IMG/VR virus record: IMGVR_UViG_3300044691_000116
Location: 9,234 to 73,233 of that record
Source of the DNA: a virus
Direction: 5' to 3' (one strand)
DNA length: 64,000 nucleotides
Shown: positions 1 through 64,000 of the stretch, piece by piece
How the letters are laid out: each line of letters begins with the position of its first letter
Position numbering within the stretch: position 1 is the stretch's first letter
The notes under the pieces: model-generated
The model's database searches: none
Told to the model about the DNA's origin: nothing
What the model saw: only the letters and a program-made list of their open reading frames with translations
Position numbers and translations under genes: made by a program

Positions 1-1
1 C

Positions 2-109
2 ATGGAATCGCAGTACGACCAGCGCAAGCCCGTCGCCTGGGAACGCGCTCGCGCCGCACTCAACCCACCTCCCGCTGCGGGCGATAGCGCTGTGAAGGGG
101 GCGCTGTGA
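2..109 (+). CDS. Probable 3' end of a phage early hypothetical gene (may be truncated by the window edge)
   Basis: Open frame to TGA at 107-109, overlapping the GTG of the next ORF. Confidence 0.5.
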   Translation: MESQYDQRKPVAWERARAALNPPPAAGDSAVKGAL

Positions 110-363
110 AGGCCCGCCGCGTCACGCTTGCGCTTGGTCGGTCGGCGCTCGAAGAGGTGTTCTATGTCCCCGAGACTGTCCTCGATGCTGGCCGAGTCAG
201 GGATTACGAACTCGCCGCGTGCCGCCTGTTCCTTGCGTGGCAGAACGGCTTCCCGCACGTTCGCCGTCCCATCTGTGAAATCGAAGGGCTACCGCTTGAG
301 TCGGCGGCAATGAACAAGGCCCTATTCCGGTCACCGAAGTCCAGGAAGGAACAAGCAGTATGA
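106..363 (+). CDS. Phage hypothetical protein
   Basis: GTGA/ATGA overlaps with both neighbours. Confidence 0.6.
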   Translation: MKARRVTLALGRSALEEVFYVPETVLDAGRVRDYELAACRLFLAWQNGFPHVRRPICEIEGLPLESAAMNKALFRSPKSRKEQAV

Positions 364-974
364 CCCCCACCGACCAGCCGATCAACCTGCCGCCGCTGCC
401 CAGCGACCTGTCGATTTCCTACCTCGCGGCGAAGGCAAAGAACCCAGCGCCCGACACCGCAGACCGCTATATCGACGTTCTCGCAGACCGCGCAGCTCAA
501 TCCGAGGCTCAGTCACCCCAGGGGGGCGAAGCGGCACAGGCCGAGCCGGTTTGCGAGCGAAGAAGATGCCGGCTGCATGACGCATGCTACGGGCACTGCC
601 TGAAGACTGACGCCACTCCCGCTGCCGCACAGGCCGGCGCACCGGGACGAAGTGAGCGGGAGGGGCCGGTGGCGCTTGAGAACAGGCTCATGGGACTCGC
701 AGCGCATCTCCGAATGGGAAGCGCGCCGGAGTTGGTCGCCGCCATTCTCGATGAAGTCGCGGGACGAAGTGAGCATGCGGTGCCGGAGCCGAGCGACCGC
801 GTTCGCCTTCGTGCCGCGCAAGCCGCCGCTGTGATGCCCATGATCGGCCTGCTGCTCGACGCGTGGGAGCACGCGAGGCATCACATAGTCAATGACAGGG
901 AATGCACCGAACTGTCGAAGCAACTTCGAGCCATCAACCGAGCCATGGAAGAGGCGGGAGACGATCATGAGTGA
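360..974 (+). CDS. Phage hypothetical protein, Ala-rich, with a CxxxxCxxHxxCxxxC cluster
   Basis: Coupled ORF in the early operon. Confidence 0.7.
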   Translation: MTPTDQPINLPPLPSDLSISYLAAKAKNPAPDTADRYIDVLADRAAQSEAQSPQGGEAAQAEPVCERRRCRLHDACYGHCLKTDATPAAAQAGAPGRSEREGPVALENRLMGLAAHLRMGSAPELVAAILDEVAGRSEHAVPEPSDRVRLRAAQAAAVMPMIGLLLDAWEHARHHIVNDRECTELSKQLRAINRAMEEAGDDHE

Positions 975-1332
975 TTTCAAAATCCCTACCGGGTACGCCC
1001 TCGTGCCGCTGGAGCCGACGCCGAACATGGAACGTGCCGCCTCGGATGCCTACCTCGGATCGCATGGCTATGGTGCGGCGTGGATTCGCGCCGTCTTCGC
1101 GGCCATGTTGCGTGCAGCTCCCCCGCAACCCCTCATGCATGGGGCGCCAGAGAGCGTGCGACAGCCGCTGACGGAGGATGTCATCTCCGACATTGTCGAC
1201 CGGCTTGAGGAATCGCCGACCTCACTGGCTCACGCAAAGCACGACGACATCGTTCTGCTCGTTCGCGCCATTGAGCTGGCGCATGGCATCGACTCGGCTA
1301 CAGCAATGAAGGCAGCGGGAGCGCGGGAGTGA
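967..1332 (+). CDS. Phage hypothetical protein
   Basis: Start MSDFKIPTGYALVPLEPT after GGAG; PxGYxLVPxEPT is typical of phage early proteins. Confidence 0.75.
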   Translation: MSDFKIPTGYALVPLEPTPNMERAASDAYLGSHGYGAAWIRAVFAAMLRAAPPQPLMHGAPESVRQPLTEDVISDIVDRLEESPTSLAHAKHDDIVLLVRAIELAHGIDSATAMKAAGARE

Positions 1333-1886
1333 GCGACACCCCATACACCCTCAAGGCGATGGCTCTGGCCCAGGCGTATCGCACTGCCGATTACGCTAGC
1401 CTCGACGCTACCCGCGAAGCCCTTCTCACCCACCTACGTGCTGCGCAAGCCGCTCCTGCCAACTTCAATGTGGCATGGGATCGCGAGATCGCGAATAACA
1501 ACGGTGTCCAGATCGGCGCCGACTACCGGCACTGGATGCTAATCGGATGGCGGGCTGCGCAGGCCGTGCCGGAAGCCCGCTGGTGCAAGCACTGCGGCGA
1601 GACAACGGTAGCCGGGCTGTGTCGATCCCCTGAACCCGTAGGCCACGAAGCCCGCCGCCGCGCTTACCAGGAGGGCCACAGGGATGGAGAGGCTCAGGCC
1701 AGGGCGGAAGCGCTGGAGCAGGCTGCCAAGTTCGTCGAGGAGAACCGCCTCATCAGCGGCGGCAACGGCCCGAACTTCTCGTTCGGATGGGCGGAGGCGG
1801 TCGAAGCATCCGCGCTCGGCATCCGCGAGATTCTCATGAAGCCCAAACGCGCCACGAAGCCGGCTCAGGAGGGTGACCATGTCTGA
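1329..1886 (+). CDS. Phage hypothetical protein
   Basis: GTGA coupling, CxxC motif. Confidence 0.7.
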   Translation: MSDTPYTLKAMALAQAYRTADYASLDATREALLTHLRAAQAAPANFNVAWDREIANNNGVQIGADYRHWMLIGWRAAQAVPEARWCKHCGETTVAGLCRSPEPVGHEARRRAYQEGHRDGEAQARAEALEQAAKFVEENRLISGGNGPNFSFGWAEAVEASALGIREILMKPKRATKPAQEGDHV

Positions 1887-2256
1887 TCGGGAGTTGCTTG
1901 AAGCTGCGGCTCGCGCCTTCTGGGCCGGTGAGATCGACGATGTCGTGTCGATCGAGTGGGGCACCCAGGACGACTGCATTCTGTACACCCACGCCGACAA
2001 CCAAGACCACAACGGCCACGACCGCGCGTTTCGATGGGATCCACTGGAGGAAAATCACGACGCATTCGAGCTGGCGGTGAAACTCAATCTCATGATCTTT
2101 CCGGATGATGACCCAAAGGGGGATCGCCGCTACAGCCTCGTCGAATGCGGGATCACTGGCAAATTCGGATCGGTGGATTGGACTGACGATCCCTATGCCG
2201 CCACCCGTCGGGCCATCGTCCTCTGCGCCGCTGCTCTTGCGAAGGACACCCCATGA
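1879..2256 (+). CDS. Phage hypothetical protein (NinX-like WxPL...DAFELAVKL and AATRRAIV motifs)
   Basis: GGAGGG RBS; motif recognition. Confidence 0.7.
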   Translation: MSDRELLEAAARAFWAGEIDDVVSIEWGTQDDCILYTHADNQDHNGHDRAFRWDPLEENHDAFELAVKLNLMIFPDDDPKGDRRYSLVECGITGKFGSVDWTDDPYAATRRAIVLCAAALAKDTP

Positions 2257-2420
2257 AACTCCGCAACCTGAAGCACCACAACGTCTCCGCCCTGCTGGCA
2301 ACGCCACGCGTCTATCTCCGCGTTCCCGGCGGAATTCCTCGCCAGGACGCCTACCGAGCACTGCGCAACATGACCAAGAATGGCCGCATCGTGTGGCCGA
2401 AGAGGGAGGGGGCATGCTGA
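2253..2420 (+). CDS. Small basic hypothetical protein (55 aa, not in the ORF track)
   Basis: ATGA overlap, AAGGA RBS, translates MKLRNLKHHNVSALL...REGAC*. Confidence 0.6.
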   Translation: MKLRNLKHHNVSALLATPRVYLRVPGGIPRQDAYRALRNMTKNGRIVWPKREGAC

Positions 2421-2707
2421 CCGCTGCGCAACTTGCTACCGAACTGAACGTCAGCGTCCGCCACGTTGAGCGCTGCGCCGCGGCCGGGATGCCGTCCATT
2501 CTCGTCGGCGCCCGAGCCAAGAGGTACGATCCAAAGACCTGCCTATCCTGGCTTGCAGAGCACAGCGGAGAACTGTCCACATGCCGATCAAACGCACCCC
2601 GCAAGGCGGTTTCTCGGTTCGTGTCTGCGTCCGCGGTCAACGAGCTCACCGCCGCCTCGCGCCGGGCACTCCTGCGTCTGACGCAAAGAGAGTCGAATCA
2701 GAGCTGA
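2414..2707 (+). CDS. xis: Excisionase / recombination directionality factor (winged HTH)
   Basis: MLTAAQLATELNVSVRHVER...G.P.I.VG..KRYD pattern; GGAGGGG RBS; overlaps the int 5' end by 127 nt. Confidence 0.75.
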   Translation: MLTAAQLATELNVSVRHVERCAAAGMPSILVGARAKRYDPKTCLSWLAEHSGELSTCRSNAPRKAVSRFVSASAVNELTAASRRALLRLTQRESNQS

Positions 2708-3564
2708 GGGTTGCGCTAGAGCGCAAGGCGCCCGAGAAGCGCTCGGTGGCTATCCCCGGCGACCCACCCATGTTCGACGTGCTCACGCTCTACACCGAGG
2801 AGGCGGAGCACCTGCGCAGCCCGAAGACGAACCAGAGCCATGCCGCCCGGATCGCCGCCCACGTCCGGGAGTACCGGGCCAGTGACGCTCGAGCTTGTGC
2901 AGCAAACTTCGTGAAAAAGGCCCGCGCCGGGAAGTTCGCCGTTGGCACGATCAACCGCAGTTTGGGCTGCATGCGCCGCGGGCTGTATCTCGCGTGGGAG
3001 AAGGGGCTGACGCGCGAGGACTACAGCACCCAGGTCAAGGCGCTCCCCGAGCACAATGCCCGCGAGACGCATCTTTCCGTCGCCGAGGTGCGCACGCTGG
3101 CCGATGCTGCGAGCGAGAACGTTCGGGCAGCCATCTGGATCGCGCTTCTGACGGGGTGCCGGCGAGGCGAGGTCTGCCAGATCAAGGCCAGCGACATCGG
3201 CGCCGACTCGATCCTGATCCGGGCCGGTAACACGAAGACCCTGAAGACGCGCACGGCGCCCATCTTCCCGGCCCTTCGGCCATGGTTGGGCTACCTGCCC
3301 CTTGCTATCAACTTCGAAGGCGTGAAATCTGGCTTCCGGCGCGCGCGTGAGGCTGTCGGAATGCAGCATGTCCAGTACCGTGACCTGCGTCGGTCTTGCG
3401 GGATGCTGCTACTGTCGCTCGACGTTCCGCTCGACGTGATCCGCGACGTGCTCGGCCACGCCAGCATTAAGACCACGGAGACGCACTACGCGCACGCGAT
3501 CGTCTCGCGTCAGCGCTCGGCGCTGGAAAAGCTAGGCGCCCTGACCGAAGGCAAGGCCGCGTAA
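2581..3564 (+). CDS. int: Tyrosine integrase
   Basis: TGCRRGE (R), NTKT (K), RDLRRS (HxxR position), LGH, THY (Y). Confidence 0.95.
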   Translation: MPIKRTPQGGFSVRVCVRGQRAHRRLAPGTPASDAKRVESELRVALERKAPEKRSVAIPGDPPMFDVLTLYTEEAEHLRSPKTNQSHAARIAAHVREYRASDARACAANFVKKARAGKFAVGTINRSLGCMRRGLYLAWEKGLTREDYSTQVKALPEHNARETHLSVAEVRTLADAASENVRAAIWIALLTGCRRGEVCQIKASDIGADSILIRAGNTKTLKTRTAPIFPALRPWLGYLPLAINFEGVKSGFRRAREAVGMQHVQYRDLRRSCGMLLLSLDVPLDVIRDVLGHASIKTTETHYAHAIVSRQRSALEKLGALTEGKAA

Positions 3565-3565
3565 A

Positions 3566-3640
3566 TGGTGGGCGGTGCAGGTTTCGAACCTGCGACCCCG
3601 TCCGTGTGAAGGACGTGCTCTACCCCTGAGCTAACCGCCC
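3566..3640 (-). tRNA. tRNA-Val(CAC), complete, 75 nt with encoded CCA
   Basis: Reverse complement GGGCGGTTAGCTCAGGGGTAGAGCACGTCCTTCACACGGACGGGGTCGCAGGTTCGAAACCTGCACCGCCCACCA folds into a full cloverleaf; anticodon arm CGTCC-TTCACAC-GGACG. Confidence 0.95.
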
Positions 3641-3644
3641 GGCT

Positions 3645-3820
3645 ATGCACCAGTGCCATGCACCAGCAGCCGTAAGTAGTTGATTCATATGGTAAAGCCC
3701 TTGCCGTGTGAAGGCCATTTGGCGGGGCCTGTCGCCCTAGTGCTACCGGGCGTAGAGGGGTCTGCTGACGGGCCGTTTCCGCGTCTGTCGGCCATGGTTT
3801 TGCACCAATCCATGCACCAG
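3645..3820. other. attP: arm-type repeats, IHF site and core
   Basis: TGCACCA(G/A) direct-repeat pairs at 3645-3666 and 3801-3820; IHF consensus WATCAANNNNTTR (AATCAACTACTTA, minus, 3673-3685); core GCCTTCACACGGCAAGGG (minus, 3698-3715). Confidence 0.8.
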
Positions 3821-3841
3821 CCTCAGCGCCAGAATGTCCGA

Positions 3842-4081
3842 ATGCTCTACGACCGCGCCCCCTCCTCCCCCGAGACCGGCCACCCCTGCTGGTACTGCCA
3901 GCACTACGGCGGCCCGGCCTGGGGCGACTCGAGCCTGGCGCTATGCAAGCGCGACGGTGAGCATTGCCGGTCGCAGGCTGAGCGCGGATGCGCGTACTTC
4001 GAACGCCTTCCCGGCGTCGACGATGATGGGTGGGAACCGGCGCCGATGGTCTACAAGCCGCTGAAGCCCATCAAGCGATGA
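3842..4081 (+). CDS. Small Cys-rich (probable Zn-binding) protein
   Basis: CWYCQH...C...C...CAYF; start placed downstream of attP. Confidence 0.6.
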   Translation: MLYDRAPSSPETGHPCWYCQHYGGPAWGDSSLALCKRDGEHCRSQAERGCAYFERLPGVDDDGWEPAPMVYKPLKPIKR

Positions 4082-5255
4082 TGGCTGCCTTTGGCGGCGT
4101 TGCCGGCTTGCGCGTGTGGCCGTCGATCACGCGCTGCAGCAGGTTCAGCACGATCCCCGTGAACACGAGCTTGACCTGGATCTGGTACGGGTCGCGGAAG
4201 AAGATGAACGGCAGGATGCTGACCAGGAGGCAGTACAGCGCGCGGGAGTGCGGCGTTGTCGCCTTGAGGGCCGCGCGCCCCAAGAACGCGCCGACGGCAC
4301 CGACGAACATCAGTCCACCGATGAACCCGAAATTTCCTATCGTGGCGACGATGATGCTTTGCGCGCCGAACGGCGACTGATATTCGGGGTAGAGGTCGGT
4401 CAACTGAACGATGTGGTCGACCTTGTCAGGCCAGATCGAGCTCGGGATTATGTTGACGAATGAGCTGATGAACTCGCCGGGGAACGCGAACCAGTGCCAG
4501 TTGTCGCCGAGCACAAACGAGATCCCGGATATGTCCGTAAACAGCGGCTCGGCGAACAGGAAAAAACCCAGGCCCGCGAGATCGAACGAACCCAGGCGCA
4601 GCATCCCGATCGCCGCGAACACCAGCGGCGCCACGACGATCCACTTGATAATGCGCAACCGATCTTTTCGTGTGCGCGCGACCCATTTCCAGCGATGGAA
4701 AATCACCGCTGCGAACGTCGACGCGACGTAGATCCGGCCGCCCATACTCAGGAGCGCCAACGAGGACACCAGCAACAGCAGGCCGAAGGCGAGCGAGTAT
4801 CTGCGAAGGGCTGCCTCTTTGCACGCGATGTACTGATAGAGCAGAACCATTTCGAGGGTCGCGATCGGGCCCATGAGGCTTGGATCGACGCCGCCCACGT
4901 AACCGCCGAACAGGAGCTCGCGCGCCTGGAGCGCAAACGTGAGTAGCAGGAGCACATAGATCGGAAGAAGGAGCTTGCTCGAAAAGCGCGGCCGCACACC
5001 CGTACGAAAGGGCCTGGACTTGAACTGGCGTGCGACCCAGTTGCCCGCGATGTAGCAGGCCGGCAGCAACAACACGTAGGCCGCCAGTGCGTACCATCGG
5101 GCAGTGCGGAGGTCGAACTGATCGGCAAATGGCGCCGCCTGGTCGACGAGCGCGAACAGGTTGAAGTACCCGGCAGCCATCGGCAGCCCCAGGTAGTAGA
5201 CCCAGCCGATCAGGAACATATGGACGTGGGACAGCTTGCTCGGACTGGGGGTCAT
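4071..5255 (-). CDS. O-antigen/EPS polymerase (Wzy-like) moron
   Basis: ~394 aa, about 10-11 hydrophobic segments, GGR after a TM, large loop followed by IGNFGFIGG; start taken at MTPSPSK. Confidence 0.75.
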   Translation of the reverse strand: MTPSPSKLSHVHMFLIGWVYYLGLPMAAGYFNLFALVDQAAPFADQFDLRTARWYALAAYVLLLPACYIAGNWVARQFKSRPFRTGVRPRFSSKLLLPIYVLLLLTFALQARELLFGGYVGGVDPSLMGPIATLEMVLLYQYIACKEAALRRYSLAFGLLLLVSSLALLSMGGRIYVASTFAAVIFHRWKWVARTRKDRLRIIKWIVVAPLVFAAIGMLRLGSFDLAGLGFFLFAEPLFTDISGISFVLGDNWHWFAFPGEFISSFVNIIPSSIWPDKVDHIVQLTDLYPEYQSPFGAQSIIVATIGNFGFIGGLMFVGAVGAFLGRAALKATTPHSRALYCLLVSILPFIFFRDPYQIQVKLVFTGIVLNLLQRVIDGHTRKPATPPKAAIIA

Positions 5256-5302
5256 CGGCGGCTCGTGAATATCGAGCCGCATTCTCGCATCCCGCCTGAG
5301 GT

Positions 5303-5346
5303 CAAAATCCCCGCCGGCCGTGCAGGCGCCTGCAGCACCGGCGGGG
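5303..5346 (-). terminator. Rho-independent terminator-like hairpin
   Basis: CCCCGCCGG...CCGGCGGGG stem followed by ATTTT on minus. Confidence 0.55.
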
Positions 5347-5380
5347 CCACCCCAACGAAACGATCCCTGACACGAGCCCC

Positions 5381-5424
5381 AAAACGCAGAAAACCGCCCG
5401 ACCGGCGCTAGGCCAGTCGGGCGG
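5381..5424 (-). terminator. Rho-independent terminator-like hairpin
   Basis: CCGCCCGAC...GTCGGGCGG stem followed by TTTTCTGCGTTTT on minus. Confidence 0.65.
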
Positions 5425-5430
5425 ATGATC

Positions 5431-5471
5431 TGTGGATAACCTGTTGACAGGTTATGTGGGTAACTTACAAT
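5431..5471 (+). promoter_or_regulatory. Sigma70-type promoter overlapped by a palindrome and DnaA-box-like 9-mers
   Basis: TTGACA (5444-5449)-N16-TACAAT (5466-5471); TAACCTGT-TG-ACAGGTTA (5437-5454); TGTGGATAA (5431-5439) and TGTGGGTAA (5455-5463). Confidence 0.7.
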
Positions 5472-5477
5472 GCGCGC

Positions 5478-5593
5478 ATCGTAGTCGGGAACTCTGACAC
5501 GCGGGGGCTGCCAGGATGCGCATCCTGGAGAGTTGGCGTTGCGCCCCCTCCGACACGCGAAGAGGGCCGCCGTGCATGGCGGCCTTCGGTTTT
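5478..5593 (+). ncRNA. Candidate structured small RNA
   Basis: Lies between a near-consensus promoter and a terminator-like hairpin (GGCCGCC...GGCGGCC, then TTCGGTTTT); several complementary segments; no ORF with an RBS. Confidence 0.5.
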
Positions 5594-5850
5594 CAGGGCC
5601 GCCGCGACAGCCTTCCGTGCAGCCACATCCCGGCCATCGCACCCAGGCCGGCACCGAACCCGATCGGCAGCACAATCCAGCCCCACCCGCGCGTCGCCGC
5701 CTGCCAAGTGACGTACACCTCGCAGACGGCCATCGCAAGCGACGTCGGCAACACCCACAGATACTTGCCGCTCGAGACGTTGAGTTGCTGAAACGATTTG
5801 AGCAGCACGAAGACGAAGGCGGACGAGAAGGCCAGGGCGAACAGCATCAT
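5593..5850 (-). CDS. Small membrane protein (~3 TM)
   Basis: MMLFALAFSSAFVFVLLK...; ATGA coupling with the upstream gene. Confidence 0.75.
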   Translation of the reverse strand: MMLFALAFSSAFVFVLLKSFQQLNVSSGKYLWVLPTSLAMAVCEVYVTWQAATRGWGWIVLPIGFGAGLGAMAGMWLHGRLSRRP

Positions 5851-6227
5851 GCGCCCGCGCCGGGCCGGCGCTTGTCCTTCAGGATCTCGAACAGCAGGCC
5901 CTGAGCGTTGAACAGGATCGCGCAGAGGTCGGCTTCCATATCCGGCGCCGCCATCGGGTCTTGAACGACGAATCCACGGTGTCGCGTCCAGAGGTGCAGG
6001 ACGTGTCGCCACATGCCCTTGACATAGGCCTCGCGCGGGATGCCCTTCTGCCAGTTGTCGCCGCTGCGCACCGACCCGTCAGGCTGCACGCGGTTGGCCT
6101 GCATGTATTCGCTGAAGCGTTCGATGACGATGGGCGACAGGAAGGCCTCGGGGTCATAGCGGCCGGCGTCGCTCGAGCGCGTGGCGCCTGTGTCGAAGGC
6201 GCGGACCAGAGCGGTTGGTTCAGTCAT
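5847..6227 (-). CDS. dATP/dGTP diphosphohydrolase-domain protein (DUF5664-like)
   Basis: FDTGATR...RYD...DNWQKGIP...RH...CAILFNA motifs. Confidence 0.8.
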   Translation of the reverse strand: MTEPTALVRAFDTGATRSSDAGRYDPEAFLSPIVIERFSEYMQANRVQPDGSVRSGDNWQKGIPREAYVKGMWRHVLHLWTRHRGFVVQDPMAAPDMEADLCAILFNAQGLLFEILKDKRRPGAGA

Positions 6228-7133
6228 GCGGGCTTTCCGTGGTGGCTGCGCGCTTGCGCGCGATGGCGGCTTTCATCGACGCGGACCGCTTGGTGCGGGT
6301 TTCTAGAGAGATGTTGGCTGCTCGCTCTGCGCAAGCGCGTCGCTGCTCAACCGACAAGGGTTCGCGCGGGCGCCGGTTTGCGGCGGCATTTCGGGCGCGC
6401 CATTCAGGGTCTTGGGCGCGCCTCTCGGCCGCGTCCTTCATGTGGCGCCGCGATTCTGCAGAGAGTGGCCCGCGCGAATTCCGTGCCGCTACCAACCTCT
6501 CGCGCACTTCCGGGCGCATAAGGCCTTCATATCGCTTGGCAACCATCTCGGGGTGCTTTGCACGGTCGGACGCGGCGCGGCGGTACTCTTCAGCATCAGC
6601 CGACTGCCAGAAAGCAGACGTGCTTTCCGAAGTCTTTTGGCGAACTTCCGGCCTGCGCAGCACTGCGGTGCGTCTGGCGTGCATCGAAGGGCCCGCACAG
6701 CCGCCAGGAAGTTCGCGATACGCTCCGGGTCTTGGTGGCGCTCCAACATCATCTGGCGACGTGCGGCTTGGATGATGGGGTTGGCCGCCATCGCAAGCGC
6801 CCTTTGGCGCGTTGCCTCTCGCAACCGTTCCGAGACCACCACCCCAGGAGCGCCCCTACCGCCGCGCGTCTTGTTCACGAGTGAAACTCCCTCGGCGCCA
6901 AGGGCCGCTATCCACTCCCCTTCCGCCGCATATGCATCATCTTCCGCGTCAAAGTACGCGACGATCTCCGCATCGAAGCGCCCCTTATTCTTGAGGACAA
7001 CGCTGTTCCAGTGGGCTCCGCGGCCGACACCGCTACGAGCGCGGTTGCCGCTGCCCTTGCCGACGTAGAAGACGGCGCCAGTGTCCGGACGGCGATGGAT
7101 ATAGACGTAGAACTTAGAATGGCGATCAGCCAT
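6220..7133 (-). pseudogene. GIY-YIG homing endonuclease with a helical-repeat C-terminus, split by a 1-nt frameshift near 6697
   Basis: FYVYIH...FYVGKG...R...E...N catalytic domain in 6489-7133; the xxxPExxxR repeats continue in the -1 frame (6220-6684), which overlaps the start of the next gene. Confidence 0.7.
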
Positions 7134-7139
7134 GAGCCG

Positions 7140-7237
7140 AACCTCCGCAAAAGGTTGGTGATTGGTTAGGCCCCGCAGTCGTGTTAGCGCACGCTGCGGG
7201 GCTGCCTGAATTCTAATGGATGTGCGTCAAGGATCAA
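7140..7237 (-). promoter_or_regulatory. Promoter and structured leader of the GIY-YIG gene
   Basis: TTGATC-N16-TAGAAT; hairpin GCCCCGCAG...CTGCGGGGC (7170-7202); AACCT/AGGTT hairpin over the GGAGG SD. Confidence 0.6.
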
Positions 7238-8427
7238 ATCACCTCGTCTAGCATTTCGGGGACAACGGTGTTCCGCGCCACGAGCCCATGCGTCGAGTGA
7301 AAGGTCATCGCGGTCGCCTGGCGCTCGGCGATCCAGCCGCCGCGGGCTGCATAGGCATCGCGCGCCGTCAGCGTCGGGTGCTGAATCACGGTCATGCCGG
7401 AATGCTCTTTTTCCTCGACGTGGTGCCGATGGCCGCAATGGGCATAGCGCTTCGTCGTCGCGCCCCACACCTTGGGGAACTGCGCCGCGAACAGCAGCGG
7501 GAGCTGGTCGTTTTTCTTCAGGTGCCCGTGATGCCAAGCGAGCATCGTCTGCCCATGCTCATAGACGTAGTACGGCAGCGGTGAATCGATCACTTCGACG
7601 CGCGGTTCGTTCTCGTACAGCGCCGCGAACAGCGTGCGCAGCCAGATTGATGACGAGATGTCGTGGTTGCCTTCGGCCATCAGGACGATGACCTTCGCAT
7701 GCCGCATCAGCGCGACGTCGACCACGCGGCGCAGGATGCGCACGGCAATCTGCACGACCTTCGGGAACCTGCCATCCGCATCGAGGACGAAGTGAGACGT
7801 CGGTGTCGTCGGGGAAATTGAGTCCTGGTGCAACCAGTCGCCGAGTTGAGCCACGATGCCGACGCCGGCCGCAGGGCTGCCGGCGACCATCTGCTCGAAG
7901 CAGCCCGTGAGGATGCGCTCGGCGATTTTTAGGTCCCAGTCTGCGCCGCCCTCGCGATTCCAGCAGAGGCTTCCGACGTGACTGTCCGTCAAAGTGTAGA
8001 GGTTGCAGAGGTGCGAGACCGTCAGTGACGGCAGTGGTGCAGGCGCGGCGCGTGGTACATCTTGGACCATCGCCTGCACAGCAGCGCGCATGAGTGCTTC
8101 GCGCTGGGCGGCATCAGGCGATTGGCGTTCCCAAGTGTCCTTGACCTGACCGAGTTCATTGCGATGAACCGTCACCTTGCCCATGAGGTAGCCGGGGGCG
8201 ACGCCATTGTTGAAATGCCCAGGCGCATGGCCTTGTAGGGCATCCAACTTCCTCTGCTCCAGCGCTGCGCGATTCTTCAAGCCCTGCATGGAGTCGGAAA
8301 CGCGCCCCTTGTTCATGCCGAGCGCTTTGGACGCCTTCGCCATGCTCCCGTGCTTCTCGATGGCCTCGATGTACTCGAGCTGCCGAACGGAGGCCCAGGT
8401 GCGGAGCTCGGCGTATTTGTCGATCAT
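7234..8427 (-). CDS. N-terminal HTH plus calcineurin-like metallophosphoesterase
   Basis: DSH, GDWLHQD, GNHD, HHGH and GHRHH motifs; N-terminus RQLEYIEAIEKHGSMAKASKALG. Confidence 0.85.
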   Translation of the reverse strand: MIDKYAELRTWASVRQLEYIEAIEKHGSMAKASKALGMNKGRVSDSMQGLKNRAALEQRKLDALQGHAPGHFNNGVAPGYLMGKVTVHRNELGQVKDTWERQSPDAAQREALMRAAVQAMVQDVPRAAPAPLPSLTVSHLCNLYTLTDSHVGSLCWNREGGADWDLKIAERILTGCFEQMVAGSPAAGVGIVAQLGDWLHQDSISPTTPTSHFVLDADGRFPKVVQIAVRILRRVVDVALMRHAKVIVLMAEGNHDISSSIWLRTLFAALYENEPRVEVIDSPLPYYVYEHGQTMLAWHHGHLKKNDQLPLLFAAQFPKVWGATTKRYAHCGHRHHVEEKEHSGMTVIQHPTLTARDAYAARGGWIAERQATAMTFHSTHGLVARNTVVPEMLDEVI

Positions 8428-8645
8428 TGCGATCCGACGTGTTCGCCACATCGCTCCGTAGATTCAGTGATCGGCCATACGGTGCAGGCTTCCTCATCGT
8501 CAACGATGACGACCGGAGGGAAGCGGAGGCAGAAGCCAGCGGTTCCCTCAGAGTTGCCTTCCCAGTGGGCGCAGTTTCCGCAGGTGCCGCGCACGACGGC
8601 TAGAACGTCGCTCTGCTGAGTCGATTCGGAGGTTTTTCGACTCAT
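8424..8645 (-). CDS. Small Cys-rich phage protein
   Basis: CxxC...CxRFPP...WP...CGEH motif; coupled on both sides. Confidence 0.75.
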   Translation of the reverse strand: MSRKTSESTQQSDVLAVVRGTCGNCAHWEGNSEGTAGFCLRFPPVVIVDDEEACTVWPITESTERCGEHVGSQ

Positions 8646-9148
8646 GGCGTTGGTGTGCTTAGGGTTGAATAGGACCGCTCGCAGGCGAGGCCGGCGATTC
8701 GGTTGGCGTCAGCCTCTGCTGCCACGCCTGTCGCAAAGTCGTCAGCTTCTCCGAGCACTTGGGCGAGCACCCCGATGGGGTCACCGGCTGGCGCGCCTCC
8801 ATTGGAAGCGGCGGGACTGCTGGCGCCGCGATGGGCAAGTACGTAGGCATTGAGTTGCAGCCGGAGAGAATCACGAGCGGCACTAGCGCGAGCAGCGCCA
8901 GCACGAGCAGCGTCAGCTTGAAGTTTGGCGTCATGGGCGATCCCTTGTTGGTCGGCGGCGATCTTTGCGGCCTTGGCTTGCTGCTCTTGGGCGAGCCGCA
9001 TGGAAGCTTCGGCGGTCTCGGCCTTGTTCTTGGCCTCGCCGATGGCCTGCTGATGACTCACGAATGCTGCATACCCAGCCAGCAGCGCCAGCACGAGCAG
9101 GCCAATCCCGATCGCCTTAACGGCGAGCGTCGACAGGCCGAATGGCAT
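8642..9148 (-). CDS. i-spanin (Rz, DUF2514-like)
   Basis: N-terminal TM, coiled coil, C-terminal ADANRIAGLACERSY. Confidence 0.85.
   Translation of the reverse strand: MPFGLSTLAVKAIGIGLLVLALLAGYAAFVSHQQAIGEAKNKAETAEASMRLAQEQQAKAAKIAADQQGIAHDAKLQADAARAGAARASAARDSLRLQLNAYVLAHRGASSPAASNGGAPAGDPIGVLAQVLGEADDFATGVAAEADANRIAGLACERSYSTLSTPTP
8659..8934 (-). CDS. Embedded o-spanin (Rz1) lipoprotein
   Basis: Signal peptide with lipobox LSGC; Pro-rich; nested in Rz in another frame. Confidence 0.8.
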   Translation of the reverse strand: MTPNFKLTLLVLALLALVPLVILSGCNSMPTYLPIAAPAVPPLPMEARQPVTPSGCSPKCSEKLTTLRQAWQQRLTPTESPASPASGPIQP

Positions 9149-9414
9149 CACTTCACCGCAGCGGTAGTGTTCAGGCGCGCAAGGGCCTGTTGCAGTGCTA
9201 GCGCCGTGGACTGCTTGCGCTCCGTCGCGGCGACGATCAGGGCGTCGTCATCGGTCGAGTTCGCGGCAGCCACCAGCACATCGACAGCGCCCTTGATCGC
9301 ATCGATGCGCAGGATGGAAGACTTCTGGCGCGTGAACCAGGCGTGCACGGCGATGCCGGCGACGAAGAGAAGAACAGCGGCGGCAGCAAGGGCGATCAGT
9401 TGGAACGTGGTCAT
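9148..9414 (-). CDS. Single-TM protein of the lysis cassette
   Basis: GGAG RBS, N-terminal TM. Confidence 0.7.
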   Translation of the reverse strand: MTTFQLIALAAAAVLLFVAGIAVHAWFTRQKSSILRIDAIKGAVDVLVAAANSTDDDALIVAATERKQSTALALQQALARLNTTAAVK

Positions 9415-9466
9415 GGAGTTCTCCAATGGAATGGTGCGCGGAGAAAGGGCCGCGCGCGCCCTGGGT

Positions 9467-9727
9467 TCAGTTGGTGGCGGCCGAAGCGTCGCCCTTTAGG
9501 ACGGACTTGATGCCGACGGCGACGCCGACAGCAGAGCCCAGAATGGTCATATGCTGCGAGTACTGTCCGAGGTCAGCTATGGTCAACATGTAGTGCTGAT
9601 GGGCCAGCATGAAGCCGAGCAAGCCGTGATAGCCGCTGATCGCCAAGCCGCCTGCGACGCGGGTCGGGCAGAGCGTGGCGCCGTCCGGCTCTGTGAAGAT
9701 CTGCAGGAGGCGTTCTTTGATGGTCAT
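9467..9727 (-). CDS. Holin-like two-TM protein
   Basis: MTIKERLLQIFTEPDG..., directly after the endolysin. Confidence 0.65.
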   Translation of the reverse strand: MTIKERLLQIFTEPDGATLCPTRVAGGLAISGYHGLLGFMLAHQHYMLTIADLGQYSQHMTILGSAVGVAVGIKSVLKGDASAATN

Positions 9728-9729
9728 GA

Positions 9730-10350
9730 CTATTCCGAAAAGGCGTTGAGCGCCTGCTGGGTGTACTGCTTGCGCAGGGTCGCTTGCAGCATCGCGCGGC
9801 CATTGATCGCGCGGGTGATGGCATCTAAGGCCCCAGCATCGGCCAAGGCATTGAGCTTGTTTGTGTGCCAGAACCATGCGGCCGTCAGGCATGCGTCGGC
9901 GGGCAACGACACCAGCGATGGCGCGTTCAGGTAGTCGTGGGCGAGCCCAGTCGCGGCGTCGGAGTAATGTTCTCGGCCCGTAACCTGCAGCAGGCCGCGG
10001 CCACGAAACGTGTATCCATCGCCGCTGGACTCGTCGCCGTTGCCGAGACGGTTGGCGTAGACGCGTGCGCCCAGCTTCGAAGGGTTCTTGGCGTACGGCG
10101 CCGCCTCCGATGCGCTCATGAAATGCGACGGGAAGACATCCCAGATGTGCGCTGGATCGCTGTAGAAGAGATTCTCTTCCGTGTGGATCAGGCGGTCGCT
10201 CTCGACCATGCACTGCCCGAGGAAGGCGGCGATACGCGCCGGCGTGTCGATGTCGAATCGAGCGCATGCATCGTTGAGGGGTGCCGCGAACGTGCTGGCC
10301 TGCGTTGGAGCGATGCCTGCGGCGACGAGCTGCGATGCAGAGATATTCAT
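9730..10350 (-). CDS. Endolysin, GH19 chitinase-like
   Basis: AAFLGQCMVES, EENL, YANRLGNG, FRGRGLLQVTGR, AWFW, TRAING. Confidence 0.95.
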   Translation of the reverse strand: MNISASQLVAAGIAPTQASTFAAPLNDACARFDIDTPARIAAFLGQCMVESDRLIHTEENLFYSDPAHIWDVFPSHFMSASEAAPYAKNPSKLGARVYANRLGNGDESSGDGYTFRGRGLLQVTGREHYSDAATGLAHDYLNAPSLVSLPADACLTAAWFWHTNKLNALADAGALDAITRAINGRAMLQATLRKQYTQQALNAFSE

Positions 10351-10354
10351 GCGA

Positions 10355-10534
10355 TCAGCCCAGGTTGCCTGGAATCTTGGTGCTCAACTTCCCGTCCGAG
10401 CCGACTCCGACACCCTTCGCGGCGCCAGGAACCTGCGTCCAAGACGGCGAAGCCGGCACAGTGGCCGGCTTCGTGACTTTTTCTCCCAGCGGCCTGAACT
10501 TGGGCTCGCTGTCGGTCGGGTCGTTCGTTCTCAT
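10355..10534 (-). CDS. Small hypothetical protein
   Basis: MRTNDPTD..., ATGA coupling. Confidence 0.45.
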   Translation of the reverse strand: MRTNDPTDSEPKFRPLGEKVTKPATVPASPSWTQVPGAAKGVGVGSDGKLSTKIPGNLG

Positions 10535-10704
10535 GGCGTACGCCTCACAATCTTGTCGCGGATGAGGATGTAGAGCTGAACCACGGTGTAGACCAGGGTC
10601 GCGGCCAGCGCGAGGTTTTGCAGCGTGATGGAGCCGAAGAGGTAGCCGATCCAGGCGGCAGCGACCTTGAGGCAGGCAGCGAAAGGAGTGGTGTCGTCGT
10701 GCAC
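10531..10704 (-). CDS. Holin candidate (57 aa, not in the ORF track)
   Basis: AAAAGGA RBS and GTG start; MHDDTTPFAACLKVAAAWIGYLFGSITLQNLALAATLVYTVVQLYILIRDKIVRRTP*, two hydrophobic segments and a basic tail. Confidence 0.7.
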   Translation of the reverse strand: MHDDTTPFAACLKVAAAWIGYLFGSITLQNLALAATLVYTVVQLYILIRDKIVRRTP

Positions 10705-10728
10705 TGGTTATCCTTTTGGAATGCTGCT

Positions 10729-12732
10729 TCAGACCAATGCGACTGCGGACGCCTGAAACGTCGCAGTGCCGCCGCCGGTATTCGTGATCGTGGCTGACGG
10801 GTCGTTCCCCGTGACGCCGAAGGTGATCGTGCCACCGGTGGCGGTGGAGCCCAGTGTCAAGACGAGTACAGCCGCGCCGCTTGAACTTGACGTATAGAGC
10901 GCCCACCCACGAACGATGTGCGCCGTCCCGCTCGAGAACAATGAGACGAGAGTCAATCGCTCTTGGGCGCGCAGCGTTCCCGAGCCTGAACCAATGACGG
11001 GCATGACTACGGGATAACTGCCCGCAGCACTGCTACCGACGGCCACGATATTTCCGGTGACATCGCCTCCCAGCGTGACATCTTCGGAGAAGACTGCGGG
11101 CTGCAAAACACCGTTGAATGTGTTTTTTGTCAGCGTTGCAGCACCCAGAGGATTCAGTGCATTTCCCTGGAACGTGACTCCGGAAATGATGGTGCTGGGC
11201 GTCGCTGCCTGCGTGTAACCCACACCGGATTGAAAGGCCGTGATCAAGTAGTTCTGTGCGCCGGCGGTGTTGTCGGTCTTGATCAAGGTCATGGGTCCGA
11301 CCGTGATGTTCGTCGCAGATCCGGCGGTTCCCGCTCCGAGATTGATCGCCGGTTGCTGCGAGGTCACCTTGATCCTGCCGCCGCTAAGCGTCGAATCCTG
11401 TCCGATATTGACCAACGCGGCGCCCATGGCGCCCTCGATGTCGTTGTCGCCATAAGTACAGCTGTGAGCGAAGGAGACGGCATTGGCTGCGCCGCCGGTC
11501 GTGCATCGCACGGTGTTGCCCGTGAAGACGCCGGAGTCCGCCACCACCGCGCCGCCTTGAAATTCGATAAACCGCGTATTGGTGATCGCGACCCGACCCA
11601 AGGCCGCCACACCCTTCTGTCCAGCGACCTGCGCCGATGACCAGAAGTTGCAGAAGTCGATTGAGAACTCGCTGTTCACATCCGAATTCACGACAGTATC
11701 GAATAGGAATTCGGCTGTGACGCGCGAAATGTGGCTATCGCTGGTGAAGGTATCGCCCGTGATAGCGCGCGCGGCGGACGACACCCACAAGTCACGGTGC
11801 GTGACGCCGTTCATGTTGCTTCCGCAGCTCAGCGTGAGATTCTGAGAGGGCTGCGTGTAGCCCGACGGGCCGATCAGGCCCATGTCGCGAATCGTAGACG
11901 GCGTGCCGCTGATCCGATAGTTCCAGATCAGCTTGTAGTAATCGGCGGTGCCTACATGATTGGCCGCAAAGAAGGCCGCGTTATTCGACGTCGTGATCCT
12001 GGTCTCATAGGTGCCCGCTCCGTAGAACGTTGACTCTTGCCCAGTCATGCGAATCAAGCCATTCGGCCGCGCCGTGGTCAGGTTGATCAGGTACAGGCCT
12101 TCCGGCGCGTAGATGGACCTAGCGCCCGACCAGAGCGCGAGCTGACACCCGATGTAGTCCCAGGTGTCGGTGTCCTGAAACGGCTGGGCTGTCGGAGGGG
12201 CAAAGGTTCCGCCCGTGCCGTAAGGCGAATTCGCCAGGTTCGTCTTCAGTGGGTTGCCGTTCCAGGTATTCCACGGCTTCGCCATGATGGAGATGCTCTG
12301 CGAAGCGGGAGTCGCGCCGGTGCCATCGCCAAGCGCCCCGAAGTCCTTCACACTGACTGTATCCGTCAGTTTGTTGAAGATCGTGCGGAGGATCCCGCCC
12401 GACAGGCTGGACAGGAAGCCGACCAATGTCGATCCAGCCGAACTAGCCAGGGTCGCCAAAAATCCCGTGAGCACGTTCCCCCACCGAATGCCGAGCGACT
12501 GAGTGCTGTCGGCAATCGGCGATGTTCCATCGGCTCCGACGGCGAGGCGCCCATCCGCTGCACTTCCGCGTGCGATCAAATCCCCTTTTGCAGTGGTCGG
12601 CGTGTAGAGATCCGCGATGTCTTGCGACGTCGCCTTGAAGTTGTCGCCCGCCTGGACGACTCGAATCAGTTCAGCGCCAGTGAGCGGGGCCGCGGCCGTT
12701 TCGCCGGAGGTCGTTTTGTTGACAAGAGGCAT
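10729..12732 (-). CDS. Tailspike with pectate-lyase-like right-handed beta-helix
   Basis: VSVKDFGALGDG, IYAPEGLYLI, beta-helix repeats; N-terminal LTGAELIRVVQAG attachment motif. Confidence 0.85.
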   Translation of the reverse strand: MPLVNKTTSGETAAAPLTGAELIRVVQAGDNFKATSQDIADLYTPTTAKGDLIARGSAADGRLAVGADGTSPIADSTQSLGIRWGNVLTGFLATLASSAGSTLVGFLSSLSGGILRTIFNKLTDTVSVKDFGALGDGTGATPASQSISIMAKPWNTWNGNPLKTNLANSPYGTGGTFAPPTAQPFQDTDTWDYIGCQLALWSGARSIYAPEGLYLINLTTARPNGLIRMTGQESTFYGAGTYETRITTSNNAAFFAANHVGTADYYKLIWNYRISGTPSTIRDMGLIGPSGYTQPSQNLTLSCGSNMNGVTHRDLWVSSAARAITGDTFTSDSHISRVTAEFLFDTVVNSDVNSEFSIDFCNFWSSAQVAGQKGVAALGRVAITNTRFIEFQGGAVVADSGVFTGNTVRCTTGGAANAVSFAHSCTYGDNDIEGAMGAALVNIGQDSTLSGGRIKVTSQQPAINLGAGTAGSATNITVGPMTLIKTDNTAGAQNYLITAFQSGVGYTQAATPSTIISGVTFQGNALNPLGAATLTKNTFNGVLQPAVFSEDVTLGGDVTGNIVAVGSSAAGSYPVVMPVIGSGSGTLRAQERLTLVSLFSSGTAHIVRGWALYTSSSSGAAVLVLTLGSTATGGTITFGVTGNDPSATITNTGGGTATFQASAVALV

Positions 12733-12733
12733 T

Positions 12734-13045
12734 TCACACTCTCAATTCAAAGGAACCGTCTTCGCGAAGCTCGAAAGAGCCGTCTTCGCGAAGCTCAAAG
12801 GTGGGGGTAAGAATTTCTTGGATCGCCTTGAGCAACTGGCCCGGATCTGTCGGATCAAAGTCAAGGCCCGCAGCGATGATGACGGTGCGGAATTCCTCGT
12901 ACATGCCCAGGAACCAGTCGCCGCCGATGTGCGTCGGCGGCGTGGATGTCACCGCATCGCCAGCCGTCGGAAATCCGATCGAATACTTGGTCTGCGGCGC
13001 CCATTCCGTAGGGGCTGCATTGGCAGTCCATAGAAAGTCGGCCAT
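12734..13045 (-). CDS. Tail-fibre N-terminal-domain paralogue 3, with C-terminal FELREDGS repeats
   Basis: WFLGMYEEFRTVIIAAGLDFDPTDPGQLLKAI. Confidence 0.75.
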   Translation of the reverse strand: MADFLWTANAAPTEWAPQTKYSIGFPTAGDAVTSTPPTHIGGDWFLGMYEEFRTVIIAAGLDFDPTDPGQLLKAIQEILTPTFELREDGSFELREDGSFELRV

Positions 13046-13048
13046 GTG

Positions 13049-13300
13049 CTACAGCCCTCCGGCAGCCAGGATCTCGACTGCCTGATAGAACTGCTTCAGA
13101 TTGGTCGGGTCAGGCGTCAGGCCGGCGGCGACGATCACATTGCGGATCGACTCGGCGACGTAGTAGAAGATGAACGGTCCCAGGACTGTCGTCGCCCCAG
13201 GTGTCCAGGCGGCGTTGTTGATTTGGGTAAACCCATACGCCCCCGGAAAAGGAGGGGACGTCGGCAATCCACTTGCGTTGGAGGCGTAGACATGATCCAT
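13049..13300 (-). CDS. Tail-fibre N-terminal-domain paralogue 2
   Basis: IFYYVAESIRNVIVAAGLTPDPTNLKQFYQAV. Confidence 0.75.
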   Translation of the reverse strand: MDHVYASNASGLPTSPPFPGAYGFTQINNAAWTPGATTVLGPFIFYYVAESIRNVIVAAGLTPDPTNLKQFYQAVEILAAGGL

Positions 13301-13312
13301 GCCTGACCCCGA

Positions 13313-13564
13313 TCAGATCGCGCCGGCGCGAATGCCGATGTTTCGGATGGCCTGGAACAGCTGCGTCGTATCGTACGGATCGGGGACGAGCCCGCCGCCA
13401 ATGATCACGTTGCGGACCTCCTCGCCCCATCCGTAGTAGAACCACGCCCCCGGCGTCGTCGCGCGTACCGTGGGCGTTGCGCCGCGAGGGTAGCCAGCAA
13501 CGGACGTAGCGGGATAGGCGGGGGGCGTTCCGGCCGCTCCCGATTGGTAGGCGCGCGGCTCCAT
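13313..13564 (-). CDS. Tail-fibre N-terminal-domain paralogue 1
   Basis: ATTPGAWFYYGWGEEVRNVIIGGGLVPDPYDTTQLFQAI. Confidence 0.75.
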   Translation of the reverse strand: MEPRAYQSGAAGTPPAYPATSVAGYPRGATPTVRATTPGAWFYYGWGEEVRNVIIGGGLVPDPYDTTQLFQAIRNIGIRAGAI

Positions 13565-14346
13565 CACTTGCCTCGCACATTCAGAAGAATACTTGTCGTG
13601 CTGCCAACCGGGATGGCGCCTATTGCCACCAAGCAGTTCGACAAGGTGTGTGAGATGACGGTGGCGCCGACGAAGTTGTTAGCTCCGCCACTGGTCGCAC
13701 TCGGATTCGTCGCTGAGACGCGCGGCGTAAACGATGCCGTCGGGAACGCGATGGGGTAGGAAATCGTGATGATGGTGCTCGGGCCGGAGCTCGTTTCGCA
13801 CCACTGCTCAATCATTCCACCTGGGAACTTCTGGTAGCCGTTGACCGCAATCGATTGATTCGCGCCCGTGAAGGCCGAGTTCAGAACAAACGACGGCGCG
13901 CCGGTGATCTGGCTCCACGGGTAGGTTCCCGGCTGGAGGACAGACCAGCCCGTCGCAGGAGAGGTCAAAGTCCCGGTGTCCGGATTGACCGTGTTGTTCT
14001 CCGCGGTCGAAACCCAGAAGGCGCTATAGGAGGCAGCCTTGAGGATGGCGCCAAGTGGGTAGCCTCCGATCGCCGCCTGGAAGGTCGCGTCGCGCTGGAA
14101 CACGCCGCCCGCCTGAATCCAGCGCGAGCACGCCGACAACTGCTGCAAGATGCCGTTCATGTCCTCGCCGAAGAACGACACGCCGCCCGAGAGTGGGTCG
14201 ATGAAGTTCGCGGGCGGGAAGCCCGTATCGAGGCTGGCGTAACCCAGCGTCGAGCTGGCCGCCGTCGGGATCGGTCGGATGTAGCTCGGCCCCGCGGAGT
14301 TACCCCACGGGATCGGGAACTTGGCGGGGATTTGGCTGCTGTTCAT
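13564..14346 (-). CDS. Short tail fibre protein
   Basis: ASLDTGFPP...DMNGIL...IGGYPLGA N-domain; GYQKFPGGMIEQW...PIAFP C-domain. Confidence 0.85.
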   Translation of the reverse strand: MNSSQIPAKFPIPWGNSAGPSYIRPIPTAASSTLGYASLDTGFPPANFIDPLSGGVSFFGEDMNGILQQLSACSRWIQAGGVFQRDATFQAAIGGYPLGAILKAASYSAFWVSTAENNTVNPDTGTLTSPATGWSVLQPGTYPWSQITGAPSFVLNSAFTGANQSIAVNGYQKFPGGMIEQWCETSSGPSTIITISYPIAFPTASFTPRVSATNPSATSGGANNFVGATVISHTLSNCLVAIGAIPVGSTTSILLNVRGK

Positions 14347-14357
14347 GGAGGTCTAGG

Positions 14358-15014
14358 TCAAGGGGTGACGATGGACATCAGCACGCCAGACGGGCTCGCG
14401 AAGGCGCCCGACTGCTGCAAGATGGCGAGGTCGAGAGGCGTAGGCGTGAAGTCGAAGACGTAGGCCGCAGTCATGCTACCGAGGTCGGAGACGTAGACGT
14501 TTCCCTGCCCGGCGAACATCTGCATCAGCGCTGCATTCATCGACGGGATCGAGCGATCGGAGATGTTCGAGAGCGCCTTGACGAGGATCAGCCTGCGGTA
14601 GTCGTCATCGAGCAGGATGTAGTTCGGCGTCTGGTGATTGCTCGTGTTGAACGGCGCTTGGCCGAAGCCGAACCACGTCGCCGACAGCGCTTCGGCGAAC
14701 CCGGCAAGGCGTCCGGTCTGGCCGCCGGGCACGTAGAGCGCGCGGCGCACATTGACGATGCGGCCCCAGATGTCCAGACCGTAGCCTGTGGCCGTATCGA
14801 TATTCAGGATCGAGTCGTAGAACAGATCACTCAGGCCATCGGCGTTGATGGCATCCGAGAAGGACTCGATCAGCGCCAGAATTCGTGGGCTGTTCGCGTA
14901 CTGGCTCAGGATCGTCTGTGGCCAGACCGGCGGGATGCGAGGGTAGAGCTCCGGGCCGACGGGGAGATCGACGGTCGAGTCAACCGTCGGATCGAGGAAT
15001 CCGGGGAGCGCCAT
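14358..15014 (-). CDS. Baseplate wedge protein (DUF2612-like)
   Basis: SQYANSPR, DTATGYGLDIWGRIV, LDDDYRRLI. Confidence 0.9.
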   Translation of the reverse strand: MALPGFLDPTVDSTVDLPVGPELYPRIPPVWPQTILSQYANSPRILALIESFSDAINADGLSDLFYDSILNIDTATGYGLDIWGRIVNVRRALYVPGGQTGRLAGFAEALSATWFGFGQAPFNTSNHQTPNYILLDDDYRRLILVKALSNISDRSIPSMNAALMQMFAGQGNVYVSDLGSMTAAYVFDFTPTPLDLAILQQSGAFASPSGVLMSIVTP

Positions 15015-15016
15015 GG

Positions 15017-16429
15017 TCAGGAGAAGGTCACGGCGATGTCAGTCGCCACGAGCTTCGGGATCTGATCCATGCGCATCAGGATCGAGTTCTGATTCGCGGC
15101 GGTGATGCCCAACAGGATCGAGTAGATCTGTGCCCACGCGCCAATCGATGCGATGCCCGCATAGAACCGACTCGCGAAGATGGAGCTGGCGATCCGCGCC
15201 TTCAGGCCGCCATCCGTGCCGTTGAAGGCGGACATCACGGCCGCGCGGATCAAGGCGACGGCATTGGACGGAACATTGCCGTTGGCCTGCATGGCAATCG
15301 CGAACTTCACCGCCGTCGGCGTCGGGATCTGGAAGCTGACGTTGTAGGCCGGAAAGCCTGCGGTGTAGGCCGGGTTCGTGTCCGCGACCGAGACTGTCGT
15401 GCTGCCGTTGTAGTCACAACCTGGATTCTTCTTGCGCAGGATGACGGCCCCGATGTCGGCCGCGGCGCCTCCGTAGGCCGCCACGTAGATCGAATGCGGC
15501 ACCAGCGGGACACCGCCGAAGGCGGCCGTCAGCGTGGCCGATGCCACGGTGCCGGAGATGTTGACGGCATACGTCCCCGCCCCGCCCGTCGTACCGCTGA
15601 TCTGCTGCGTGACCGCCGTCCCACTCGTCGTCGTGCCACCCGAGAGCATCATTCCTTGCGCGATGGTCCCCGTCACGCCCGATGCGGTCAGAACAGTGCC
15701 GGCGATCGACCCCGTGAAAACAGCGCCGCTGGTGACCGCAAGCGGGTTCTCGAGCGCGTAGGCGTCGAGCACGCCCGGAACCGCCAGCACTGCGGCGAGG
15801 ACGGCGCCTGTCTGGCCGGTGGCATTGAGAGCGACCGACTGCCTGCGGCGAAATTCGAAGTCGGCGCGGGTCTCGACGTTGTTGCCCTGCACGCCGTCGG
15901 CGGGGTTCGTGATGGAGTCCCAGCCGGGGATCGACTGATAGATCGACGTCAGGCTTCCTGCCGGGCAGGCAATGGGGCCGGTCGTCGCGCACGCAAAGGT
16001 CAGCGTCACGAAACCGCCGACGGGAATCGTTCCGGCTTCGGTGGCAAAGTAGATGTTGCCGTCCGCGGCGACTGCCTGGGCTCCGATAGGGATGAAGACA
16101 CCGACGAGTCCGTAGCAGTTGGCGGTCACGACCGTCGACGTCGCGGCGATCCGCTCGAGGAAGTAGATGCGGGCCAGCGCGTCCTGAAACCGACCCGATG
16201 CCAGCGCGGGATCGAACCCGTTGGCGATCGCGAGCAGGCTGTCGTTGCAGGCGCCGATGATGGCCGTCTGCGACTGCGCCAGCTGGCCTTGCGGCGTCAC
16301 CAACGACGGATTGAGGTCGCCGCCGAAGGCGCTCTGCATGTCGGCTTGCACGCCCGCGAGGATGGCGGACTCGGCCGGAACGACGATGCCGGACGGGCCG
16401 ATCGTGATGGATGGGACATTGGTCGTCAT
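15017..16429 (-). CDS. Baseplate J-like protein with an inserted beta-rich module
   Basis: [24 protein letters not shown] motifs; insertion at ~15525-15730. Confidence 0.9.
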
Positions 16430-16445
16430 GGGTGCCCTGAAACGC

Positions 16446-16470
16446 AAAAAGGCCACCCGAAGGCGGCCTC
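16446..16470 (-). terminator. Intra-operon terminator-like hairpin
   Basis: AGGCCGCC-TTCG-GGTGGCCT-TTTT on minus. Confidence 0.65.
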
Positions 16471-16489
16471 GTTGCTGGCGAAGAGGGTT

Positions 16490-16858
16490 CTAGAAGCTGG
16501 CGACCGACACCGTGCCGGTGGCATCGGTGACTTGCACTTGGCCGATGACCTTGCGGTCAGTGATGGCGCTGATGAAGACTTTCACGGAGGTCACGGTGGG
16601 CACATTCATCGCGGCGTTCACAAACTGCGACTTCAGAAGTTCGATCGAAGGCGCCTTGCCGATGATCTCGGCGAAGTACGGGATGCCCTTGGTCTGGTCG
16701 TAGTAGCACTCTTGGGCGAACGTCTTGATCTCCGACGCGGCGTCTTGCGCCAGCGCGTAGGGAGCCGAGGCTTTGGCGATGCTCCCGCTCGAGTCCAGGA
16801 CCAAATCCCATGCGGTAGGGCTGGAGGGATCCGGATCGACGTACAGCGTAGAAGCCAT
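16490..16858 (-). CDS. Baseplate wedge, gp25-like
   Basis: WDL...YALAQD...ECYYD..GIPYF; position. Confidence 0.8.
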   Translation of the reverse strand: MASTLYVDPDPSSPTAWDLVLDSSGSIAKASAPYALAQDAASEIKTFAQECYYDQTKGIPYFAEIIGKAPSIELLKSQFVNAAMNVPTVTSVKVFISAITDRKVIGQVQVTDATGTVSVASF

Positions 16859-16859
16859 G

Positions 16860-17609
16860 TCAGATCACCGTTCCTGTGTGGCCCGTTGAGGTCATCGTGC
16901 CGTGGTCGTGTTCGTGGTTCGGGCCGACGTCCTTGGTCTGAGCAAGGAGTTGCGTCGTGGCGTTCACCGTCGGCGCCAACACGGTGCCAGTGGACGTAAC
17001 GTTGCCGTTGTTCACCTGATTCCCGTTGACCGTGAAGGTTGGCGTCGTGATCGCAGCCGATGTCGTCGCGGCAATCTCGAGCGTCGCGCAGCTGATCTGC
17101 ACGTCTGGCGCCTCGAGCTTCACCAGCGTCGGCGAATGGAGCGTGATGCCGGCGTCAGAGAACTGCACGTACTGCGTCGGCGCAGCATTCAGTACGCCTC
17201 CGAGGTACAGGCCGTCGGCCATGTCGAAACGCCGCGCGCTGCCGGGATTCGCTTGTCCCTTGTTGGCCGTCACGCTGCTGATGTCGCGATCGGCAAAGAG
17301 CGCAATGCCGAGGTCGCCGACTTGCGGATCCAAGATTACGGCGTTCGCCCCGCCCTGGAGACGAAAATATGGACACTTGTAGATCGTTCCGTGTGGCACC
17401 GCCACGCCGGCGCCGTCGACTTGGTTGACCAGCGGCAGGAGGTCGACGAAGCCGACAGGAGACACGCCGCCGGCGTTCGTCACGGCCATCACCTTCGCAA
17501 GCGTGCAGGTCGCAAGGCGCTTGAGCAGCGCTTGCACCATGAAGGCCTGCGCGTTGAAATCGGACGCTGCTGTGCCGGGTCTCTGGAACCCGTTGAAGCC
17601 GTCAGCCAT
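16860..17609 (-). CDS. Baseplate central spike
   Basis: PYFRLQGG, PQVGDLG, DRDIS, C-terminal HxH apex. Confidence 0.9.
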   Translation of the reverse strand: MADGFNGFQRPGTAASDFNAQAFMVQALLKRLATCTLAKVMAVTNAGGVSPVGFVDLLPLVNQVDGAGVAVPHGTIYKCPYFRLQGGANAVILDPQVGDLGIALFADRDISSVTANKGQANPGSARRFDMADGLYLGGVLNAAPTQYVQFSDAGITLHSPTLVKLEAPDVQISCATLEIAATTSAAITTPTFTVNGNQVNNGNVTSTGTVLAPTVNATTQLLAQTKDVGPNHEHDHGTMTSTGHTGTVI

Positions 17610-18465
17610 TGAGACTCGCCCCGCTGAAGCGCGTGTACCACTGGCCGCCCGGGTCTTCGCTCTGGAGTTCGTGGCTCATGTTGAAGACCTGCCATGTGCC
17701 GTTGGCGACTTCCAGGCCGCTCTTGACCTGCACCTTGCCGCCCGGGCGAAGCAGTGGGTTGAACAGCGTCGTCAGCTCGATCCCGTAGACGCTGGTCGAG
17801 TAGTTTGGGTAGCCGACCATTCCCGTCTCCGGAGAGATCAAGGGAATCGAGCCGCCGCGCGTGCCGCCGATCGGGAAGATGGCCAGCGTTCCGTCATCGA
17901 TCACCCATTCGAACTTGCCGGCCTCCGCGCACCGCTGAGCCTGCTCGCGAGGTGATCCCGGGAAGTACGGCGTCGCCAGCTGCACAGAGACGCCGTTGTT
18001 CTCGAAGGCGTAGCCCATCAGGAACGCGAGATTCGACATGATCACGGCCGCGTTAGCACTGCCGGGGTAGCTGGATGGCGGCACGTTCTGCACGGCCGCG
18101 AAGGCGCCGGCTTGGGCCAGCACCATCAGCGCGGTGTCGGGCGCCGTGTTCAGCATGATCTGGCTGACCTGGATTTGCCCCTGAAAGACAGTGGACATGC
18201 CTGAGATGTCGTCGCCGGCCAAGACAATGATCGTGTTCCGGCGGGTTGCCATGGTCGCTTGGTTGAGCGAGGACAGCTGATTCATCAGCGATGGCGTCAA
18301 GCCGTGAACGCGGATCTGCGCTTCGCCCATGCCGGGGCCGAAGACCTTGTCGATGTGGGCTTGCACGCGCAAGCCCTCCACCGTCACCGTGTTCGTGCCG
18401 CTCTCGCCAAACGTGCCGGTGCCGAGTTGGAATGTCAGGCTGACGCGACGCCGAACGAACGTCAT
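17602..18465 (-). CDS. Baseplate hub protein
   Basis: LISPETGMVGYP, LFNPLLRPG; position. Confidence 0.85.
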   Translation of the reverse strand: MTFVRRRVSLTFQLGTGTFGESGTNTVTVEGLRVQAHIDKVFGPGMGEAQIRVHGLTPSLMNQLSSLNQATMATRRNTIIVLAGDDISGMSTVFQGQIQVSQIMLNTAPDTALMVLAQAGAFAAVQNVPPSSYPGSANAAVIMSNLAFLMGYAFENNGVSVQLATPYFPGSPREQAQRCAEAGKFEWVIDDGTLAIFPIGGTRGGSIPLISPETGMVGYPNYSTSVYGIELTTLFNPLLRPGGKVQVKSGLEVANGTWQVFNMSHELQSEDPGGQWYTRFSGASLNG

Positions 18466-18782
18466 GCCGGAAGACCCGCTGCCGTAAGGTCTGTGGCCTC
18501 GATGTACATCAGCAGAAAACGCGTGCCGAGACCAGGACTCGACGGATCATCGGTGCCCTGCGTGTCCTGGAACATCAGCTCACCCGCGAAGCCCAGGTAG
18601 TCGGAAATGACGACCCGGCTCAGATTGCGACAGGCCACGCCGCCGACGATCAGGACATCACTGACGTACAGGTCGCAGTAGAAGCCGGTCGACTTCGTGT
18701 ACAGGTTGATCGTGCAGGCCTGCCCACCGAGATTCACGGACAGCGTCTGCGAGACGACGTCGACCAAGGGAATGATCTGCAT
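18462..18782 (-). CDS. Small baseplate protein
   Basis: IPL...QTL..NL...GFAGEL.F.DTQG..DP...GLG.RF. Confidence 0.8.
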   Translation of the reverse strand: MQIIPLVDVVSQTLSVNLGGQACTINLYTKSTGFYCDLYVSDVLIVGGVACRNLSRVVISDYLGFAGELMFQDTQGTDDPSSPGLGTRFLLMYIEATDLTAAGLPA

Positions 18783-19459
18783 CAGGGCACCACCGTCGCA
18801 CCGCCGGCGAAGGCGTCGGAAAGCTTTTCGAGCGCGGTTGCTGGCTGAGTGGTCTGCGCCGGCGTGGGCTTCTGGGGCTGGACGGTACCCGCGCTGACCG
18901 GGTCCGCCCCGCTAGGCTTGGCTGGAGACTTGATCGCCGCAACAGGTGCGCCGCCACCTGTTGTAGTGGTGAACAGCGGCGCCAGGGCTTGCCGAACTTC
19001 GCTGAACGCCAGCTGCACCGTCAGCAGCGTGACCCCGTTGTGAGCCGACCGCTGATAGCTGTACTGGATGATGTTGGCGTTTGAGTAGGTCGCCTCGGGG
19101 GTGACGATGTCGTACAGGTTCAGCGACTTCGCGGCGGCGTCGACGGCGGCCAGGAACGCTTGCCTCTCGCTGCTGCTGTGGCCGCCCTTGGTCATCGAGA
19201 TTCGCGAATCGAAGGGAGAAGCGACCTTGTTGTACGACTGGAAGGCCCCCGCCTCTTGCGGCGCATTCGAAATCCGCCAGTCGTTCTTGTATTCGACCTT
19301 GACGATCGAATCTGCTGCGATGGCCAGCGCGCCCTTGAGGTAGATGCCCCATGTCGGCTTCGCCGCCTGCGCCTGAACGCCCGGCGCATCCGATGTCATC
19401 AGCGCCGGCGCGGGGGGTGCTGGCGCGGGGGTCAGCAGCGACGGAACGCCATTGGCCAT
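18782..19459 (-). CDS. Tail tube initiator / Dit-like protein
   Basis: P.E.G.F.SYNKV..P; follows the tape measure gene. Confidence 0.8.
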   Translation of the reverse strand: MANGVPSLLTPAPAPPAPALMTSDAPGVQAQAAKPTWGIYLKGALAIAADSIVKVEYKNDWRISNAPQEAGAFQSYNKVASPFDSRISMTKGGHSSSERQAFLAAVDAAAKSLNLYDIVTPEATYSNANIIQYSYQRSAHNGVTLLTVQLAFSEVRQALAPLFTTTTGGGAPVAAIKSPAKPSGADPVSAGTVQPQKPTPAQTTQPATALEKLSDAFAGGATVVP

Positions 19460-21093
19460 CAGTTCACCCCGCTATTGGCCTGCGAGGCGAAGGCGAAGTT
19501 ACGCATTTCGCGGCCGATGTCGCGAGCGATGCCCTTGGCGTCCGTGGCCGCAGTGTGCACATGGATGTCGCCGGTCGTCACGTGCGTGGATCCGCTGCCG
19601 CCCTGCCCTGCGCCCATGTTGCCCATGATCCCGTTGATGTACCCCCGGGTTTCGTCGGGCATGTAGCCCTTGGCGAGGTTGCCGGGGCCTTCGTTGTAGG
19701 CGGCCAGCGCCATCGGCAGGTTGCCGCCATAGCGCTTGAGCAGGTCGCTCAGAAGGTGCGCAGCAGCAGCGGCCGATTCTGTCGGGTCGTCAGGATTCTT
19801 CAGGCCGTACTGTGCAGCGGTGCCGGGCATGAACTGGAACGGGCCGCGCGCGCCAGCCGAGCTCACAGCACCCACTCCGGAGCCCTTGCCGGTTTCTTGG
19901 TTCTTCACAGCGGACAGCAGGCCCGCCGGCAGACCCCAAGCCTGCTCAAGCGCGGAATACGAGGATCCGCCACCCGAGTGGAAGGGATCGAAGCCGGCAA
20001 CGTCTCCGAGTCGGCCCTGAGCGCTGGCGCTGAGCGTCACACCATCGCGGCTCTTGGCCTGAACAAGATCGATCGTCGCCTTGACCAGGCCATAGACCTC
20101 ATACAGGGATGCCGCTGCGATGCCGAGCATACCCAGGCGCCCCATGAGCGTTGCCGCCGCCGTGCCGACCACGCCCATCGCGCCAGACCAGCCGGCGGCC
20201 CATGTCGCCAGTTTGAACCCGGTCAGCACAGTCGCTGTCGAGATGAGCGCAAGCAGTAGGCCATTGGCGTACGGGACATGCTGCTCCAGGAATCCGAAGA
20301 CGGATTGCAGGCCCCTGAGGAAGGACACGAGCGCCGGCGTCACTTCGTTGGCGATCTTTCGCCCGAAGCCGACCATCGTCTCCGTCAAGTCGTTCCAGGC
20401 CTTCTCGCGGGACATGGCAATGTCTGCGTCTTCCTTGGAGACGACGTTCATCTTCTTCTGTTGGTCGACCAGATCGCCGAGGGCGAAGCGGGTCTGCAGA
20501 AGGATGTTCAATGACTCTTCGCTGAAGCCGGCTTGCTGCCCGAAGCGCTGCGCATCCTGCGGCGTCAGTTTCTTCAGGGCGTCCGACAGCATCAACAGGC
20601 GTTGCGTGTAGGTCGTCGCCTTGTCATTGAATTTGCCGATGTCCAGGCCGGCACGCGCGAGAGGCGTCAGGGCTTCCGACCCGCCGGTGAGTTTGATGTC
20701 CTCGAGGATCTTGTTGACGCCGCGAAACATGCCGTCGGCATCGCCCGAGCTCGCGCCCAGGCGTTTTGCGACACCCTCCCAGGCGGACAGTTCTTCCGTC
20801 GCGACGCCGAGGTTCTTCGACAGCCGGCCAACCGCGGCGTCGTTGGCGGTCAGGTACTGCAGGAAGTCTTTGCCGGCGACCGCCCCGATGATGGCCGCGG
20901 TGATCTCGAGGATGCCGTCGCGAACCTTCTTGTAGCTCTCGGCCGTGCGCTTGGCGGCGTCGTCGAGTTCCTTCTGCTGCTTCCGAGCGGCTTTGCCGGT
21001 CTTCCCTAGCGCCTCTTGAGCATCTTTCTGGCCCTTGGTGAAGCCAGTTGCGTCCAAACCCAGGGTTACGAACAAGGCGTCAATGATGTTCAT
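19459..21093 (-). CDS. Tape measure protein with C-terminal lytic transglycosylase (SLT) domain
   Basis: IIDALFVTLGLD start; QETG...SSAGARGPFQFMPGTA...ALAAYNEGPG. Confidence 0.9.
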   Translation of the reverse strand: MNIIDALFVTLGLDATGFTKGQKDAQEALGKTGKAARKQQKELDDAAKRTAESYKKVRDGILEITAAIIGAVAGKDFLQYLTANDAAVGRLSKNLGVATEELSAWEGVAKRLGASSGDADGMFRGVNKILEDIKLTGGSEALTPLARAGLDIGKFNDKATTYTQRLLMLSDALKKLTPQDAQRFGQQAGFSEESLNILLQTRFALGDLVDQQKKMNVVSKEDADIAMSREKAWNDLTETMVGFGRKIANEVTPALVSFLRGLQSVFGFLEQHVPYANGLLLALISTATVLTGFKLATWAAGWSGAMGVVGTAAATLMGRLGMLGIAAASLYEVYGLVKATIDLVQAKSRDGVTLSASAQGRLGDVAGFDPFHSGGGSSYSALEQAWGLPAGLLSAVKNQETGKGSGVGAVSSAGARGPFQFMPGTAAQYGLKNPDDPTESAAAAAHLLSDLLKRYGGNLPMALAAYNEGPGNLAKGYMPDETRGYINGIMGNMGAGQGGSGSTHVTTGDIHVHTAATDAKGIARDIGREMRNFAFASQANSGVN

Positions 21094-21095
21094 GG

Positions 21096-21329
21096 TCAGT
21101 CCACCTTGTTCGCGAGGCGCTGATTGAACGCGTCGACGGTCATGATCTCGAGGAAATCGAACAGGTCTTCGACCCCGTAGACCGTCCCAAGCTCATGCAA
21201 TGTCGCGAGCCTCAGCGGGCTAGCCAGCACGGAAGCGATCGTGCGCGGCACGTTCACACACTGAGCGAAGCGCCGGCCGCCACCGCCGCCGAACTCGTCG
21301 ATGTCGAGCGGGCGGCGCGTGCGAAAAAA
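21096..21329 (-). CDS. Frameshift extension (gpGT-like) of the tail assembly chaperone
   Basis: Slippery T TTT TTC at 21323-21329; -1 frame reads RTRRPLD...LATLHELGTVYGVEDLFDFLEI...NKVD* and ends 2 nt before the tape measure ATG. Confidence 0.8.
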   Translation of the reverse strand, partial: FFRTRRPLDIDEFGGGGGRRFAQCVNVPRTIASVLASPLRLATLHELGTVYGVEDLFDFLEIMTVDAFNQRLANKVD

Positions 21330-21709
21330 TCGGTGTGCAGTTCGAACACCTGTTTGCGCAGGTAGAAGCGCGTCGCCACTTCCTCGATGTCCGATTCCAC
21401 GAGGTTACGAATTACCTTGGGCTGCCCGGGATCCGGAATGAACTGAACGCACCCCATCATCTCGTCGAGCAGCGGCTTTGCGTCGGCATAGTTCATGCTG
21501 CCCAGAAGGGTCTTGAAGCCGAGGATCGCGATGCCCGCGATGCTCTGCGGGATCTGATCCGGGATCTCGGCGCCGCCCTTGGCAATGGCCATGAAGGCGC
21601 GGATGGCCCAGGCCTCGGCTTGCGTCGCCGGCATTTCGGTCAGCAAGAACGTGCGCCCCTTGTCACGCCCTTCGGCGTCGATCGCGACGCAAGAGACCTT
21701 GCGCCCCAT
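21254..21709 (-). CDS. Tail assembly chaperone (gpG-like)
   Basis: GRDKG..F.LTEMPA.QAE.WA.RA; between tube and tape measure genes. Confidence 0.85.
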   Translation of the reverse strand: MGRKVSCVAIDAEGRDKGRTFLLTEMPATQAEAWAIRAFMAIAKGGAEIPDQIPQSIAGIAILGFKTLLGSMNYADAKPLLDEMMGCVQFIPDPGQPKVIRNLVESDIEEVATRFYLRKQVFELHTDFFARAARSTSTSSAAVAAGASLSV

Positions 21710-22143
21710 TACAGCGGCGCTCCGACCATCTTGTTCCAGGTGATCACAAAGCTTCTCGGCTGCAGGATCTTCTTGGCGTCAGGCATCATCGAGAAGCTCG
21801 AGAGAACACCATTCGTCAGCGTCCACGTCGCGCCCAGGCCGGGCAGCGTGATGACGGCGCCGGCGGTGAACTTGTCGCGAGCCTGCTCTTCGGCGTTGAT
21901 CCAGTCATCGAAGATCGTCGCCGACGGGCTGTTGGCCTGGATGTGAAACGTCTGCACGCGCGTCGTGAAGACGTAGCCGTACGACATGACGCCGTCGGCA
22001 CCCATGACGACCTCGGCATTCGAGACCATGGCCGTATCGAAGATGTCCTCGGCGGCGAACTCTTGCAGTTGCTGGGGCGAGTCGTAGAGACCCGCGACGG
22101 TCAGCATGATGATGCTGTTGGCGGAAGTGAGATTGTTGGCCAT
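21709..22143 (-). CDS. Tail tube protein
   Basis: LTSANS...MGADG...ANSPS...KKILQP; follows the sheath gene. Confidence 0.85.
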   Translation of the reverse strand: MANNLTSANSIIMLTVAGLYDSPQQLQEFAAEDIFDTAMVSNAEVVMGADGVMSYGYVFTTRVQTFHIQANSPSATIFDDWINAEEQARDKFTAGAVITLPGLGATWTLTNGVLSSFSMMPDAKKILQPRSFVITWNKMVGAPL

Positions 22144-22166
22144 GGCTTGTTCCTATTCGTGTCGGG

Positions 22167-23669
22167 TCACTGCACTTCGACGCTAGCCAGATTGATCTTG
22201 TTGACCGATCCGCCGTCCATGTACCAGAGCGTGCAGGGCGGTGATTTCCGCTGCCCACGCACCAGCGCAGTCGCATCGAGGATCTGGAGATACCAACCTT
22301 GCGACGACAAGGTCGTGTCGATCTTGGTTCCCGCCGCGTTGTTGACCTCGGAGATCTGGAGCGCCGACAACGTCACGCCCGGCTGGATCGCGCCGAAGTT
22401 GACGCCTTGGTTGATCGGGTCCATGCATGCCGCGTAGATCGCGGCTCGGCCCGGGGCGTTGTAGGGGATGCTTTTGAACGCCACCAGCAGTTGCACCAGC
22501 GCCAGCTGCAGCGCGTTGTTCAGCCAGATCTGGTTGACGTAGGAGTCCATCCACTTGAAGGGGCCAGACACGCGGCCATCCTGGAAGTTCTGGAAGTTCT
22601 GGTTGCGCGTAGCGATGGCGACGTAGGCGTTGTAGCCATTGGCGACGAGGTTCGAGTACGACGTGACGTCGGTGACGTCGGGCGACAGCCCAGTCTGCGA
22701 GCGCCAAGCGAAGTTCGTTCGGCCATTCTTCTGCGTGAAGTCGACCGCGGCCACCGCACCAGAGATGAACGCCGCCTTGTCGTAGGTCGGCGCGTAGATC
22801 GGGCACGTGCCGGAGCTGTTCGAGGCACCCAGGAGATAGGCCAAGCTGGTCGTCGCCGTGGCGGAACTCAGCGGCGCCAGATCCGGATCCCACGCGATAT
22901 AGGCGAAGCCGTTGCCCTGCGCGTTCGTCCAGGCGGCGAAGGCCTGCTTCAGGGTGTTTCCGCTGCCGCCGTCCGGATCGAAGATCGTGAAGAACGTGGC
23001 CCAGTTTTGCGTCACACCAGCGACCGAGTCCATGAACGTGCCCGGAACCGCAGCGATCGCACCCTGCGAGTTCACGGCGCCATCGGCCAGCCGCAGGTTC
23101 AACGCATCCGCCAGCGTGCCCGACGCGAAGCTGATCGTGGAGCTCACGCCCGTCGTGGCGCTGGTCAGGAGAAAGCCCGACGACACACTGTCGAAGACGA
23201 GCGTGAAGCCCGGCGACGTGAAGGCCGCCAGGGTGATGGTCGCCGCGTTGCTGAAGCTGGTGGCCGCCGAGAGGTTGATCGTGCTCGAGGTCTTGACAAC
23301 GCCGTCGACAGTCACGATGAGCGTACCGGTCAGGGCCTGCAGCTGCGTCAGCGTCATGGCCGACAGGGAGGCGCCCCGAAGCCATGCCGCTACCGGGCCG
23401 GTGTTGTACTGGGCCATGAGCAGCCCGCCCGGCTTGACGTTCGAGTTGTCGAAGCCGGCGAAGTAGATGGCCGCCATCGCTGCTTCCGCCGAGGCGCCTC
23501 CGAAGTACGCCGAGACCGAGGTCGCGGCCGGGAACTGGAGGACGGATCCAATCGGGATGCGCGTGCTCGTGGTCAGCGCAAGGCCGTTCAGGTCAAGGGC
23601 CGATCCGCCGGCGCTGATGACGCCCGGCACGATCGACACGAAATAGCTGGCGGGAATGGATTTCGTCAT
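22167..23669 (-). CDS. Tail sheath protein (DUF3383-like)
   Basis: SIPAS..V.I.PGV, QNWATF, W.DSYVNQIWL, SIPYN..G, WYMDGGS. Confidence 0.9.
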   Translation of the reverse strand: MTKSIPASYFVSIVPGVISAGGSALDLNGLALTTSTRIPIGSVLQFPAATSVSAYFGGASAEAAMAAIYFAGFDNSNVKPGGLLMAQYNTGPVAAWLRGASLSAMTLTQLQALTGTLIVTVDGVVKTSSTINLSAATSFSNAATITLAAFTSPGFTLVFDSVSSGFLLTSATTGVSSTISFASGTLADALNLRLADGAVNSQGAIAAVPGTFMDSVAGVTQNWATFFTIFDPDGGSGNTLKQAFAAWTNAQGNGFAYIAWDPDLAPLSSATATTSLAYLLGASNSSGTCPIYAPTYDKAAFISGAVAAVDFTQKNGRTNFAWRSQTGLSPDVTDVTSYSNLVANGYNAYVAIATRNQNFQNFQDGRVSGPFKWMDSYVNQIWLNNALQLALVQLLVAFKSIPYNAPGRAAIYAACMDPINQGVNFGAIQPGVTLSALQISEVNNAAGTKIDTTLSSQGWYLQILDATALVRGQRKSPPCTLWYMDGGSVNKINLASVEVQ

Positions 23670-23762
23670 GGACGCTCCGGGTCAGGTTGTTGCGGGCGTG
23701 CCGCGGCGAACAGAAATGAAATAGCCGCCCGAAGGCGGCTAGTGCGGTTAGTGCGGCGCCGG

Positions 23763-24308
23763 TCAGGGCGCGTAGGTGGCGTCGACGTTGATCACGCCGA
23801 CCGTCAGGTGATCCGCGAAGTCCTGCGCTGTCGTAACGACAGGGTTGCAATGCAGATTCGCGTCCACCGTGTAGCGCTTCTCGACTTGGCGCCCCTCGTT
23901 GACGAACGGGATCTGTCGCGGCTCACTCGTGTAGAGCGGCGTCACGTCAAAGCCCGAGGTGGCGAACTGGTCGCACCCATAGCTCGAGCGGAACAGCGTC
24001 GTGAAGACCTGCGCGTTGTCGGCTGCCAGCGGGCCGTGGATGTCGATCTGCACCGTCACTTGTGTGGGCTGCATGTCGGCGCGTGTCTGCGGGTTGGACG
24101 GGTAGCCGTCCGTGAAGGCCGTCAGGTTCGTCGCCAGGCGCGTCTTCAGGATCGGCGTCATGACGATGTAGTTGTCGGCGGTCGGCGCGGGGACGCGGTT
24201 GTCCTGGCCGACGACGACCGTCGTTCCGGCCGGCATGATCGCGACAAGGAAGTTCCCAAGCGCCGTGAGGGTCTGGCTCTCGGTGAGGCTGAGGGTCGGA
24301 GCGGTCAC
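23763..24308 (-). CDS. Tail terminator / neck protein
   Basis: GQDNRVP, QIDIHGP, TLFRS; position. Confidence 0.8.
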   Translation of the reverse strand: MTAPTLSLTESQTLTALGNFLVAIMPAGTTVVVGQDNRVPAPTADNYIVMTPILKTRLATNLTAFTDGYPSNPQTRADMQPTQVTVQIDIHGPLAADNAQVFTTLFRSSYGCDQFATSGFDVTPLYTSEPRQIPFVNEGRQVEKRYTVDANLHCNPVVTTAQDFADHLTVGVINVDATYAP

Positions 24309-24682
24309 GACTTCTGCCTAAGAATTGCAGCGTGGGTCCAGCCGTCGATTCGCGCCCAGTCTTCCAGTACCACCACCACCAACCAGATCGACCCATCCGG
24401 GAGGGTGATCAGGTCGCCGCCCGTGTTGTCCGGCCGGCTGACGCCCTCCAACAGGCCGTTGACGTAGATCGCAAGTTTCTCGCCCTGCAGGTTCAAACTT
24501 GATATTTGCTCCAATTCGGGCGAGCTCAGCGCCTGGACGTCGGCCTTCATGGTCGTCGTCGAATAGGTCGGCGTCCGCGTGAAATCAGCGTTCTGGGTCG
24601 ATCCCGTGCTGTGCCGAACGGTCACCGTGAGCGGCGGGCTGATGACCCGCACTGCGCCGGCGGCGAGCGCGTTGAGGTTCAC
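24305..24682 (-). CDS. Head closure protein
   Basis: MNL...VQAL...GGDLI...WLV..VLEDW. Confidence 0.8.
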   Translation of the reverse strand: MNLNALAAGAVRVISPPLTVTVRHSTGSTQNADFTRTPTYSTTTMKADVQALSSPELEQISSLNLQGEKLAIYVNGLLEGVSRPDNTGGDLITLPDGSIWLVVVVLEDWARIDGWTHAAILRQKS

Positions 24683-25224
24683 TCCGCGTCTCCGACGATG
24701 CTGGTCAAGGTCGAGATGAGCAGGCCGGAATCATGCAAGGCTTGCGTGCGGCTGCTGCCCTCTTCGCCCGCGGCCACGCGCGCCGCGGCCTCTCCGACAA
24801 CCCGGCCGGTGACGACCAGCGACGGATCCGCATCGCGCATCTTGCGCAGCATCAGGGTGATGTCCGACAACTTGGTGAAGTCGCCGCTCGCGAGCGTGAC
24901 GCCAATATCAGCCGAAGCCTGTAAACCGACGCCCTCGAGGACATCGTTGGCGTCCGCATTGCCCTTGATCACCGCGCGCACGCCGTCGGCCATCACCTTG
25001 ACCCAGGCCGCCTTGCGGTCGGCGATGGTCGGGCGAATGAAGGGCCGCGGCGGAATGCCGTTGGCCGGAGAGCCGTTCTCCTGGATCGTAGCGACGTACG
25101 CTACAGGCGTGCCGTCTTTGTACTGCGCGGACGGGAACCAGCCGACCTTGGCGACGCGATCGGCGAACCCATCCGGGATGGCATCGAGCTTCGCCTTGAT
25201 CTTGTCGAAGTTCAGCTCTTTCAT
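24679..25224 (-). CDS. Neck / tail completion protein
   Basis: KVGWF...Y.DGTPVAYVA.IQE.G...IPPRPF.RPT; start MKELNFD by TGATG coupling. Confidence 0.8.
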   Translation of the reverse strand: MKELNFDKIKAKLDAIPDGFADRVAKVGWFPSAQYKDGTPVAYVATIQENGSPANGIPPRPFIRPTIADRKAAWVKVMADGVRAVIKGNADANDVLEGVGLQASADIGVTLASGDFTKLSDITLMLRKMRDADPSLVVTGRVVGEAAARVAAGEEGSSRTQALHDSGLLISTLTSIVGDAE

Positions 25225-25652
25225 CAGAATCGGCCGCCACTTTTGCGGAACGCAGCGCGCTCGAGCGACCCGCCGATGATGAGACCGCCGGCAACCCGCT
25301 GACTCAGCAGAGCCCAGAGCTGCAGGCCGTACGGAGTCGTTGCCAGCCAGAACTGCCAGCCACTCGTGGCCGGCGGGGGCTGCATCGAGATGGTCACGCT
25401 GCCTTGCGTGGCTCCGGTGACTGGCGCGGCCGTGGTCTGGCCAGCCGCCAGCATGTTCGAGAGCTGCGTCAGGTGCGCAGTCATCAGGTTCAGGGCCAAC
25501 TGCAACTGAGCGCCCGACAGGATGCACCCGTCATTCGCATTCATGTACGCCGTCGCCATCGTCCAATAGTTCCCCAGCTGCGTGGGGTTCTGTGCGGCGA
25601 GCGCCGGGAACGACGACTGGAACAGCGTCAGATCGAACGTGTGCAGGGCCAT
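25224..25652 (-). CDS. Head-tail adaptor (DUF4054-like)
   Basis: F...FP...LMTAHL...ATQGSV.IS...TPYG.Q. Confidence 0.85.
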   Translation of the reverse strand: MALHTFDLTLFQSSFPALAAQNPTQLGNYWTMATAYMNANDGCILSGAQLQLALNLMTAHLTQLSNMLAAGQTTAAPVTGATQGSVTISMQPPPATSGWQFWLATTPYGLQLWALLSQRVAGGLIIGGSLERAAFRKSGGRF

Positions 25653-25659
25653 GACATGC

Positions 25660-26046
25660 TCAAGAGTTCTTCGCCGACGGCTTGGCCGTGGTTTCTTCGT
25701 TCACTCCGATGTAGTCGGCGGGCGTCTTCGGGCTCGACGGGTCGGCGCGGTTCATGTCGGCGGCGACCTTTTCGACGTCGGTCGACTTTTTTTGCACGGA
25801 CATGTGCCCGTTCGTCTTGTGCAGCAGGAACACGTTGTTCTTGTGCAGCATCTCGAGCTCGGCGTCGTCCACCTCGGTCATGACGCCGAGCGGTGTAACG
25901 ATGCGGTCATTGGCAACGCCAGCGCCGCCCTTGATGAAGACCGTCGGGCCTTCGGAGGCCATCGCGCCAGCATCGGCACCCGGAATCCAGTGCGTGTATC
26001 GCATGTCCGTCGCCAGGGTCGAGAACACGAAATGTCGTTGGGCCAT
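25660..26046 (-). CDS. Virion-associated hypothetical protein
   Basis: GGAG RBS; between capsid and adaptor genes. Confidence 0.8.
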   Translation of the reverse strand: MAQRHFVFSTLATDMRYTHWIPGADAGAMASEGPTVFIKGGAGVANDRIVTPLGVMTEVDDAELEMLHKNNVFLLHKTNGHMSVQKKSTDVEKVAADMNRADPSSPKTPADYIGVNEETTAKPSAKNS

Positions 26047-26063
26047 CTTTCACTTCTCCAATG

Positions 26064-26095
26064 AAAAAGGCCCCGCGGGATTGCCGCGAGGCCTT
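26064..26095 (-). terminator. Terminator-like hairpin after the major capsid gene
   Basis: AAGGCCTCGCGG...CCGCGGGGCCTTTTT on minus. Confidence 0.65.
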
Positions 26096-26126
26096 CGGGG
26101 TTGAAACGCTCAGTACGGCGCGAATT

Positions 26127-27239
26127 TCACGTGCCTGAGCCCCGAACAACGGCATAAGGCCTTTTGCACAGCAGGCCCGCCGTCGACATGGAATAGTCCT
26201 CGAGGTACGACTTCGCCTTCTTCTCCACGCCGAGCGCCATGAACTTGGCCGGCACGATCTGCTCGAACACGCGGCTGTTGTCCGAGGCGCCGTCATCGAC
26301 GGACTCGGCGTACAGGTAGAACACGTTCGCGCCACCGTTGGCCGCGTTCAGTTGCGGCGCCGATTCGACACGCATCTGCGGGTAGGTCTCGCGGATCCAG
26401 CCCATGACGGACTGGTTGCCGTAGACCGCCACGGTCGACAGATACCCGTAGGTGTTCGTCGACACGACCAGGGTGGTCGGCGTGGTGCCCGGGTTGATGG
26501 TGTCTTGCGACTGCGTCTGCAGCTTCACGACCGCCTGGCGGATGTCGGCGGTGATCTCGGTGAACGTCTTGGACGACCACAGGGGCGAACCGCTGACACC
26601 GTTGGCGATGGTGTAGTACGACGGCAGGCTCGGGTCGTTCAGGAAACCGTACGTGCGGTTGTTGCCCGAGTTGTAGCCGAAGAAGCCGATGACGTTGCGC
26701 TGCACCTCGAGCGACTGAGCGGCGCTGTTGCGCTTCTCGGCCGCCGAATTGATGCGGATGCGCGCCGCGCGGGCTTCCTCGAGCACGCTGACTTGCAGAC
26801 CCTTCTCGAAGCGCACGATGGTGCGGCGCTCGAAGTTGGTGTTCCAGCTCGAGAGCGGAACCTGCGTCAGGTCACCGTACGGAACGGCAACGCCGATCGG
26901 CTCGAGGACGCCCTGCACGACTTCCTCGTCTTCCCACGAACCGATGGTCGTGACGCCGACGAGGGTGTCGATCTTGCGCGCCGCGGTGATCGTCTTCACG
27001 AAGCCGGGCAGCCATGCTTGCAGGAACTGCACGGGCGTGGTGATCGATGCGGTGGTGATCAGACCTTGCTGATCGTCCATGCCGAATCCGGCGAAGCCAG
27101 CCATCTTGTTGACGACCGCTTCTGAGAAACCGATGCCGACGCCGCCAAGGGCTGCGAAGTCATTCACATCCTCCGCGGTCATCACCATCGGGCGCACATC
27201 GCGCGGGGCGATGTAGCTGCGTTCTTGAGACTTGATCAT
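26127..27239 (-). CDS. Major capsid protein (DUF2184-like)
   Basis: PVQFLQ.WLPG, G.W.D, YGD, N..GF.G, YGFLNDP. Confidence 0.9.
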   Translation of the reverse strand: MIKSQERSYIAPRDVRPMVMTAEDVNDFAALGGVGIGFSEAVVNKMAGFAGFGMDDQQGLITTASITTPVQFLQAWLPGFVKTITAARKIDTLVGVTTIGSWEDEEVVQGVLEPIGVAVPYGDLTQVPLSSWNTNFERRTIVRFEKGLQVSVLEEARAARIRINSAAEKRNSAAQSLEVQRNVIGFFGYNSGNNRTYGFLNDPSLPSYYTIANGVSGSPLWSSKTFTEITADIRQAVVKLQTQSQDTINPGTTPTTLVVSTNTYGYLSTVAVYGNQSVMGWIRETYPQMRVESAPQLNAANGGANVFYLYAESVDDGASDNSRVFEQIVPAKFMALGVEKKAKSYLEDYSMSTAGLLCKRPYAVVRGSGT

Positions 27240-27252
27240 GTCAGTGCTCCGA

Positions 27253-27759
27253 TCAGTTGGTCAGGCGGATGGCCACGAGGCCGGCCACCGAAGTGAGGTT
27301 GCGCACGACGCAGTTCGGAACGAACGCGTTGCCCGAGCCAGCGGCAGCACCCGGAGCGACTGCACCGAGAGCGCCCGTCGCTGTGGCGTAGACCACGAGG
27401 TCGCCGATGTTGGCGGCGGTCGTGAGGGCCACGACCATCGTTCCCATCAGGACGAAGTCGCCGTCCGATTGATCGGGCAGCGTCAGCGTCGGGGTCAGCG
27501 TTCCGGACGTGGTGCCCGAAGTCGAGTATTCCTTCGGGTTGGCCAGGATGCCGGCGAAGACGGTCGAGCCGTTCGTGATCGCGCCGCCGACCGTTGCGAT
27601 GTCCGTGGTGTTGGACTTCGTATAGGCGTAGCCGATGACGTTGGGCGTGCCCGACGAATTGATGGTGGCCTTGCTCGCGCGCAGCGGGCCATCGTTGATG
27701 AGTTCACCGATGACGCCGTAGGCGTAGGTGATGTTCACAGTGGATTGGAAAGCGCTCAT
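27253..27759 (-). CDS. Capsid cement/decoration protein
   Basis: FQS.V....GV.GE...DGP.R...FAGIL.NPK; upstream of the major capsid gene. Confidence 0.8.
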   Translation of the reverse strand: MSAFQSTVNITYAYGVIGELINDGPLRASKATINSSGTPNVIGYAYTKSNTTDIATVGGAITNGSTVFAGILANPKEYSTSGTTSGTLTPTLTLPDQSDGDFVLMGTMVVALTTAANIGDLVVYATATGALGAVAPGAAAGSGNAFVPNCVVRNLTSVAGLVAIRLTN

Positions 27760-27762
27760 GGC

Positions 27763-29295
27763 TTAGGCCCCCTTGTTGAGGTGACGGGTGACGAAGTTGC
27801 TGCCGGTGCCCGTGTCCATCGCTGCGGCGGTCTTGGCCGTCGCAGCCTTGGCGGGATCGCCCTTGGCGAGCAGGTAGCCCGAGAGAACCGCGGCTTCTTG
27901 GCCGGCTTGGGCCTTGATGCCCAGCTGCTTGACGCCGTAGGAGGCGACTTCAGCTTCGTTCATCTCGGAGTGGTCGAAGGTGCCGATGTGGGCGGACAGC
28001 TGCTTGGCGAGCGTGTCGCGGCGAGCGATCTGGCCAACGAGTTCCTTGAAGGTCAGGGCGGCGTCCATCGACATGTCGGGGTTCTTGTCGGAGTCAGCCG
28101 CTTTGGCTTCCTCTTTCTTGTCGTCCTTCTTGTCGTCGTCCTTCTTCTCGAAGTCGGCGTCTTCAGCCTTCTTCTCGTCGTCCTTGTCGTCCTTCTTTTC
28201 GTCGGACTTCTCGGCTTCGTCCATGATCATCTTGATCGCGGGCATCGCCTGCTTGAGGGTCGCGAGTGCAGCGTCCAGCGTCATGCCGGAGCCGCCCTCG
28301 TTTTCTTTGTCAGCCATGGGTGGCTCCTTGGGTAGTGAGGTGGATTGATCGATCGAGTCCAAGACCGCAACGTCTGGCCCCATGCGCCCGGAATGAACCA
28401 GCGCCAAGTGATTGCCGCGAATCGTTCGCTGGATAGCGTCGTAGGCCGCACCTTGGAAAACTCCCTTGGTGAAGTCATAGACACAGCGATAGCCGCACGA
28501 CAATTCCCGCTTCCCGGCTTCGATCAGGCCCGCCATGGATTGGGAGAAAACTTTCAGATTCCCGTAGAGGGTTCCGTCTTCGAAGAACACGTCTTCGCCG
28601 ATCACGCCCTGAATGCCCTTGCGCTCGGCGGGCATCAACCCGTCCTCTTCGCTGCCCAGCATCACGTGGTCATCGATCCACGGCAGGAGGCGGAAGCTGT
28701 CGATGCATTCCGGATCGGCGAGCTCTTCGGCCGGCCGGTAGACCCGGTACTGACGGTCAGGGTTTTCCGCGTCGCCGACCTGGCGGCCGAGGTAGGGGAA
28801 GACGCCGACCTTGGAGAGCGGGTTGCGCGAAATCTCCGGCCAGCCGTTCGTATCTACGGTTCGCGCTGACTCGTCCATCGAGACCGCGTCGGTAAGCGCA
28901 AGGTTGATCGCCGCAACGGCTTGGAAGGCACCTGTTATCTGGTCCGCAACGGCCGGATGCAAGGGACTCGGCAAGTCGGACGTCGTTGCCCAGACATAGC
29001 CGTCGTGTTCTTCGTTGAGGGTGGGCGCGAAGGTATCGCCGACGCACAGGAACAGCACGAAGCCGCCGCGCTCTTCGAGGAGCGTGATGGCGCTGGGTGC
29101 ATGACCGGTCTCTTCGACGGATTCGCGCACCGCTGCTTGCTCTCCGCTCTCGCCCTCCTCGATTCCGCCAGCCGGGAATCCCCATGTCGACGGGTTCGAG
29201 GCGGCATTGGCTGCGCGCTTGAGCAGCAGCACGCGGTCGCCAGTGATGTAGGCGATGCCGGCAGCCGTGGCAACAGGGGGGAGTTCTTGGGTCAT
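27763..29295 (-). CDS. NUDIX hydrolase fused to DUF2213-like prohead protease/scaffold
   Basis: Nudix box [22 protein letters not shown]; then [31 protein letters not shown]; acidic/Lys scaffold tail. Confidence 0.9.
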
Positions 29296-29308
29296 GGCTG
29301 CACAATTG

Positions 29309-29332
29309 AAAAAGCCCGCGAGGTGCGGGCTT
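29309..29332 (-). terminator. Terminator-like hairpin
   Basis: AAGCCCGC-ACCTC-GCGGGCTTTTT on minus. Confidence 0.65.
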
Positions 29333-29351
29333 GGAATCGAAGTGGTCGAGG

Positions 29352-29600
29352 CTACTCGTTGACGATCTGGTCAACCGGATTCGGAGCGAGTAGCTCGTCC
29401 TCCCAGGCCTTCTCGCAGTGGCGGGCCTCGAACAGGTTCAAGAACTGGCAGACGTAGCCGCAGAACTTGCACTTGCCTTCGAGGATGTCGTGACCCATGC
29501 GAGCCGACAGCGTCATGCGCGGGTCGCCGCCGAAGAGCGTGTTGATCGATTGATCGAAGAGGTGCGCCCAGTTGAAGAGGTATTGCAGGAATTTGCGCAT
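29352..29600 (-). CDS. Phage hypothetical protein
   Basis: DQ..N...GGDP..T.S.R...HC motif. Confidence 0.75.
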
Positions 29601-29610
29601 GGCAGGCTCT

Positions 29611-30462
29611 TCAGTCGGTGTCGAAAGTGACAAGGGGGCGCATCTTGCAGCGGCAGCCTGGAAGGTCGCCGGGCTTGCCGTAGACCTTCTCGCCATACAT
29701 ATCGCCGATGTAGGGCGGCTCATCGAGTCGATAGACATTGCCGTTCATGGCGACATGCAGCGGGCGGGGCTCTTTGCTTCCGCCGGCGTGGACCCATTCG
29801 TAGGTCTTCACGCCGATCGCATCCATGCGCGCGGTATTGATGTTGTTGAAGGACTTGCGTACCTGATCCATCGACACATTCCGCGCGTGCCGAATGTTGC
29901 CTTGGTACTGCTTTTCCAGAAACGGCACGAGATCTTTCATGCCGTTCCCGCTCGTGATGGATCGCATCACGGCGCCCTGCACCTTGCCGAGGTAGTTCGT
30001 CGGGATCAACTTGATCAGTCCTACCGCCTCGGTCGTGCTGGCCGTGATGATGTCCAGCAGCTTGGGCGTCATCTGCTTCGGGTCGAGCGTGACCGAGGCG
30101 CTGATCTCGCGCAGGGACATGCCGAGCGTGACCGCACTGTTCTTGACCGTGCGGTCGATCATTCGCTTCGTCGCCCGCTTGGCGAACTTGTTGAACATCG
30201 CCTCGTACTTGTCCAGCAGCCGATTCGTCGCGATGCGCGCCTGACTGCTGATGTTCGTGTGGCCAGCGATCGCGCCTTCGATCGGCTTGGCGTCCATGGC
30301 GTCGTGCGCTGCTTCGAAGAAGAGTGTCGTCAACTCCTTCTTCGTCTCGTCGGCCATGCGGCGAATCAGCGTCAGGATCGCCCAGGTGAACTCCTGTTCA
30401 ATCGCCGCGCTCGGGTTCAGGACGCCGCCCTTGAGCGGCTCATTCCTCCGCGTCGGGGTCAT
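29611..30462 (-). CDS. Minor head protein (MuF / SPP1 gp7-like)
   Basis: DQ..K, YEW.H.GG..EPR..H, PG....CRC. Confidence 0.9.
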   Translation of the reverse strand: MTPTRRNEPLKGGVLNPSAAIEQEFTWAILTLIRRMADETKKELTTLFFEAAHDAMDAKPIEGAIAGHTNISSQARIATNRLLDKYEAMFNKFAKRATKRMIDRTVKNSAVTLGMSLREISASVTLDPKQMTPKLLDIITASTTEAVGLIKLIPTNYLGKVQGAVMRSITSGNGMKDLVPFLEKQYQGNIRHARNVSMDQVRKSFNNINTARMDAIGVKTYEWVHAGGSKEPRPLHVAMNGNVYRLDEPPYIGDMYGEKVYGKPGDLPGCRCKMRPLVTFDTD

Positions 30463-31933
30463 CGTCCAACGGAGGTTCAACTTCCTGCGACAGGTCAACG
30501 CCCGCATAGCCGCTGGCCGGATCCAGGCCGAGGCGCTGGCGCTCGTCTTCGCTGGCAAGGGCGCCGGACGCAATCAACGCTGCGCCAGTCTGTGCTTTCA
30601 CTAGATTCGTGTCGGCCTGCTCCTTGGCGGTCGGGCTATCGAGCGGGCGCCATTCGACAGTGGTCTCGATCTTCTTGTTGCCGACCTCGGAGCGCATAAC
30701 CAGCAGGTGATGACGCTCGATGAATGGCGTCAGGTCGTGCGCTTGGATGCTCTCCAACTCTTCGTGGTAGCTGGCCTCTTCGTAATCTCCCGTGGCGTTG
30801 AAGCCCTTTGGCGTCGTGCCAAGTAGCTTCGTGCTCGGGATGTTCGCTGCGGCCGCCACGATCTGGTATTGCGTCATGATGACGCTATCCAGGTCGGCGA
30901 GGCTGGTGTCGAATTGGTTGAATTCGTCGCCTTCCTTGTCGCCGAGCTTGATCGCGTAGTTATCGCGGAACGCCACCCAGTCGTTCATGCGGCTGACGGC
31001 TTCATCGCCGAGCGCCACGAACTTGGCCATGTCCGTCATGAACACCGTCGTGCGCTTCGTCTGCGCCAGCTGCGGAGCCTCGTTGGCGACGCGCTCGGCC
31101 GCATAGACCCGCTCCATGATCCGCTGCGGCAACGGAACGCCCCCATACATGTACTGCGGCTTGAGCAGGTCGGGCAGGTCGCCGTTGCGGTAGATGATCA
31201 GGTGCGAGCGGTGGTAGCGCACGCCGTTGATCTGCCACCATGTCGGCTCGTAGAAGTGCCTCGTGTCCGGGCGCGACGACGAGGCCTGATCGAGTTGCGG
31301 CGCCGTCCAGTACGGGTCGACCTGCACGATGCCTTTGTAAGAGCCGGGCGTCACGCCGTCGGCGTTGAACGGCTTCGTGTAGTACTCGGGATCGCTCGAA
31401 TCGACCTTGAACAGCGCGATGCGGATGCCAAAGATCCGGCCCATGCGCACGAATTGCTCGAGATTCCAGTTCAGCCGCATCGAGCGATCGGCCTTGTGGA
31501 GGATCTTGAGCGTCTTCTCGTCCATGTCGTCGCCGTCGACATTCACGACGTCGAAGCCCTGACGGATTGCGTCGCGCGCCGGGACGGTGCAGGCCTTGTC
31601 GATCAGCCAGTGTTGCGCCAGGATCGCGCACATCTGGTGCCCGATGAACGTCTGCGAGGCGTACCACATCGCCAGGACTTCTGGCAGGTTCTGCGCGGTC
31701 GCGGCCATCTTGAGCGCGATGCCGCCCGAGCCGTCGTCGTCCATGACGCCGCCCACCTGGATCTTTGGCGCCTTGTTGATTAGCTCCCGAATATGGTCGC
31801 CTATCTGGAATAAGCGCCCACGTTCTTCGGCAAAGTGCGTGCTCCAGAATGAGCCGCCGGCCTCTTTCGACGCGGCTGGTTGCGGCGGCGCCGAGGTTTC
31901 CCGGTTGCCGAAGACCCACGAGAACATGCCCAT
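30440..31933 (-). CDS. Portal protein (DUF1073-like)
   Basis: FIGHQ.CA...QHWLI.KAC..P..DA.R, IP.TKLLG..P.G.NATG; start MGMFSW by TGATG coupling. Confidence 0.9.
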   Translation of the reverse strand: MGMFSWVFGNRETSAPPQPAASKEAGGSFWSTHFAEERGRLFQIGDHIRELINKAPKIQVGGVMDDDGSGGIALKMAATAQNLPEVLAMWYASQTFIGHQMCAILAQHWLIDKACTVPARDAIRQGFDVVNVDGDDMDEKTLKILHKADRSMRLNWNLEQFVRMGRIFGIRIALFKVDSSDPEYYTKPFNADGVTPGSYKGIVQVDPYWTAPQLDQASSSRPDTRHFYEPTWWQINGVRYHRSHLIIYRNGDLPDLLKPQYMYGGVPLPQRIMERVYAAERVANEAPQLAQTKRTTVFMTDMAKFVALGDEAVSRMNDWVAFRDNYAIKLGDKEGDEFNQFDTSLADLDSVIMTQYQIVAAAANIPSTKLLGTTPKGFNATGDYEEASYHEELESIQAHDLTPFIERHHLLVMRSEVGNKKIETTVEWRPLDSPTAKEQADTNLVKAQTGAALIASGALASEDERQRLGLDPASGYAGVDLSQEVEPPLDDDPDAEE

Positions 31934-33306
31934 CAGCCGAACCAGCTCGTCTTCTTCATCACGCCCGGCAGGAACGCCATGATGAAGGCGTCCGCCAGAT
32001 TGGGAGAGGCGACCTCGCGTTTGGCAAGATCCTTCTTGCTCTCGACCTTGACCCGCCCGGCGGCGTCGTAGTCGCGCAGCGGGGTTGAGAGTTCGTCCAT
32101 GAGCTTGTCCAGGTTCGGCATCGCGCTGTCGATGAAGATCATGTCTTCGTCGGCAAACTTCTGCCCGTTGCGCACGGCGTTGTAGGTGTTGCGCAGCCTG
32201 TCGGCCACGAGCCACCACGCCTGTGCTTTGATGTTCGAGAAGAAGTCTTTGTTCTTCATCTCGGTGTCGCCGTACTTGGCGTCGGGTCGGAAAACCGCGC
32301 CGCCGGCGAAGAACTTCATGTGCTCGACGTTCGGGCCATCGGTCGCGTTGAGCTCGTTGAACTTGGCCCCGGCGCTGGCGCCTACGCCGATGGCGTCGTA
32401 GATGACCAGTGACCCGTGGGTCCGGGCATCTGAGTGCACGCGGGTGCACGACTTCAGGAGCTCGTCTTCCTTGCCGCGCCACGTGTCCGATGACGTGGCA
32501 AGCGGGCCGACCGCGTCAACCGTAGCACAGGCATCCTCGCCAGCATCGGCGATGTCGAAGCCTTTGCGCTTGCTACCGCGGATCTCAATCTCGAGCGCCT
32601 TGTGCGCATCCAATGCGGCCATGAGCCACGATCGCTTGATGACGACGCGCTCGTCGTCGAGCATCGGAACGCCTTCGTAGACGTGCAGATAGTTGTCGTA
32701 GTCCGCCGCCTTTCGCTTCTCGATCACCTTGCGGCTGGTGTCCGAGAGGAATGGGTTTTCGTCGTAGTTGATCTTCCGGACGATCGTGTCGCCATCCGGA
32801 TTGAGCACGAAGGTCTTGTAGACAAAGTCCGTCGCCAACTTCGGGTTGAAGACGACCCAGACCTGTGACCCGTTCTTGCGAATCGTGGGCTCCAGGATGT
32901 CCCACTGCGCTTTCGTGAGGTAGTGGCCCTCCTCGATCCAGAGGATGTCCACGCCCTCTAGGGACTTCACCTCGGCGATGTTGCGCGCCAAGCCGTAGAA
33001 CAGGAACTCCGTCCCGGTGATCCGGTTCGTGATCTTGTTGTGCAGGATCTCGAAGCGATTCGAAAGCCCGAACCGTTCGATCTGGATCTTCAGGAGGGCG
33101 TAGACGCTCTCTTCGATTTTGTTCTGGAACTGCCGGGTGCACAGGATCCGGAGCTTCGCCGCATTCGCCAGGAACGTCGCCATGCCAGCGGCGTCCCACG
33201 ACTTCGACGAGTCCCGCCCACCGTACAAGACTCGGTTCCGGTATCCCTTGGCTTCCCAGAATGGCCGCAGGGCCGGGTTCAGCGTCGGGAGGCTATCGCT
33301 CCCCAT
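31933..33306 (-). CDS. terL: Terminase large subunit (PBSX-like)
   Basis: Walker A GGRDSSKS, Walker B ILWIEE, FNP, nuclease GFDIAD...SPNLADA. Confidence 0.95.
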   Translation of the reverse strand: MGSDSLPTLNPALRPFWEAKGYRNRVLYGGRDSSKSWDAAGMATFLANAAKLRILCTRQFQNKIEESVYALLKIQIERFGLSNRFEILHNKITNRITGTEFLFYGLARNIAEVKSLEGVDILWIEEGHYLTKAQWDILEPTIRKNGSQVWVVFNPKLATDFVYKTFVLNPDGDTIVRKINYDENPFLSDTSRKVIEKRKAADYDNYLHVYEGVPMLDDERVVIKRSWLMAALDAHKALEIEIRGSKRKGFDIADAGEDACATVDAVGPLATSSDTWRGKEDELLKSCTRVHSDARTHGSLVIYDAIGVGASAGAKFNELNATDGPNVEHMKFFAGGAVFRPDAKYGDTEMKNKDFFSNIKAQAWWLVADRLRNTYNAVRNGQKFADEDMIFIDSAMPNLDKLMDELSTPLRDYDAAGRVKVESKKDLAKREVASPNLADAFIMAFLPGVMKKTSWFG

Positions 33307-33919
33307 AGAAGAAGCCCAACCCCGCCGGCGCCTTGTCGTCGCCTCCCGCCTCGGCCCCGATGTTGTAGGCCTCGCGCTCGAGACCAACCAGATGGCGCAA
33401 GGTTTCGGCCAGCGCCTTCATGGTCTTGGTGCGTTCCGGCAGGCTGATGACCGCTTGGTAGATGTCGTTCAGCTTGTCGACGCCGTTCTCGTTTTCCTTG
33501 CGCAGCATGACGCCGAGGTCGACCAGGGCCGGGAGGTTGCCGGTCTGGCTCTCGAGTTCGGCGATTAGGGTCTCGGTCAACTCCTGAGCCCTCGCGGCCA
33601 TGCGGCGATGCTTGATGCGGACGCCGGCCTGCTGTGCGGCCACGCTCTCCACAACCTCGCGCTCGGTGGCCGCCGGTACGCCACTTTCTTGCGTACCGGT
33701 CTTGCGTACCGACTCCTTGCGTACCAAGTCATCGGCCTTCGCCTTGATCTTGGCGCCGATGTCTCGCGTCCAGCCGTCGCGCTTGACGCGCTTGCGGATC
33801 GATCCCTCGGTGATGCCCCCCACCTGGGAAGCGATCTCGCGCAGGGTCAGGATGCCGGCCCGGTAGGCGATCTCGATCCGCTCCCAGTCGATCACTCGGC
33901 GAGGCTTGGGGTCGGTCAT
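33293..33919 (-). CDS. terS: Terminase small subunit
   Basis: DWERIE..YRAG..TLREIA...IRKR.KR.GW.RD HTH; LEREAY. Confidence 0.9.
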   Translation of the reverse strand: MTDPKPRRVIDWERIEIAYRAGILTLREIASQVGGITEGSIRKRVKRDGWTRDIGAKIKAKADDLVRKESVRKTGTQESGVPAATEREVVESVAAQQAGVRIKHRRMAARAQELTETLIAELESQTGNLPALVDLGVMLRKENENGVDKLNDIYQAVISLPERTKTMKALAETLRHLVGLEREAYNIGAEAGGDDKAPAGLGFFYGER

Positions 33920-34036
33920 AGGGGGTTACTCAACAATGGACAACCACTCGGGGCCGTTTAGACTGACCCAGCGGCGGGATGGGTGCGTGAGGCGCCCTCC
34001 CCGCTGCGGGTTCTGTTCTTCAACTGAGGGGGAAAC

Positions 34037-34588
34037 ATGAAACGCTACTTCTTGGCGGGAGCCGCTGCATTGCTGGCGAGCTCCGCAGCGCTGGCCGACG
34101 TGACTTTTGCGATCCCGCTCTCGGGGACGATGACGTACTCGGCCGACATCTGCGACCATCCGGACGGATCAACGGATGGCTGCTCGATCACGACACCGTT
34201 CACGGGGCCGCTTGAGGTGGTCCTACCTTCGGCGGCTGACGGGTTCTACTTCGCGCCAGGGATCACGATGTTTCTGGGCTCGCCTGCGTACAGCATCACG
34301 AGCTCGTCGGACTATCAGTTCGGTGTCACCGTCTTGGGCGGCAGGATCACCGACATCTATGCAGACGCTGCGGTGGGCAGCGGGTACATGGCTGTGAATA
34401 TGGGCGGTCCGACCGGGTTGCACCTGGAGGACGGGGATGTACACGGGTACACCGTGATTGATGCGGCGCTGATCGTGCCAGAACCTAGCGCTGCGGGCTT
34501 GGTTCTCGCCGGGGTCGGCCTTTTGGCGACCCGCTCCCGGCGTCGAGCAGGTTACGGGAAGACTGTCGCCGGCACTGCCAGCGATTGA
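34037..34588 (+). CDS. Secreted PEP-CTERM sorting-domain protein (moron)
   Basis: Sec signal MKRYFLAGAAALLASSAALA; C-terminal VPEPS + TM (AAGLVLAGVGLLAT) + RSRRR; GAGGGGG RBS; opposite strand to the late operon. Confidence 0.9.
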   Translation: MKRYFLAGAAALLASSAALADVTFAIPLSGTMTYSADICDHPDGSTDGCSITTPFTGPLEVVLPSAADGFYFAPGITMFLGSPAYSITSSSDYQFGVTVLGGRITDIYADAAVGSGYMAVNMGGPTGLHLEDGDVHGYTVIDAALIVPEPSAAGLVLAGVGLLATRSRRRAGYGKTVAGTASD

Positions 34589-37500
34589 AGGATCGGCACG
34601 ACCTGCTGGCCGAACGGCGTAAGTTCGGCCGGGTTTGAGGTCTGATAGCCGCCGCCGCCGGCATTGTAGGAGCCCGCAAGGCGAATCATCGCGTATGGGT
34701 TCCCGCCGTTATTGTTGCTCGGGTCATCTAGCGCCCATGGCAGCCAGCCCAGGAGGTTGGCTTCCGCAACAGCGATCAATTCGAGGGCATCCAGGTTGGT
34801 GAAATTGCCGCTTTGTTGGTTCTGATATGCGGGGCCGAACTCTCCGATACAGTAGGTCGGGCCACCTATTGCGTTCGCGGCCGTGCTCATGGCCACAGCC
34901 GCGGCCGTGAAGCCTCCTGTCCGGTAGCCACCGTAGATGTGTGCGGAGAACATCGTGTTGACCTGAGTATCGGTTGCGAGGACGTTCTGCCCATGATGGG
35001 TCAGTGTCCAGAAGTTCCCGGCGCCGCCCAAATCCTGGCCGGAGCCCGGCGCATCGATCATGATCGTGCATTTGTAGCCGGCGGTACGGAGGGCCGCGAC
35101 CATGGCGTTGTAGGCCTCCCTCCAGGTCACGTCGTCGAACGACGTTGCGACAGATACTGCCTGACCCGGGGTCACGGCATAGGTGGCGCCGATCGCGCCG
35201 GCCGTTCCGGTCAGTGGCGTGGCGCTCACAATCTGGAAAGGCGTAACGCCTGTGGCGCCAAGATACATCCGAGTCCGAATCGGAGTCGCCGCTGATACCG
35301 CCGCCGTGAGCGTCAGAGTCGTTCCGGAGATCGTACCGTGAACAACACCCGTTATGCCGGCAGTTCCCCACTCGTTGACGATGTTCAGGATCATGTAGCG
35401 CTCGTACGCCGCCCAGCGCGGATACTGCTCGACCCATTGCTGCGTAGCTGCCGCCAGGACTGCGACGCTGGTGTTTCCTGACGTGGGGCAGTAGTACCCC
35501 ATCGTGCTCGTCGACGCGACCGTCTGCGCCGCGCCGCTGATGGTGTAGGTTCCCTCTTTGCCTTGGATGCCTGAGCCGTTCGTGTTCGTCAGCTGCGCGG
35601 TAATGATCGCGGAGCCAGTGACACCTGTTCCTGACAGGCCCGTACCATTGGGCTGCGAGGTGCCGTTCGATACTGCAATGACTCCACGGTCGGTGCCATC
35701 AGACGCATGCGCCATCGCGGTCACGGTAAGCGTGTTGCCGCTGACGCTGCCCGTGAAGTAGGCCTTCACAGCCGCAATGACCGGAATCGGGACGCACTGG
35801 TGATTCGGCGACGTCGAAATCATGTCGTCGATCAGTGGTTTGTTCTTCGTCGTCCAGTCCTGCGTCATGTCGGTGAACATGCGCTGGCAGTTGGCCTTGG
35901 TGTTGAATAGGCCGACCGTTCCGGTTACCGGGGTATTGGAATCCCAGTGCAGGCGGTTCGCCCCGCGCGGGCGCCACTTGTTGCCATTCGCATCGTAGAG
36001 CGTTCCGTGGGCCGTCCAGAAGCCGACGCCCGTGCTCGTGCCCGGCCGCGTCATGGTGGACGGAGCGGTATCGGTGAGAGAGTCCGCACACGCTGCCGTG
36101 CTGAGGCTTGCAACAATCTTGAGTGAGGTGCTGAAGAACGAGCCGTAGGCGGTCAGATTCCCAAGCGCCGTTGTGCCGGCATAAACACCAGGGGCCAGCA
36201 CCGAGTCGATGTAGTGGGTGCCGATGTAGACCCGGATCTGCGAAACCGCCTGTACCGTGATGCCCGCGTTCTCGCCGAGACCGCCGATGTTCAAGCCGGC
36301 GCCGGGGCTGGCCGCGGTCTGAACCGCCGTCTGCGAGACCACCGTGTGGGTCGCCGTGAATTCAGTACTGGCGTAGGTGCCGCTTGGGGTCGTGACGCGC
36401 ACACTGAACCACTTGCCCACGTCGCCTGTGACCGGCGTGTAGGTTGAGCCCGTCGCGCCGCTGATCGCCACCGGGCCGGAAGTGCCAGCATTGGCATGCC
36501 ACTGTTGCGATGTGATCGGGCCGGTATAGCCTGGTGTGACGTAGGTCAGGGCTTGGCCCTTGACCGGAATCCCGAGGATCACGGGCGTGAACGGCGTCGG
36601 GTTGATGTAGGCCGCCCCGATCAGTCGCGCCAGCTGAGTCATCGACAACACGATGGGCAGCACGATCGCGCCGAGAGTCTCGAGCGCCGTTGCACCCCAG
36701 CCGTCGGCCGCCGTCCAGGCCTCAACGTTGGTAGTCGTCGTGGGAGGCGTCCAATAGAACGTCCCGTTTGCCTGAACACCGACGCTGCCGCCCTTGGTGT
36801 CGTAGGCGACTTGATTCGCGGCCGCGAGATCAGCACTGGCGGTGAGGCGATTGGCCGTCGTCGCATAGGGCGTGGCCAGGGTGACGTAGGCCCAGCCGGC
36901 TTGCGGCAGGATGCCCGTGACCAACGCGGAGGTGTTGCTAGTCGCGCCACCGTTGACGGTCACGACGAGGCTGACGGCAGTTCCGTAGCCATTCGTTCCG
37001 CGGGCGACCGTGACGGTGATGGACGTATCCGACCAGGACGTTACGGCGCAAACAGTTCCGCCCAACGCGACCGAGCCCGTGCCCTGCGTCGCCCCGAAGT
37101 TGACGCCAGTGAGCGTCAGCGACCCGAGGTGCCGCGGCGTCTTCGTACTGACGCCGGTGATGGTGGGTGCAGTGGTCGAGCCCTTGATGATGAACGCCGC
37201 GGCGGACCAGAAAGTTGAGGCCGACAGCGTCCAGCCTGGCGTCCATGTTCCCGTCGTCGTCGTGGCGCGCGTGATGATGCGCAGTTGCTGCGCCGAGCCC
37301 ACGTTGTCGTTGCCAATGAGCGGCGTATACCCGGACAGCGGCGTCGCCGTGGCAAAGGCCACGTTGCGCGTGACCATGAAGCCAACGACCAGGTCGTTCG
37401 TGAAGGTGTTCGGGCCGACGGCTACTTGCGGCGCCGTGCTGCCAGCGTTGAATGCCGTCGTGACCGCGGCGTCCAGCAGGTCGGCATGCTCGCCCGTCAC

Positions 37501-37827
37501 CGCGAAGATGGCGGCGCTGACTTCGACCGAGCTACCCGCCTTGCCGAACGTGACGGTCGGCGTGGTGCCATTCGTGGCGACATTCGCGACCGCCTGCCAG
37601 ACGCCCAGCCCGCGCGTGTCGTTGACATCCGCGATCTGCGTCCAGGTATTGCCCCGGTTATCAGAAATAACGAGGTTGTGGGCGGAGGTATTGTTCGTCG
37701 CCGCGACCGCGTACATCAGGTCGCCGGTCGCGATGCCGCCGGCGCTGGAGAAGGTGACGGTTTTGTTGGTCGTGTTGTTGGAGGAATCGGTTCCCCCATC
37801 GACCGCGCTATAGATCGTGATCGTCAT
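34552..37827 (-). CDS. Multidomain protein: beta-rich N-domain, IPT/TIG, Ig-like, C-terminal GH5 (mannanase-like) domain with two insertions
   Basis: PTITGVS...LTGVNFGATQGTGSV...SWSDTSITVTV (IPT); GF...GTLYDANG...RGAN, NIVNEW, IDAPGSGQD, NTMFSAHIY, IGEFG, GWLPW, LTPFG. Confidence 0.85.
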   Translation of the reverse strand: MTITIYSAVDGGTDSSNNTTNKTVTFSSAGGIATGDLMYAVAATNNTSAHNLVISDNRGNTWTQIADVNDTRGLGVWQAVANVATNGTTPTVTFGKAGSSVEVSAAIFAVTGEHADLLDAAVTTAFNAGSTAPQVAVGPNTFTNDLVVGFMVTRNVAFATATPLSGYTPLIGNDNVGSAQQLRIITRATTTTGTWTPGWTLSASTFWSAAAFIIKGSTTAPTITGVSTKTPRHLGSLTLTGVNFGATQGTGSVALGGTVCAVTSWSDTSITVTVARGTNGYGTAVSLVVTVNGGATSNTSALVTGILPQAGWAYVTLATPYATTANRLTASADLAAANQVAYDTKGGSVGVQANGTFYWTPPTTTTNVEAWTAADGWGATALETLGAIVLPIVLSMTQLARLIGAAYINPTPFTPVILGIPVKGQALTYVTPGYTGPITSQQWHANAGTSGPVAISGATGSTYTPVTGDVGKWFSVRVTTPSGTYASTEFTATHTVVSQTAVQTAASPGAGLNIGGLGENAGITVQAVSQIRVYIGTHYIDSVLAPGVYAGTTALGNLTAYGSFFSTSLKIVASLSTAACADSLTDTAPSTMTRPGTSTGVGFWTAHGTLYDANGNKWRPRGANRLHWDSNTPVTGTVGLFNTKANCQRMFTDMTQDWTTKNKPLIDDMISTSPNHQCVPIPVIAAVKAYFTGSVSGNTLTVTAMAHASDGTDRGVIAVSNGTSQPNGTGLSGTGVTGSAIITAQLTNTNGSGIQGKEGTYTISGAAQTVASTSTMGYYCPTSGNTSVAVLAAATQQWVEQYPRWAAYERYMILNIVNEWGTAGITGVVHGTISGTTLTLTAAVSAATPIRTRMYLGATGVTPFQIVSATPLTGTAGAIGATYAVTPGQAVSVATSFDDVTWREAYNAMVAALRTAGYKCTIMIDAPGSGQDLGGAGNFWTLTHHGQNVLATDTQVNTMFSAHIYGGYRTGGFTAAAVAMSTAANAIGGPTYCIGEFGPAYQNQQSGNFTNLDALELIAVAEANLLGWLPWALDDPSNNNGGNPYAMIRLAGSYNAGGGGYQTSNPAELTPFGQQVVPILQSLAVPATVFP

Positions 37828-39764
37828 GTGCCAATCCCCTGCGTCGCGCCGATGTCATTGAAGGTGACGCTCGGCACGCCCGTCCCTGTCTGTGGTCGCG
37901 CGATGGCGTAGAAGTCGGTCGCTATCGCAACAGGCTCGGCCGCGACGACGGCGCCAAGGCACGGACTGCCCGCGGCCAACGTCAGGTCGAATGTCGACAG
38001 GCTGGTGAACAGCGGATTGCTATAAGCGGTACCCGCGTGCAGATCTTTCGATGGGGCAGTTAATACGACGCCGCCAAAATCAAAGTACTTGTTGTAGTCG
38101 AGCGTGACGGCGGTATCGCCGGCGCCAAAGTTATTGAAGTCGAGAAACGAGTTATGCCCCGTCATCAGGCACAAAATGTTGTGATTGATATTGACCGTGC
38201 CGCTCGTGATCGCGCCGCCGTCATTGACCAACAGGTACGGATAGGCGCCCGTCGTTGCCGTCTGGACGATCGTGTTGTGGGTGAAGTTGATCGCTCGCGA
38301 CGCGACGTTGTCGCTGATCTTGAACGAGCCGCCGTTCTGGGGGCCACCGCAGCAGTTGATGAAGATGTTGTTGTAGATGTCGACCGATTGCACCGAACTC
38401 GCGCAGGTCAGACCGTTCTTCGCGGCGCTCTTGATCCAGTTGCCGTAGACCTTGTGGCCCGTGAACTTGTCACCCGAGCCCTGCGTGTCGTTGAACTGAA
38501 TGCCTGAGCCACCCGTGATGTCCTCGACCCGATTCCACCGAATGATCCAGTTGTGCGAGCACGGGCCGTTGAAGCCGCCCGAGATGGACTGATTGCCCGA
38601 GCCGACATAGATCCCGTGGTTGGTCATGCTCGTCTGCAGGCAACCGACGTCGTGGACGTAGTTGAATTGCAGAACGACGTTGTCGCCCTGTCCAGGAATG
38701 CCGCCCGCGAGCGCACCCGTCAGCGTCGGCCACGAGACTTCGCAGTTCGACACCCACCAGTTGTCGGCGCCTTGTTGCAGGTTGATCGGTGCGCCGTCGG
38801 TCGCGCTCGATGCAGCCGCGCTGAAGACCTTGAGTCCGCTCAGCTTGACGTACTGCCCCGACGTGAGGGCGCCGGCGTTTGCGTGGGCGCTGATCGGCCC
38901 CATAATGCCGCCGCGGCCGCTGCTCGGATCTTGGTAGTACGGCGTCTCGGGCGCGTTGCCGAGAATCGGGCCGGGATAGCGCGTGATTCGAATGTTGCCG
39001 TGCCCCGCGGCGCCGGTGGCAGGTGATCCGTTGTGGCGATTCTCTTGGAAGCGCGCCCACCGGTTGTCGAATCCCACCTGATCCACGTAGGGCGTCCCCG
39101 AGTTCGCGCGCACGACGATGCAGTCACCGGGGAGCAGTCCTGCATCGCCCTGCGCGGTCGTGGCGGCCCACAGCGACCCCGCGACGGCCGTGTTTGCGCC
39201 GCCGTAGTTCTGGAGATACTGGAACGGCTTGGTGATGTCGTCAGGTTTGCCGGTGGCATCGTTGCCAGCGACGTTGTCGACGTACCACGTGCGCCCCGGC
39301 TGCACGATGAACGCCGCGGTCAGGATGTTGGTGTCGACGCCGTTGACGGTGAGTTTTACGTCGAGTGCGCGGCCGGCAGTCATCAGGCCGCCCAGCGAGC
39401 CAATCTGAAACAGGATCGCCATCAACTGGTGCGTGACGAAAACGTTTGGCAGCGTCAGTGCGCGATAGTTGTCGACCTCATGCCATGCGTTGTCACCCAG
39501 CGGGTCACGAAAGAACACGCGCGCACCCGTCGCCTGTCCTAACTGGTCCGACCGCCCGAGGGCGTAGCCATAGGCCTCGAGCGTGAACCCCTTGTTGTTC
39601 TCGCCGCCCGTCAGCGAACCCGAGTCCGTGTCGAGAGCAAGCAGCCTCGGCGCCACCTGATAGCCGGTCGGCTTGTCGCCAGCTGGCCACGCGCTCCAAA
39701 TGCGCCCATCGAAACTGGTGAGCCAGCTCGACCAGTCTTTGGCGACAATGTTCTTTGCGGCCAT
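37824..39764 (-). CDS. Right-handed beta-helix (polysaccharide lyase-like) protein
   Basis: WYVDNVAGNDATG...KPF, LLPGD.IVVR, NYVHDV...NHGIYV, C-terminal NPLF...DLTL..GSP...DIGA. Confidence 0.8.
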   Translation of the reverse strand: MAAKNIVAKDWSSWLTSFDGRIWSAWPAGDKPTGYQVAPRLLALDTDSGSLTGGENNKGFTLEAYGYALGRSDQLGQATGARVFFRDPLGDNAWHEVDNYRALTLPNVFVTHQLMAILFQIGSLGGLMTAGRALDVKLTVNGVDTNILTAAFIVQPGRTWYVDNVAGNDATGKPDDITKPFQYLQNYGGANTAVAGSLWAATTAQGDAGLLPGDCIVVRANSGTPYVDQVGFDNRWARFQENRHNGSPATGAAGHGNIRITRYPGPILGNAPETPYYQDPSSGRGGIMGPISAHANAGALTSGQYVKLSGLKVFSAAASSATDGAPINLQQGADNWWVSNCEVSWPTLTGALAGGIPGQGDNVVLQFNYVHDVGCLQTSMTNHGIYVGSGNQSISGGFNGPCSHNWIIRWNRVEDITGGSGIQFNDTQGSGDKFTGHKVYGNWIKSAAKNGLTCASSVQSVDIYNNIFINCCGGPQNGGSFKISDNVASRAINFTHNTIVQTATTGAYPYLLVNDGGAITSGTVNINHNILCLMTGHNSFLDFNNFGAGDTAVTLDYNKYFDFGGVVLTAPSKDLHAGTAYSNPLFTSLSTFDLTLAAGSPCLGAVVAAEPVAIATDFYAIARPQTGTGVPSVTFNDIGATQGIGT

Positions 39765-39770
39765 GCGGGC

Positions 39771-40943
39771 TTATGCGTGCACTTGGCTGAAGGCTTGGCC
39801 GACATTGACCAGGACGGTCGTCGCGCTCAGTGCGATACCAATGATCTGGTCAACGTTGCCGGTCGCGGCGGGCAGCGTTTGCGTCAACGTGCCGGCGGTC
39901 GTCGACATGTAGACCAAGCCGCCCGGCGTCCATGTCCACGCGTCATGGCGCGCGATGCCGTGGTTCAGGAATTCCGTGGCAGCACTCGATGCATAGCCAG
40001 CGATGGCCAAGCCCATGCACAAGATGCCGTTGCTGGCGCCGGCGAGCGCGACTTGTCCCGAACTGTTGATGCCGACAGCCTGCCAGAGGGTGATCGTTGC
40101 CGCCGCCACCAGCCCTTGCACAGTCGTGCCAGTGAAGGTATCCGTGGCGGCCGGCAGGACAAGCTGAAGTTTGGGAACGGGTGCGGCGATCCTCGACCAC
40201 GTGTTGGCGCCCCCTTGGCCGAACAGGGCGATGTCGCCGATCGCCCAATTCGTGAGGCCGTCCAGCGTGGTGGTTCCTGCAGTCGTGACGACGTACGCAT
40301 TGGCGATGCCAGTTGGCGCCGTGCTGGTGACCAGGGCCGGCACGTTGGTCGATGCGTTCCAGCCAAGCGGGACGCTGATTCGCGAAGTGGCCGAGGTGGC
40401 CGCATTTGCGGCAGCCGTCGCAATGTTGCCCACCGAGGTATTGATGCTGACAATGTCAGCCGTGACGTTGTCGGCCAGCGCGGCGAAGAGATTGGCGCCG
40501 CCGTTCACAAGGCGCGACCACGTGCTCGAGCCACCCACGCCGAAGACCGCGACATCACCCACAACCCATGTGAAGATGCCGTCCAGAGCCGTAGACCCGG
40601 GAGTCGTCACGATGTAGCTGTTGCTGGCGGCGGCCGTTCCGCTGGTGAGCGTCGGCGTGTTGGTACCCGCATTCCAGCCAAGCGGCACGGCGACCCGGCC
40701 CGTGACGGCGGTCGAAAGCGCTCCGACGCCTGTGTTGGTGCCGACAATGTCGGCCGTGATTTTGTCCGTCAACGCCGAGAACGACGTGACGCCCCCACCG
40801 CCACCCATGGCTGTGGAGACCTGCGCACCCACGTTGTTGAGCGTGAGCATCGTCGGGACACCCGTCGTCGGATCAACGGCGACTCCAATGCCGGGAGTGA
40901 GAGTCTGGTTTTTGTCGACCAGAAAGGCGTTGGGAGCGGTCAT
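39771..40943 (-). CDS. Probable head fibre/decoration protein with two tandem ~95 aa repeats
   Basis: Repeat GWNAxTNxPxL...YxVTTxGxTxLDG...WxxGDxAxF...TWSR twice; C-terminal WTPGGLVYMSTTAGTLT...IGIALS cement-like domain. Confidence 0.7.
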   Translation of the reverse strand: MTAPNAFLVDKNQTLTPGIGVAVDPTTGVPTMLTLNNVGAQVSTAMGGGGGVTSFSALTDKITADIVGTNTGVGALSTAVTGRVAVPLGWNAGTNTPTLTSGTAAASNSYIVTTPGSTALDGIFTWVVGDVAVFGVGGSSTWSRLVNGGANLFAALADNVTADIVSINTSVGNIATAAANAATSATSRISVPLGWNASTNVPALVTSTAPTGIANAYVVTTAGTTTLDGLTNWAIGDIALFGQGGANTWSRIAAPVPKLQLVLPAATDTFTGTTVQGLVAAATITLWQAVGINSSGQVALAGASNGILCMGLAIAGYASSAATEFLNHGIARHDAWTWTPGGLVYMSTTAGTLTQTLPAATGNVDQIIGIALSATTVLVNVGQAFSQVHA

Positions 40944-41033
40944 ATTTGCTTCTTTGCTGCAATGCGCATGGGTCGAGGCGTCGCCTCAGCCCCCAAGCGG
41001 GATAGACTGCGTATCCATTTGTAAGGACGCCGC

Positions 41034-41261
41034 ATGCTCTGGTCTCACCCGTACTGGCTCGCCGTCGTGGCTGTGGCGGCCGTGGCCGCCCTCGTGTGGA
41101 TCAACTTGCGAGCGCGCAAGCTGCCGCAGGATCCCGCTGAGGAGATCGACCACGCGTATTTCCTATACGGCGAGGCGTCGCTCGATCGACCCACGCCGCC
41201 ACCCACCAGCGAGCCGGCGTCGGTGAGAGCCGCGGGTCAGGAAGTCGGGGGGGCGTTGTAG
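41034..41261 (+). CDS. Small single-TM protein (moron)
   Basis: AAGGA RBS, N-terminal TM, TAGACT -10 at 41003-41008. Confidence 0.55.
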   Translation: MLWSHPYWLAVVAVAAVAALVWINLRARKLPQDPAEEIDHAYFLYGEASLDRPTPPPTSEPASVRAAGQEVGGAL

Positions 41262-43234
41262 AACGGGTGAGTCGTCGGCAGGACGCTGGCTTGCAGACCT
41301 TGACGCCAGGCAATATCGCCTTCGACCTTCTGGCGATTCGCCGTCGACAGCGCGCTGTCGAACATGTCGAATTCGCGGGCGACGATCGCCACCAGTAGCG
41401 AGTTCAGCGTAGCGATCGTCACGTTGTTCGAGGTCGTCGCGGAGAACGTTGTCGCCCCCGAAGTCACGAAGGTGCCGGTGGCCGTGACGGTGCCGTTCAG
41501 GGACAGCGTCGTCACATTGTTGGCAGCGTCAAAGACTCCGACCACGAGGGTCGGCGTGTTCGTCGCAAGAGCAACGCTTGAGGTAATCGTCGTGGCTGCG
41601 TCAGCGTCTTGCCGGCGATAGGTCATCGTCGGGAAGCCGCTCGAGTTGACGCCGAGGATCGCGCGCTCGCTGTTGGAGCCGGTTATCGTGGCGCCGAAGA
41701 TGCAGCGCGATCCGCCCGGCACGGTAGTGAGTTGGTACAGGGCCGCCAGCGTGACGCCGGCCAGACCGCTCGTGAACGGCTTGAGGCTTGAGGCGTCGCC
41801 AAGCAGGCCCTGAGTCGTGCCGTTGAACGTGTAGCCCGGGCCGCCATTGAAAGACGTGGCCCCGTAGGTCGGCGCAACGCTGCCCGTCCAGGAATAGCCG
41901 GAACCGCAGCCGTTCAGTCCCGTCCCGGTCGTCGGCGTCGTGGCTGGATTCGAGAAGTCCGTCCAGAGCACCGATTTCAGCGGGTCGACGTTCAGCGACA
42001 ACATGCTGAACTGCGGCAATGGGAACAGGCCAGCTAACTGTGGGCCGCTGATGACGCCAGAGGCAACGATTGCGGCGTAACCAGCGGCGTCACAGTGCAA
42101 GCCGTCACCCGTGTAGTTCGCCAACCAGACATCCGTGAGGGTCGTGTCCTGCGTCTGCGCAGCGATGTCGACGGTGTATTTGTATGGCGCAGGCTTGGTC
42201 AGCATCCATGCGTCGAATGTCTGGCGCGCCGCAGCGTTTCCATCTGCTGTCTGCCCGCCCGCAGTGGTAAACGTGCCCGTCGTGGCTGGCGAAAGCGTGC
42301 AGCCGATGACTGTCTTGGTCGGGAAACGCTTGGCGGCGATGGTGAAGTCGCCTTGCAGTTGGAGCGCCGTCCGGTTCCCGCCTGCCGTGCGGATGTCGTT
42401 GATGCCGTAGCCGTTGATGACGTGGCTGCAGTACGTGTTGCCGAGGATCTGGCGCTTGCGGCCACCCGTGTTGAACTGCGAGAGCTGCGAGCCACCGACG
42501 CCGCAGTTGATGAAGCCGTAGCCGACGCCAAGCGACTGCGCGACCTGGCCCATGTTGCCGTTGCTGTCGGGTGCCGTCGAACCGCCTGCGCTGGTTGAAC
42601 CGATCGTGCGGCTGTCGCCCAGCAAGAAGAACGAGGCCTTCGTGGTCGTCGCAACGATGCACATGGGGTAGATGAACGCGCCAGAGCCGCCATCCGTGAT
42701 CGTGCCGCCCAACGACAGATCCGAGAGGCTAGTTGCCGAAAAGGCACACGCCTCTCCTTGAGCCGCCCATCGCGTAGATACCGTCGCTTGCGTGCTAATG
42801 ATCCCGCCGCCCGTTCCTGTCGCTGTTTTGACGAACGGGCGCAACCAGAATATCGACCCTTTCGGGATGACGACCGCTACAGGATCGCAAAGGCCGGTAT
42901 CGCCGTTTTGCGGTGCGACTCCTGGGCTGGCGCCCGACCAAAGCGCCTGCGTGAAAGTGCCCGATGGGTATTCGACCCCGATGGCGTAGTTCAGTACTGC
43001 TGTTGCCGTACTCTCGGTGGATGGGCAAAACCAGCCGGGATACTTGAACTGGATGGCAGTCAGGTCTTCGGTCGCAACGTGCGCGGTCCGACAGTTCGCG
43101 TAGTTGTTCGTTCCGCTCGACACATTCGGAATGTGCGAGCGGGTTGCGACAACACCAAGATAAGGCGCGAGCACGAAGGGCGACGCCGACGCGCTCCCGG
43201 AAAGCGCGCGCAGAAACAGCGAGGCGTAGCTCAC
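41237..43234 (-). CDS. SGNH/GDSL hydrolase with C-terminal LamG/ConA-like domain
   Basis: Blocks LGDS, GVGGS, YGIND, DGLH; start GTG (MSYASLF) after GAGG. Confidence 0.85.
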   Translation of the reverse strand: MSYASLFLRALSGSASASPFVLAPYLGVVATRSHIPNVSSGTNNYANCRTAHVATEDLTAIQFKYPGWFCPSTESTATAVLNYAIGVEYPSGTFTQALWSGASPGVAPQNGDTGLCDPVAVVIPKGSIFWLRPFVKTATGTGGGIISTQATVSTRWAAQGEACAFSATSLSDLSLGGTITDGGSGAFIYPMCIVATTTKASFFLLGDSRTIGSTSAGGSTAPDSNGNMGQVAQSLGVGYGFINCGVGGSQLSQFNTGGRKRQILGNTYCSHVINGYGINDIRTAGGNRTALQLQGDFTIAAKRFPTKTVIGCTLSPATTGTFTTAGGQTADGNAAARQTFDAWMLTKPAPYKYTVDIAAQTQDTTLTDVWLANYTGDGLHCDAAGYAAIVASGVISGPQLAGLFPLPQFSMLSLNVDPLKSVLWTDFSNPATTPTTGTGLNGCGSGYSWTGSVAPTYGATSFNGGPGYTFNGTTQGLLGDASSLKPFTSGLAGVTLAALYQLTTVPGGSRCIFGATITGSNSERAILGVNSSGFPTMTYRRQDADAATTITSSVALATNTPTLVVGVFDAANNVTTLSLNGTVTATGTFVTSGATTFSATTSNNVTIATLNSLLVAIVAREFDMFDSALSTANRQKVEGDIAWRQGLQASVLPTTHPFYNAPPTS

Positions 43235-43238
43235 AGCC

Positions 43239-44144
43239 TCAGTTCTGGAAGATTTCCAGGTATGCGGTGAAGACCTCGGAACTGGTCGGCGTGTAGGCGC
43301 CGCGCGCCTCGAGCAGGCCGTAGATCGTCGTGCCGGAGGACAGTGCGAAGGTGATGTCGCTGCCAATCAGGGGGGCACCGTTGCCGGCTGCGCCATCCGT
43401 GCAGGCGATCATGCTGGTGACGTCGAGCGCACCCAGGTAGTTCGCGGCGCCGACAGGGACGAAGGCGCCCCCGTCACCATTCGTGGGGGCCAATGGCGAT
43501 GCGCTGAAGAGGTGCAGCCGGAAAGCTGCGTTCGTCGTCGACGTGCTGGTCTTGCTCAGGCGTCCGCGGCGGATGGTCGCCGAGCCGGCAGCCAGCCTGG
43601 AGGCCGTGAACTGTAATGCGGTGACGCTGCCGGCGGTCGTGCTGTTGGCGACGAGTTGGCCGACCACGTAGGCCGTCGTGTTCGCGGGTCGCGTGACCGT
43701 GGTTGACGGCGTAGCCACAATGCCGGCCGTCTTGCCGATGATGTTCTCGCCGGCCGCCAGGACGATGTTGGCGATCAAGTCGCGCGAGATGGAGCGCAGC
43801 TTGGCGAGGACCGTCCCAACGGCGCCGGCGGTGACCGCAGCATCCGCCGTTGTCCCGATGCCGTTCGCCGTAGCTTGCTCGGCGGTGATCTGGGTAGCCT
43901 GGTCCCGCGAAATCGACCGGAGCTTGGCAGAGATGGTGCCGGCTGCGCCAGCCGTGACCGCAGCGTCGGCGATCGCGCCTTCAGCCACGTCTGCGCCGTC
44001 AGCGACCGTGGCCGCGCCACCGCCTCCACCGCCGCCAGTGGTCGCGATCTTCAGGGCGAATGTTCCATCGCCCTGGTCGACGAACCGGACAGGGATTCCT
44101 GTGCCGGAAGGCAACGCCTCCACGCCTACGATTTTGTCTGCCAT
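43239..44144 (-). CDS. Probable virion structural/decoration protein
   Basis: Internal repeat ADAAVTAGAxGTxxAKLRSISRD twice; TRPANTTAY...FRLHLF...YGLLEARGAYTP. Confidence 0.75.
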   Translation of the reverse strand: MADKIVGVEALPSGTGIPVRFVDQGDGTFALKIATTGGGGGGGAATVADGADVAEGAIADAAVTAGAAGTISAKLRSISRDQATQITAEQATANGIGTTADAAVTAGAVGTVLAKLRSISRDLIANIVLAAGENIIGKTAGIVATPSTTVTRPANTTAYVVGQLVANSTTAGSVTALQFTASRLAAGSATIRRGRLSKTSTSTTNAAFRLHLFSASPLAPTNGDGGAFVPVGAANYLGALDVTSMIACTDGAAGNGAPLIGSDITFALSSGTTIYGLLEARGAYTPTSSEVFTAYLEIFQN

Positions 44145-44210
44145 GGAGTTTCCTTACAGGGGTGCTCGTGCTCTCCGCAGCGCCCGATCGAAGTGGGGTC
44201 TACGGACCGT

Positions 44211-44363
44211 TCAGGTCTTGTGCGGGTGGTGGTGCGCGATGCGCAGATCCAGCGCGATTGGGATGCGAACGATTCGCCGACGGAAGCGGCGCTCCAGCAG
44301 GATCGCGAGCCAGATCCAGAACCCAATGCGCGCGCCCATTTCCTCGTCGTCTTCGTCGATCAC
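44211..44363 (-). CDS. Small hypothetical protein (50 aa, not in the ORF track)
   Basis: GTGA coupling; MIDEDDEEMGARIGFWIWLAILLERRFRRR... Confidence 0.45.
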   Translation of the reverse strand: MIDEDDEEMGARIGFWIWLAILLERRFRRRIVRIPIALDLRIAHHHPHKT

Positions 44364-44692
44364 GCCGAGACGGACAGATCCATCGCGGACGGCACATTCA
44401 CCATGACAACGACGACATCAGTCACAACCAGCGGACCCGGCTGACCCCCGTTGACGGTGGCGACTGCCGGCGCGGTGAGCGCATTCCCAGCAGCATCGGA
44501 CGCGACGATCGTGGCGCTCCACGAACCAGCGTCCAGAGTGACTGCTACCGCAATGCCGTCGATGGGAAGGCTGACCGTCTGCGTTGCGCCGGCAGCCTCG
44601 GTGAAGACTGCGGTGTAGTGGTCAACGGCGTCGGCGAGCGACGATGCAGCGACAGCCAGAAGGGTAACGGTACCAACAACAGAACGGGACAT
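44360..44692 (-). CDS. Small beta-rich (Ig/FN3-like) protein
   Basis: AAGGA RBS; ...W.ATIVASDAAGN motif. Confidence 0.65.
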   Translation of the reverse strand: MSRSVVGTVTLLAVAASSLADAVDHYTAVFTEAAGATQTVSLPIDGIAVAVTLDAGSWSATIVASDAAGNALTAPAVATVNGGQPGPLVVTDVVVVMVNVPSAMDLSVSA

Positions 44693-44766
44693 GATGCTTC
44701 CTTGCACAACGAAAGAAGCCCGTGCGGCGCAATGCCGGACGGGCTGGAATGTGGAAAGGGTATGGG

Positions 44767-44997
44767 CTAGACGGAGTCGCCGCAGACACCCTTGTTCGAC
44801 CATCGAATGGTCACGGTGCCGGGGCCTTCGACTTGCAGGAGAAGCGCATCGACGCCGCCGCGGTCATCGCAGTGATTGGCCTTGACTTGCACGCTTCCCG
44901 GGTGCGGGTCATCGTGGGCGACAGGGGGGGGTGCGGTCGCACAGGAAGCCAGCGAGGCCGCCAGAGTCAGGATTGCGAGGGTGGCGGCACGGTGCAT
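44767..44997 (-). CDS. Small lipoprotein
   Basis: GGAG RBS; signal peptide with lipobox LASC. Confidence 0.7.
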   Translation of the reverse strand: MHRAATLAILTLAASLASCATAPPPVAHDDPHPGSVQVKANHCDDRGGVDALLLQVEGPGTVTIRWSNKGVCGDSV

Positions 44998-45013
44998 AGG
45001 GGCTCCAGAATGC

Positions 45014-45043
45014 AAAAAGCCCGCAGAGCGAATCTGGCGGGCT
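45014..45043 (-). terminator. tR'-like terminator at the head of the late operon
   Basis: AGCCCGCCAGA-TTCGC-TCTGCGGGCTTTTT on minus. Confidence 0.75.
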
Positions 45044-45148
45044 GATTTGGCGATGGCTTCGCCCCAGCAGGGGCTACCGGTCGAACCGGTTTACGCGATA
45101 GTTCGCGATCGAATTACCCAACGGGACAAAACCAAGCTGGGCATGCGG

Positions 45149-45177
45149 ACTTTAGCGCGAGAAGTCGGGGAGCGCAA
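45149..45177 (-). promoter_or_regulatory. pR'-like late promoter
   Basis: TTGCGC-N17-TAAAGT, downstream of the Q-like gene and ~105 nt upstream of the terminator hairpin. Confidence 0.6.
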
Positions 45178-45213
45178 GCGGATCGTTGCGGCCTAGTTGG
45201 CGGCGGCGCATCT

Positions 45214-45444
45214 TCATGGGGCGCCCTTGCAAACCAACGTCCAGCGTGCACCGTCATTTGGAACATGAATCCATTGGCCGCCGCCGTTAGGGCACGCGAC
45301 GACGGGTTTCTCTGCGACGATCGGCGGCAATGGCGGTGCCGGTGGTTCCGGGTGATGCTGGGAACGCATGATTGTCGCCACCGCTTGGAAGAAGCTGAAG
45401 ATAGAGATGCCGACGACGGCGGGAAGGAAGCTGCCGTGGCTCAT
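45214..45444 (-). CDS. Small membrane-anchored hypothetical protein
   Basis: ATGA coupling, N-terminal TM. Confidence 0.6.
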   Translation of the reverse strand: MSHGSFLPAVVGISIFSFFQAVATIMRSQHHPEPPAPPLPPIVAEKPVVACPNGGGQWIHVPNDGARWTLVCKGAP

Positions 45445-45827
45445 GGCAGCTCCACCGTCTCGCCGAGCTTGCTGGCAACGTAGGCGCGCATCGCTGCAAC
45501 GAGGGGCCCTTCAAATGCGATGACACTCCCCTCTTCCGGGTAGTAGCCATGAGGCCCCGGCATCTTAGCCGTCCAACAGTTGTGACCTGGCTGAACTTCG
45601 CTTCCGGCTATCAAAGCGATCCGCTCGCGCTCGATGATCGGGCCGCCGTCCAGCCAAACGGTCGAAGGCGAGTATGTCCTGCCGGTCCGTCCCTCTCGAA
45701 TGCCGACTCCGATGATTCTCGCAGGGTTGGTGAGCGTGCGAGCGTACTCAAATTGTCCTTTCTCGCAGAGAGAGACAGCGTAGTCGAGCAGCACGCCGCC
45801 CAACTCAGAGGTCTTGTAGGTGGTCAT
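45441..45827 (-). CDS. NinX/DUF2591-like protein
   Basis: KTSEL.G..LDYAV, YSPST.W..GGPIIERE, PLVAAMRAYVASKLG. Confidence 0.85.
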   Translation of the reverse strand: MTTYKTSELGGVLLDYAVSLCEKGQFEYARTLTNPARIIGVGIREGRTGRTYSPSTVWLDGGPIIERERIALIAGSEVQPGHNCWTAKMPGPHGYYPEEGSVIAFEGPLVAAMRAYVASKLGETVELP

Positions 45828-46072
45828 ATGCAATACCTCTTGTACGCCTCGGCGAACCCATCGTTCGCTTCCCACTCCGTCGGGAACAATTGACCCCAGT
45901 CGAATACGTCGCCATTCTCAGCGATCTGGAAGTACTCGCTGTCCCCGCAAAGCTTCTTGCACGCGTCTTGGAACGTCTCGGCTTCCGCGCGACCGACAAG
46001 GAAGGCGGGGCTCGGGATCGTCTGGCCCATATCTGTCGGCAAGTAGGCGTGCCATACCTCGAATGTCTTCAT
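45824..46072 (-). CDS. Phage hypothetical protein
   Basis: AAGGA RBS; coupled to the next gene. Confidence 0.65.
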   Translation of the reverse strand: MKTFEVWHAYLPTDMGQTIPSPAFLVGRAEAETFQDACKKLCGDSEYFQIAENGDVFDWGQLFPTEWEANDGFAEAYKRYCI

Positions 46073-46104
46073 GCTGAAATCCTTCCTTCCGGCTCCTGCC
46101 GTCA

Positions 46105-46980
46105 TCAACGATTGGCCTGTTGCTCAGCAAGAGACAGCGTCGTCTTTGCCTCATCGACTGTCTCACGGGCCAGCCTCATCTGGCGCTCTACCTCGGTCAG
46201 CATCATCGAAGACTCGTCGAAGAGGTAGAGGGCGAAGTCATGCTGAGCGGGATTCTTGCCCAAGGTCGTCTTGCGTCGCCCGGATCCGCCGCAGCCCTGA
46301 CGCCGGGTGCACAGAATCTGCGGCGATCCATCGTACCCTCCACTGAAGCCGCGCCCTTGGCACTCATGGCACGTCGGGTCGAGCAGCGCGTCGAGCACGC
46401 GACCGGACAGTGCGTTGACGATGGTGAGGCGATCCCGAACGCGCTCGCGCCATGCGTGGAAGGCGGCGTCCTTATCCGGGTCAGTCTTCGGCATCGGCCC
46501 ACATTCCATGAAGCCGACACGCTGGGCGATGCTCATGGACCATGCGCCGAACCTCTGTTTCACTTCCGGCAGGCTCTTGAGTTTGAGCAGCACGAAGGCG
46601 TGAGCCATCTGGGTTTCGTGTTTGGCTTGCTCTCGGATTGCCTTGGCGAGCTCAACGACAAGAGCCTGCGCGTCGAGTGGGGACAGGTCGGGGTCGCCGC
46701 GCCGCCGACGGCGATGTTCCTCGGCCGCCATACGGAGACTCAACTCGGCCTTTGCGCGCGCGGCCGACGCATCCGAGTTCCGTCGCGCGAGCGAGCAATC
46801 TCCGCGAGCATTGTCGTATTCGGCCATGAGGCGATAGAGCATCGTACCCATGGTCTCCTTGACCAGGCCGGCGGCGATTATCAAATCGACATCTCCGCGC
46901 CTCAGCGTGGACATCTCGAGATGGCTCGTCCCCATAGCGCGGGAGTAGCGCTCGCCGAGAGTTGGTGCGTCAGTGCTCAT
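46105..46980 (-). CDS. Late antitermination protein, Q-like
   Basis: ERY.RA...D.IIAAG; CxxCxGRG...C....CxGSG zinc finger; precedes a pR'-tR'-like unit. Confidence 0.7.
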   Translation of the reverse strand: MSTDAPTLGERYSRAMGTSHLEMSTLRRGDVDLIIAAGLVKETMGTMLYRLMAEYDNARGDCSLARRNSDASAARAKAELSLRMAAEEHRRRRRGDPDLSPLDAQALVVELAKAIREQAKHETQMAHAFVLLKLKSLPEVKQRFGAWSMSIAQRVGFMECGPMPKTDPDKDAAFHAWRERVRDRLTIVNALSGRVLDALLDPTCHECQGRGFSGGYDGSPQILCTRRQGCGGSGRRKTTLGKNPAQHDFALYLFDESSMMLTEVERQMRLARETVDEAKTTLSLAEQQANR

Positions 46981-47007
46981 GGTCTCCGCTCCTCAGCGTG
47001 TCGTGTT

Positions 47008-47460
47008 TCATTGGCCGCGATAGTCTTCCCAGCGTTTTTCGCTGAAGATGACGCCTAGGTCGACCGCACCGAAGGCTAGGACTTTCTCAAGGTATTCGCT
47101 CATCTTTTTCACGGACAGGCCAGTCGTCGAGCGCAGGCGCCGCAGTACCGATGTGCGCTTGCGCCCCGCGACCTTGACCTTCTTGATCTCGTAGCCGAGG
47201 AACTGTCGCTTGCACAGCTCGTGATATGCCTCGGCCGCGAATTGGTCGCCATTGATGCGCGCCTGTTCGGAGATTTCCTTTAGGACGACGCCCCAATAGA
47301 ATCGCAGTTGCCGCAGGGTGCGGTCGCTCTCAGCCTCTTCGGCCCGAATACGCACCTCCTTGCCGTCGGCGATCAGCATCTGCGCGCGCTCGTAGGCCAG
47401 CTTCGCGACCTTGTGCGCGCCCTGGCGGGTGCTGACGATGACGTCGAGGGGTTCGGTCAA
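47008..47460 (-). CDS. NinB-family recombination protein
   Basis: RTLRQ.RFYW...EISEQ...RSTT.LSVK.MSEYLE. Confidence 0.8.
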   Translation of the reverse strand: MTEPLDVIVSTRQGAHKVAKLAYERAQMLIADGKEVRIRAEEAESDRTLRQLRFYWGVVLKEISEQARINGDQFAAEAYHELCKRQFLGYEIKKVKVAGRKRTSVLRRLRSTTGLSVKKMSEYLEKVLAFGAVDLGVIFSEKRWEDYRGQ

Positions 47461-47693
47461 GCACCCTCCCCTTTGGGCCATTCCGCGCGAACACGCTCCC
47501 GCAACCGGCGCCCCGCTTCAGCGCCTTCGAGGAAGTCCACTTGCTCGATGAAGGCGGCCCGCTTGCCGCGGTTCGAGTTCCCGCGCATCGACAGAATCTC
47601 CTGAACTTGGCGGTGACGATGCAGACACTCAGCCCTCCACTCGGGCGAATCGCTTTCGACCTCGCGGCCATCGGAGAGGGTGACGGTGGTCAT
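47457..47693 (-). CDS. Phage hypothetical protein
   Basis: DS.EWR.EC motif; coupled. Confidence 0.7.
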   Translation of the reverse strand: MTTVTLSDGREVESDSPEWRAECLHRHRQVQEILSMRGNSNRGKRAAFIEQVDFLEGAEAGRRLRERVRAEWPKGEGA

Positions 47694-48196
47694 GCGGCGC
47701 CCGTCCAATCCAAGGATTTGTCTTGCATCCAAAGGCGCTCGCGCGGACCACCTTCGTAGGGTGAAACATTGAATAGTTCGCAGAGTTTCAGGAAGTCGCG
47801 CCAACTCAACCCCTCGTGGCCGTCCGTCTTGACGAAGCGTGGCAGTTGCTCGTCGAGCATGTCTGAATCATCGTCAAGGATTGCGTACTCGATGACCTCG
47901 GGATGAGCCTTGAGCCAGTCGGCGATTTGCTGCCCGCGTGGACCCATTCCGTTGCCCGTCTTGCTCATGATCGGCAGCCTCAGCGCGTTCGCCACGTCGT
48001 GCGGGTCGCGCCCCAGACGCCATGCCGATGAAAGGCATATGCTCAAACCACCCACCTCGCAAAGCCGGCGAATCATGCCAAGCGCCGCTTGATCAAACGC
48101 CGCTTGATGCTCCAACTCAAACGGGTAGCCGCCGAAAGCGAGCGCCGTCCGTGTGCTATTCAACACGCCATCGATGTCGAGGAATAGAACCCTCAT
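47690..48196 (-). CDS. HAD-superfamily protein (Swiss-Army-Knife RNA-repair-type HAD domain)
   Basis: LFLDIDGVLN, SSAWR, RG.QI..WL, YAILDDD.D. Confidence 0.9.
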   Translation of the reverse strand: MRVLFLDIDGVLNSTRTALAFGGYPFELEHQAAFDQAALGMIRRLCEVGGLSICLSSAWRLGRDPHDVANALRLPIMSKTGNGMGPRGQQIADWLKAHPEVIEYAILDDDSDMLDEQLPRFVKTDGHEGLSWRDFLKLCELFNVSPYEGGPRERLWMQDKSLDWTGAA

Positions 48197-48717
48197 GCGG
48201 TTGTTCCTCTAATGAGTCCGACCCGGGCCAGTACCGCCCTCAACTTCGCATCGCCCGCAGCGTTGGTGATCAGCGTGGCCTGCGTATCGGCAGCTGCTCG
48301 GAGTTCGAAGGCGCGTTTCTCGCCGCGGTTCATCAGCGCCGTCATGCCTACCAAAAAATGGCATCCGGGCGCATCGAAGCCTCGCGCGACACACCCAGGC
48401 CAACAGGTGAGATCGCAAGCCTTGATGCGCTCACCTTTCCCGTCCGCTCCAGAATCCGAATGGCAGGCATTCGAGAATCCGACGATGCCGCATCGGTAGC
48501 ATGGCAACGCGGCCACTGCGCGTCGATAGCCTTCGTCGACCACGTACTCGCGCTTGGGCTGCGGGTTGAACACCGCCGCACTTGGCGCTGGCACCCGGTA
48601 CAGCCGCGGCGCGATGCGTTCGAGGGTGACGACGAGGTCGTCGTCGAGCGGGAGCGTCACGCGCACCGGCGGTTTACGCTTGAATGCGGTTCTCCGAAGT
48701 GGCGCGCCGCGGTTCAC
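48193..48717 (-). CDS. Zn-binding nuclease-like protein (DUF968/DUF1364-like)
   Basis: YRR.VA.LPC..CG.....ACH...K..D....PGC...CH. Confidence 0.7.
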   Translation of the reverse strand: MNRGAPLRRTAFKRKPPVRVTLPLDDDLVVTLERIAPRLYRVPAPSAAVFNPQPKREYVVDEGYRRAVAALPCYRCGIVGFSNACHSDSGADGKGERIKACDLTCWPGCVARGFDAPGCHFLVGMTALMNRGEKRAFELRAAADTQATLITNAAGDAKLRAVLARVGLIRGTTA

Positions 48718-48893
48718 GACACCATCCCCCAGAGCAAGATCAGCGCGCCGACTGCGGCCAGAAAAACACCGAACACTCCGCAGACCGCAATCGCGTCATG
48801 TTTCTGGTCCCACGTCTCGTGGAGCGCTGGTGTCGGGTAGAGGTATTCGGCCAGAATCGCGACGAGGAACATCAAACAGCCGAGCGTGATCAC
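48714..48893 (-). CDS. Small two-TM protein (59 aa, not in the ORF track)
   Basis: GTGA coupling at both ends; GAGG RBS. Confidence 0.6.
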   Translation of the reverse strand: MITLGCLMFLVAILAEYLYPTPALHETWDQKHDAIAVCGVFGVFLAAVGALILLWGMVS

Positions 48894-49213
48894 GCTGCCA
48901 CCTCTTCAGGCCGGCCGGTGATGATCACCATCTCGTCGACCGCATCTGCGCCCGGGTCGCGGAGGGGACGAAGCATCGCATCCGGGATGTCGACGAGACT
49001 GCCCATCGTGGGGTTTTGCCAGTGCCCGTCGCAACAGGCCAACAGGCCGCCGCTTGCCGAACGAATCGCCCAATGAAATCGCGAGTCGCCGTCCGAGCTC
49101 CAATCGTCACCAGCCTCGACCACCCGCACGAATTTTCCTACATCCATTTCACTCCATGGATCCTCAGCCCCCACAATCACAGCGATGTCGCCGACCTTGC
49201 AATTGAGTTTCAT
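48890..49213 (-). CDS. Phage hypothetical protein
   Basis: LNCK.GD.AVIV...D..LRPLRDPG.DAVDEM motif. Confidence 0.8.
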   Translation of the reverse strand: MKLNCKVGDIAVIVGAEDPWSEMDVGKFVRVVEAGDDWSSDGDSRFHWAIRSASGGLLACCDGHWQNPTMGSLVDIPDAMLRPLRDPGADAVDEMVIITGRPEEVAA

Positions 49214-49216
49214 TGG

Positions 49217-50560
49217 TTAATCCGCCTCAAAGTGACGCTTGCCACGCGAAGCGGCAGCGATGGGTTTGATGTCCTCGGAGCTCTCGTTCCAGAGTTGGTA
49301 GCGCCCCTGGAAGTCCAGGCCGAACTTCCCCGTGGATCCGCTTCGGTTCGCCGCGACGCCACAGGCGATCAACTTGTGCCCGAACGTATCGAAGTCGCGC
49401 ACCGGCCAGAGGAAGATCACGGCGTCAGCGTCCTGCTCGATCGATCCGGACTCGCGCAGGTCAGAGAGCCGCGGCTCTTTGTCGGGTCGGCTCTCCACGT
49501 CGCGGTTCAACTGCGACAGCAGCAGAACGGCGCAGTCCAACTCCTTCGCCAGCGTCTTGATACCGCGGCTGATCTCGCCGATCTCCTCGTTTCGATTGGC
49601 GCCGGCTCGACCAGTGCTGCCTGAGCACAGCTGCAAGTAGTCGATCACCAGTAGCTTCAAGCCCTTGACGGCGCGCGCCTTGCTACGGATGTCGTTGAGC
49701 GTCAGGCCGCCCTGATCGTCGATCCAGATCGGCACCCGGGACAGCGTCTCAACACCCTCGGTCATGCAGCCCCAGTCGTCGTTCGTCAGCTTGCCGGTCA
49801 TGAGATTGCTGTAGGGGACTCGACCAACGTTGGAGATCGCGCGGTCTGTCACCTCGGTGTCCGGCATCTCCTGGGTGAGGATCAGCGACGGCAGCCCGTC
49901 GTCTTTGGCGAACGTCGTTGCGATTTGGGCGCACAGACTGGTCTTGCCGACCTTCGGTCGCGCAGCCACGACGTAGACCTTGCCTCCGCGCAGTCCACCG
50001 GATAGGAGGCGATCCAGAGTTGGGATCCGTGTTCGCCAGGCGCTCGGGATCTCGCCCATGGACAACGCGGTGTAGTAGTCGATCCGGTTGATCAGAAGAT
50101 CACTGATCAGCCGCGGCATCTTGCGCACGGTCTTGTGTGCCATGCCGCTAAAGAGCGCCGTGATCTGCTCAAGTCGGCCGTTCAACTCGCCATCACCCTC
50201 GGCGATCGCTGCCGCCTCCTCGATGGCCGCGGACAGGTTTCGCTCAATCGAGGCGATGCGCAGGATCTCGGCGTAGCGCCGCGCCGCGCGTGGACTGCCC
50301 AGGCTCTGCGCAATCGCGTTGATGTCCGTAACGGACAGGTCGTGCGTGCCGAGTTCGCCGAGCTTCTGGTGCACCGTGAGCACATCCACGGCCTTGCTCG
50401 CCATCACGAGCGCCGACACCGCAACGAAGATGGCTCGATTGCCGACGTTGACGAAGTCCCGCTCGGTGACCACGTCCGCCACCCGGTCAAAAGTCTCCGG
50501 GTGCGTGATGATCGCCGACAGCAGTGCATGCTCGGTGTCGAGGCTGAAGGTACGGCTCAT
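49217..50560 (-). CDS. dnaB: Replicative DNA helicase, DnaB-like
   Basis: AARPKVGKT, VIDYLQL, LSQLNR, DLRESGSIEQDAD. Confidence 0.95.
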   Translation of the reverse strand: MSRTFSLDTEHALLSAIITHPETFDRVADVVTERDFVNVGNRAIFVAVSALVMASKAVDVLTVHQKLGELGTHDLSVTDINAIAQSLGSPRAARRYAEILRIASIERNLSAAIEEAAAIAEGDGELNGRLEQITALFSGMAHKTVRKMPRLISDLLINRIDYYTALSMGEIPSAWRTRIPTLDRLLSGGLRGGKVYVVAARPKVGKTSLCAQIATTFAKDDGLPSLILTQEMPDTEVTDRAISNVGRVPYSNLMTGKLTNDDWGCMTEGVETLSRVPIWIDDQGGLTLNDIRSKARAVKGLKLLVIDYLQLCSGSTGRAGANRNEEIGEISRGIKTLAKELDCAVLLLSQLNRDVESRPDKEPRLSDLRESGSIEQDADAVIFLWPVRDFDTFGHKLIACGVAANRSGSTGKFGLDFQGRYQLWNESSEDIKPIAAASRGKRHFEAD

Positions 50561-51489
50561 GCGGGCACCTCTTCAGTCTCTTCTTCGTCCGGAACGTAGC
50601 CCTGGTCGTGGTAGTCGCTCTCCAGAACGCGATTCCACTTCTCCTGCGCCACGATCCACTCAAGCTTCGCAAAGAATCGCCGCCGACCCGGCGAGGGTTC
50701 AACCTTACCCGTGAGGAACGGGCTCGTCGCGACGAATCGAAACAGCTTGGCAAAGAAGCGAAGGCCGTCATCCTGCGTCTTCCAGCCTTTCTCCTTGGCA
50801 GTTTCGCGCCAACGAGTTCGGAGAGCCTCCGCACGCTTGCCGTTCCACAACGCTGGGTTGTGGCGCGGATTGTCCGGCAGCAGCTTTTCCCACAAGGCAA
50901 GGATTTCGCCGTGAGGGCAGTCGGGGTATGCCAACTTCCGAGCCTTGCCGCCAGTCGCGGTGGGCGAATCGCCAGATTCGGACGAAGCATCACCGTTAGG
51001 TGATGCTGGGTTTACTTCTTCTCTCCTCTCCTCTTCTCTAGGCGTGACATCGTCATCGGTGGCGTGACATGGCGTGACATGGCGTGATGTGTCTTCGTTT
51101 GGTTTTGTTTGGTTGTCGGCGTCGGCGTCACGGGCGCGTTGCCGGCGCTTTCTCTCCGTTGCGTTGTCGTCGTCCCGCTCGCGCTTTGGCTGGCGCCTGT
51201 CCCATGCCTCAAGCCGCCCCGATGCGCGAATCACCATGGCCTTGTCGACCATGACGCCGTAAACGCGCTCAGCGTCACCTTCTTCCATGCCGAGCAGGAA
51301 GTCGATGGATTCAAAGTCGGGCATACCGGGGTTGCCGCGATCTTCCGAGGCGCTGGCTGCCTCCATGAGTAGGTGCCACATCGCGATGACATCGCCGCGA
51401 CGCACCCTAGCCTTCGATGCCACAAGCCCGAGTTTCGGGTCCGACACCGTGCCGTGGTGCGCGCGATACCATTCGATGCCACCAGCCAT
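50557..51489 (-). CDS. Replication initiator (lambda O-like)
   Basis: W.R.HHG...DPK N-domain, W..RQ.KRE, internal iterons, C-domain SPFL.G...LEWI; directly upstream of dnaB. Confidence 0.85.
   Translation of the reverse strand: MAGGIEWYRAHHGTVSDPKLGLVASKARVRRGDVIAMWHLLMEAASASEDRGNPGMPDFESIDFLLGMEEGDAERVYGVMVDKAMVIRASGRLEAWDRRQPKRERDDDNATERKRRQRARDADADNQTKPNEDTSRHVTPCHATDDDVTPREEERREEVNPASPNGDASSESGDSPTATGGKARKLAYPDCPHGEILALWEKLLPDNPRHNPALWNGKRAEALRTRWRETAKEKGWKTQDDGLRFFAKLFRFVATSPFLTGKVEPSPGRRRFFAKLEWIVAQEKWNRVLESDYHDQGYVPDEEETEEVPA
51012..51090. repeat. Replication origin iterons inside the initiator gene
   Basis: GGCGTGACAT at 51041, 51061 and 51071, GGCGTGATGT at 51081 (10-bp phasing), next to a strand-asymmetric CT tract at 51016-51039. 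Confidence 0.75.
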
Positions 51490-51710
51490 CAGCGCAGGCC
51501 CTCCTGCTTGCGGTGGGCGGCCAGCAGCCGCTCCGACTCTGAGCGCGAGTTCAGGCCCGCGGCCTTGACCGCGTCGAGATCGAGCATGTCGATGCCGGTC
51601 GTCTCGGGCGGAAATACCTCGCAAGCCGTCAGGCCGTGGCGACGTGCGATCTCGCGGCACTCCGCGATGGCGTGCAGGCGATCATTTGCCAATTGGAGAG
51701 GCTGGCTCAC
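51489..51710 (-). CDS. Phage hypothetical protein
   Basis: GTGA and TGATG coupling. Confidence 0.6.
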   Translation of the reverse strand: MSQPLQLANDRLHAIAECREIARRHGLTACEVFPPETTGIDMLDLDAVKAAGLNSRSESERLLAAHRKQEGLR

Positions 51711-52006
51711 GAGAACAACGCTCCCTGCGCTTCGCCGACCGCGGCCAGCCGGACGGGGTGGATCTGCCTGCCGGAGACGTTGCAAGCGCGCGTCGGGCCG
51801 AGCTCTAGCACACCCAGGTGGCGAAGGTCATTGCACCGACCAGACACCGTATTGATCGGAAGCCCCGTCGCGCGGCACAACTCCTGCAAGCTGTAATTCC
51901 TGCCGACAGAGATGGCGTCGACGATGATCTGCTGCTGCCGCGAGAGGGTACCGTCCGCGCGGATGGCTTCGTAGGCCTCGCGGCTGGTTGAGGCGACGTT
52001 TGTCAT
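51707..52006 (-). CDS. Winged-HTH protein
   Basis: TSREAY...Q......SLQEL....GL.INTVSGR.N.L...G. Confidence 0.8.
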   Translation of the reverse strand: MTNVASTSREAYEAIRADGTLSRQQQIIVDAISVGRNYSLQELCRATGLPINTVSGRCNDLRHLGVLELGPTRACNVSGRQIHPVRLAAVGEAQGALFS

Positions 52007-52545
52007 GCGACCCCGTTCCAGTTGAAGGCGCTCGCCGCAGGGATCACCACAGACTTTCTGGCGGTTCCGCGCCGAATGTTCCCGGCGTGCGTCTTGCTGA
52101 TACCGTGTCGTGCCGCGCACGCATCGAGGCTGTCGGTGCTAGCGCGAATATCAGTGATATGCGAATCATCCAGGCGCGACTGCGCTCGGCGCCCTATCGC
52201 CACCTTTGCGGCGTGCAACATGGGGTTTTTGCGCGGGTGTCTCTGGCACGCAGCCGATAGCGTACCGGCGCGCCAATGCCCTGGATTGGCGCAAGTGCTG
52301 ACGCCGCAGTGCGGATACCAGACCACATCCGGCGCCGGCCGCTTCCCCGTCTTCAGAAAGCAGATGACGCCGCCGATTGTGACGGTGGCGCGAAACTCAG
52401 CGAACCAGAGTTTCGGGGTGCCGCGGCAGTCCAGCGCCAGTTGCCAGAGCCAGCACGCATCCTCACCGTCTGCGACGCGGGATCGCGCTTTGAGGTCGTT
52501 GGCGGAACGAACGCCGCCGAGGTATTTTCCAAGCACGTGCGCCAT
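52003..52545 (-). CDS. HNH-like Zn-binding protein with C-terminal HTH
   Basis: CWLW, CG...CANP.H; GAGGAG RBS. Confidence 0.7.
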   Translation of the reverse strand: MAHVLGKYLGGVRSANDLKARSRVADGEDACWLWQLALDCRGTPKLWFAEFRATVTIGGVICFLKTGKRPAPDVVWYPHCGVSTCANPGHWRAGTLSAACQRHPRKNPMLHAAKVAIGRRAQSRLDDSHITDIRASTDSLDACAARHGISKTHAGNIRRGTARKSVVIPAASAFNWNGVA

Positions 52546-52546
52546 C

Positions 52547-52891
52547 TCAACTCCTCGCCTTCGGCTGCCAAGCCGGCACGACGACGGAATCGAATTTCGA
52601 CGAGAAGCCCGGTGGCCAATCGAGGCGAAAGACCGGCATTGGTGGCACCGGCGCCCCATCCATCGGAGTCATCCGCCACATGATTCGTCCGGTCGAATTC
52701 CTCATTCGCTCGACCCAGCCAGCCTCGACAGCAGCCTTGAGCGTCGACGGGACGGCGTTACCTTCGACGCCGAGCGCCCTGGCCATCACGCAGTTTCGTG
52801 ACCAGGCGCCAGCTGGCTTGCTGCGTTGCTGGGTCTTGAGCCAAGCGACCATTCGAGCCTCGTCGGATCCTTGCTTCGGCGCGTAGCTCAT
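52547..52891 (-). CDS. Winged-HTH-like hypothetical protein
   Basis: Y.PK.GS...A..LGV....V...L..AV..G. Confidence 0.65.
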   Translation of the reverse strand: MSYAPKQGSDEARMVAWLKTQQRSKPAGAWSRNCVMARALGVEGNAVPSTLKAAVEAGWVERMRNSTGRIMWRMTPMDGAPVPPMPVFRLDWPPGFSSKFDSVVVPAWQPKARS

Positions 52892-53154
52892 ACCGCCGGT
52901 CTCCCCGCCTCGAACGCGTCGCGAAAGCCATTGGCGATCTCGGTGCCGATGTCGAGCGGTGCGGCATCAGCGGGCCGGCGCGCGATCCATTCCGGCATCC
53001 TCGATTGGTCGCCACGGTTGCGGCACACGCCTTGCCTCGCCAAGTCGTCGGTGATGCGATCGATCTCGACAATATCCCCGCGGGAAGCGGCATGGATAAG
53101 TGCGTCCCTTTCGTTCAGTCCGAACGTGAGGGCGATGTGTGGGTGCGTGAGCAT
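52888..53154 (-). CDS. Phage hypothetical protein
   Basis: GAGGA RBS before MLTHPHIA; ATGA coupling. Confidence 0.65.
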   Translation of the reverse strand: MLTHPHIALTFGLNERDALIHAASRGDIVEIDRITDDLARQGVCRNRGDQSRMPEWIARRPADAAPLDIGTEIANGFRDAFEAGRPAV

Positions 53155-53207
53155 GGTGGGTTCCTCGAAGGAAATCAGTTGGTGCGGCGCCAGCAAGCGC
53201 CCTTCAA

Positions 53208-53642
53208 TCAGGTGGCGCGAATTTCCTTGAAGATCCGGCGCTCTATCTCGCGCTCCATCCTTTCGCGCTTCAACTCCTCCAACGCGATGCGGAGCCGCAT
53301 CTCCGTCTGGGTCTCCACGTGGCGCAGCGTCGTAATGTCGTAATTGCGCGAGTGCAGCAGCCACAACATCGGCGCCTCGTTCTCGGCGACATCCATGAAC
53401 AAGTTCAACTTGTCCTGTGGAAAATTCGCGGATCCGGCCTGTCCCATGATTCGAGACCACTGCGCCTGATCCTTCACGACACCGGTAGCGCCGTAGAACT
53501 GCGCGTCATCCTTACCGCTCAACGTCTGGCACAGATGCAGCGCCTTCGTGAACGTCGGCTGTTTGTAGATCAGCGCCGGGTCGATCGCCTGCATTGCTGG
53601 GCGATTGGTCATTTCAAACTGCATCGCCGCATCATTCGTCAT
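53208..53642 (-). CDS. CII-like transcriptional regulator
   Basis: D..QWSRI..G..NFP.DKL..FM....N..P..WL; coiled-coil tail; lies between cro and the replication genes. Confidence 0.65.
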   Translation of the reverse strand: MTNDAAMQFEMTNRPAMQAIDPALIYKQPTFTKALHLCQTLSGKDDAQFYGATGVVKDQAQWSRIMGQAGSANFPQDKLNLFMDVAENEAPMLWLLHSRNYDITTLRHVETQTEMRLRIALEELKRERMEREIERRIFKEIRAT

Positions 53643-53925
53643 GATTTATGACTCGGCATGACTCGTTCAGTTGGGCAAAAAAAGTTGCAATGAATGCATG
53701 GACAACTTCAGCGACGCAACGAGTGAAACCAACCAACGACATGTGGGCGATGGCTGCCGTCCAATCGCTCCTCAAGCGAGCCTGTACGACGATCTCGCGG
53801 GAATACGCCTTCCTGGCCGGGGACATTGCGGTGCCAGATACGAAGCTGTTGGCGCAAGCCTTGGAGAAGGCACGCAGGAAGGCACCAGGAAGGCCGACAC
53901 GGAGGGGTTGAACGGCCCGCATGCC

Positions 53926-54294
53926 CTACCCCTTCACCGCTTCAGCGGCTTCCTCGCGGAGCGTGTCGATGGCGAACTGCGGCACGTTGTAGCCAATACC
54001 CCTCAGGAATTCGAGCTGGTCGGCGCAAGTGGCAGCGTCGGGCAACGAGAAGGATTCGCCGTCGTACGGCAAGCCGATCTCGGCGCGCAGGGACGCATCG
54101 AGAATGCGCATGACTTCTTGATGGCGCGCGACGTAGGCGTCCACGTTCGCAGCGGTCATTTCCACGCGGGGCGGGAATGGCTCGCACGGCACAACACGAT
54201 TGCCAGCGACGTAGATTTGGAAGTAGCCGTCGCAGTGCTCGAAACAGTAGATGTCCGAGGCAAAGTCGTCGGAGCTGAATCGACAGTAGCTCAT
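53926..54294 (-). CDS. Phage hypothetical protein
   Basis: MSYCRFS...D.Y...L...GYNVP..AI..L.EE pattern. Confidence 0.8.
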   Translation of the reverse strand: MSYCRFSSDDFASDIYCFEHCDGYFQIYVAGNRVVPCEPFPPRVEMTAANVDAYVARHQEVMRILDASLRAEIGLPYDGESFSLPDAATCADQLEFLRGIGYNVPQFAIDTLREEAAEAVKG

Positions 54295-54297
54295 GAC

Positions 54298-54507
54298 TCA
54301 GCACCCTCCCCGCAGCCGACGCCGGATTTCAGCGTCGGCTGCGACGGCTTTACGATGCCGCTCGGGCGCTTGCATCTGGTACTTCAGGTACGCCCACTGG
54401 ATCTCCACGCTCCAGTAAGGGATGCGCTCTTGCAACGCCGCCGCAAGCGTGCCCATGGTCCGACCAATTGGGCCTGCCGTCAGAGAGATCCAAGTAACGA
54501 GGCGCAT
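54298..54507 (-). CDS. Phage hypothetical protein
   Basis: GGAG RBS; tight packing. Confidence 0.55.
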   Translation of the reverse strand: MRLVTWISLTAGPIGRTMGTLAAALQERIPYWSVEIQWAYLKYQMQAPERHRKAVAADAEIRRRLRGGC

Positions 54508-54510
54508 CGC

Positions 54511-55071
54511 TTACTCCTGCGACCAGCGCCCGCAGCGATGGTCGATCGGTGCGACCATCAACAGGCCACGCGGAGTGGTGTTGACCGGCTCCGGGGCCTT
54601 GCGGATCAGCGCGAGAGCTGCAGCGAGTTCGTCGGCGTCGACCTTCTCACCGCGGAAGTAGATGGTGCTGGGCGCAGGGGCCTGCGCGTTCTTGGCGTCC
54701 ATGGCGGCAATGCCAGGCTCATCGTCAGGACGAACATAGTTCCTCTCGGCCAGCCATTCGCCGAAGTAGTCTTCGAACGAGATCGCGACCGTGATGCGGT
54801 CACTGCAACGGGCGGCCCGCTTCTCGGGCGGCGCTGGTTCGACCTTCAGTTGCAGCCAACTTGGGAGTTCGATTTCGGCCGACTCTTCACTCCCCTTGGC
54901 GAAGTCGATGGCTTGGTCATGTTCCGCGGCATCTCGGCCCGTGGATACCGGCGAGCCACCGACGAAAAAGCAGTTGCCCCAAACCGAAATGGACTTGCCG
55001 ACGTCGTCGGGAGTGGGGGTGTAGCTCGGAGGACCCGCCAGTCCAAAGCAGGGGAACGACACGCTTGTCAT
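54511..55071 (-). CDS. Phage hypothetical protein
   Basis: AAGGAG RBS. Confidence 0.6.
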   Translation of the reverse strand: MTSVSFPCFGLAGPPSYTPTPDDVGKSISVWGNCFFVGGSPVSTGRDAAEHDQAIDFAKGSEESAEIELPSWLQLKVEPAPPEKRAARCSDRITVAISFEDYFGEWLAERNYVRPDDEPGIAAMDAKNAQAPAPSTIYFRGEKVDADELAAALALIRKAPEPVNTTPRGLLMVAPIDHRCGRWSQE

Positions 55072-55114
55072 GATCTAGACTCCTTGAGCGGCCCAATCGC
55101 CGCAGGGATGGACG

Positions 55115-55318
55115 ATGGAACCCGAGGACGAGGAGACCTGGGCAAAGGGTGCGGTTCGCCTGTCGCTCAGGCGCGCCTTGGAAACGCTGTCGCGAGACTT
55201 CGCGAAGCAGGCACTCGGGATCGAAGTCCCGAAGCCGAAGAAGATGACGCCGGCGCAGCGCAAGGCTTGGCGGGAGAGGATTGCCAAGCGAGCGGTCGGG
55301 GACGGCCAGGAGGAGTGA
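55115..55318 (+). CDS. Possible small gene convergent with cro (alternative: 55075-55323 on minus)
   Basis: Charged, helical-looking composition; GGA RBS; strand ambiguous. Confidence 0.4.
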   Translation: MEPEDEETWAKGAVRLSLRRALETLSRDFAKQALGIEVPKPKKMTPAQRKAWRERIAKRAVGDGQEE

Positions 55319-55326
55319 GGCATGGG

Positions 55327-55611
55327 CTAGACCACCTTGGTGCTCGCGGGTTCTTCGGGAACTGCGGGCGCGCCGTCGACGCCGATCAATTCGGCCCAGA
55401 TGCGATACCAGTCTTTCGGTCGCGTGTCCCACCGCCTGACTCGGCCATCGGTGGCCAGCTCAATCGCCATCGCGTACTCAGGCGACGGTTGCCGATCGTG
55501 ATACCCGTGCCGCCACTGGCGAATTTGGATGTCGCTCTTCACGCCGACCCTCTCGCGGAGCTGCGCAACAGTGAGCGCATCGGGCTCATCAAGGTATTGG
55601 TCAAGGTTCAT
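55327..55611 (-). CDS. cro: Cro-like (YdaS-type) HTH regulator
   Basis: I.QW......R.PSP..A..IE.AT.G.V.RWD.RP.DW..IW.EL; divergent from the repressor. Confidence 0.85.
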   Translation of the reverse strand: MNLDQYLDEPDALTVAQLRERVGVKSDIQIRQWRHGYHDRQPSPEYAMAIELATDGRVRRWDTRPKDWYRIWAELIGVDGAPAVPEEPASTKVV

Positions 55612-55619
55612 GGTGCTTC

Positions 55620-55679
55620 ATGGTAGCACCTGCTACAGCGTTTGCAAGTAGCATTTGCTACGGAAGCATTCGCTACCCT
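55620..55679. promoter_or_regulatory. OR: three operators GTAGCA-NN-TGCTAC, with pR
   Basis: GTAGCACCTGCTAC 55623-55636, GTAGCATTTGCTAC 55648-55661, GAAGCATTCGCTAC 55663-55676; minus-strand TTGCAA-N16-TACCAT. Confidence 0.85.
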
Positions 55680-55682
55680 TTC

Positions 55683-56270
55683 ATGATGGAAACCGATGAC
55701 ATACAACTACACCGCCGGGAACGATTGGCCGCCGCCAGAGACAAGGCCGGGGGCAACGCCGCCCTCGGTCGGCTACTGGGCTATTTAGACGGGTCCTATG
55801 TGGGTCAAATGCTGCGAGGCGAGCGCCCGATCAAAGAGGACACCGTCGCCAAACTGGAGAGCAAGCCTGGGTTCAACTCTTGGTTTGATTCACCGGTACC
55901 AGCGACTCCCGCGATGCTCTTCCGCGACCTCAGCGCCTTCGAGGCCCAACTCGTTACGCTTTTTCGCAAGTTGCCGCCTGACGAGCAGCGCGAACACTTG
56001 ACGTTGCTGGGTAAAACTGTCGACAAGGCGGGCGCGCCAGCATCGGTGCTCAATCCTTGGGCAAGTGGGCGCCGCACGGAAAACAGGCCAATCACCAATG
56101 AGCGGCGACGCCCACCGGCGACGCCATTCGATGGCGGACCAACCCCACCGCCAGGCCGCCCCACCCGTCCAAAGCAAGACATGGGCTTGATGCTCGGCTC
56201 CGTTGGTAAGCGGAAAGCCAGGTCACCGCACGGAAAATTGACAACGCAACCGAAGCGAGGGAAACAATGA
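55683..56270 (+). CDS. CI-like repressor (N-terminal HTH, no peptidase S24 domain)
   Basis: RRERL...GG.AALGR.LG...GSYV.QML.G.RPI.E; divergent from cro across the operators. Confidence 0.8.
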   Translation: MMETDDIQLHRRERLAAARDKAGGNAALGRLLGYLDGSYVGQMLRGERPIKEDTVAKLESKPGFNSWFDSPVPATPAMLFRDLSAFEAQLVTLFRKLPPDEQREHLTLLGKTVDKAGAPASVLNPWASGRRTENRPITNERRRPPATPFDGGPTPPPGRPTRPKQDMGLMLGSVGKRKARSPHGKLTTQPKRGKQ

Positions 56271-56530
56271 CGGTAATTCGGATAACTGAGTATCGCGATC
56301 GCGATACCATCAACGTCCTTGAGGACCTGCTCGAACGTGCCAAACGCGGCGAGATCCGAGGAATGTGTTTCGCCATCAAGACGGATGTCGCGCACCATGG
56401 CATCGGCTTGACTGGCGAATACATCGAAGACCCGACCGACGTTTTGGCCGTCGTCAGCCGCATCGAATTCGAAGTGAATATGCTCATACGCGAGCACAAT
56501 GCTTCCCCCGATGGGGGGCAAGATTCATGA
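56267..56530 (+). CDS. Small protein, paralogue A
   Basis: ATGA-coupled to cI; DT...LL..A..GE..G..F...GE...P. Confidence 0.75.
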   Translation: MTVIRITEYRDRDTINVLEDLLERAKRGEIRGMCFAIKTDVAHHGIGLTGEYIEDPTDVLAVVSRIEFEVNMLIREHNASPDGGQDS

Positions 56531-56772
56531 AGCGCCCAATCTCTCTCGAACCTGACAAAGTCTCTACCGATACCGTGGAGGCGGCGCGAACACTGCTTGA
56601 CCTAGCATCGAGCGGCGAGGTGATCGGAATCGCCTTTGTGGCGCAATTCAAGCGGCGCACATACATCGTAAACACAGCCGGCGAGTGCCATCGAAATCCG
56701 ACTTGGACGCGCGGTATGCTGGCTGCGCTAGACGACCAACTCAGTCGCCGCGTCCATACAGGGCACGAGTGA
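56527..56772 (+). CDS. Small protein, paralogue B
   Basis: ATGA-coupled; same motif as paralogue A. Confidence 0.75.
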   Translation: MKRPISLEPDKVSTDTVEAARTLLDLASSGEVIGIAFVAQFKRRTYIVNTAGECHRNPTWTRGMLAALDDQLSRRVHTGHE

Positions 56773-56786
56773 TCACTCAAAGAGCC

Positions 56787-57470
56787 ATGCGGAGCATCTT
56801 GGTCGTCTGCGGCGCAGTATGGGTGTGCTCGATGGCGTATGCCGGCTGCACCAACGTCGAGGAGGGTGCGAGCGTCACAATACAAGGTATCGTTGTGGAG
56901 GTGCCTGCCGGCGCTTCGCGCGCTGGTGGCCCGCAATACCAATTTATATTGGTAGCTCCACCACTTTGCGTCGGCACAGCTCGCGGCGTGAGCGCCATTC
57001 AACTGGTTGGATTCGACGCCAGGGGTGGCAGCAATACATCAGTAGATGGCGAAATCTGGACGCACGGAGAGAACTTCGGGGACGAGCCGGCCGCGGTCAT
57101 CATGCCGCCTGGGTACCGACACCCGAAAGGAGCCGAGGCGACAAGCGTCCCCCTCGGGTCATGGATGCTTGGGATTTTCCTTCTACTCGGGGGCATCGCA
57201 ATCTACTTCTTTCCCGCGACAACGGCGGCGGGTCGGCGCCACCGAAACGCCGGAGCGATCTTCGCGCTGAACTTGTTACTCGGATGGACGCTTATTGGCT
57301 GGGTTGTCTCGCTCGTCTGGGTGTACACAAAGGACACAAGCCCTTCCGCGGCAACCAGCCTCAACGCCAGCACCAAACTTTGCCCCTTCTGCGCGGAGCC
57401 CATCCAGCCAGCGGCGATTAGGTGCAAGCATTGTGGCAGCGACCTAAGCGCTTCCGAGGTGCCGCCGTAG
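56787..57470 (+). CDS. Superinfection immunity (T4 Imm-like) membrane protein with exported N-domain and C-terminal zinc ribbon
   Basis: YFFP...A..R.H.N..AIFALNLLLGWTLIGWVVSLVW; CPFCAE.I...A..CKHCG. Confidence 0.85.
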   Translation: MRSILVVCGAVWVCSMAYAGCTNVEEGASVTIQGIVVEVPAGASRAGGPQYQFILVAPPLCVGTARGVSAIQLVGFDARGGSNTSVDGEIWTHGENFGDEPAAVIMPPGYRHPKGAEATSVPLGSWMLGIFLLLGGIAIYFFPATTAAGRRHRNAGAIFALNLLLGWTLIGWVVSLVWVYTKDTSPSAATSLNASTKLCPFCAEPIQPAAIRCKHCGSDLSASEVPP

Positions 57471-57498
57471 CACCCGATTCGGCCCGCAACCGAACACG

Positions 57499-57523
57499 AA
57501 GCCCGCGCTAGCGGGCTTTTTTT
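57499..57523 (+). terminator. Terminator of the immunity operon
   Basis: AAGCCCGC-GCTA-GCGGGCTTTTTTT. Confidence 0.9.
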
Positions 57524-57565
57524 GCGCCCGCCTCCTCATGCTAAGGGTAAATACCATAATCGTCA

Positions 57566-57607
57566 GTAGCAGATGCTATTGCATTTGCAAGTAGCACACG
57601 CTACAGT
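57566..57607 (+). promoter_or_regulatory. OL/pL: two operators overlapping a sigma70 promoter
   Basis: GTAGCAGATGCTAT 57566-57579, GTAGCACACGCTAC 57591-57604; TTGCAT-N17-TACAGT. Confidence 0.85.
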
Positions 57608-57655
57608 CCATCATCGCTTCTGAAACGGCATCTCGCCGGAAGCGCTGGGGAGACG

Positions 57656-57916
57656 GTGATGTCAGCGAACCGGCACGCGAACGACGCGAACAGCGAAGCC
57701 CTACGGTTGCATTTCACCATCCAGGCGCTTTGCGAGCGCAACGCCCTGGGCAACAACATCACGAGCGAGGAGATCGGCGCGCTTCTGCGTAGTTCGGTCT
57801 GTGTCCAGTACCACACGGCACGCACGCTGTATGCGGTGGGTCAGTTCAACGGCATCGACCGCCGCGATGTGGCGAAGATGATTCCGGCGATGGCGCAAGA
57901 GGTGGTCCATGGCTGA
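57656..57916 (+). CDS. First early gene, hypothetical
   Basis: GGGAG RBS after pL. Confidence 0.6.
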   Translation: MMSANRHANDANSEALRLHFTIQALCERNALGNNITSEEIGALLRSSVCVQYHTARTLYAVGQFNGIDRRDVAKMIPAMAQEVVHG

Positions 57917-58292
57917 CGCGAAAACGCCGATCGCCGGCGCGGAACTTTCTCTCCGCATCGGCCAAAGGGTCCGTCATGGCGACTACAAAGGTCGTCGCGT
58001 GACAGGCATCGTGCGCGGTCTCTCCGACAGCGACGGCCAAGGCCTTATGGCGTCCGTCGCACTGGATGAGCCGATTGTCATCCCTCCGCGCGGTGACGAC
58101 CAGCGAGAGATCCACATCCGATGGCAGAACATCCCCGCTCACGAGCTCGCTGCGTTTGATGACCGCGATGAGTTGATCGCCGAACTGCTCGTGGCGCTAC
58201 AGCACGCAGTCCGCTGGTTCGACCAGCTCAAGCCCGAGGACATCGCGCGCTATCGCGTCGCCATCGCCAGGGCCACCGGGAGTGCGGCATGA
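57909..58292 (+). CDS. Phage hypothetical protein
   Basis: GAGG RBS; ELL.AL...AIARATG tail typical of phage early proteins. Confidence 0.75.
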   Translation: MADAKTPIAGAELSLRIGQRVRHGDYKGRRVTGIVRGLSDSDGQGLMASVALDEPIVIPPRGDDQREIHIRWQNIPAHELAAFDDRDELIAELLVALQHAVRWFDQLKPEDIARYRVAIARATGSAA

Positions 58293-58633
58293 ACGCCGCC
58301 CTCCTCTCCGACATCACGCACATTGCATCTCGTCTCCAAAGCGCCGGCATGCAACACGAGGCCGCATCACGCGCCATGCTGGACGGCGCGCGCAAAGGCT
58401 TCCTGTGCAACGCGCCGCAGGTTGAAGAACACGCTGCTGCCGCGAAGTCCATCGCTGACCTCGCCGAGCGCTTGAGCTTCAAGGTCGGGCAGCTGAAGTC
58501 CGGACTGGGCGACCACGTCGTGCGCAAGTCGCTGCTGATGCCGAACATCACGCTGGGTGCGAGAGCGCATGAATCCGTGACGTTGCTCGCAACGGGGATG
58601 CTGGCTGATAGCGAAGGTGGGTGCACGGAATGA
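58289..58633 (+). CDS. Phage hypothetical protein
   Basis: ATGA coupling. Confidence 0.65.
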   Translation: MNAALLSDITHIASRLQSAGMQHEAASRAMLDGARKGFLCNAPQVEEHAAAAKSIADLAERLSFKVGQLKSGLGDHVVRKSLLMPNITLGARAHESVTLLATGMLADSEGGCTE

Positions 58634-58902
58634 CTAAGCCTATCAATGACGGCGGCCCGGCGTTTCCGGTCGCGAACATGGGCTCAGCGGAACCGAACAC
58701 GGTCTCGGAGTCAAGGGCCTGGGCGCGGGGTGGGTTGACCGTCCGCGACTACTTCGCTGCAAAGGTGATGGCTGCACTTGTCGGCTCCGCATCAGGGCTT
58801 GACTTCGGCACGGGAACGCCATCCGCGAGGGAGCACAACGACAAATTCGCCTACGTTGCGTACAGCATCGCCGACGCGATGATCAAGGAGCGGCAAGCAT
58901 GA
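58630..58902 (+). CDS. Phage hypothetical protein
   Basis: DGGPAFP...GLT.RDYFAAK...AY.IADAM motif. Confidence 0.85.
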   Translation: MTKPINDGGPAFPVANMGSAEPNTVSESRAWARGGLTVRDYFAAKVMAALVGSASGLDFGTGTPSAREHNDKFAYVAYSIADAMIKERQA

Positions 58903-59492
58903 CGCGCGCCACGATGCCCGGATCGCACAGCGATGAGACATGGTTGCTGGTCAATGAATTTCCAGGCTATGAAGTGAGCGACCAGGGCGGTGTGCGCTCT
59001 CTGCCACGAGTGACGGTTAGCTGTCATGGCGTCAATATGCTTATCAAGGGCTGCGTTCTGACGCCATCCCCCAGGCCGGACGGGTACCTGAATGTCAGCC
59101 TATGGAGGGATGGGAGGCGGCAAACGCGGCTCGTGCATCAACTCATTGCGCGCGCATTCGTACCGAACCCACTCGCCAAAGAGCAGGTCAACCACAAGAG
59201 CGGCGTAAAGGGCGACAACCGGGTTGCGAATCTCGAGTGGGCAACGCGATCCGAGAACATGCGGCACGCGTTCGATGTGCTGAAGCACAAACCGACTTGG
59301 CTCGGGCGTGGCGGAAAAGGTCACCCGACCAGCAAGCCAGTCATTCGAGTCGATCTCGAATCCGGCGACGAAAAGCGCTACGAGAAACTTGGCGATGTAG
59401 CCGTAGACGGTCATGGCGTCGATATGGTTCGCTGGATCTGTACCGGCAAGCGCGAGTCATACCGAGGTTTCTCCTGGCGGTATGCATCATGA
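58899..59492 (+). CDS. NUMOD4-HNH homing endonuclease
   Basis: E.W......YEVS..G.VRS; VH.LIA.AF.PNP...VNH..G.K.DNR..NLEW.T.SEN..H. Confidence 0.9.
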   Translation: MTRATMPGSHSDETWLLVNEFPGYEVSDQGGVRSLPRVTVSCHGVNMLIKGCVLTPSPRPDGYLNVSLWRDGRRQTRLVHQLIARAFVPNPLAKEQVNHKSGVKGDNRVANLEWATRSENMRHAFDVLKHKPTWLGRGGKGHPTSKPVIRVDLESGDEKRYEKLGDVAVDGHGVDMVRWICTGKRESYRGFSWRYAS

Positions 59493-59671
59493 GAAAAGCC
59501 ATCTACCCCTACATCGCCGACGAAGCCGCCAAAGCCCACGCCGAGACGGTTGCCGCCTACGACGCCATTGCCCGCGAGTACGACATCAGCGCCCTCGTCT
59601 GCACCCTGGTCGTGATGATCTTCTCTGGCCTCTCGTGCGTCATCCAAATGCTGGCCAGGAGCGAAGCATGA
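59489..59671 (+). CDS. Small membrane hypothetical protein
   Basis: ATGA coupling on both sides. Confidence 0.55.
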   Translation: MRKAIYPYIADEAAKAHAETVAAYDAIAREYDISALVCTLVVMIFSGLSCVIQMLARSEA

Positions 59672-59946
59672 ACCACGTTCGCGTCGACACCCACCGCGCC
59701 TATGTGCCGCACTTTTGCTGCGACCAGACCTGCCAGCAAAGCAAGCTTTGCCCTCTCCGTGAAACGGAAGCTGGATGCGATGTCGCGCCCGATGCTTCGC
59801 GCAGTTTCTCGGGGTCACTCAAGGCGGCGCGGGGTCTCGGTGCGCGATGGGCAACCCTGGCTCTGGGCTTGGCGGCAACTCTCGGCGTCGCGGCCCTCCT
59901 CGGATGGATCGCATGGTGCATACAAGCCGCATGGGGGTTCGCATGA
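59668..59946 (+). CDS. Small Cys-motif membrane protein
   Basis: CC...C.Q...CP.R plus C-terminal TM. Confidence 0.65.
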   Translation: MNHVRVDTHRAYVPHFCCDQTCQQSKLCPLRETEAGCDVAPDASRSFSGSLKAARGLGARWATLALGLAATLGVAALLGWIAWCIQAAWGFA

Positions 59947-60083
59947 ACGAATACCGAACCAAGAGCGGCGCCTGGACGGGCTTCGCTCCGCGCACCACCG
60001 AAGAGCGCTGGCCCACTCCGCCGAGGACGGTCTCCCACTCAGGTTGGCTCTCTCGCCTGTTTGTGCGTCTTTTTGGCCGCTGA
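59943..60083 (+). CDS. Small hypothetical protein
   Basis: ATGA coupling; FAPRT.EE motif. Confidence 0.5.
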   Translation: MNEYRTKSGAWTGFAPRTTEERWPTPPRTVSHSGWLSRLFVRLFGR

Positions 60084-60103
60084 TCTTCAACTTTTACGGG
60101 GGT

Positions 60104-60931
60104 ATGAACATGAACGCGATCGTCGAACTCCCGACGATGCAGATCATGTCGGTCACAGCGATGACCGATCGGATCAACGCCATCCAAGAGGTCACTCGCA
60201 AGAAGATGATCGTCGACGTGCACTATGGGGTCATCCCCGGCACGCACAAGCCGACGCTCTACAAGGCCGGCAGCGAGATGCTGCTTACGATGTTCAACAT
60301 CGGGCCGACGATTCGCGTCGAGGACCTGACTACGCCGGCCGGCATCAAGTACCGCGTCATCGTCACCGGTGTGCACACACCCAGCGGCAACCCGATCGGG
60401 GAGGGCGTGGGCGAGTGCTCCAGCAACGAAGAGAAGTATCGCTGGCGCAATGCCGTCTGCGAAGCCGAGTTCGACGCAACGCCCGAAGAGATGCGCCGCA
60501 TCAAGTGGAGCCGCGGGCGCAACGGGTCGTCGTACACCAGTTCGCAAATCCGGACGAACCCCGACGACCTCGGCAACACCGTCCTGAAGATGGCGAAGAA
60601 GCGCGCCCAGATCGACATGACGCTGACGGCCCTTGGCGTGTCCGACTTGTTCTCGCAGGACGTGGAAGACCTGCCTCCTGAGCTGCGCCAGACGGCTGGA
60701 GACGGCGCCCATGGCGCGCCGGACGGCGGCCCTGCCGCTCAAGTCAGCGAAGGCAAGCCTGACCCGCTCGCGCAAATCCGCGGCGACGGTCATGCGGCAT
60801 CGAAGACCGGCATGGCGGCCCTCACCGCCTGGTGGGCGAAGCTGTCAGCCCGTGAGCAGAAGGAATTGAGCGGGGTTTTCTCCGGCATGCGCAAGACGGC
60901 CCGCGCTGTCGATGAACGGGCCGCGAAATGA
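60104..60931 (+). CDS. Putative ssDNA-annealing/recombination protein
   Basis: HYG.IPGT.KPTL.K.G.E, G.G.CSS.E.KY, NT.LKMA.KRA..D, FSQD.ED; next to an exonuclease gene. Confidence 0.7.
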   Translation: MNMNAIVELPTMQIMSVTAMTDRINAIQEVTRKKMIVDVHYGVIPGTHKPTLYKAGSEMLLTMFNIGPTIRVEDLTTPAGIKYRVIVTGVHTPSGNPIGEGVGECSSNEEKYRWRNAVCEAEFDATPEEMRRIKWSRGRNGSSYTSSQIRTNPDDLGNTVLKMAKKRAQIDMTLTALGVSDLFSQDVEDLPPELRQTAGDGAHGAPDGGPAAQVSEGKPDPLAQIRGDGHAASKTGMAALTAWWAKLSAREQKELSGVFSGMRKTARAVDERAAK

Positions 60932-61788
60932 GCGACATGATCATCCGTTGCTCGTCCATTGGCCACCTCATGGCGAAGCCCGAGAACGCCGATCTCGACC
61001 CGCTGCACGTCACGCCCGAAGTGATGGCGATCATCGCCAAGACCAAGCGCAGCGACGAAGAGAAGTCCGTCCTCGACGAGGTGCGGCGCAAGAGCCTGTC
61101 GGCCGGCGGCAAGACTCATGTCCGCAAACTGGTTCGCGAGGCCATCTACGGCTACGAGCCGGGCGAGATCGAGACACACCCGATCCTCAAAGGCCGCGCC
61201 GTCGAAGACGGCTGCATCGCTATGCTGGCGCGCCTCACCGGCCGTCCGCTGGTGAAGAACGCCGAGCGCCGCAACAACGGAACAATCTCCGGCGAGTGCG
61301 ACATCTGGGACGAGCCGATGCGCCACGGTCGCGACATCAAGGCGCCGTACTCCATGGAGTCGATGCCGATCGTCCTGGCCGACTGCCATGACTCCGGCTA
61401 CGAATGGCAGATGCGCGGCTACATGATCCTGTGGGATGCCCAGACCTGGAGCGTGGACTACACGCTGGTCAGCACGCCGGAGGAGTTGGTCGGCTACGAG
61501 CCGCCGCAACTGCACTTCGTGGACCACATCCCGGAGCGTCATCGGTGGACGACATGGCTGGTGGATCGCGACCGGGCGCTTGAGTCGCTGATTGCCGACA
61601 AAGTTGCCGCCGCGCGCCGCTACTACCGGCAGGTCGTGAACGAGTTTGACCGCACGCACAGCGCATCGCAGCCCGACGAGGCGCCCCCGTGGGAAGACCT
61701 TCCCAGCCAGCCTATGCCGCTGGCGCCCCGCCCGTCCGCGCCCCGCGCTGCGCCGACCGCCGTCGCCCTACCCGATTTCTCGTTCTAA
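60928..61788 (+). CDS. YqaJ/lambda-exonuclease-like nuclease
   Basis: RCSS, KG...E, SGECD...DIK, YEWQ..GYM.L. Confidence 0.85.
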   Translation: MSDMIIRCSSIGHLMAKPENADLDPLHVTPEVMAIIAKTKRSDEEKSVLDEVRRKSLSAGGKTHVRKLVREAIYGYEPGEIETHPILKGRAVEDGCIAMLARLTGRPLVKNAERRNNGTISGECDIWDEPMRHGRDIKAPYSMESMPIVLADCHDSGYEWQMRGYMILWDAQTWSVDYTLVSTPEELVGYEPPQLHFVDHIPERHRWTTWLVDRDRALESLIADKVAAARRYYRQVVNEFDRTHSASQPDEAPPWEDLPSQPMPLAPRPSAPRAAPTAVALPDFSF

Positions 61789-61797
61789 GGAGAACCC

Positions 61798-63102
61798 ATG
61801 TCCGCCATCCTCGACTTCCCTGCAATCGATGAGAGCGCGCTCGCGCCGATCACCCCCGCCACTGCTGTCGCCACGAAGCCGGCTGTCGACATTGCCTTGC
61901 AGGATGTCGACTTGCAGAAGATTGCCCTCGCCCACTTCGATGCACCGCGCGCTGCCCTGGTGGCGGCCACCGAGAAGCTGACCGACGTCGTCCACGACTT
62001 GTCCACTGCTGGCAAGTTGGCGGATGCCAAGTCGCTACGTAACCGCCTGATCAACATTCCGCTCGCCGAAGCGCGCAAGGTATCGGCGACGCTCAAGTCC
62101 AAGTTGACTGCGGTCAGCAAGGCTGTGGGTGCGGAACTCACCAGCCTCGAAAGCGGATTCGAGGCGGCGGAAAATCTGATCACGCCGCAGATCGAGGCGC
62201 GGGACGCCGAAGTCGCTGCGGAGAAGGCTGAGCGCGAGGCCAAGGAAGCCGCGCGCGTGAGCGTCCACCGCGCCAACATTGCCACGATCGCCGGCTACGT
62301 TGCGCAGCTGCAGGGCAAGACCTCTGAGCAGATCCTCGCGGCGATCAACGCCATCGATGCCATCGTGATCGACCCGGCCGCGTGGGAAGAATTCGCCGTC
62401 GGCGCTGAGGTGCAGAAGGCGGAAACACTGGAGGCGCTGCAAGCGCTGTTCGATCGCACCAAGACCGCTGAGGACGAAGCTGCCGCCCGCGAGGCGCAGC
62501 GCATCGAGAACGAGCGCGTCGCCGCCGAACTGGCCGAGCAAAAGCGCGTCATGGCCGAGAAGCAGGCTGAGCTGGATCGCAAGCTGGCGGCCATTGAGGC
62601 AGCGGAAAAGGCGAAGGTCGAGGCGGAACGTGCACAAGCCGAAGCTCTCGCGCGTCAGGCCGCCGAGGACGAGGCAAACGTCATCGCCGCACAGCATGCC
62701 GCCGAGGCCGCCGCCCAGCGTGCCGCTGAAGAGTCCGATGCGGCTGCTCAGCAAGTTCAGCGCGAGTTGGAGGTCAAGGTGCTGGGCGCGTCCACGCATG
62801 CGGCGATCGATGCCATGTTCCCTGGCGCGCTAGCGGCAGACCCCGCAGTCGCCGCCGAAGTACCCATGATTCCGCCGCCCGCCGACATGGACGCCGTGTC
62901 CATCGCGGCCTGGGCGCTGCCCGCCGGCCCGGTCACGTTCGCTGAGTCGGAGCCGGAGTCCGTCAATGACCTGTCGGCTCTGCTTGCCCACATCGACCAG
63001 GCCTTCGAAGGCCGGTTCTCGGCGCACCCGAAGCCGACGCGCGAATGGTGGGGCGCGCTCCGCCGCCTGTCCGATGCAGCGCGCGCGCCCGTCGCGGCCT
63101 GA
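61798..63102 (+). CDS. Coiled-coil protein of the recombination module
   Basis: AAGGAG RBS; long Ala/Glu-rich helices. Confidence 0.75.
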   Translation: MSAILDFPAIDESALAPITPATAVATKPAVDIALQDVDLQKIALAHFDAPRAALVAATEKLTDVVHDLSTAGKLADAKSLRNRLINIPLAEARKVSATLKSKLTAVSKAVGAELTSLESGFEAAENLITPQIEARDAEVAAEKAEREAKEAARVSVHRANIATIAGYVAQLQGKTSEQILAAINAIDAIVIDPAAWEEFAVGAEVQKAETLEALQALFDRTKTAEDEAAAREAQRIENERVAAELAEQKRVMAEKQAELDRKLAAIEAAEKAKVEAERAQAEALARQAAEDEANVIAAQHAAEAAAQRAAEESDAAAQQVQRELEVKVLGASTHAAIDAMFPGALAADPAVAAEVPMIPPPADMDAVSIAAWALPAGPVTFAESEPESVNDLSALLAHIDQAFEGRFSAHPKPTREWWGALRRLSDAARAPVAA

Positions 63103-63124
63103 CTCCCACCTCACCGAGACCACC

Positions 63125-63391
63125 ATGCAGCCCCTGATCCCCATCGAGAACAGTTCCAACCTCGCAGGCTGGGCCTTTGACTCCGCTACCGGCGTCATGG
63201 CTATCGCCTTCAAGAGCGACGAGCGGCCACATCTATACCGCGACGCTCCACCCCACAAGGTCGAAGGCTTCAAGGCCGCGGTGAGCAAAGGCCGGTTCTT
63301 GATCGCCGAGATCCGCGACCAGCACGACCACGAATCGCCGGACGGCACGGTCACGCCGGCGGCGAAGCGCACTGCAGGCGAGACCACCTAA
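63125..63391 (+). CDS. KTSC-domain protein
   Basis: SSNL....D......I.F......Y...P.......A.SKG.F...IR. Confidence 0.8.
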   Translation: MQPLIPIENSSNLAGWAFDSATGVMAIAFKSDERPHLYRDAPPHKVEGFKAAVSKGRFLIAEIRDQHDHESPDGTVTPAAKRTAGETT

Positions 63392-63397
63392 GTTTCC

Positions 63398-63488
63398 GGG
63401 GCGACGCTTCGGCGGTCGCTGCGCGGGTCAAGTCCTCCCCCTTTCAGATCACCGCAGCGTTTCCCGATCCTCACATAAGCGTCGCCCC
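63398..63488 (+). ncRNA. Candidate structured RNA with a CU-rich loop
   Basis: 12-bp GGGGCGACGCTT/AAGCGTCGCCCC outer stem, 7-bp CGCTGCG/CGCAGCG inner stem, loop containing TCCTCCCCCTTT. Confidence 0.5.
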
Positions 63489-63521
63489 ACTTTCTAGCCA
63501 CTAACTATTTCAGGAGAAACA

Positions 63522-63929
63522 GTGAACGCACCGCAATCCGTCCAGTCGCACTTCGCGACCATCGCCGCGCTGGCGATCGGCGCCACCCTCGAAGGCGGCC
63601 AGTTCGCAGGCCTCATCACGCTCCCGGACGGCAAGCACGTCGCCGTGGTGCTGCTGCCCAACAAATCCGACAAGCGCCTGCGCTGGGCCGACGCCATGGC
63701 CTGGGCAACGGAAGTCGGCGGCCAGTTGCCGTCGCGCCCCGTCGCCGCGCTGCTGTTTGCGAACCTCCGCGGCGAGTTCGAGAAGACCTGGCACTGGACG
63801 AACGAGACGCACGAAGCAGACGACTCGTGTGCCTGGGGTTGCAGCTTCCTCGGCGGCTACCAGGGCCACAACGGCAAGTCCTCCGAGGGCAGCGCCCGAG
63901 CCGTCCGCTTGATTCACATCACCGACTGA
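63522..63929 (+). CDS. DUF1566 (Lcl/C-type-lectin-fold) protein
   Basis: GG.FAG, W.DA..WA...GG.LPSR, WHWT.E, AW...F..G.Q....K.....ARAVR. Confidence 0.85.
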   Translation: MNAPQSVQSHFATIAALAIGATLEGGQFAGLITLPDGKHVAVVLLPNKSDKRLRWADAMAWATEVGGQLPSRPVAALLFANLRGEFEKTWHWTNETHEADDSCAWGCSFLGGYQGHNGKSSEGSARAVRLIHITD

Positions 63930-64000
63930 ATCCTTCAATCCTTCAGTCCACTCGAGGAGATGACCCAATGACCGAAATCACGCTGCAGGCCGTTCGCGCC

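What the first reader, a model, noticed from the sequence alone, without database searches (positions are those of the whole stretch)
3566..3820. attP appears to destroy a host tRNA-Val(CAC) and supply a complete replacement with a different anticodon stem
Seen: a full tRNA-Val(CAC) on minus (3566-3640). 57 nt upstream of it, between two pairs of TGCACCA arm repeats and beside a consensus IHF site, is a second isolated anticodon stem-loop, GCC-TTCACAC-GGC (core 3698-3715). It has the same orientation and the same 7-nt loop but a different outer stem from the phage tRNA (GTCC/GGAC), and it is not followed by a tRNA 3' half. Established: many tyrosine integrases cross over in the 7-nt anticodon loop, and attP normally restores the gene's 3' half; complementation by a phage tRNA has been reported for some mycobacteriophages. 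Inference: integration splits the host tRNA without repair. It also places the intact phage tRNA just downstream of the host tRNA promoter, and the altered stem keeps the phage copy from being a target itself.
Basis: partly seen in the sequence, partly recalled or inferred. Interest (0 to 1): 0.85.

Follow-up and report, generated by a model that had tools for sequence, protein, structure and literature searches.

The report
Phage tRNA replaces split host tRNA
This temperate phage keeps a complete valine tRNA gene right beside a very short attachment site, so integration most likely cuts the host's valine tRNA gene in two and leaves the phage copy in its place; this strategy was described in 2024 for mycobacteriophages and appears here in a different bacterial group with a more compact layout.

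Summary
The integrase gene (2581-3564) abuts a complete tRNA-Val(CAC) at 3566-3640 on the minus strand. An isolated copy of its anticodon stem-loop lies at 3701-3717. It sits between two pairs of TGCACCA repeats and next to an IHF-like motif, and no tRNA half flanks it.

I classified 144 loci of this integrase family.
- 100 are classical: attP holds tRNA positions ~29-75, or a lysogen holds a rebuilt tRNA.
- 27 have the window's layout: isolated core, 62-79 nt spacer with arm repeats, complete tRNA.
- 17 are unresolved.

Four of the 27 are lysogen junctions in which the host tRNA 5' part is fused at the anticodon arm to phage DNA, followed by the phage tRNA and int. In two genomes the host 3' part lies unrepaired 36 kb and 48.5 kb away. 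Seven of 7 related genomes carry the intact gene at that site.

All 27 phage tRNAs keep a perfect cloverleaf, and each has an anticodon stem unlike its own core.

The mechanism is already published as tRNA-dependent lysogeny (PMC10865867). What looks new is the host group, the tRNA placed inside attP and the recoded stem. No junctions of this phage itself were seen.

The parts
2581..3564 (+). Tyrosine integrase, 327 aa. Its stop codon lies one base from the 3' end of the tRNA.
   Evidence: Pfam PF00589, E 3.2e-16. 1164 homologues at E <= 0.001, the best 80% identical over full length.
3566..3640 (-). Complete phage-borne tRNA-Val(CAC) with encoded CCA and discriminator A. Anticodon arm CGTCC-TTCACAC-GGACG, loop at 3604-3610.
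   Evidence: ARAGORN. Rfam RF00005, 65.6 bits. It is one of 27 family phage tRNAs in which 100% of 420 cloverleaf cells pair.
3643..3667 (+). Inner (P') arm: two direct TGCACCA repeats at 3646-3652 and 3659-3665. These are the presumed arm-type integrase binding sites between the core and the tRNA.
   Evidence: Relatives carry two GGTGTAA/GGTGCAA repeats at the same position.
3673..3685 (-). IHF-like motif AATCAACTACTTA, between the core and the P' repeats.
   Evidence: 2 matches in the window, 0.39 expected. The same motif sits at the same place in many relatives. Binding was not tested.
3701..3717 (-). attP core. It is an isolated mimic of the host tRNA-Val(CAC) anticodon arm. The presumed 7-nt overlap is 3706-3712, and the half-sites are 3701-3705 and 3713-3717. 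It shares 14 contiguous nt (3702-3715) with the usual host arm.
   Evidence: The junctions of 4 related lysogens fall at the equivalent element.
3801..3819 (+). Outer (P) arm: two direct TGCACCA repeats at 3801-3807 and 3813-3819, starting 89 nt (3801) and 101 nt (3813) beyond the loop.
   Evidence: In G001 and G002, arm repeats lie about 80 nt from the core at the far prophage junction.
2105..2707 (+). ORF upstream of int that overlaps its start. It resembles an excisionase or regulator only weakly. Listed as context.
   Evidence: PHROGs phrog_66, E 8.3e-5, and phrog_57, E 7.2e-6. Weak.
3537..3553 (-). Terminator-like hairpin 13 nt past the tRNA 3' end, inside the last codons of int on the opposite strand. 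Uncertain.
   Evidence: 1 site found in 3400-4200, 0.3 expected.

Best explanation
The region 3566-3819 is an attP site of the replacement type. The integrase binds the TGCACCA arm repeats on both sides. With help from a bending protein at the IHF-like site, it pairs the 17-nt core (3701-3717) with the anticodon stem-loop of the host tRNA-Val(CAC) gene. Strand exchange takes place in the 7-nt loop sequence.

AttP holds only about 14 nt of tRNA-like sequence, so neither junction rebuilds a tRNA. The host 5' part ends up fused to the phage P' arm. The host 3' part is left at the other end of the prophage.

The complete phage tRNA-Val(CAC) lies 65 nt beyond the loop in the same orientation. After integration it therefore sits about 65 nt downstream of the truncated host 5' part and serves as the cell's tRNA-Val(CAC). 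Excision would restore the host gene.

Shown, in relatives only: the junction structure, the intact empty site, and the conservation and covariation of the phage tRNA.

Inferred:
- that this phage does the same;
- that the phage tRNA is transcribed from the host tRNA promoter (about even odds);
- that its recoded anticodon stem stops the integrase from using it as a second core (somewhat better than even odds);
- that carrying a whole tRNA frees the phage from having to match the host's acceptor and T stems.
For: Anatomy in the window.

Free-phage state. Phage genes lie on both sides: an exonuclease, tail sheath, baseplate and terminase to the right, and a diversity-generating retroelement to the left. 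One 68,522-nt contig of run X1, which may be this record's own source, spans 3000-4400 with no differences and no joints.

Family survey of 144 loci (with hand corrections):
- 80 classical attP sites holding tRNA positions ~29-75;
- 20 full tRNAs with host-type stems and no extra core;
- 27 with the window's layout;
- 17 unresolved.

Lysogen evidence. L011, L013, L139 and L207 show host tRNA positions 1-43 fused to phage arm DNA, then an intact and different tRNA-Val(CAC), then int. In G001 and G002 the host 3' part (positions 29-75) lies about 48.5 kb and 36 kb away, preceded by phage arm repeats. The two G001 pieces, joined over their overlap, equal the intact tRNA of a relative. The same flank carries an intact gene in 7 of 7 relatives' loci.

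Phage tRNAs. There are 27 sequences, 20 of them distinct. 100% of 420 cells pair, 16 of 21 pairs show compensatory changes, all 5 anticodon-stem pairs covary, and 0 of 500 shuffles reach this.

Stem and core. Each phage tRNA differs from its own core at 2-7 of the 10 stem positions (median 5), and 3 of the 27 also differ in the loop (CTCACAC). In the other direction, all 20 full tRNAs that lack an extra core carry CTGCC/GGCAG, TTGCC/GGCAA or CTGCA/TGCAG. About 121 of the 150 listed chromosomal tRNA-Val(CAC) arms in 301 genomes of the order are CTGCC/GGCAG, and none is CGTCC/GGACG (my count by eye; two of these rows come from the unpublished genomes G058 and G326).

Geometry and precedent. The spacing from loop to tRNA is fixed at 62-79 nt in all 27. 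No terminator-like site lies on the tRNA strand between the host 5' part and the phage tRNA in L011. The same mechanism was shown experimentally in mycobacteriophages (PMC10865867: abstract and sections 5, 6, 9, 10, 11 read).
Against: - No integrated copy of this phage or of a near relative was found. The closest integrases in the fetched loci are 65% identical or less, and those are classical. The phage's exact tRNA arm occurs in no related IMG/VR record.
- Contigs from four runs show only the unintegrated form.
- The host of this phage is unknown, so its attB is assumed from the consensus.
- Lysogens G001 and G002 also carry tRNA-Val(TAC) and tRNA-Val(GAC). The split tRNA may therefore be dispensable and the phage copy helpful rather than required.
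- Promoter capture is unproven. The simple scan calls no promoter upstream of the host tRNA in L011. What I see by eye is a conserved TTGACC, then 17 nt, then T-n-T/A-A-A-T, then a GC-rich stretch; it lacks the A at position 2 of the -10 hexamer.
- In L155 the phage tRNA and the core share the inner 3 bp of the stem, which weakens the self-protection idea.
- The loci are redundant: 126 integrase rows give 111 distinct sequences, and several viral and metagenome loci are the same contig.
Confidence: 0.8

Rival explanations
1. The phage tRNA is kept mainly for another reason, and replacing the split host gene is incidental. Possible reasons are supplying GUG decoding during lytic growth, or escaping host nucleases that cut tRNA anticodon arms. 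The short core would then reflect relaxed selection once a tRNA was present.
For: The lysogens keep tRNA-Val(TAC) and tRNA-Val(GAC), so losing the CAC species need not be lethal. The Discussion of PMC10865867 itself raises defence evasion and cites a paper on anticodon-loop changes in phage tRNAs. Recoded stems and the C32 loops of 3 of the 27 phage tRNAs would also suit nuclease evasion.
Against: The tRNA is always the same isoacceptor as the split gene. It is always 62-79 nt from the core and always co-oriented with it, in 27 of 27 loci. None of the 80 classical attP relatives has a full tRNA within about 900 nt of int. That linkage is what complementation predicts and what a lytic-growth role does not.
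Confidence: 0.12
2. The complete tRNA is itself the attachment site, with crossover inside 3566-3640 as in classical elements. The isolated stem-loop would be a dead relic or a regulatory hairpin.
For: The tRNA abuts int, as the rebuilt tRNA does in classical lysogens. The tRNA and the core share the identical 7-nt loop.
Against: The arm repeats flank the isolated core, not the tRNA. In all 4 related lysogen junctions the phage tRNA is intact and the host sequence is joined at the isolated core. No second copy of any tRNA piece exists in the 73-kb record. The tRNA stem differs from the usual host stems.
Confidence: 0.05
3. The record is a prophage with host flank or a mis-assembly, the tRNA is a host gene, and the second stem-loop is chance.
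For: IMG/VR classes the record as linear with no end repeats.
Against: Phage genes lie on both sides. An independent-length contig spans the site. The 11-mer repeat is not expected by chance. The layout recurs in 26 other loci.
Confidence: 0.03

Closest known systems
tRNA-dependent lysogeny of actinobacteriophages: Fionnbharth (K4), Cluster L, Cain (K6), Gaia (X), Gordonia CQ2/DL. Guerrero-Bustamante and Hatfull, mBio 2024, PMC10865867 (abstract and sections 5, 6, 9, 10, 11 read).
   Same: - A tyrosine integrase with arm-type sites.
- attB lies in a host tRNA gene at the anticodon region.
- The common core is only 8-17 bp (14 here), so no tRNA is rebuilt.
- The phage carries a tRNA of the same anticodon.
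- Close relatives in the same integrase family use the classical long core and carry no tRNA, and the trait is scattered on the integrase tree.
   Different: - The hosts here are Betaproteobacteria-level taxa, and the target is tRNA-Val(CAC) rather than Lys, Ile2 or Leu.
- The tRNA lies inside attP at a fixed 62-79 nt from the core and is co-oriented with the host gene. In Fionnbharth it overlaps a distant gene and has its own demonstrated promoter. In Cluster L it lies in or near a tRNA cluster.
- Every phage copy here has a recoded anticodon stem. The paper instead speculates that the plasmid-borne tRNA can serve as a second attB.
- The requirement for viability was shown there and is untested here; the hosts here have other valine tRNAs.
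- The paper's supplementary figures on arm sites and tRNA positions could not be seen.
[quoted passage not shown]
   Same: A proteobacterial case reported from genomes. Integration in the central part of tRNA-Leu(UAG) inactivates that gene, and the prophage carries its own tRNA-Leu(UAG), which is only about 80% like the host gene.
   Different: Two prophages in one species, with a different tRNA and a different integrase. In the passages I read there was no description of the tRNA's position relative to attP, of stem recoding, or of a family-wide alternation with the classical mode.
Classical anticodon-loop integration into tRNA genes. This includes the 100 classical members of this same integrase family. 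The general class is as I recall it from Williams 2002, which I did not read.
   Same: The same integrase family, the same target tRNA, the same crossover region and the same arm-repeat motif family.
   Different: Classical attP carries tRNA positions ~29-75, so a hybrid tRNA is rebuilt next to int. The window's attP stops after the anticodon arm.
Lactobacillus johnsonii prophage Lj965, as cited in the Discussion of PMC10865867. The primary papers were not read.
   Same: It is said to fail to rebuild the tRNA at a junction and to encode a cognate tRNA.
   Different: A Firmicute host. I did not examine the details.

Membership tests
tRNA-dependent lysogeny (PMC10865867) | A phage-encoded tyrosine integrase with arm-type sites flanking the core | tested here: met
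   PF00589. Two TGCACCA repeats lie on each side of the core. Binding itself was not tested.
tRNA-dependent lysogeny (PMC10865867) | attB overlaps a host tRNA gene | tested here: inconclusive
   Met in relatives: 4 junctions, 2 far junctions and 7 of 7 intact empty sites. For the window phage it rests on the 14-nt match of its core to the usual host arm. No lysogen of this phage was found.
tRNA-dependent lysogeny (PMC10865867) | The common core is too short to rebuild a functional tRNA at attL or attR | tested here: met
   The core is 17 nt, with 14 nt shared with the host arm, and no 5' or 3' tRNA half lies next to it. In G001 and G002 both host parts remain incomplete. ARAGORN does call a 72-nt pseudo-tRNA at the G001 far junction; it finds none at the G002 far junction.
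tRNA-dependent lysogeny (PMC10865867) | [quoted passage not shown] | tested here: met
   tRNA-Val(CAC) at 3566-3640. The cloverleaf is conserved with covariation across 27 family copies.
tRNA-dependent lysogeny (PMC10865867) | The phage tRNA is required for survival of lysogens (clear-plaque phenotype when it is deleted) | not testable with these tools
   This needs phage genetics. One caution: the lysogens G001 and G002 retain tRNA-Val(TAC) and tRNA-Val(GAC).
Classical tRNA-restoring attP (anticodon-loop class) | attP carries the tRNA sequence from the crossover to the 3' end, so that a hybrid tRNA is rebuilt | tested here: not met
   Sequence 3' of the window's core is not tRNA-like. The feature is met in 80 relatives.
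Lambda-type attP architecture | A bending-protein (IHF) site between the core and the arm sites | tested here: inconclusive
   A motif match lies at 3673-3685 and recurs in many relatives. Other relatives have a different conserved motif at that place. Binding was not tested.

The most novel reading that the evidence does not exclude
The unit made of core, P' arm and a complete tRNA with a recoded stem is a self-contained, promoter-less cassette. It has spread or arisen many times within one integrase family. It turns a tRNA-restoring phage into one that destroys the host gene and takes over that gene's promoter. The recoded anticodon stem is selected to keep the integrase off the phage's own tRNA. 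Carrying a whole tRNA removes the need for the phage's 3' half to pair with each host's 5' half, which widens the range of usable hosts. As a side effect, bacterial tRNA-Val(CAC) alleles are replaced by phage ones.
Probability: 0.35. Interest if true: 0.7.

Novelty: new variant of a known kind. Interest (0 to 1): 0.5.

Why it matters
This extends tRNA-dependent lysogeny from actinobacteriophages to a large family of uncultured phages of Betaproteobacteria-level hosts; 27 of the 144 loci surveyed show it. The authors of the 2024 paper left open whether that would be the case.

The compact layout also poses questions that can be tested.
- Can a prophage take over a host tRNA promoter?
- Does an integrase tell a tRNA arm from its own core by the stem sequence alone?
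- Does a whole-tRNA cassette solve the mismatch problem of hybrid tRNAs? One classical lysogen here, L214, has a mispaired acceptor stem.

There is a practical point as well. Prophage finders that look for a rebuilt tRNA plus a displaced 3' fragment will misplace the ends of such elements, and they will count the phage tRNA as the host's.

Tried and rejected
- Single-protein scans for close integrase relatives found nothing in genome contigs or viral contigs. An alignment-based query was needed.
- BLAST of the region against GenBank phages matched only the tRNA.
- Exact searches of IMG/VR for the window's tRNA arm gave 0 matches for the long pattern. The 17-mer gave 9 unrelated matches, none with a related integrase. 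So no lysogen of a near relative was found.
- Sequencing runs. No RNA holder was listed. All four runs laid were contigs and showed no joints at the core. Small contigs of X2 (3267-3736, 22 differences) and X3 (3682-3832, 13 differences) carry the unintegrated form. This says nothing about integration or expression.
- Promoter scans found nothing in the window at 3400-4200 and nothing upstream of the host tRNA in L011.
- I considered that the record might be a host-flanked provirus, and rejected this on gene content.
- I considered a simple deletion between the core and the tRNA loop as the route from the replacement layout to the classical one. I set it aside because it would remove the P' arm repeats.
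- L199 has an isolated core with arm repeats but no tRNA within the 1.1 kb available. L208 and L010 have no recognisable site. These three are left unclassified.
- The integrase tree is FastTree only. The number of switches (at least 19, of which 13 are forced by well-supported branches) should be read loosely.
Supplementary files of PMC10865867 (arm sites, tRNA maps) were not available and may bear on how different the layout really is.

Full report
WHAT IS THERE

The window is bases 9234-73233 of a 73,233-nt virus record that is classed as linear and estimated complete. A 327-aa tyrosine integrase (PF00589) occupies 2581-3564 on the + strand. One base after its stop codon, on the minus strand, lies the only tRNA of the window: tRNA-Val(CAC) at 3566-3640 (ARAGORN; Rfam 65.6 bits).

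Reading on in the tRNA's upstream direction, the elements are:
- two TGCACCA repeats at 3646 and 3659;
- a match to the IHF consensus at 3673-3685 (consensus recalled);
- a 17-nt stem-loop at 3701-3717;
- after about 85 nt, two more TGCACCA repeats at 3801 and 3813.

The stem-loop shares an exact 11-mer with the tRNA's anticodon arm. That 11-mer occurs only at these two places in the window, against 0.02 expected. It is not flanked by either half of a tRNA.

Phage genes lie on both sides. To the right are an exonuclease, baseplate, tail sheath and large terminase. To the left are a weak excisionase-like ORF and, at the start of the record, a diversity-generating retroelement. No other piece of the tRNA occurs in the record. 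So this is the unintegrated phage form, and the region has the anatomy of an attP site whose core imitates an anticodon arm.

WHAT RELATIVES SHOW

The integrase has more than a thousand homologues. With an alignment of 30 of them I fetched loci from species genomes, IMG/VR and metagenomes. I then classified every locus whose integrase is at least 40% identical and reaches residue 300. That gave 144 loci including the window.

- Eighty loci carry, just past int, only tRNA-Val positions about 29-75. This is the classical attP that restores the gene after crossover in the anticodon loop.
- Twenty carry a full tRNA and no extra core. All twenty have the stems CTGCC/GGCAG, TTGCC/GGCAA or CTGCA/TGCAG, as expected for rebuilt host genes in classical lysogens.
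- Twenty-seven have the window's layout. The script found 18 attP forms and 4 junction forms. I reassigned 5 more by eye: L009, L100, L103, L131 and L197.
- Seventeen are unresolved, and 13 of them have under 120 nt of sequence available after int.

Many loci are duplicates or near-duplicates: 126 integrase rows give 111 distinct sequences, and the 27 phage tRNAs give 20 distinct sequences.

THE LYSOGEN JUNCTIONS

In L011 (an Azonexus genome bin), L013, L139 (an IMG/VR provirus) and L207, the sequence read in tRNA sense has this order:
- host upstream DNA;
- host tRNA-Val positions 1-43, ending with a complete anticodon arm;
- about 62-75 nt of phage DNA with two arm repeats;
- a complete but different tRNA-Val(CAC);
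- int.

In the genomes of L011 and L013, the host tRNA's positions 29-75 lie about 48.5 kb and 36 kb away on the same strand. They are preceded by non-tRNA phage DNA that carries two or three arm repeats about 80 nt upstream, and they are followed by a host terminator.

Joined over their shared arm, the two G001 pieces give exactly the tRNA of a relative. In 7 of 7 loci fetched from same-genus relatives, the same upstream flank is followed by an intact 75-nt tRNA-Val(CAC) whose 3' 47 nt are 98-100% identical to the G001 fragment.

So in these relatives the host gene is split, neither half is repaired, and the junction lies at the isolated core while the phage tRNA stays whole. BLAST with the window tRNA found no other tRNA-Val(CAC) in either genome bin. 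Both bins do have tRNA-Val(GAC) and tRNA-Val(TAC).

THE PHAGE tRNA

Across the 27 copies, every one of the 420 stem cells forms a standard pair. Sixteen of 21 pairs show changes on both sides, including all five anticodon-stem pairs, and no shuffle or slid control comes close. All copies keep the CAC anticodon, discriminator A and an encoded CCA. They are therefore under selection as tRNAs.

None has the host-type anticodon stem. The stems seen are CCACC (13 copies), CCACA, CTACC, CGTCC (the window), CGTCG, CCTCG, CCTGC, TCGCA, TCGCT, TCCGC and TTCGC.

Each phage tRNA differs from the core beside it at 2-7 of the 10 stem positions, with a median of 5. Three also have C instead of T at the first loop position.

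A pattern survey of 301 genomes of the order found a match in 170 genomes, 160 of them with a single copy. About 121 of the 150 listed arms are CTGCC/GGCAG, and none is the window's CGTCC/GGACG. These counts are mine, made by eye. Thirty-one matches were not listed. The pattern could not match the CCACC type, whose D stem differs.

The cores follow the hosts instead. Most read nnGCC-TTCACAC-GGCAG, and a minority read nnGCA-TTCACAC-TGCAn, which matches the CTGCA/TGCAG host type.

HOW IT MOST LIKELY WORKS

The integrase, bound to arm repeats on both sides and helped by a bend at the IHF-like site, exchanges strands between the 7-nt loop sequence of the core (3706-3712) and that of the host tRNA gene. 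This step rests on geometry and on the family's junctions; it was not measured here.

Integration places the phage tRNA 65 nt (62-79 nt across the family) downstream of the truncated host 5' part, in the same orientation.

Upstream of the host gene in L011, L013 and L139 I see by eye a conserved promoter-like arrangement. The tool's stricter scan does not call it. No terminator-like site lies on that strand before the phage tRNA. No promoter-like site lies upstream of the tRNA in the free phage. I therefore think it somewhat likely, at about even odds, that the phage tRNA is expressed from the captured host promoter and released by normal tRNA processing.

The recoded stem most plausibly keeps the integrase from treating the phage tRNA as a second core only about 100 nt away; that would otherwise invite deletion of the P' arm or secondary integrations. 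Neutral drift and evasion of anticodon nucleases are alternatives. L155, where the inner three base pairs are the same, argues against a simple rule.

A further benefit is suggested by L214. This is a classical lysogen whose rebuilt tRNA pairs a host 5' acceptor strand with a phage 3' strand and ends up with an A-C mismatch and a G-U pair. A whole tRNA avoids that problem.

COMPARISON WITH WHAT IS KNOWN

This mechanism was described in 2024 as tRNA-dependent lysogeny in mycobacteriophages and other actinobacteriophages. Its features there are cores of 8-17 bp, a cognate phage tRNA, a genetic requirement for that tRNA, classical and tRNA-dependent members interleaved on the integrase tree, and an explicit suggestion that it may occur elsewhere (PMC10865867).

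A genome survey of Sinorhizobium meliloti reported two prophages that inactivate tRNA-Leu(UAG) and carry their own copy (PMC11476347, passages).

A search for the term 'tRNA-dependent lysogeny' found 23 papers. None has a title that concerns Betaproteobacteria or tRNA-Val. A search combining tRNA-Val, attB, prophage and anticodon gave one unrelated paper. I did not see the supplements.

The window therefore belongs to a known kind. As far as those searches go, the following are new:
- the host group and the target tRNA;
- the size of the family in which both modes alternate, with at least 19 changes on a FastTree tree and 13 forced by well-supported branches;
- the placement of the tRNA inside attP at a fixed distance and orientation, whereas Fionnbharth's tRNA lies elsewhere with its own promoter;
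- the systematic recoding of the anticodon stem.

VERDICT

For this phage itself it remains an inference, because no integrated copy was found. Whether the host needs the replacement is open, because other valine tRNAs are present. Interest is moderate: this is a good, well-documented extension of a recent discovery, with two testable twists, rather than a new principle.

Noticed in passing
window 63820-63908; record positions 89-178, 592-686 and 1264-1358 (L002): A diversity-generating retroelement. The template repeat at record 1264-1358 lies next to a reverse transcriptase ORF (record 1088-2449, PF00078). It matches three variable repeats at the 3' ends of tandem paralogous genes with a weak Lcl_C-type domain. 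There are 8, 9 and 12 mismatches, and every one falls at an adenine of the template. One target lies at the end of the window and two at the start of the record, which suggests that the record is circularly permuted.
   Followed up: partly
L214:501-575 (minus strand): In a classical lysogen of the same integrase family, the rebuilt hybrid tRNA-Val has acceptor strands that do not match: one A-C mismatch and one G-U pair. This illustrates a cost of the restoring mode when phage and host tRNAs differ.
   Followed up: no
L100, L131, L197 (phage tRNAs): Three phage-borne tRNA-Val(CAC) copies have the anticodon loop CTCACAC, with C at position 32, while their own cores keep TTCACAC. This puts a mismatch in the presumed overlap region.
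   Followed up: partly
L199:1432-1700: Arm repeats on both sides of an isolated core, but no tRNA within the 1.1 kb available. This may be a member whose tRNA lies elsewhere, or one without a replacement.
   Followed up: no
L163:688-759 (G001 far junction): ARAGORN calls a 72-nt 'tRNA-Val' made of the host 3' part plus phage DNA that happens to supply a partial acceptor strand. No such call is made at the G002 junction. It is probably spurious, but it would mislead automatic annotation.
   Followed up: no
L009, L084, L100, L131: In four relatives the whole unit of core, arm repeats and tRNA is inverted relative to int. PMC10865867 notes an inverted attP for Omega and Gaia.
   Followed up: no
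window 3537-3553 (minus strand): A terminator-like hairpin with a T-run lies 13 nt past the tRNA 3' end, inside the last codons of int on the opposite strand. It might stop tRNA transcription from running antisense into int.
   Followed up: no
window 3834-4064 and 4071-5738: The two ORFs just right of attP have no Pfam or PHROGs match. They are 76 aa (+ strand) and 555 aa (minus strand).
   Followed up: no
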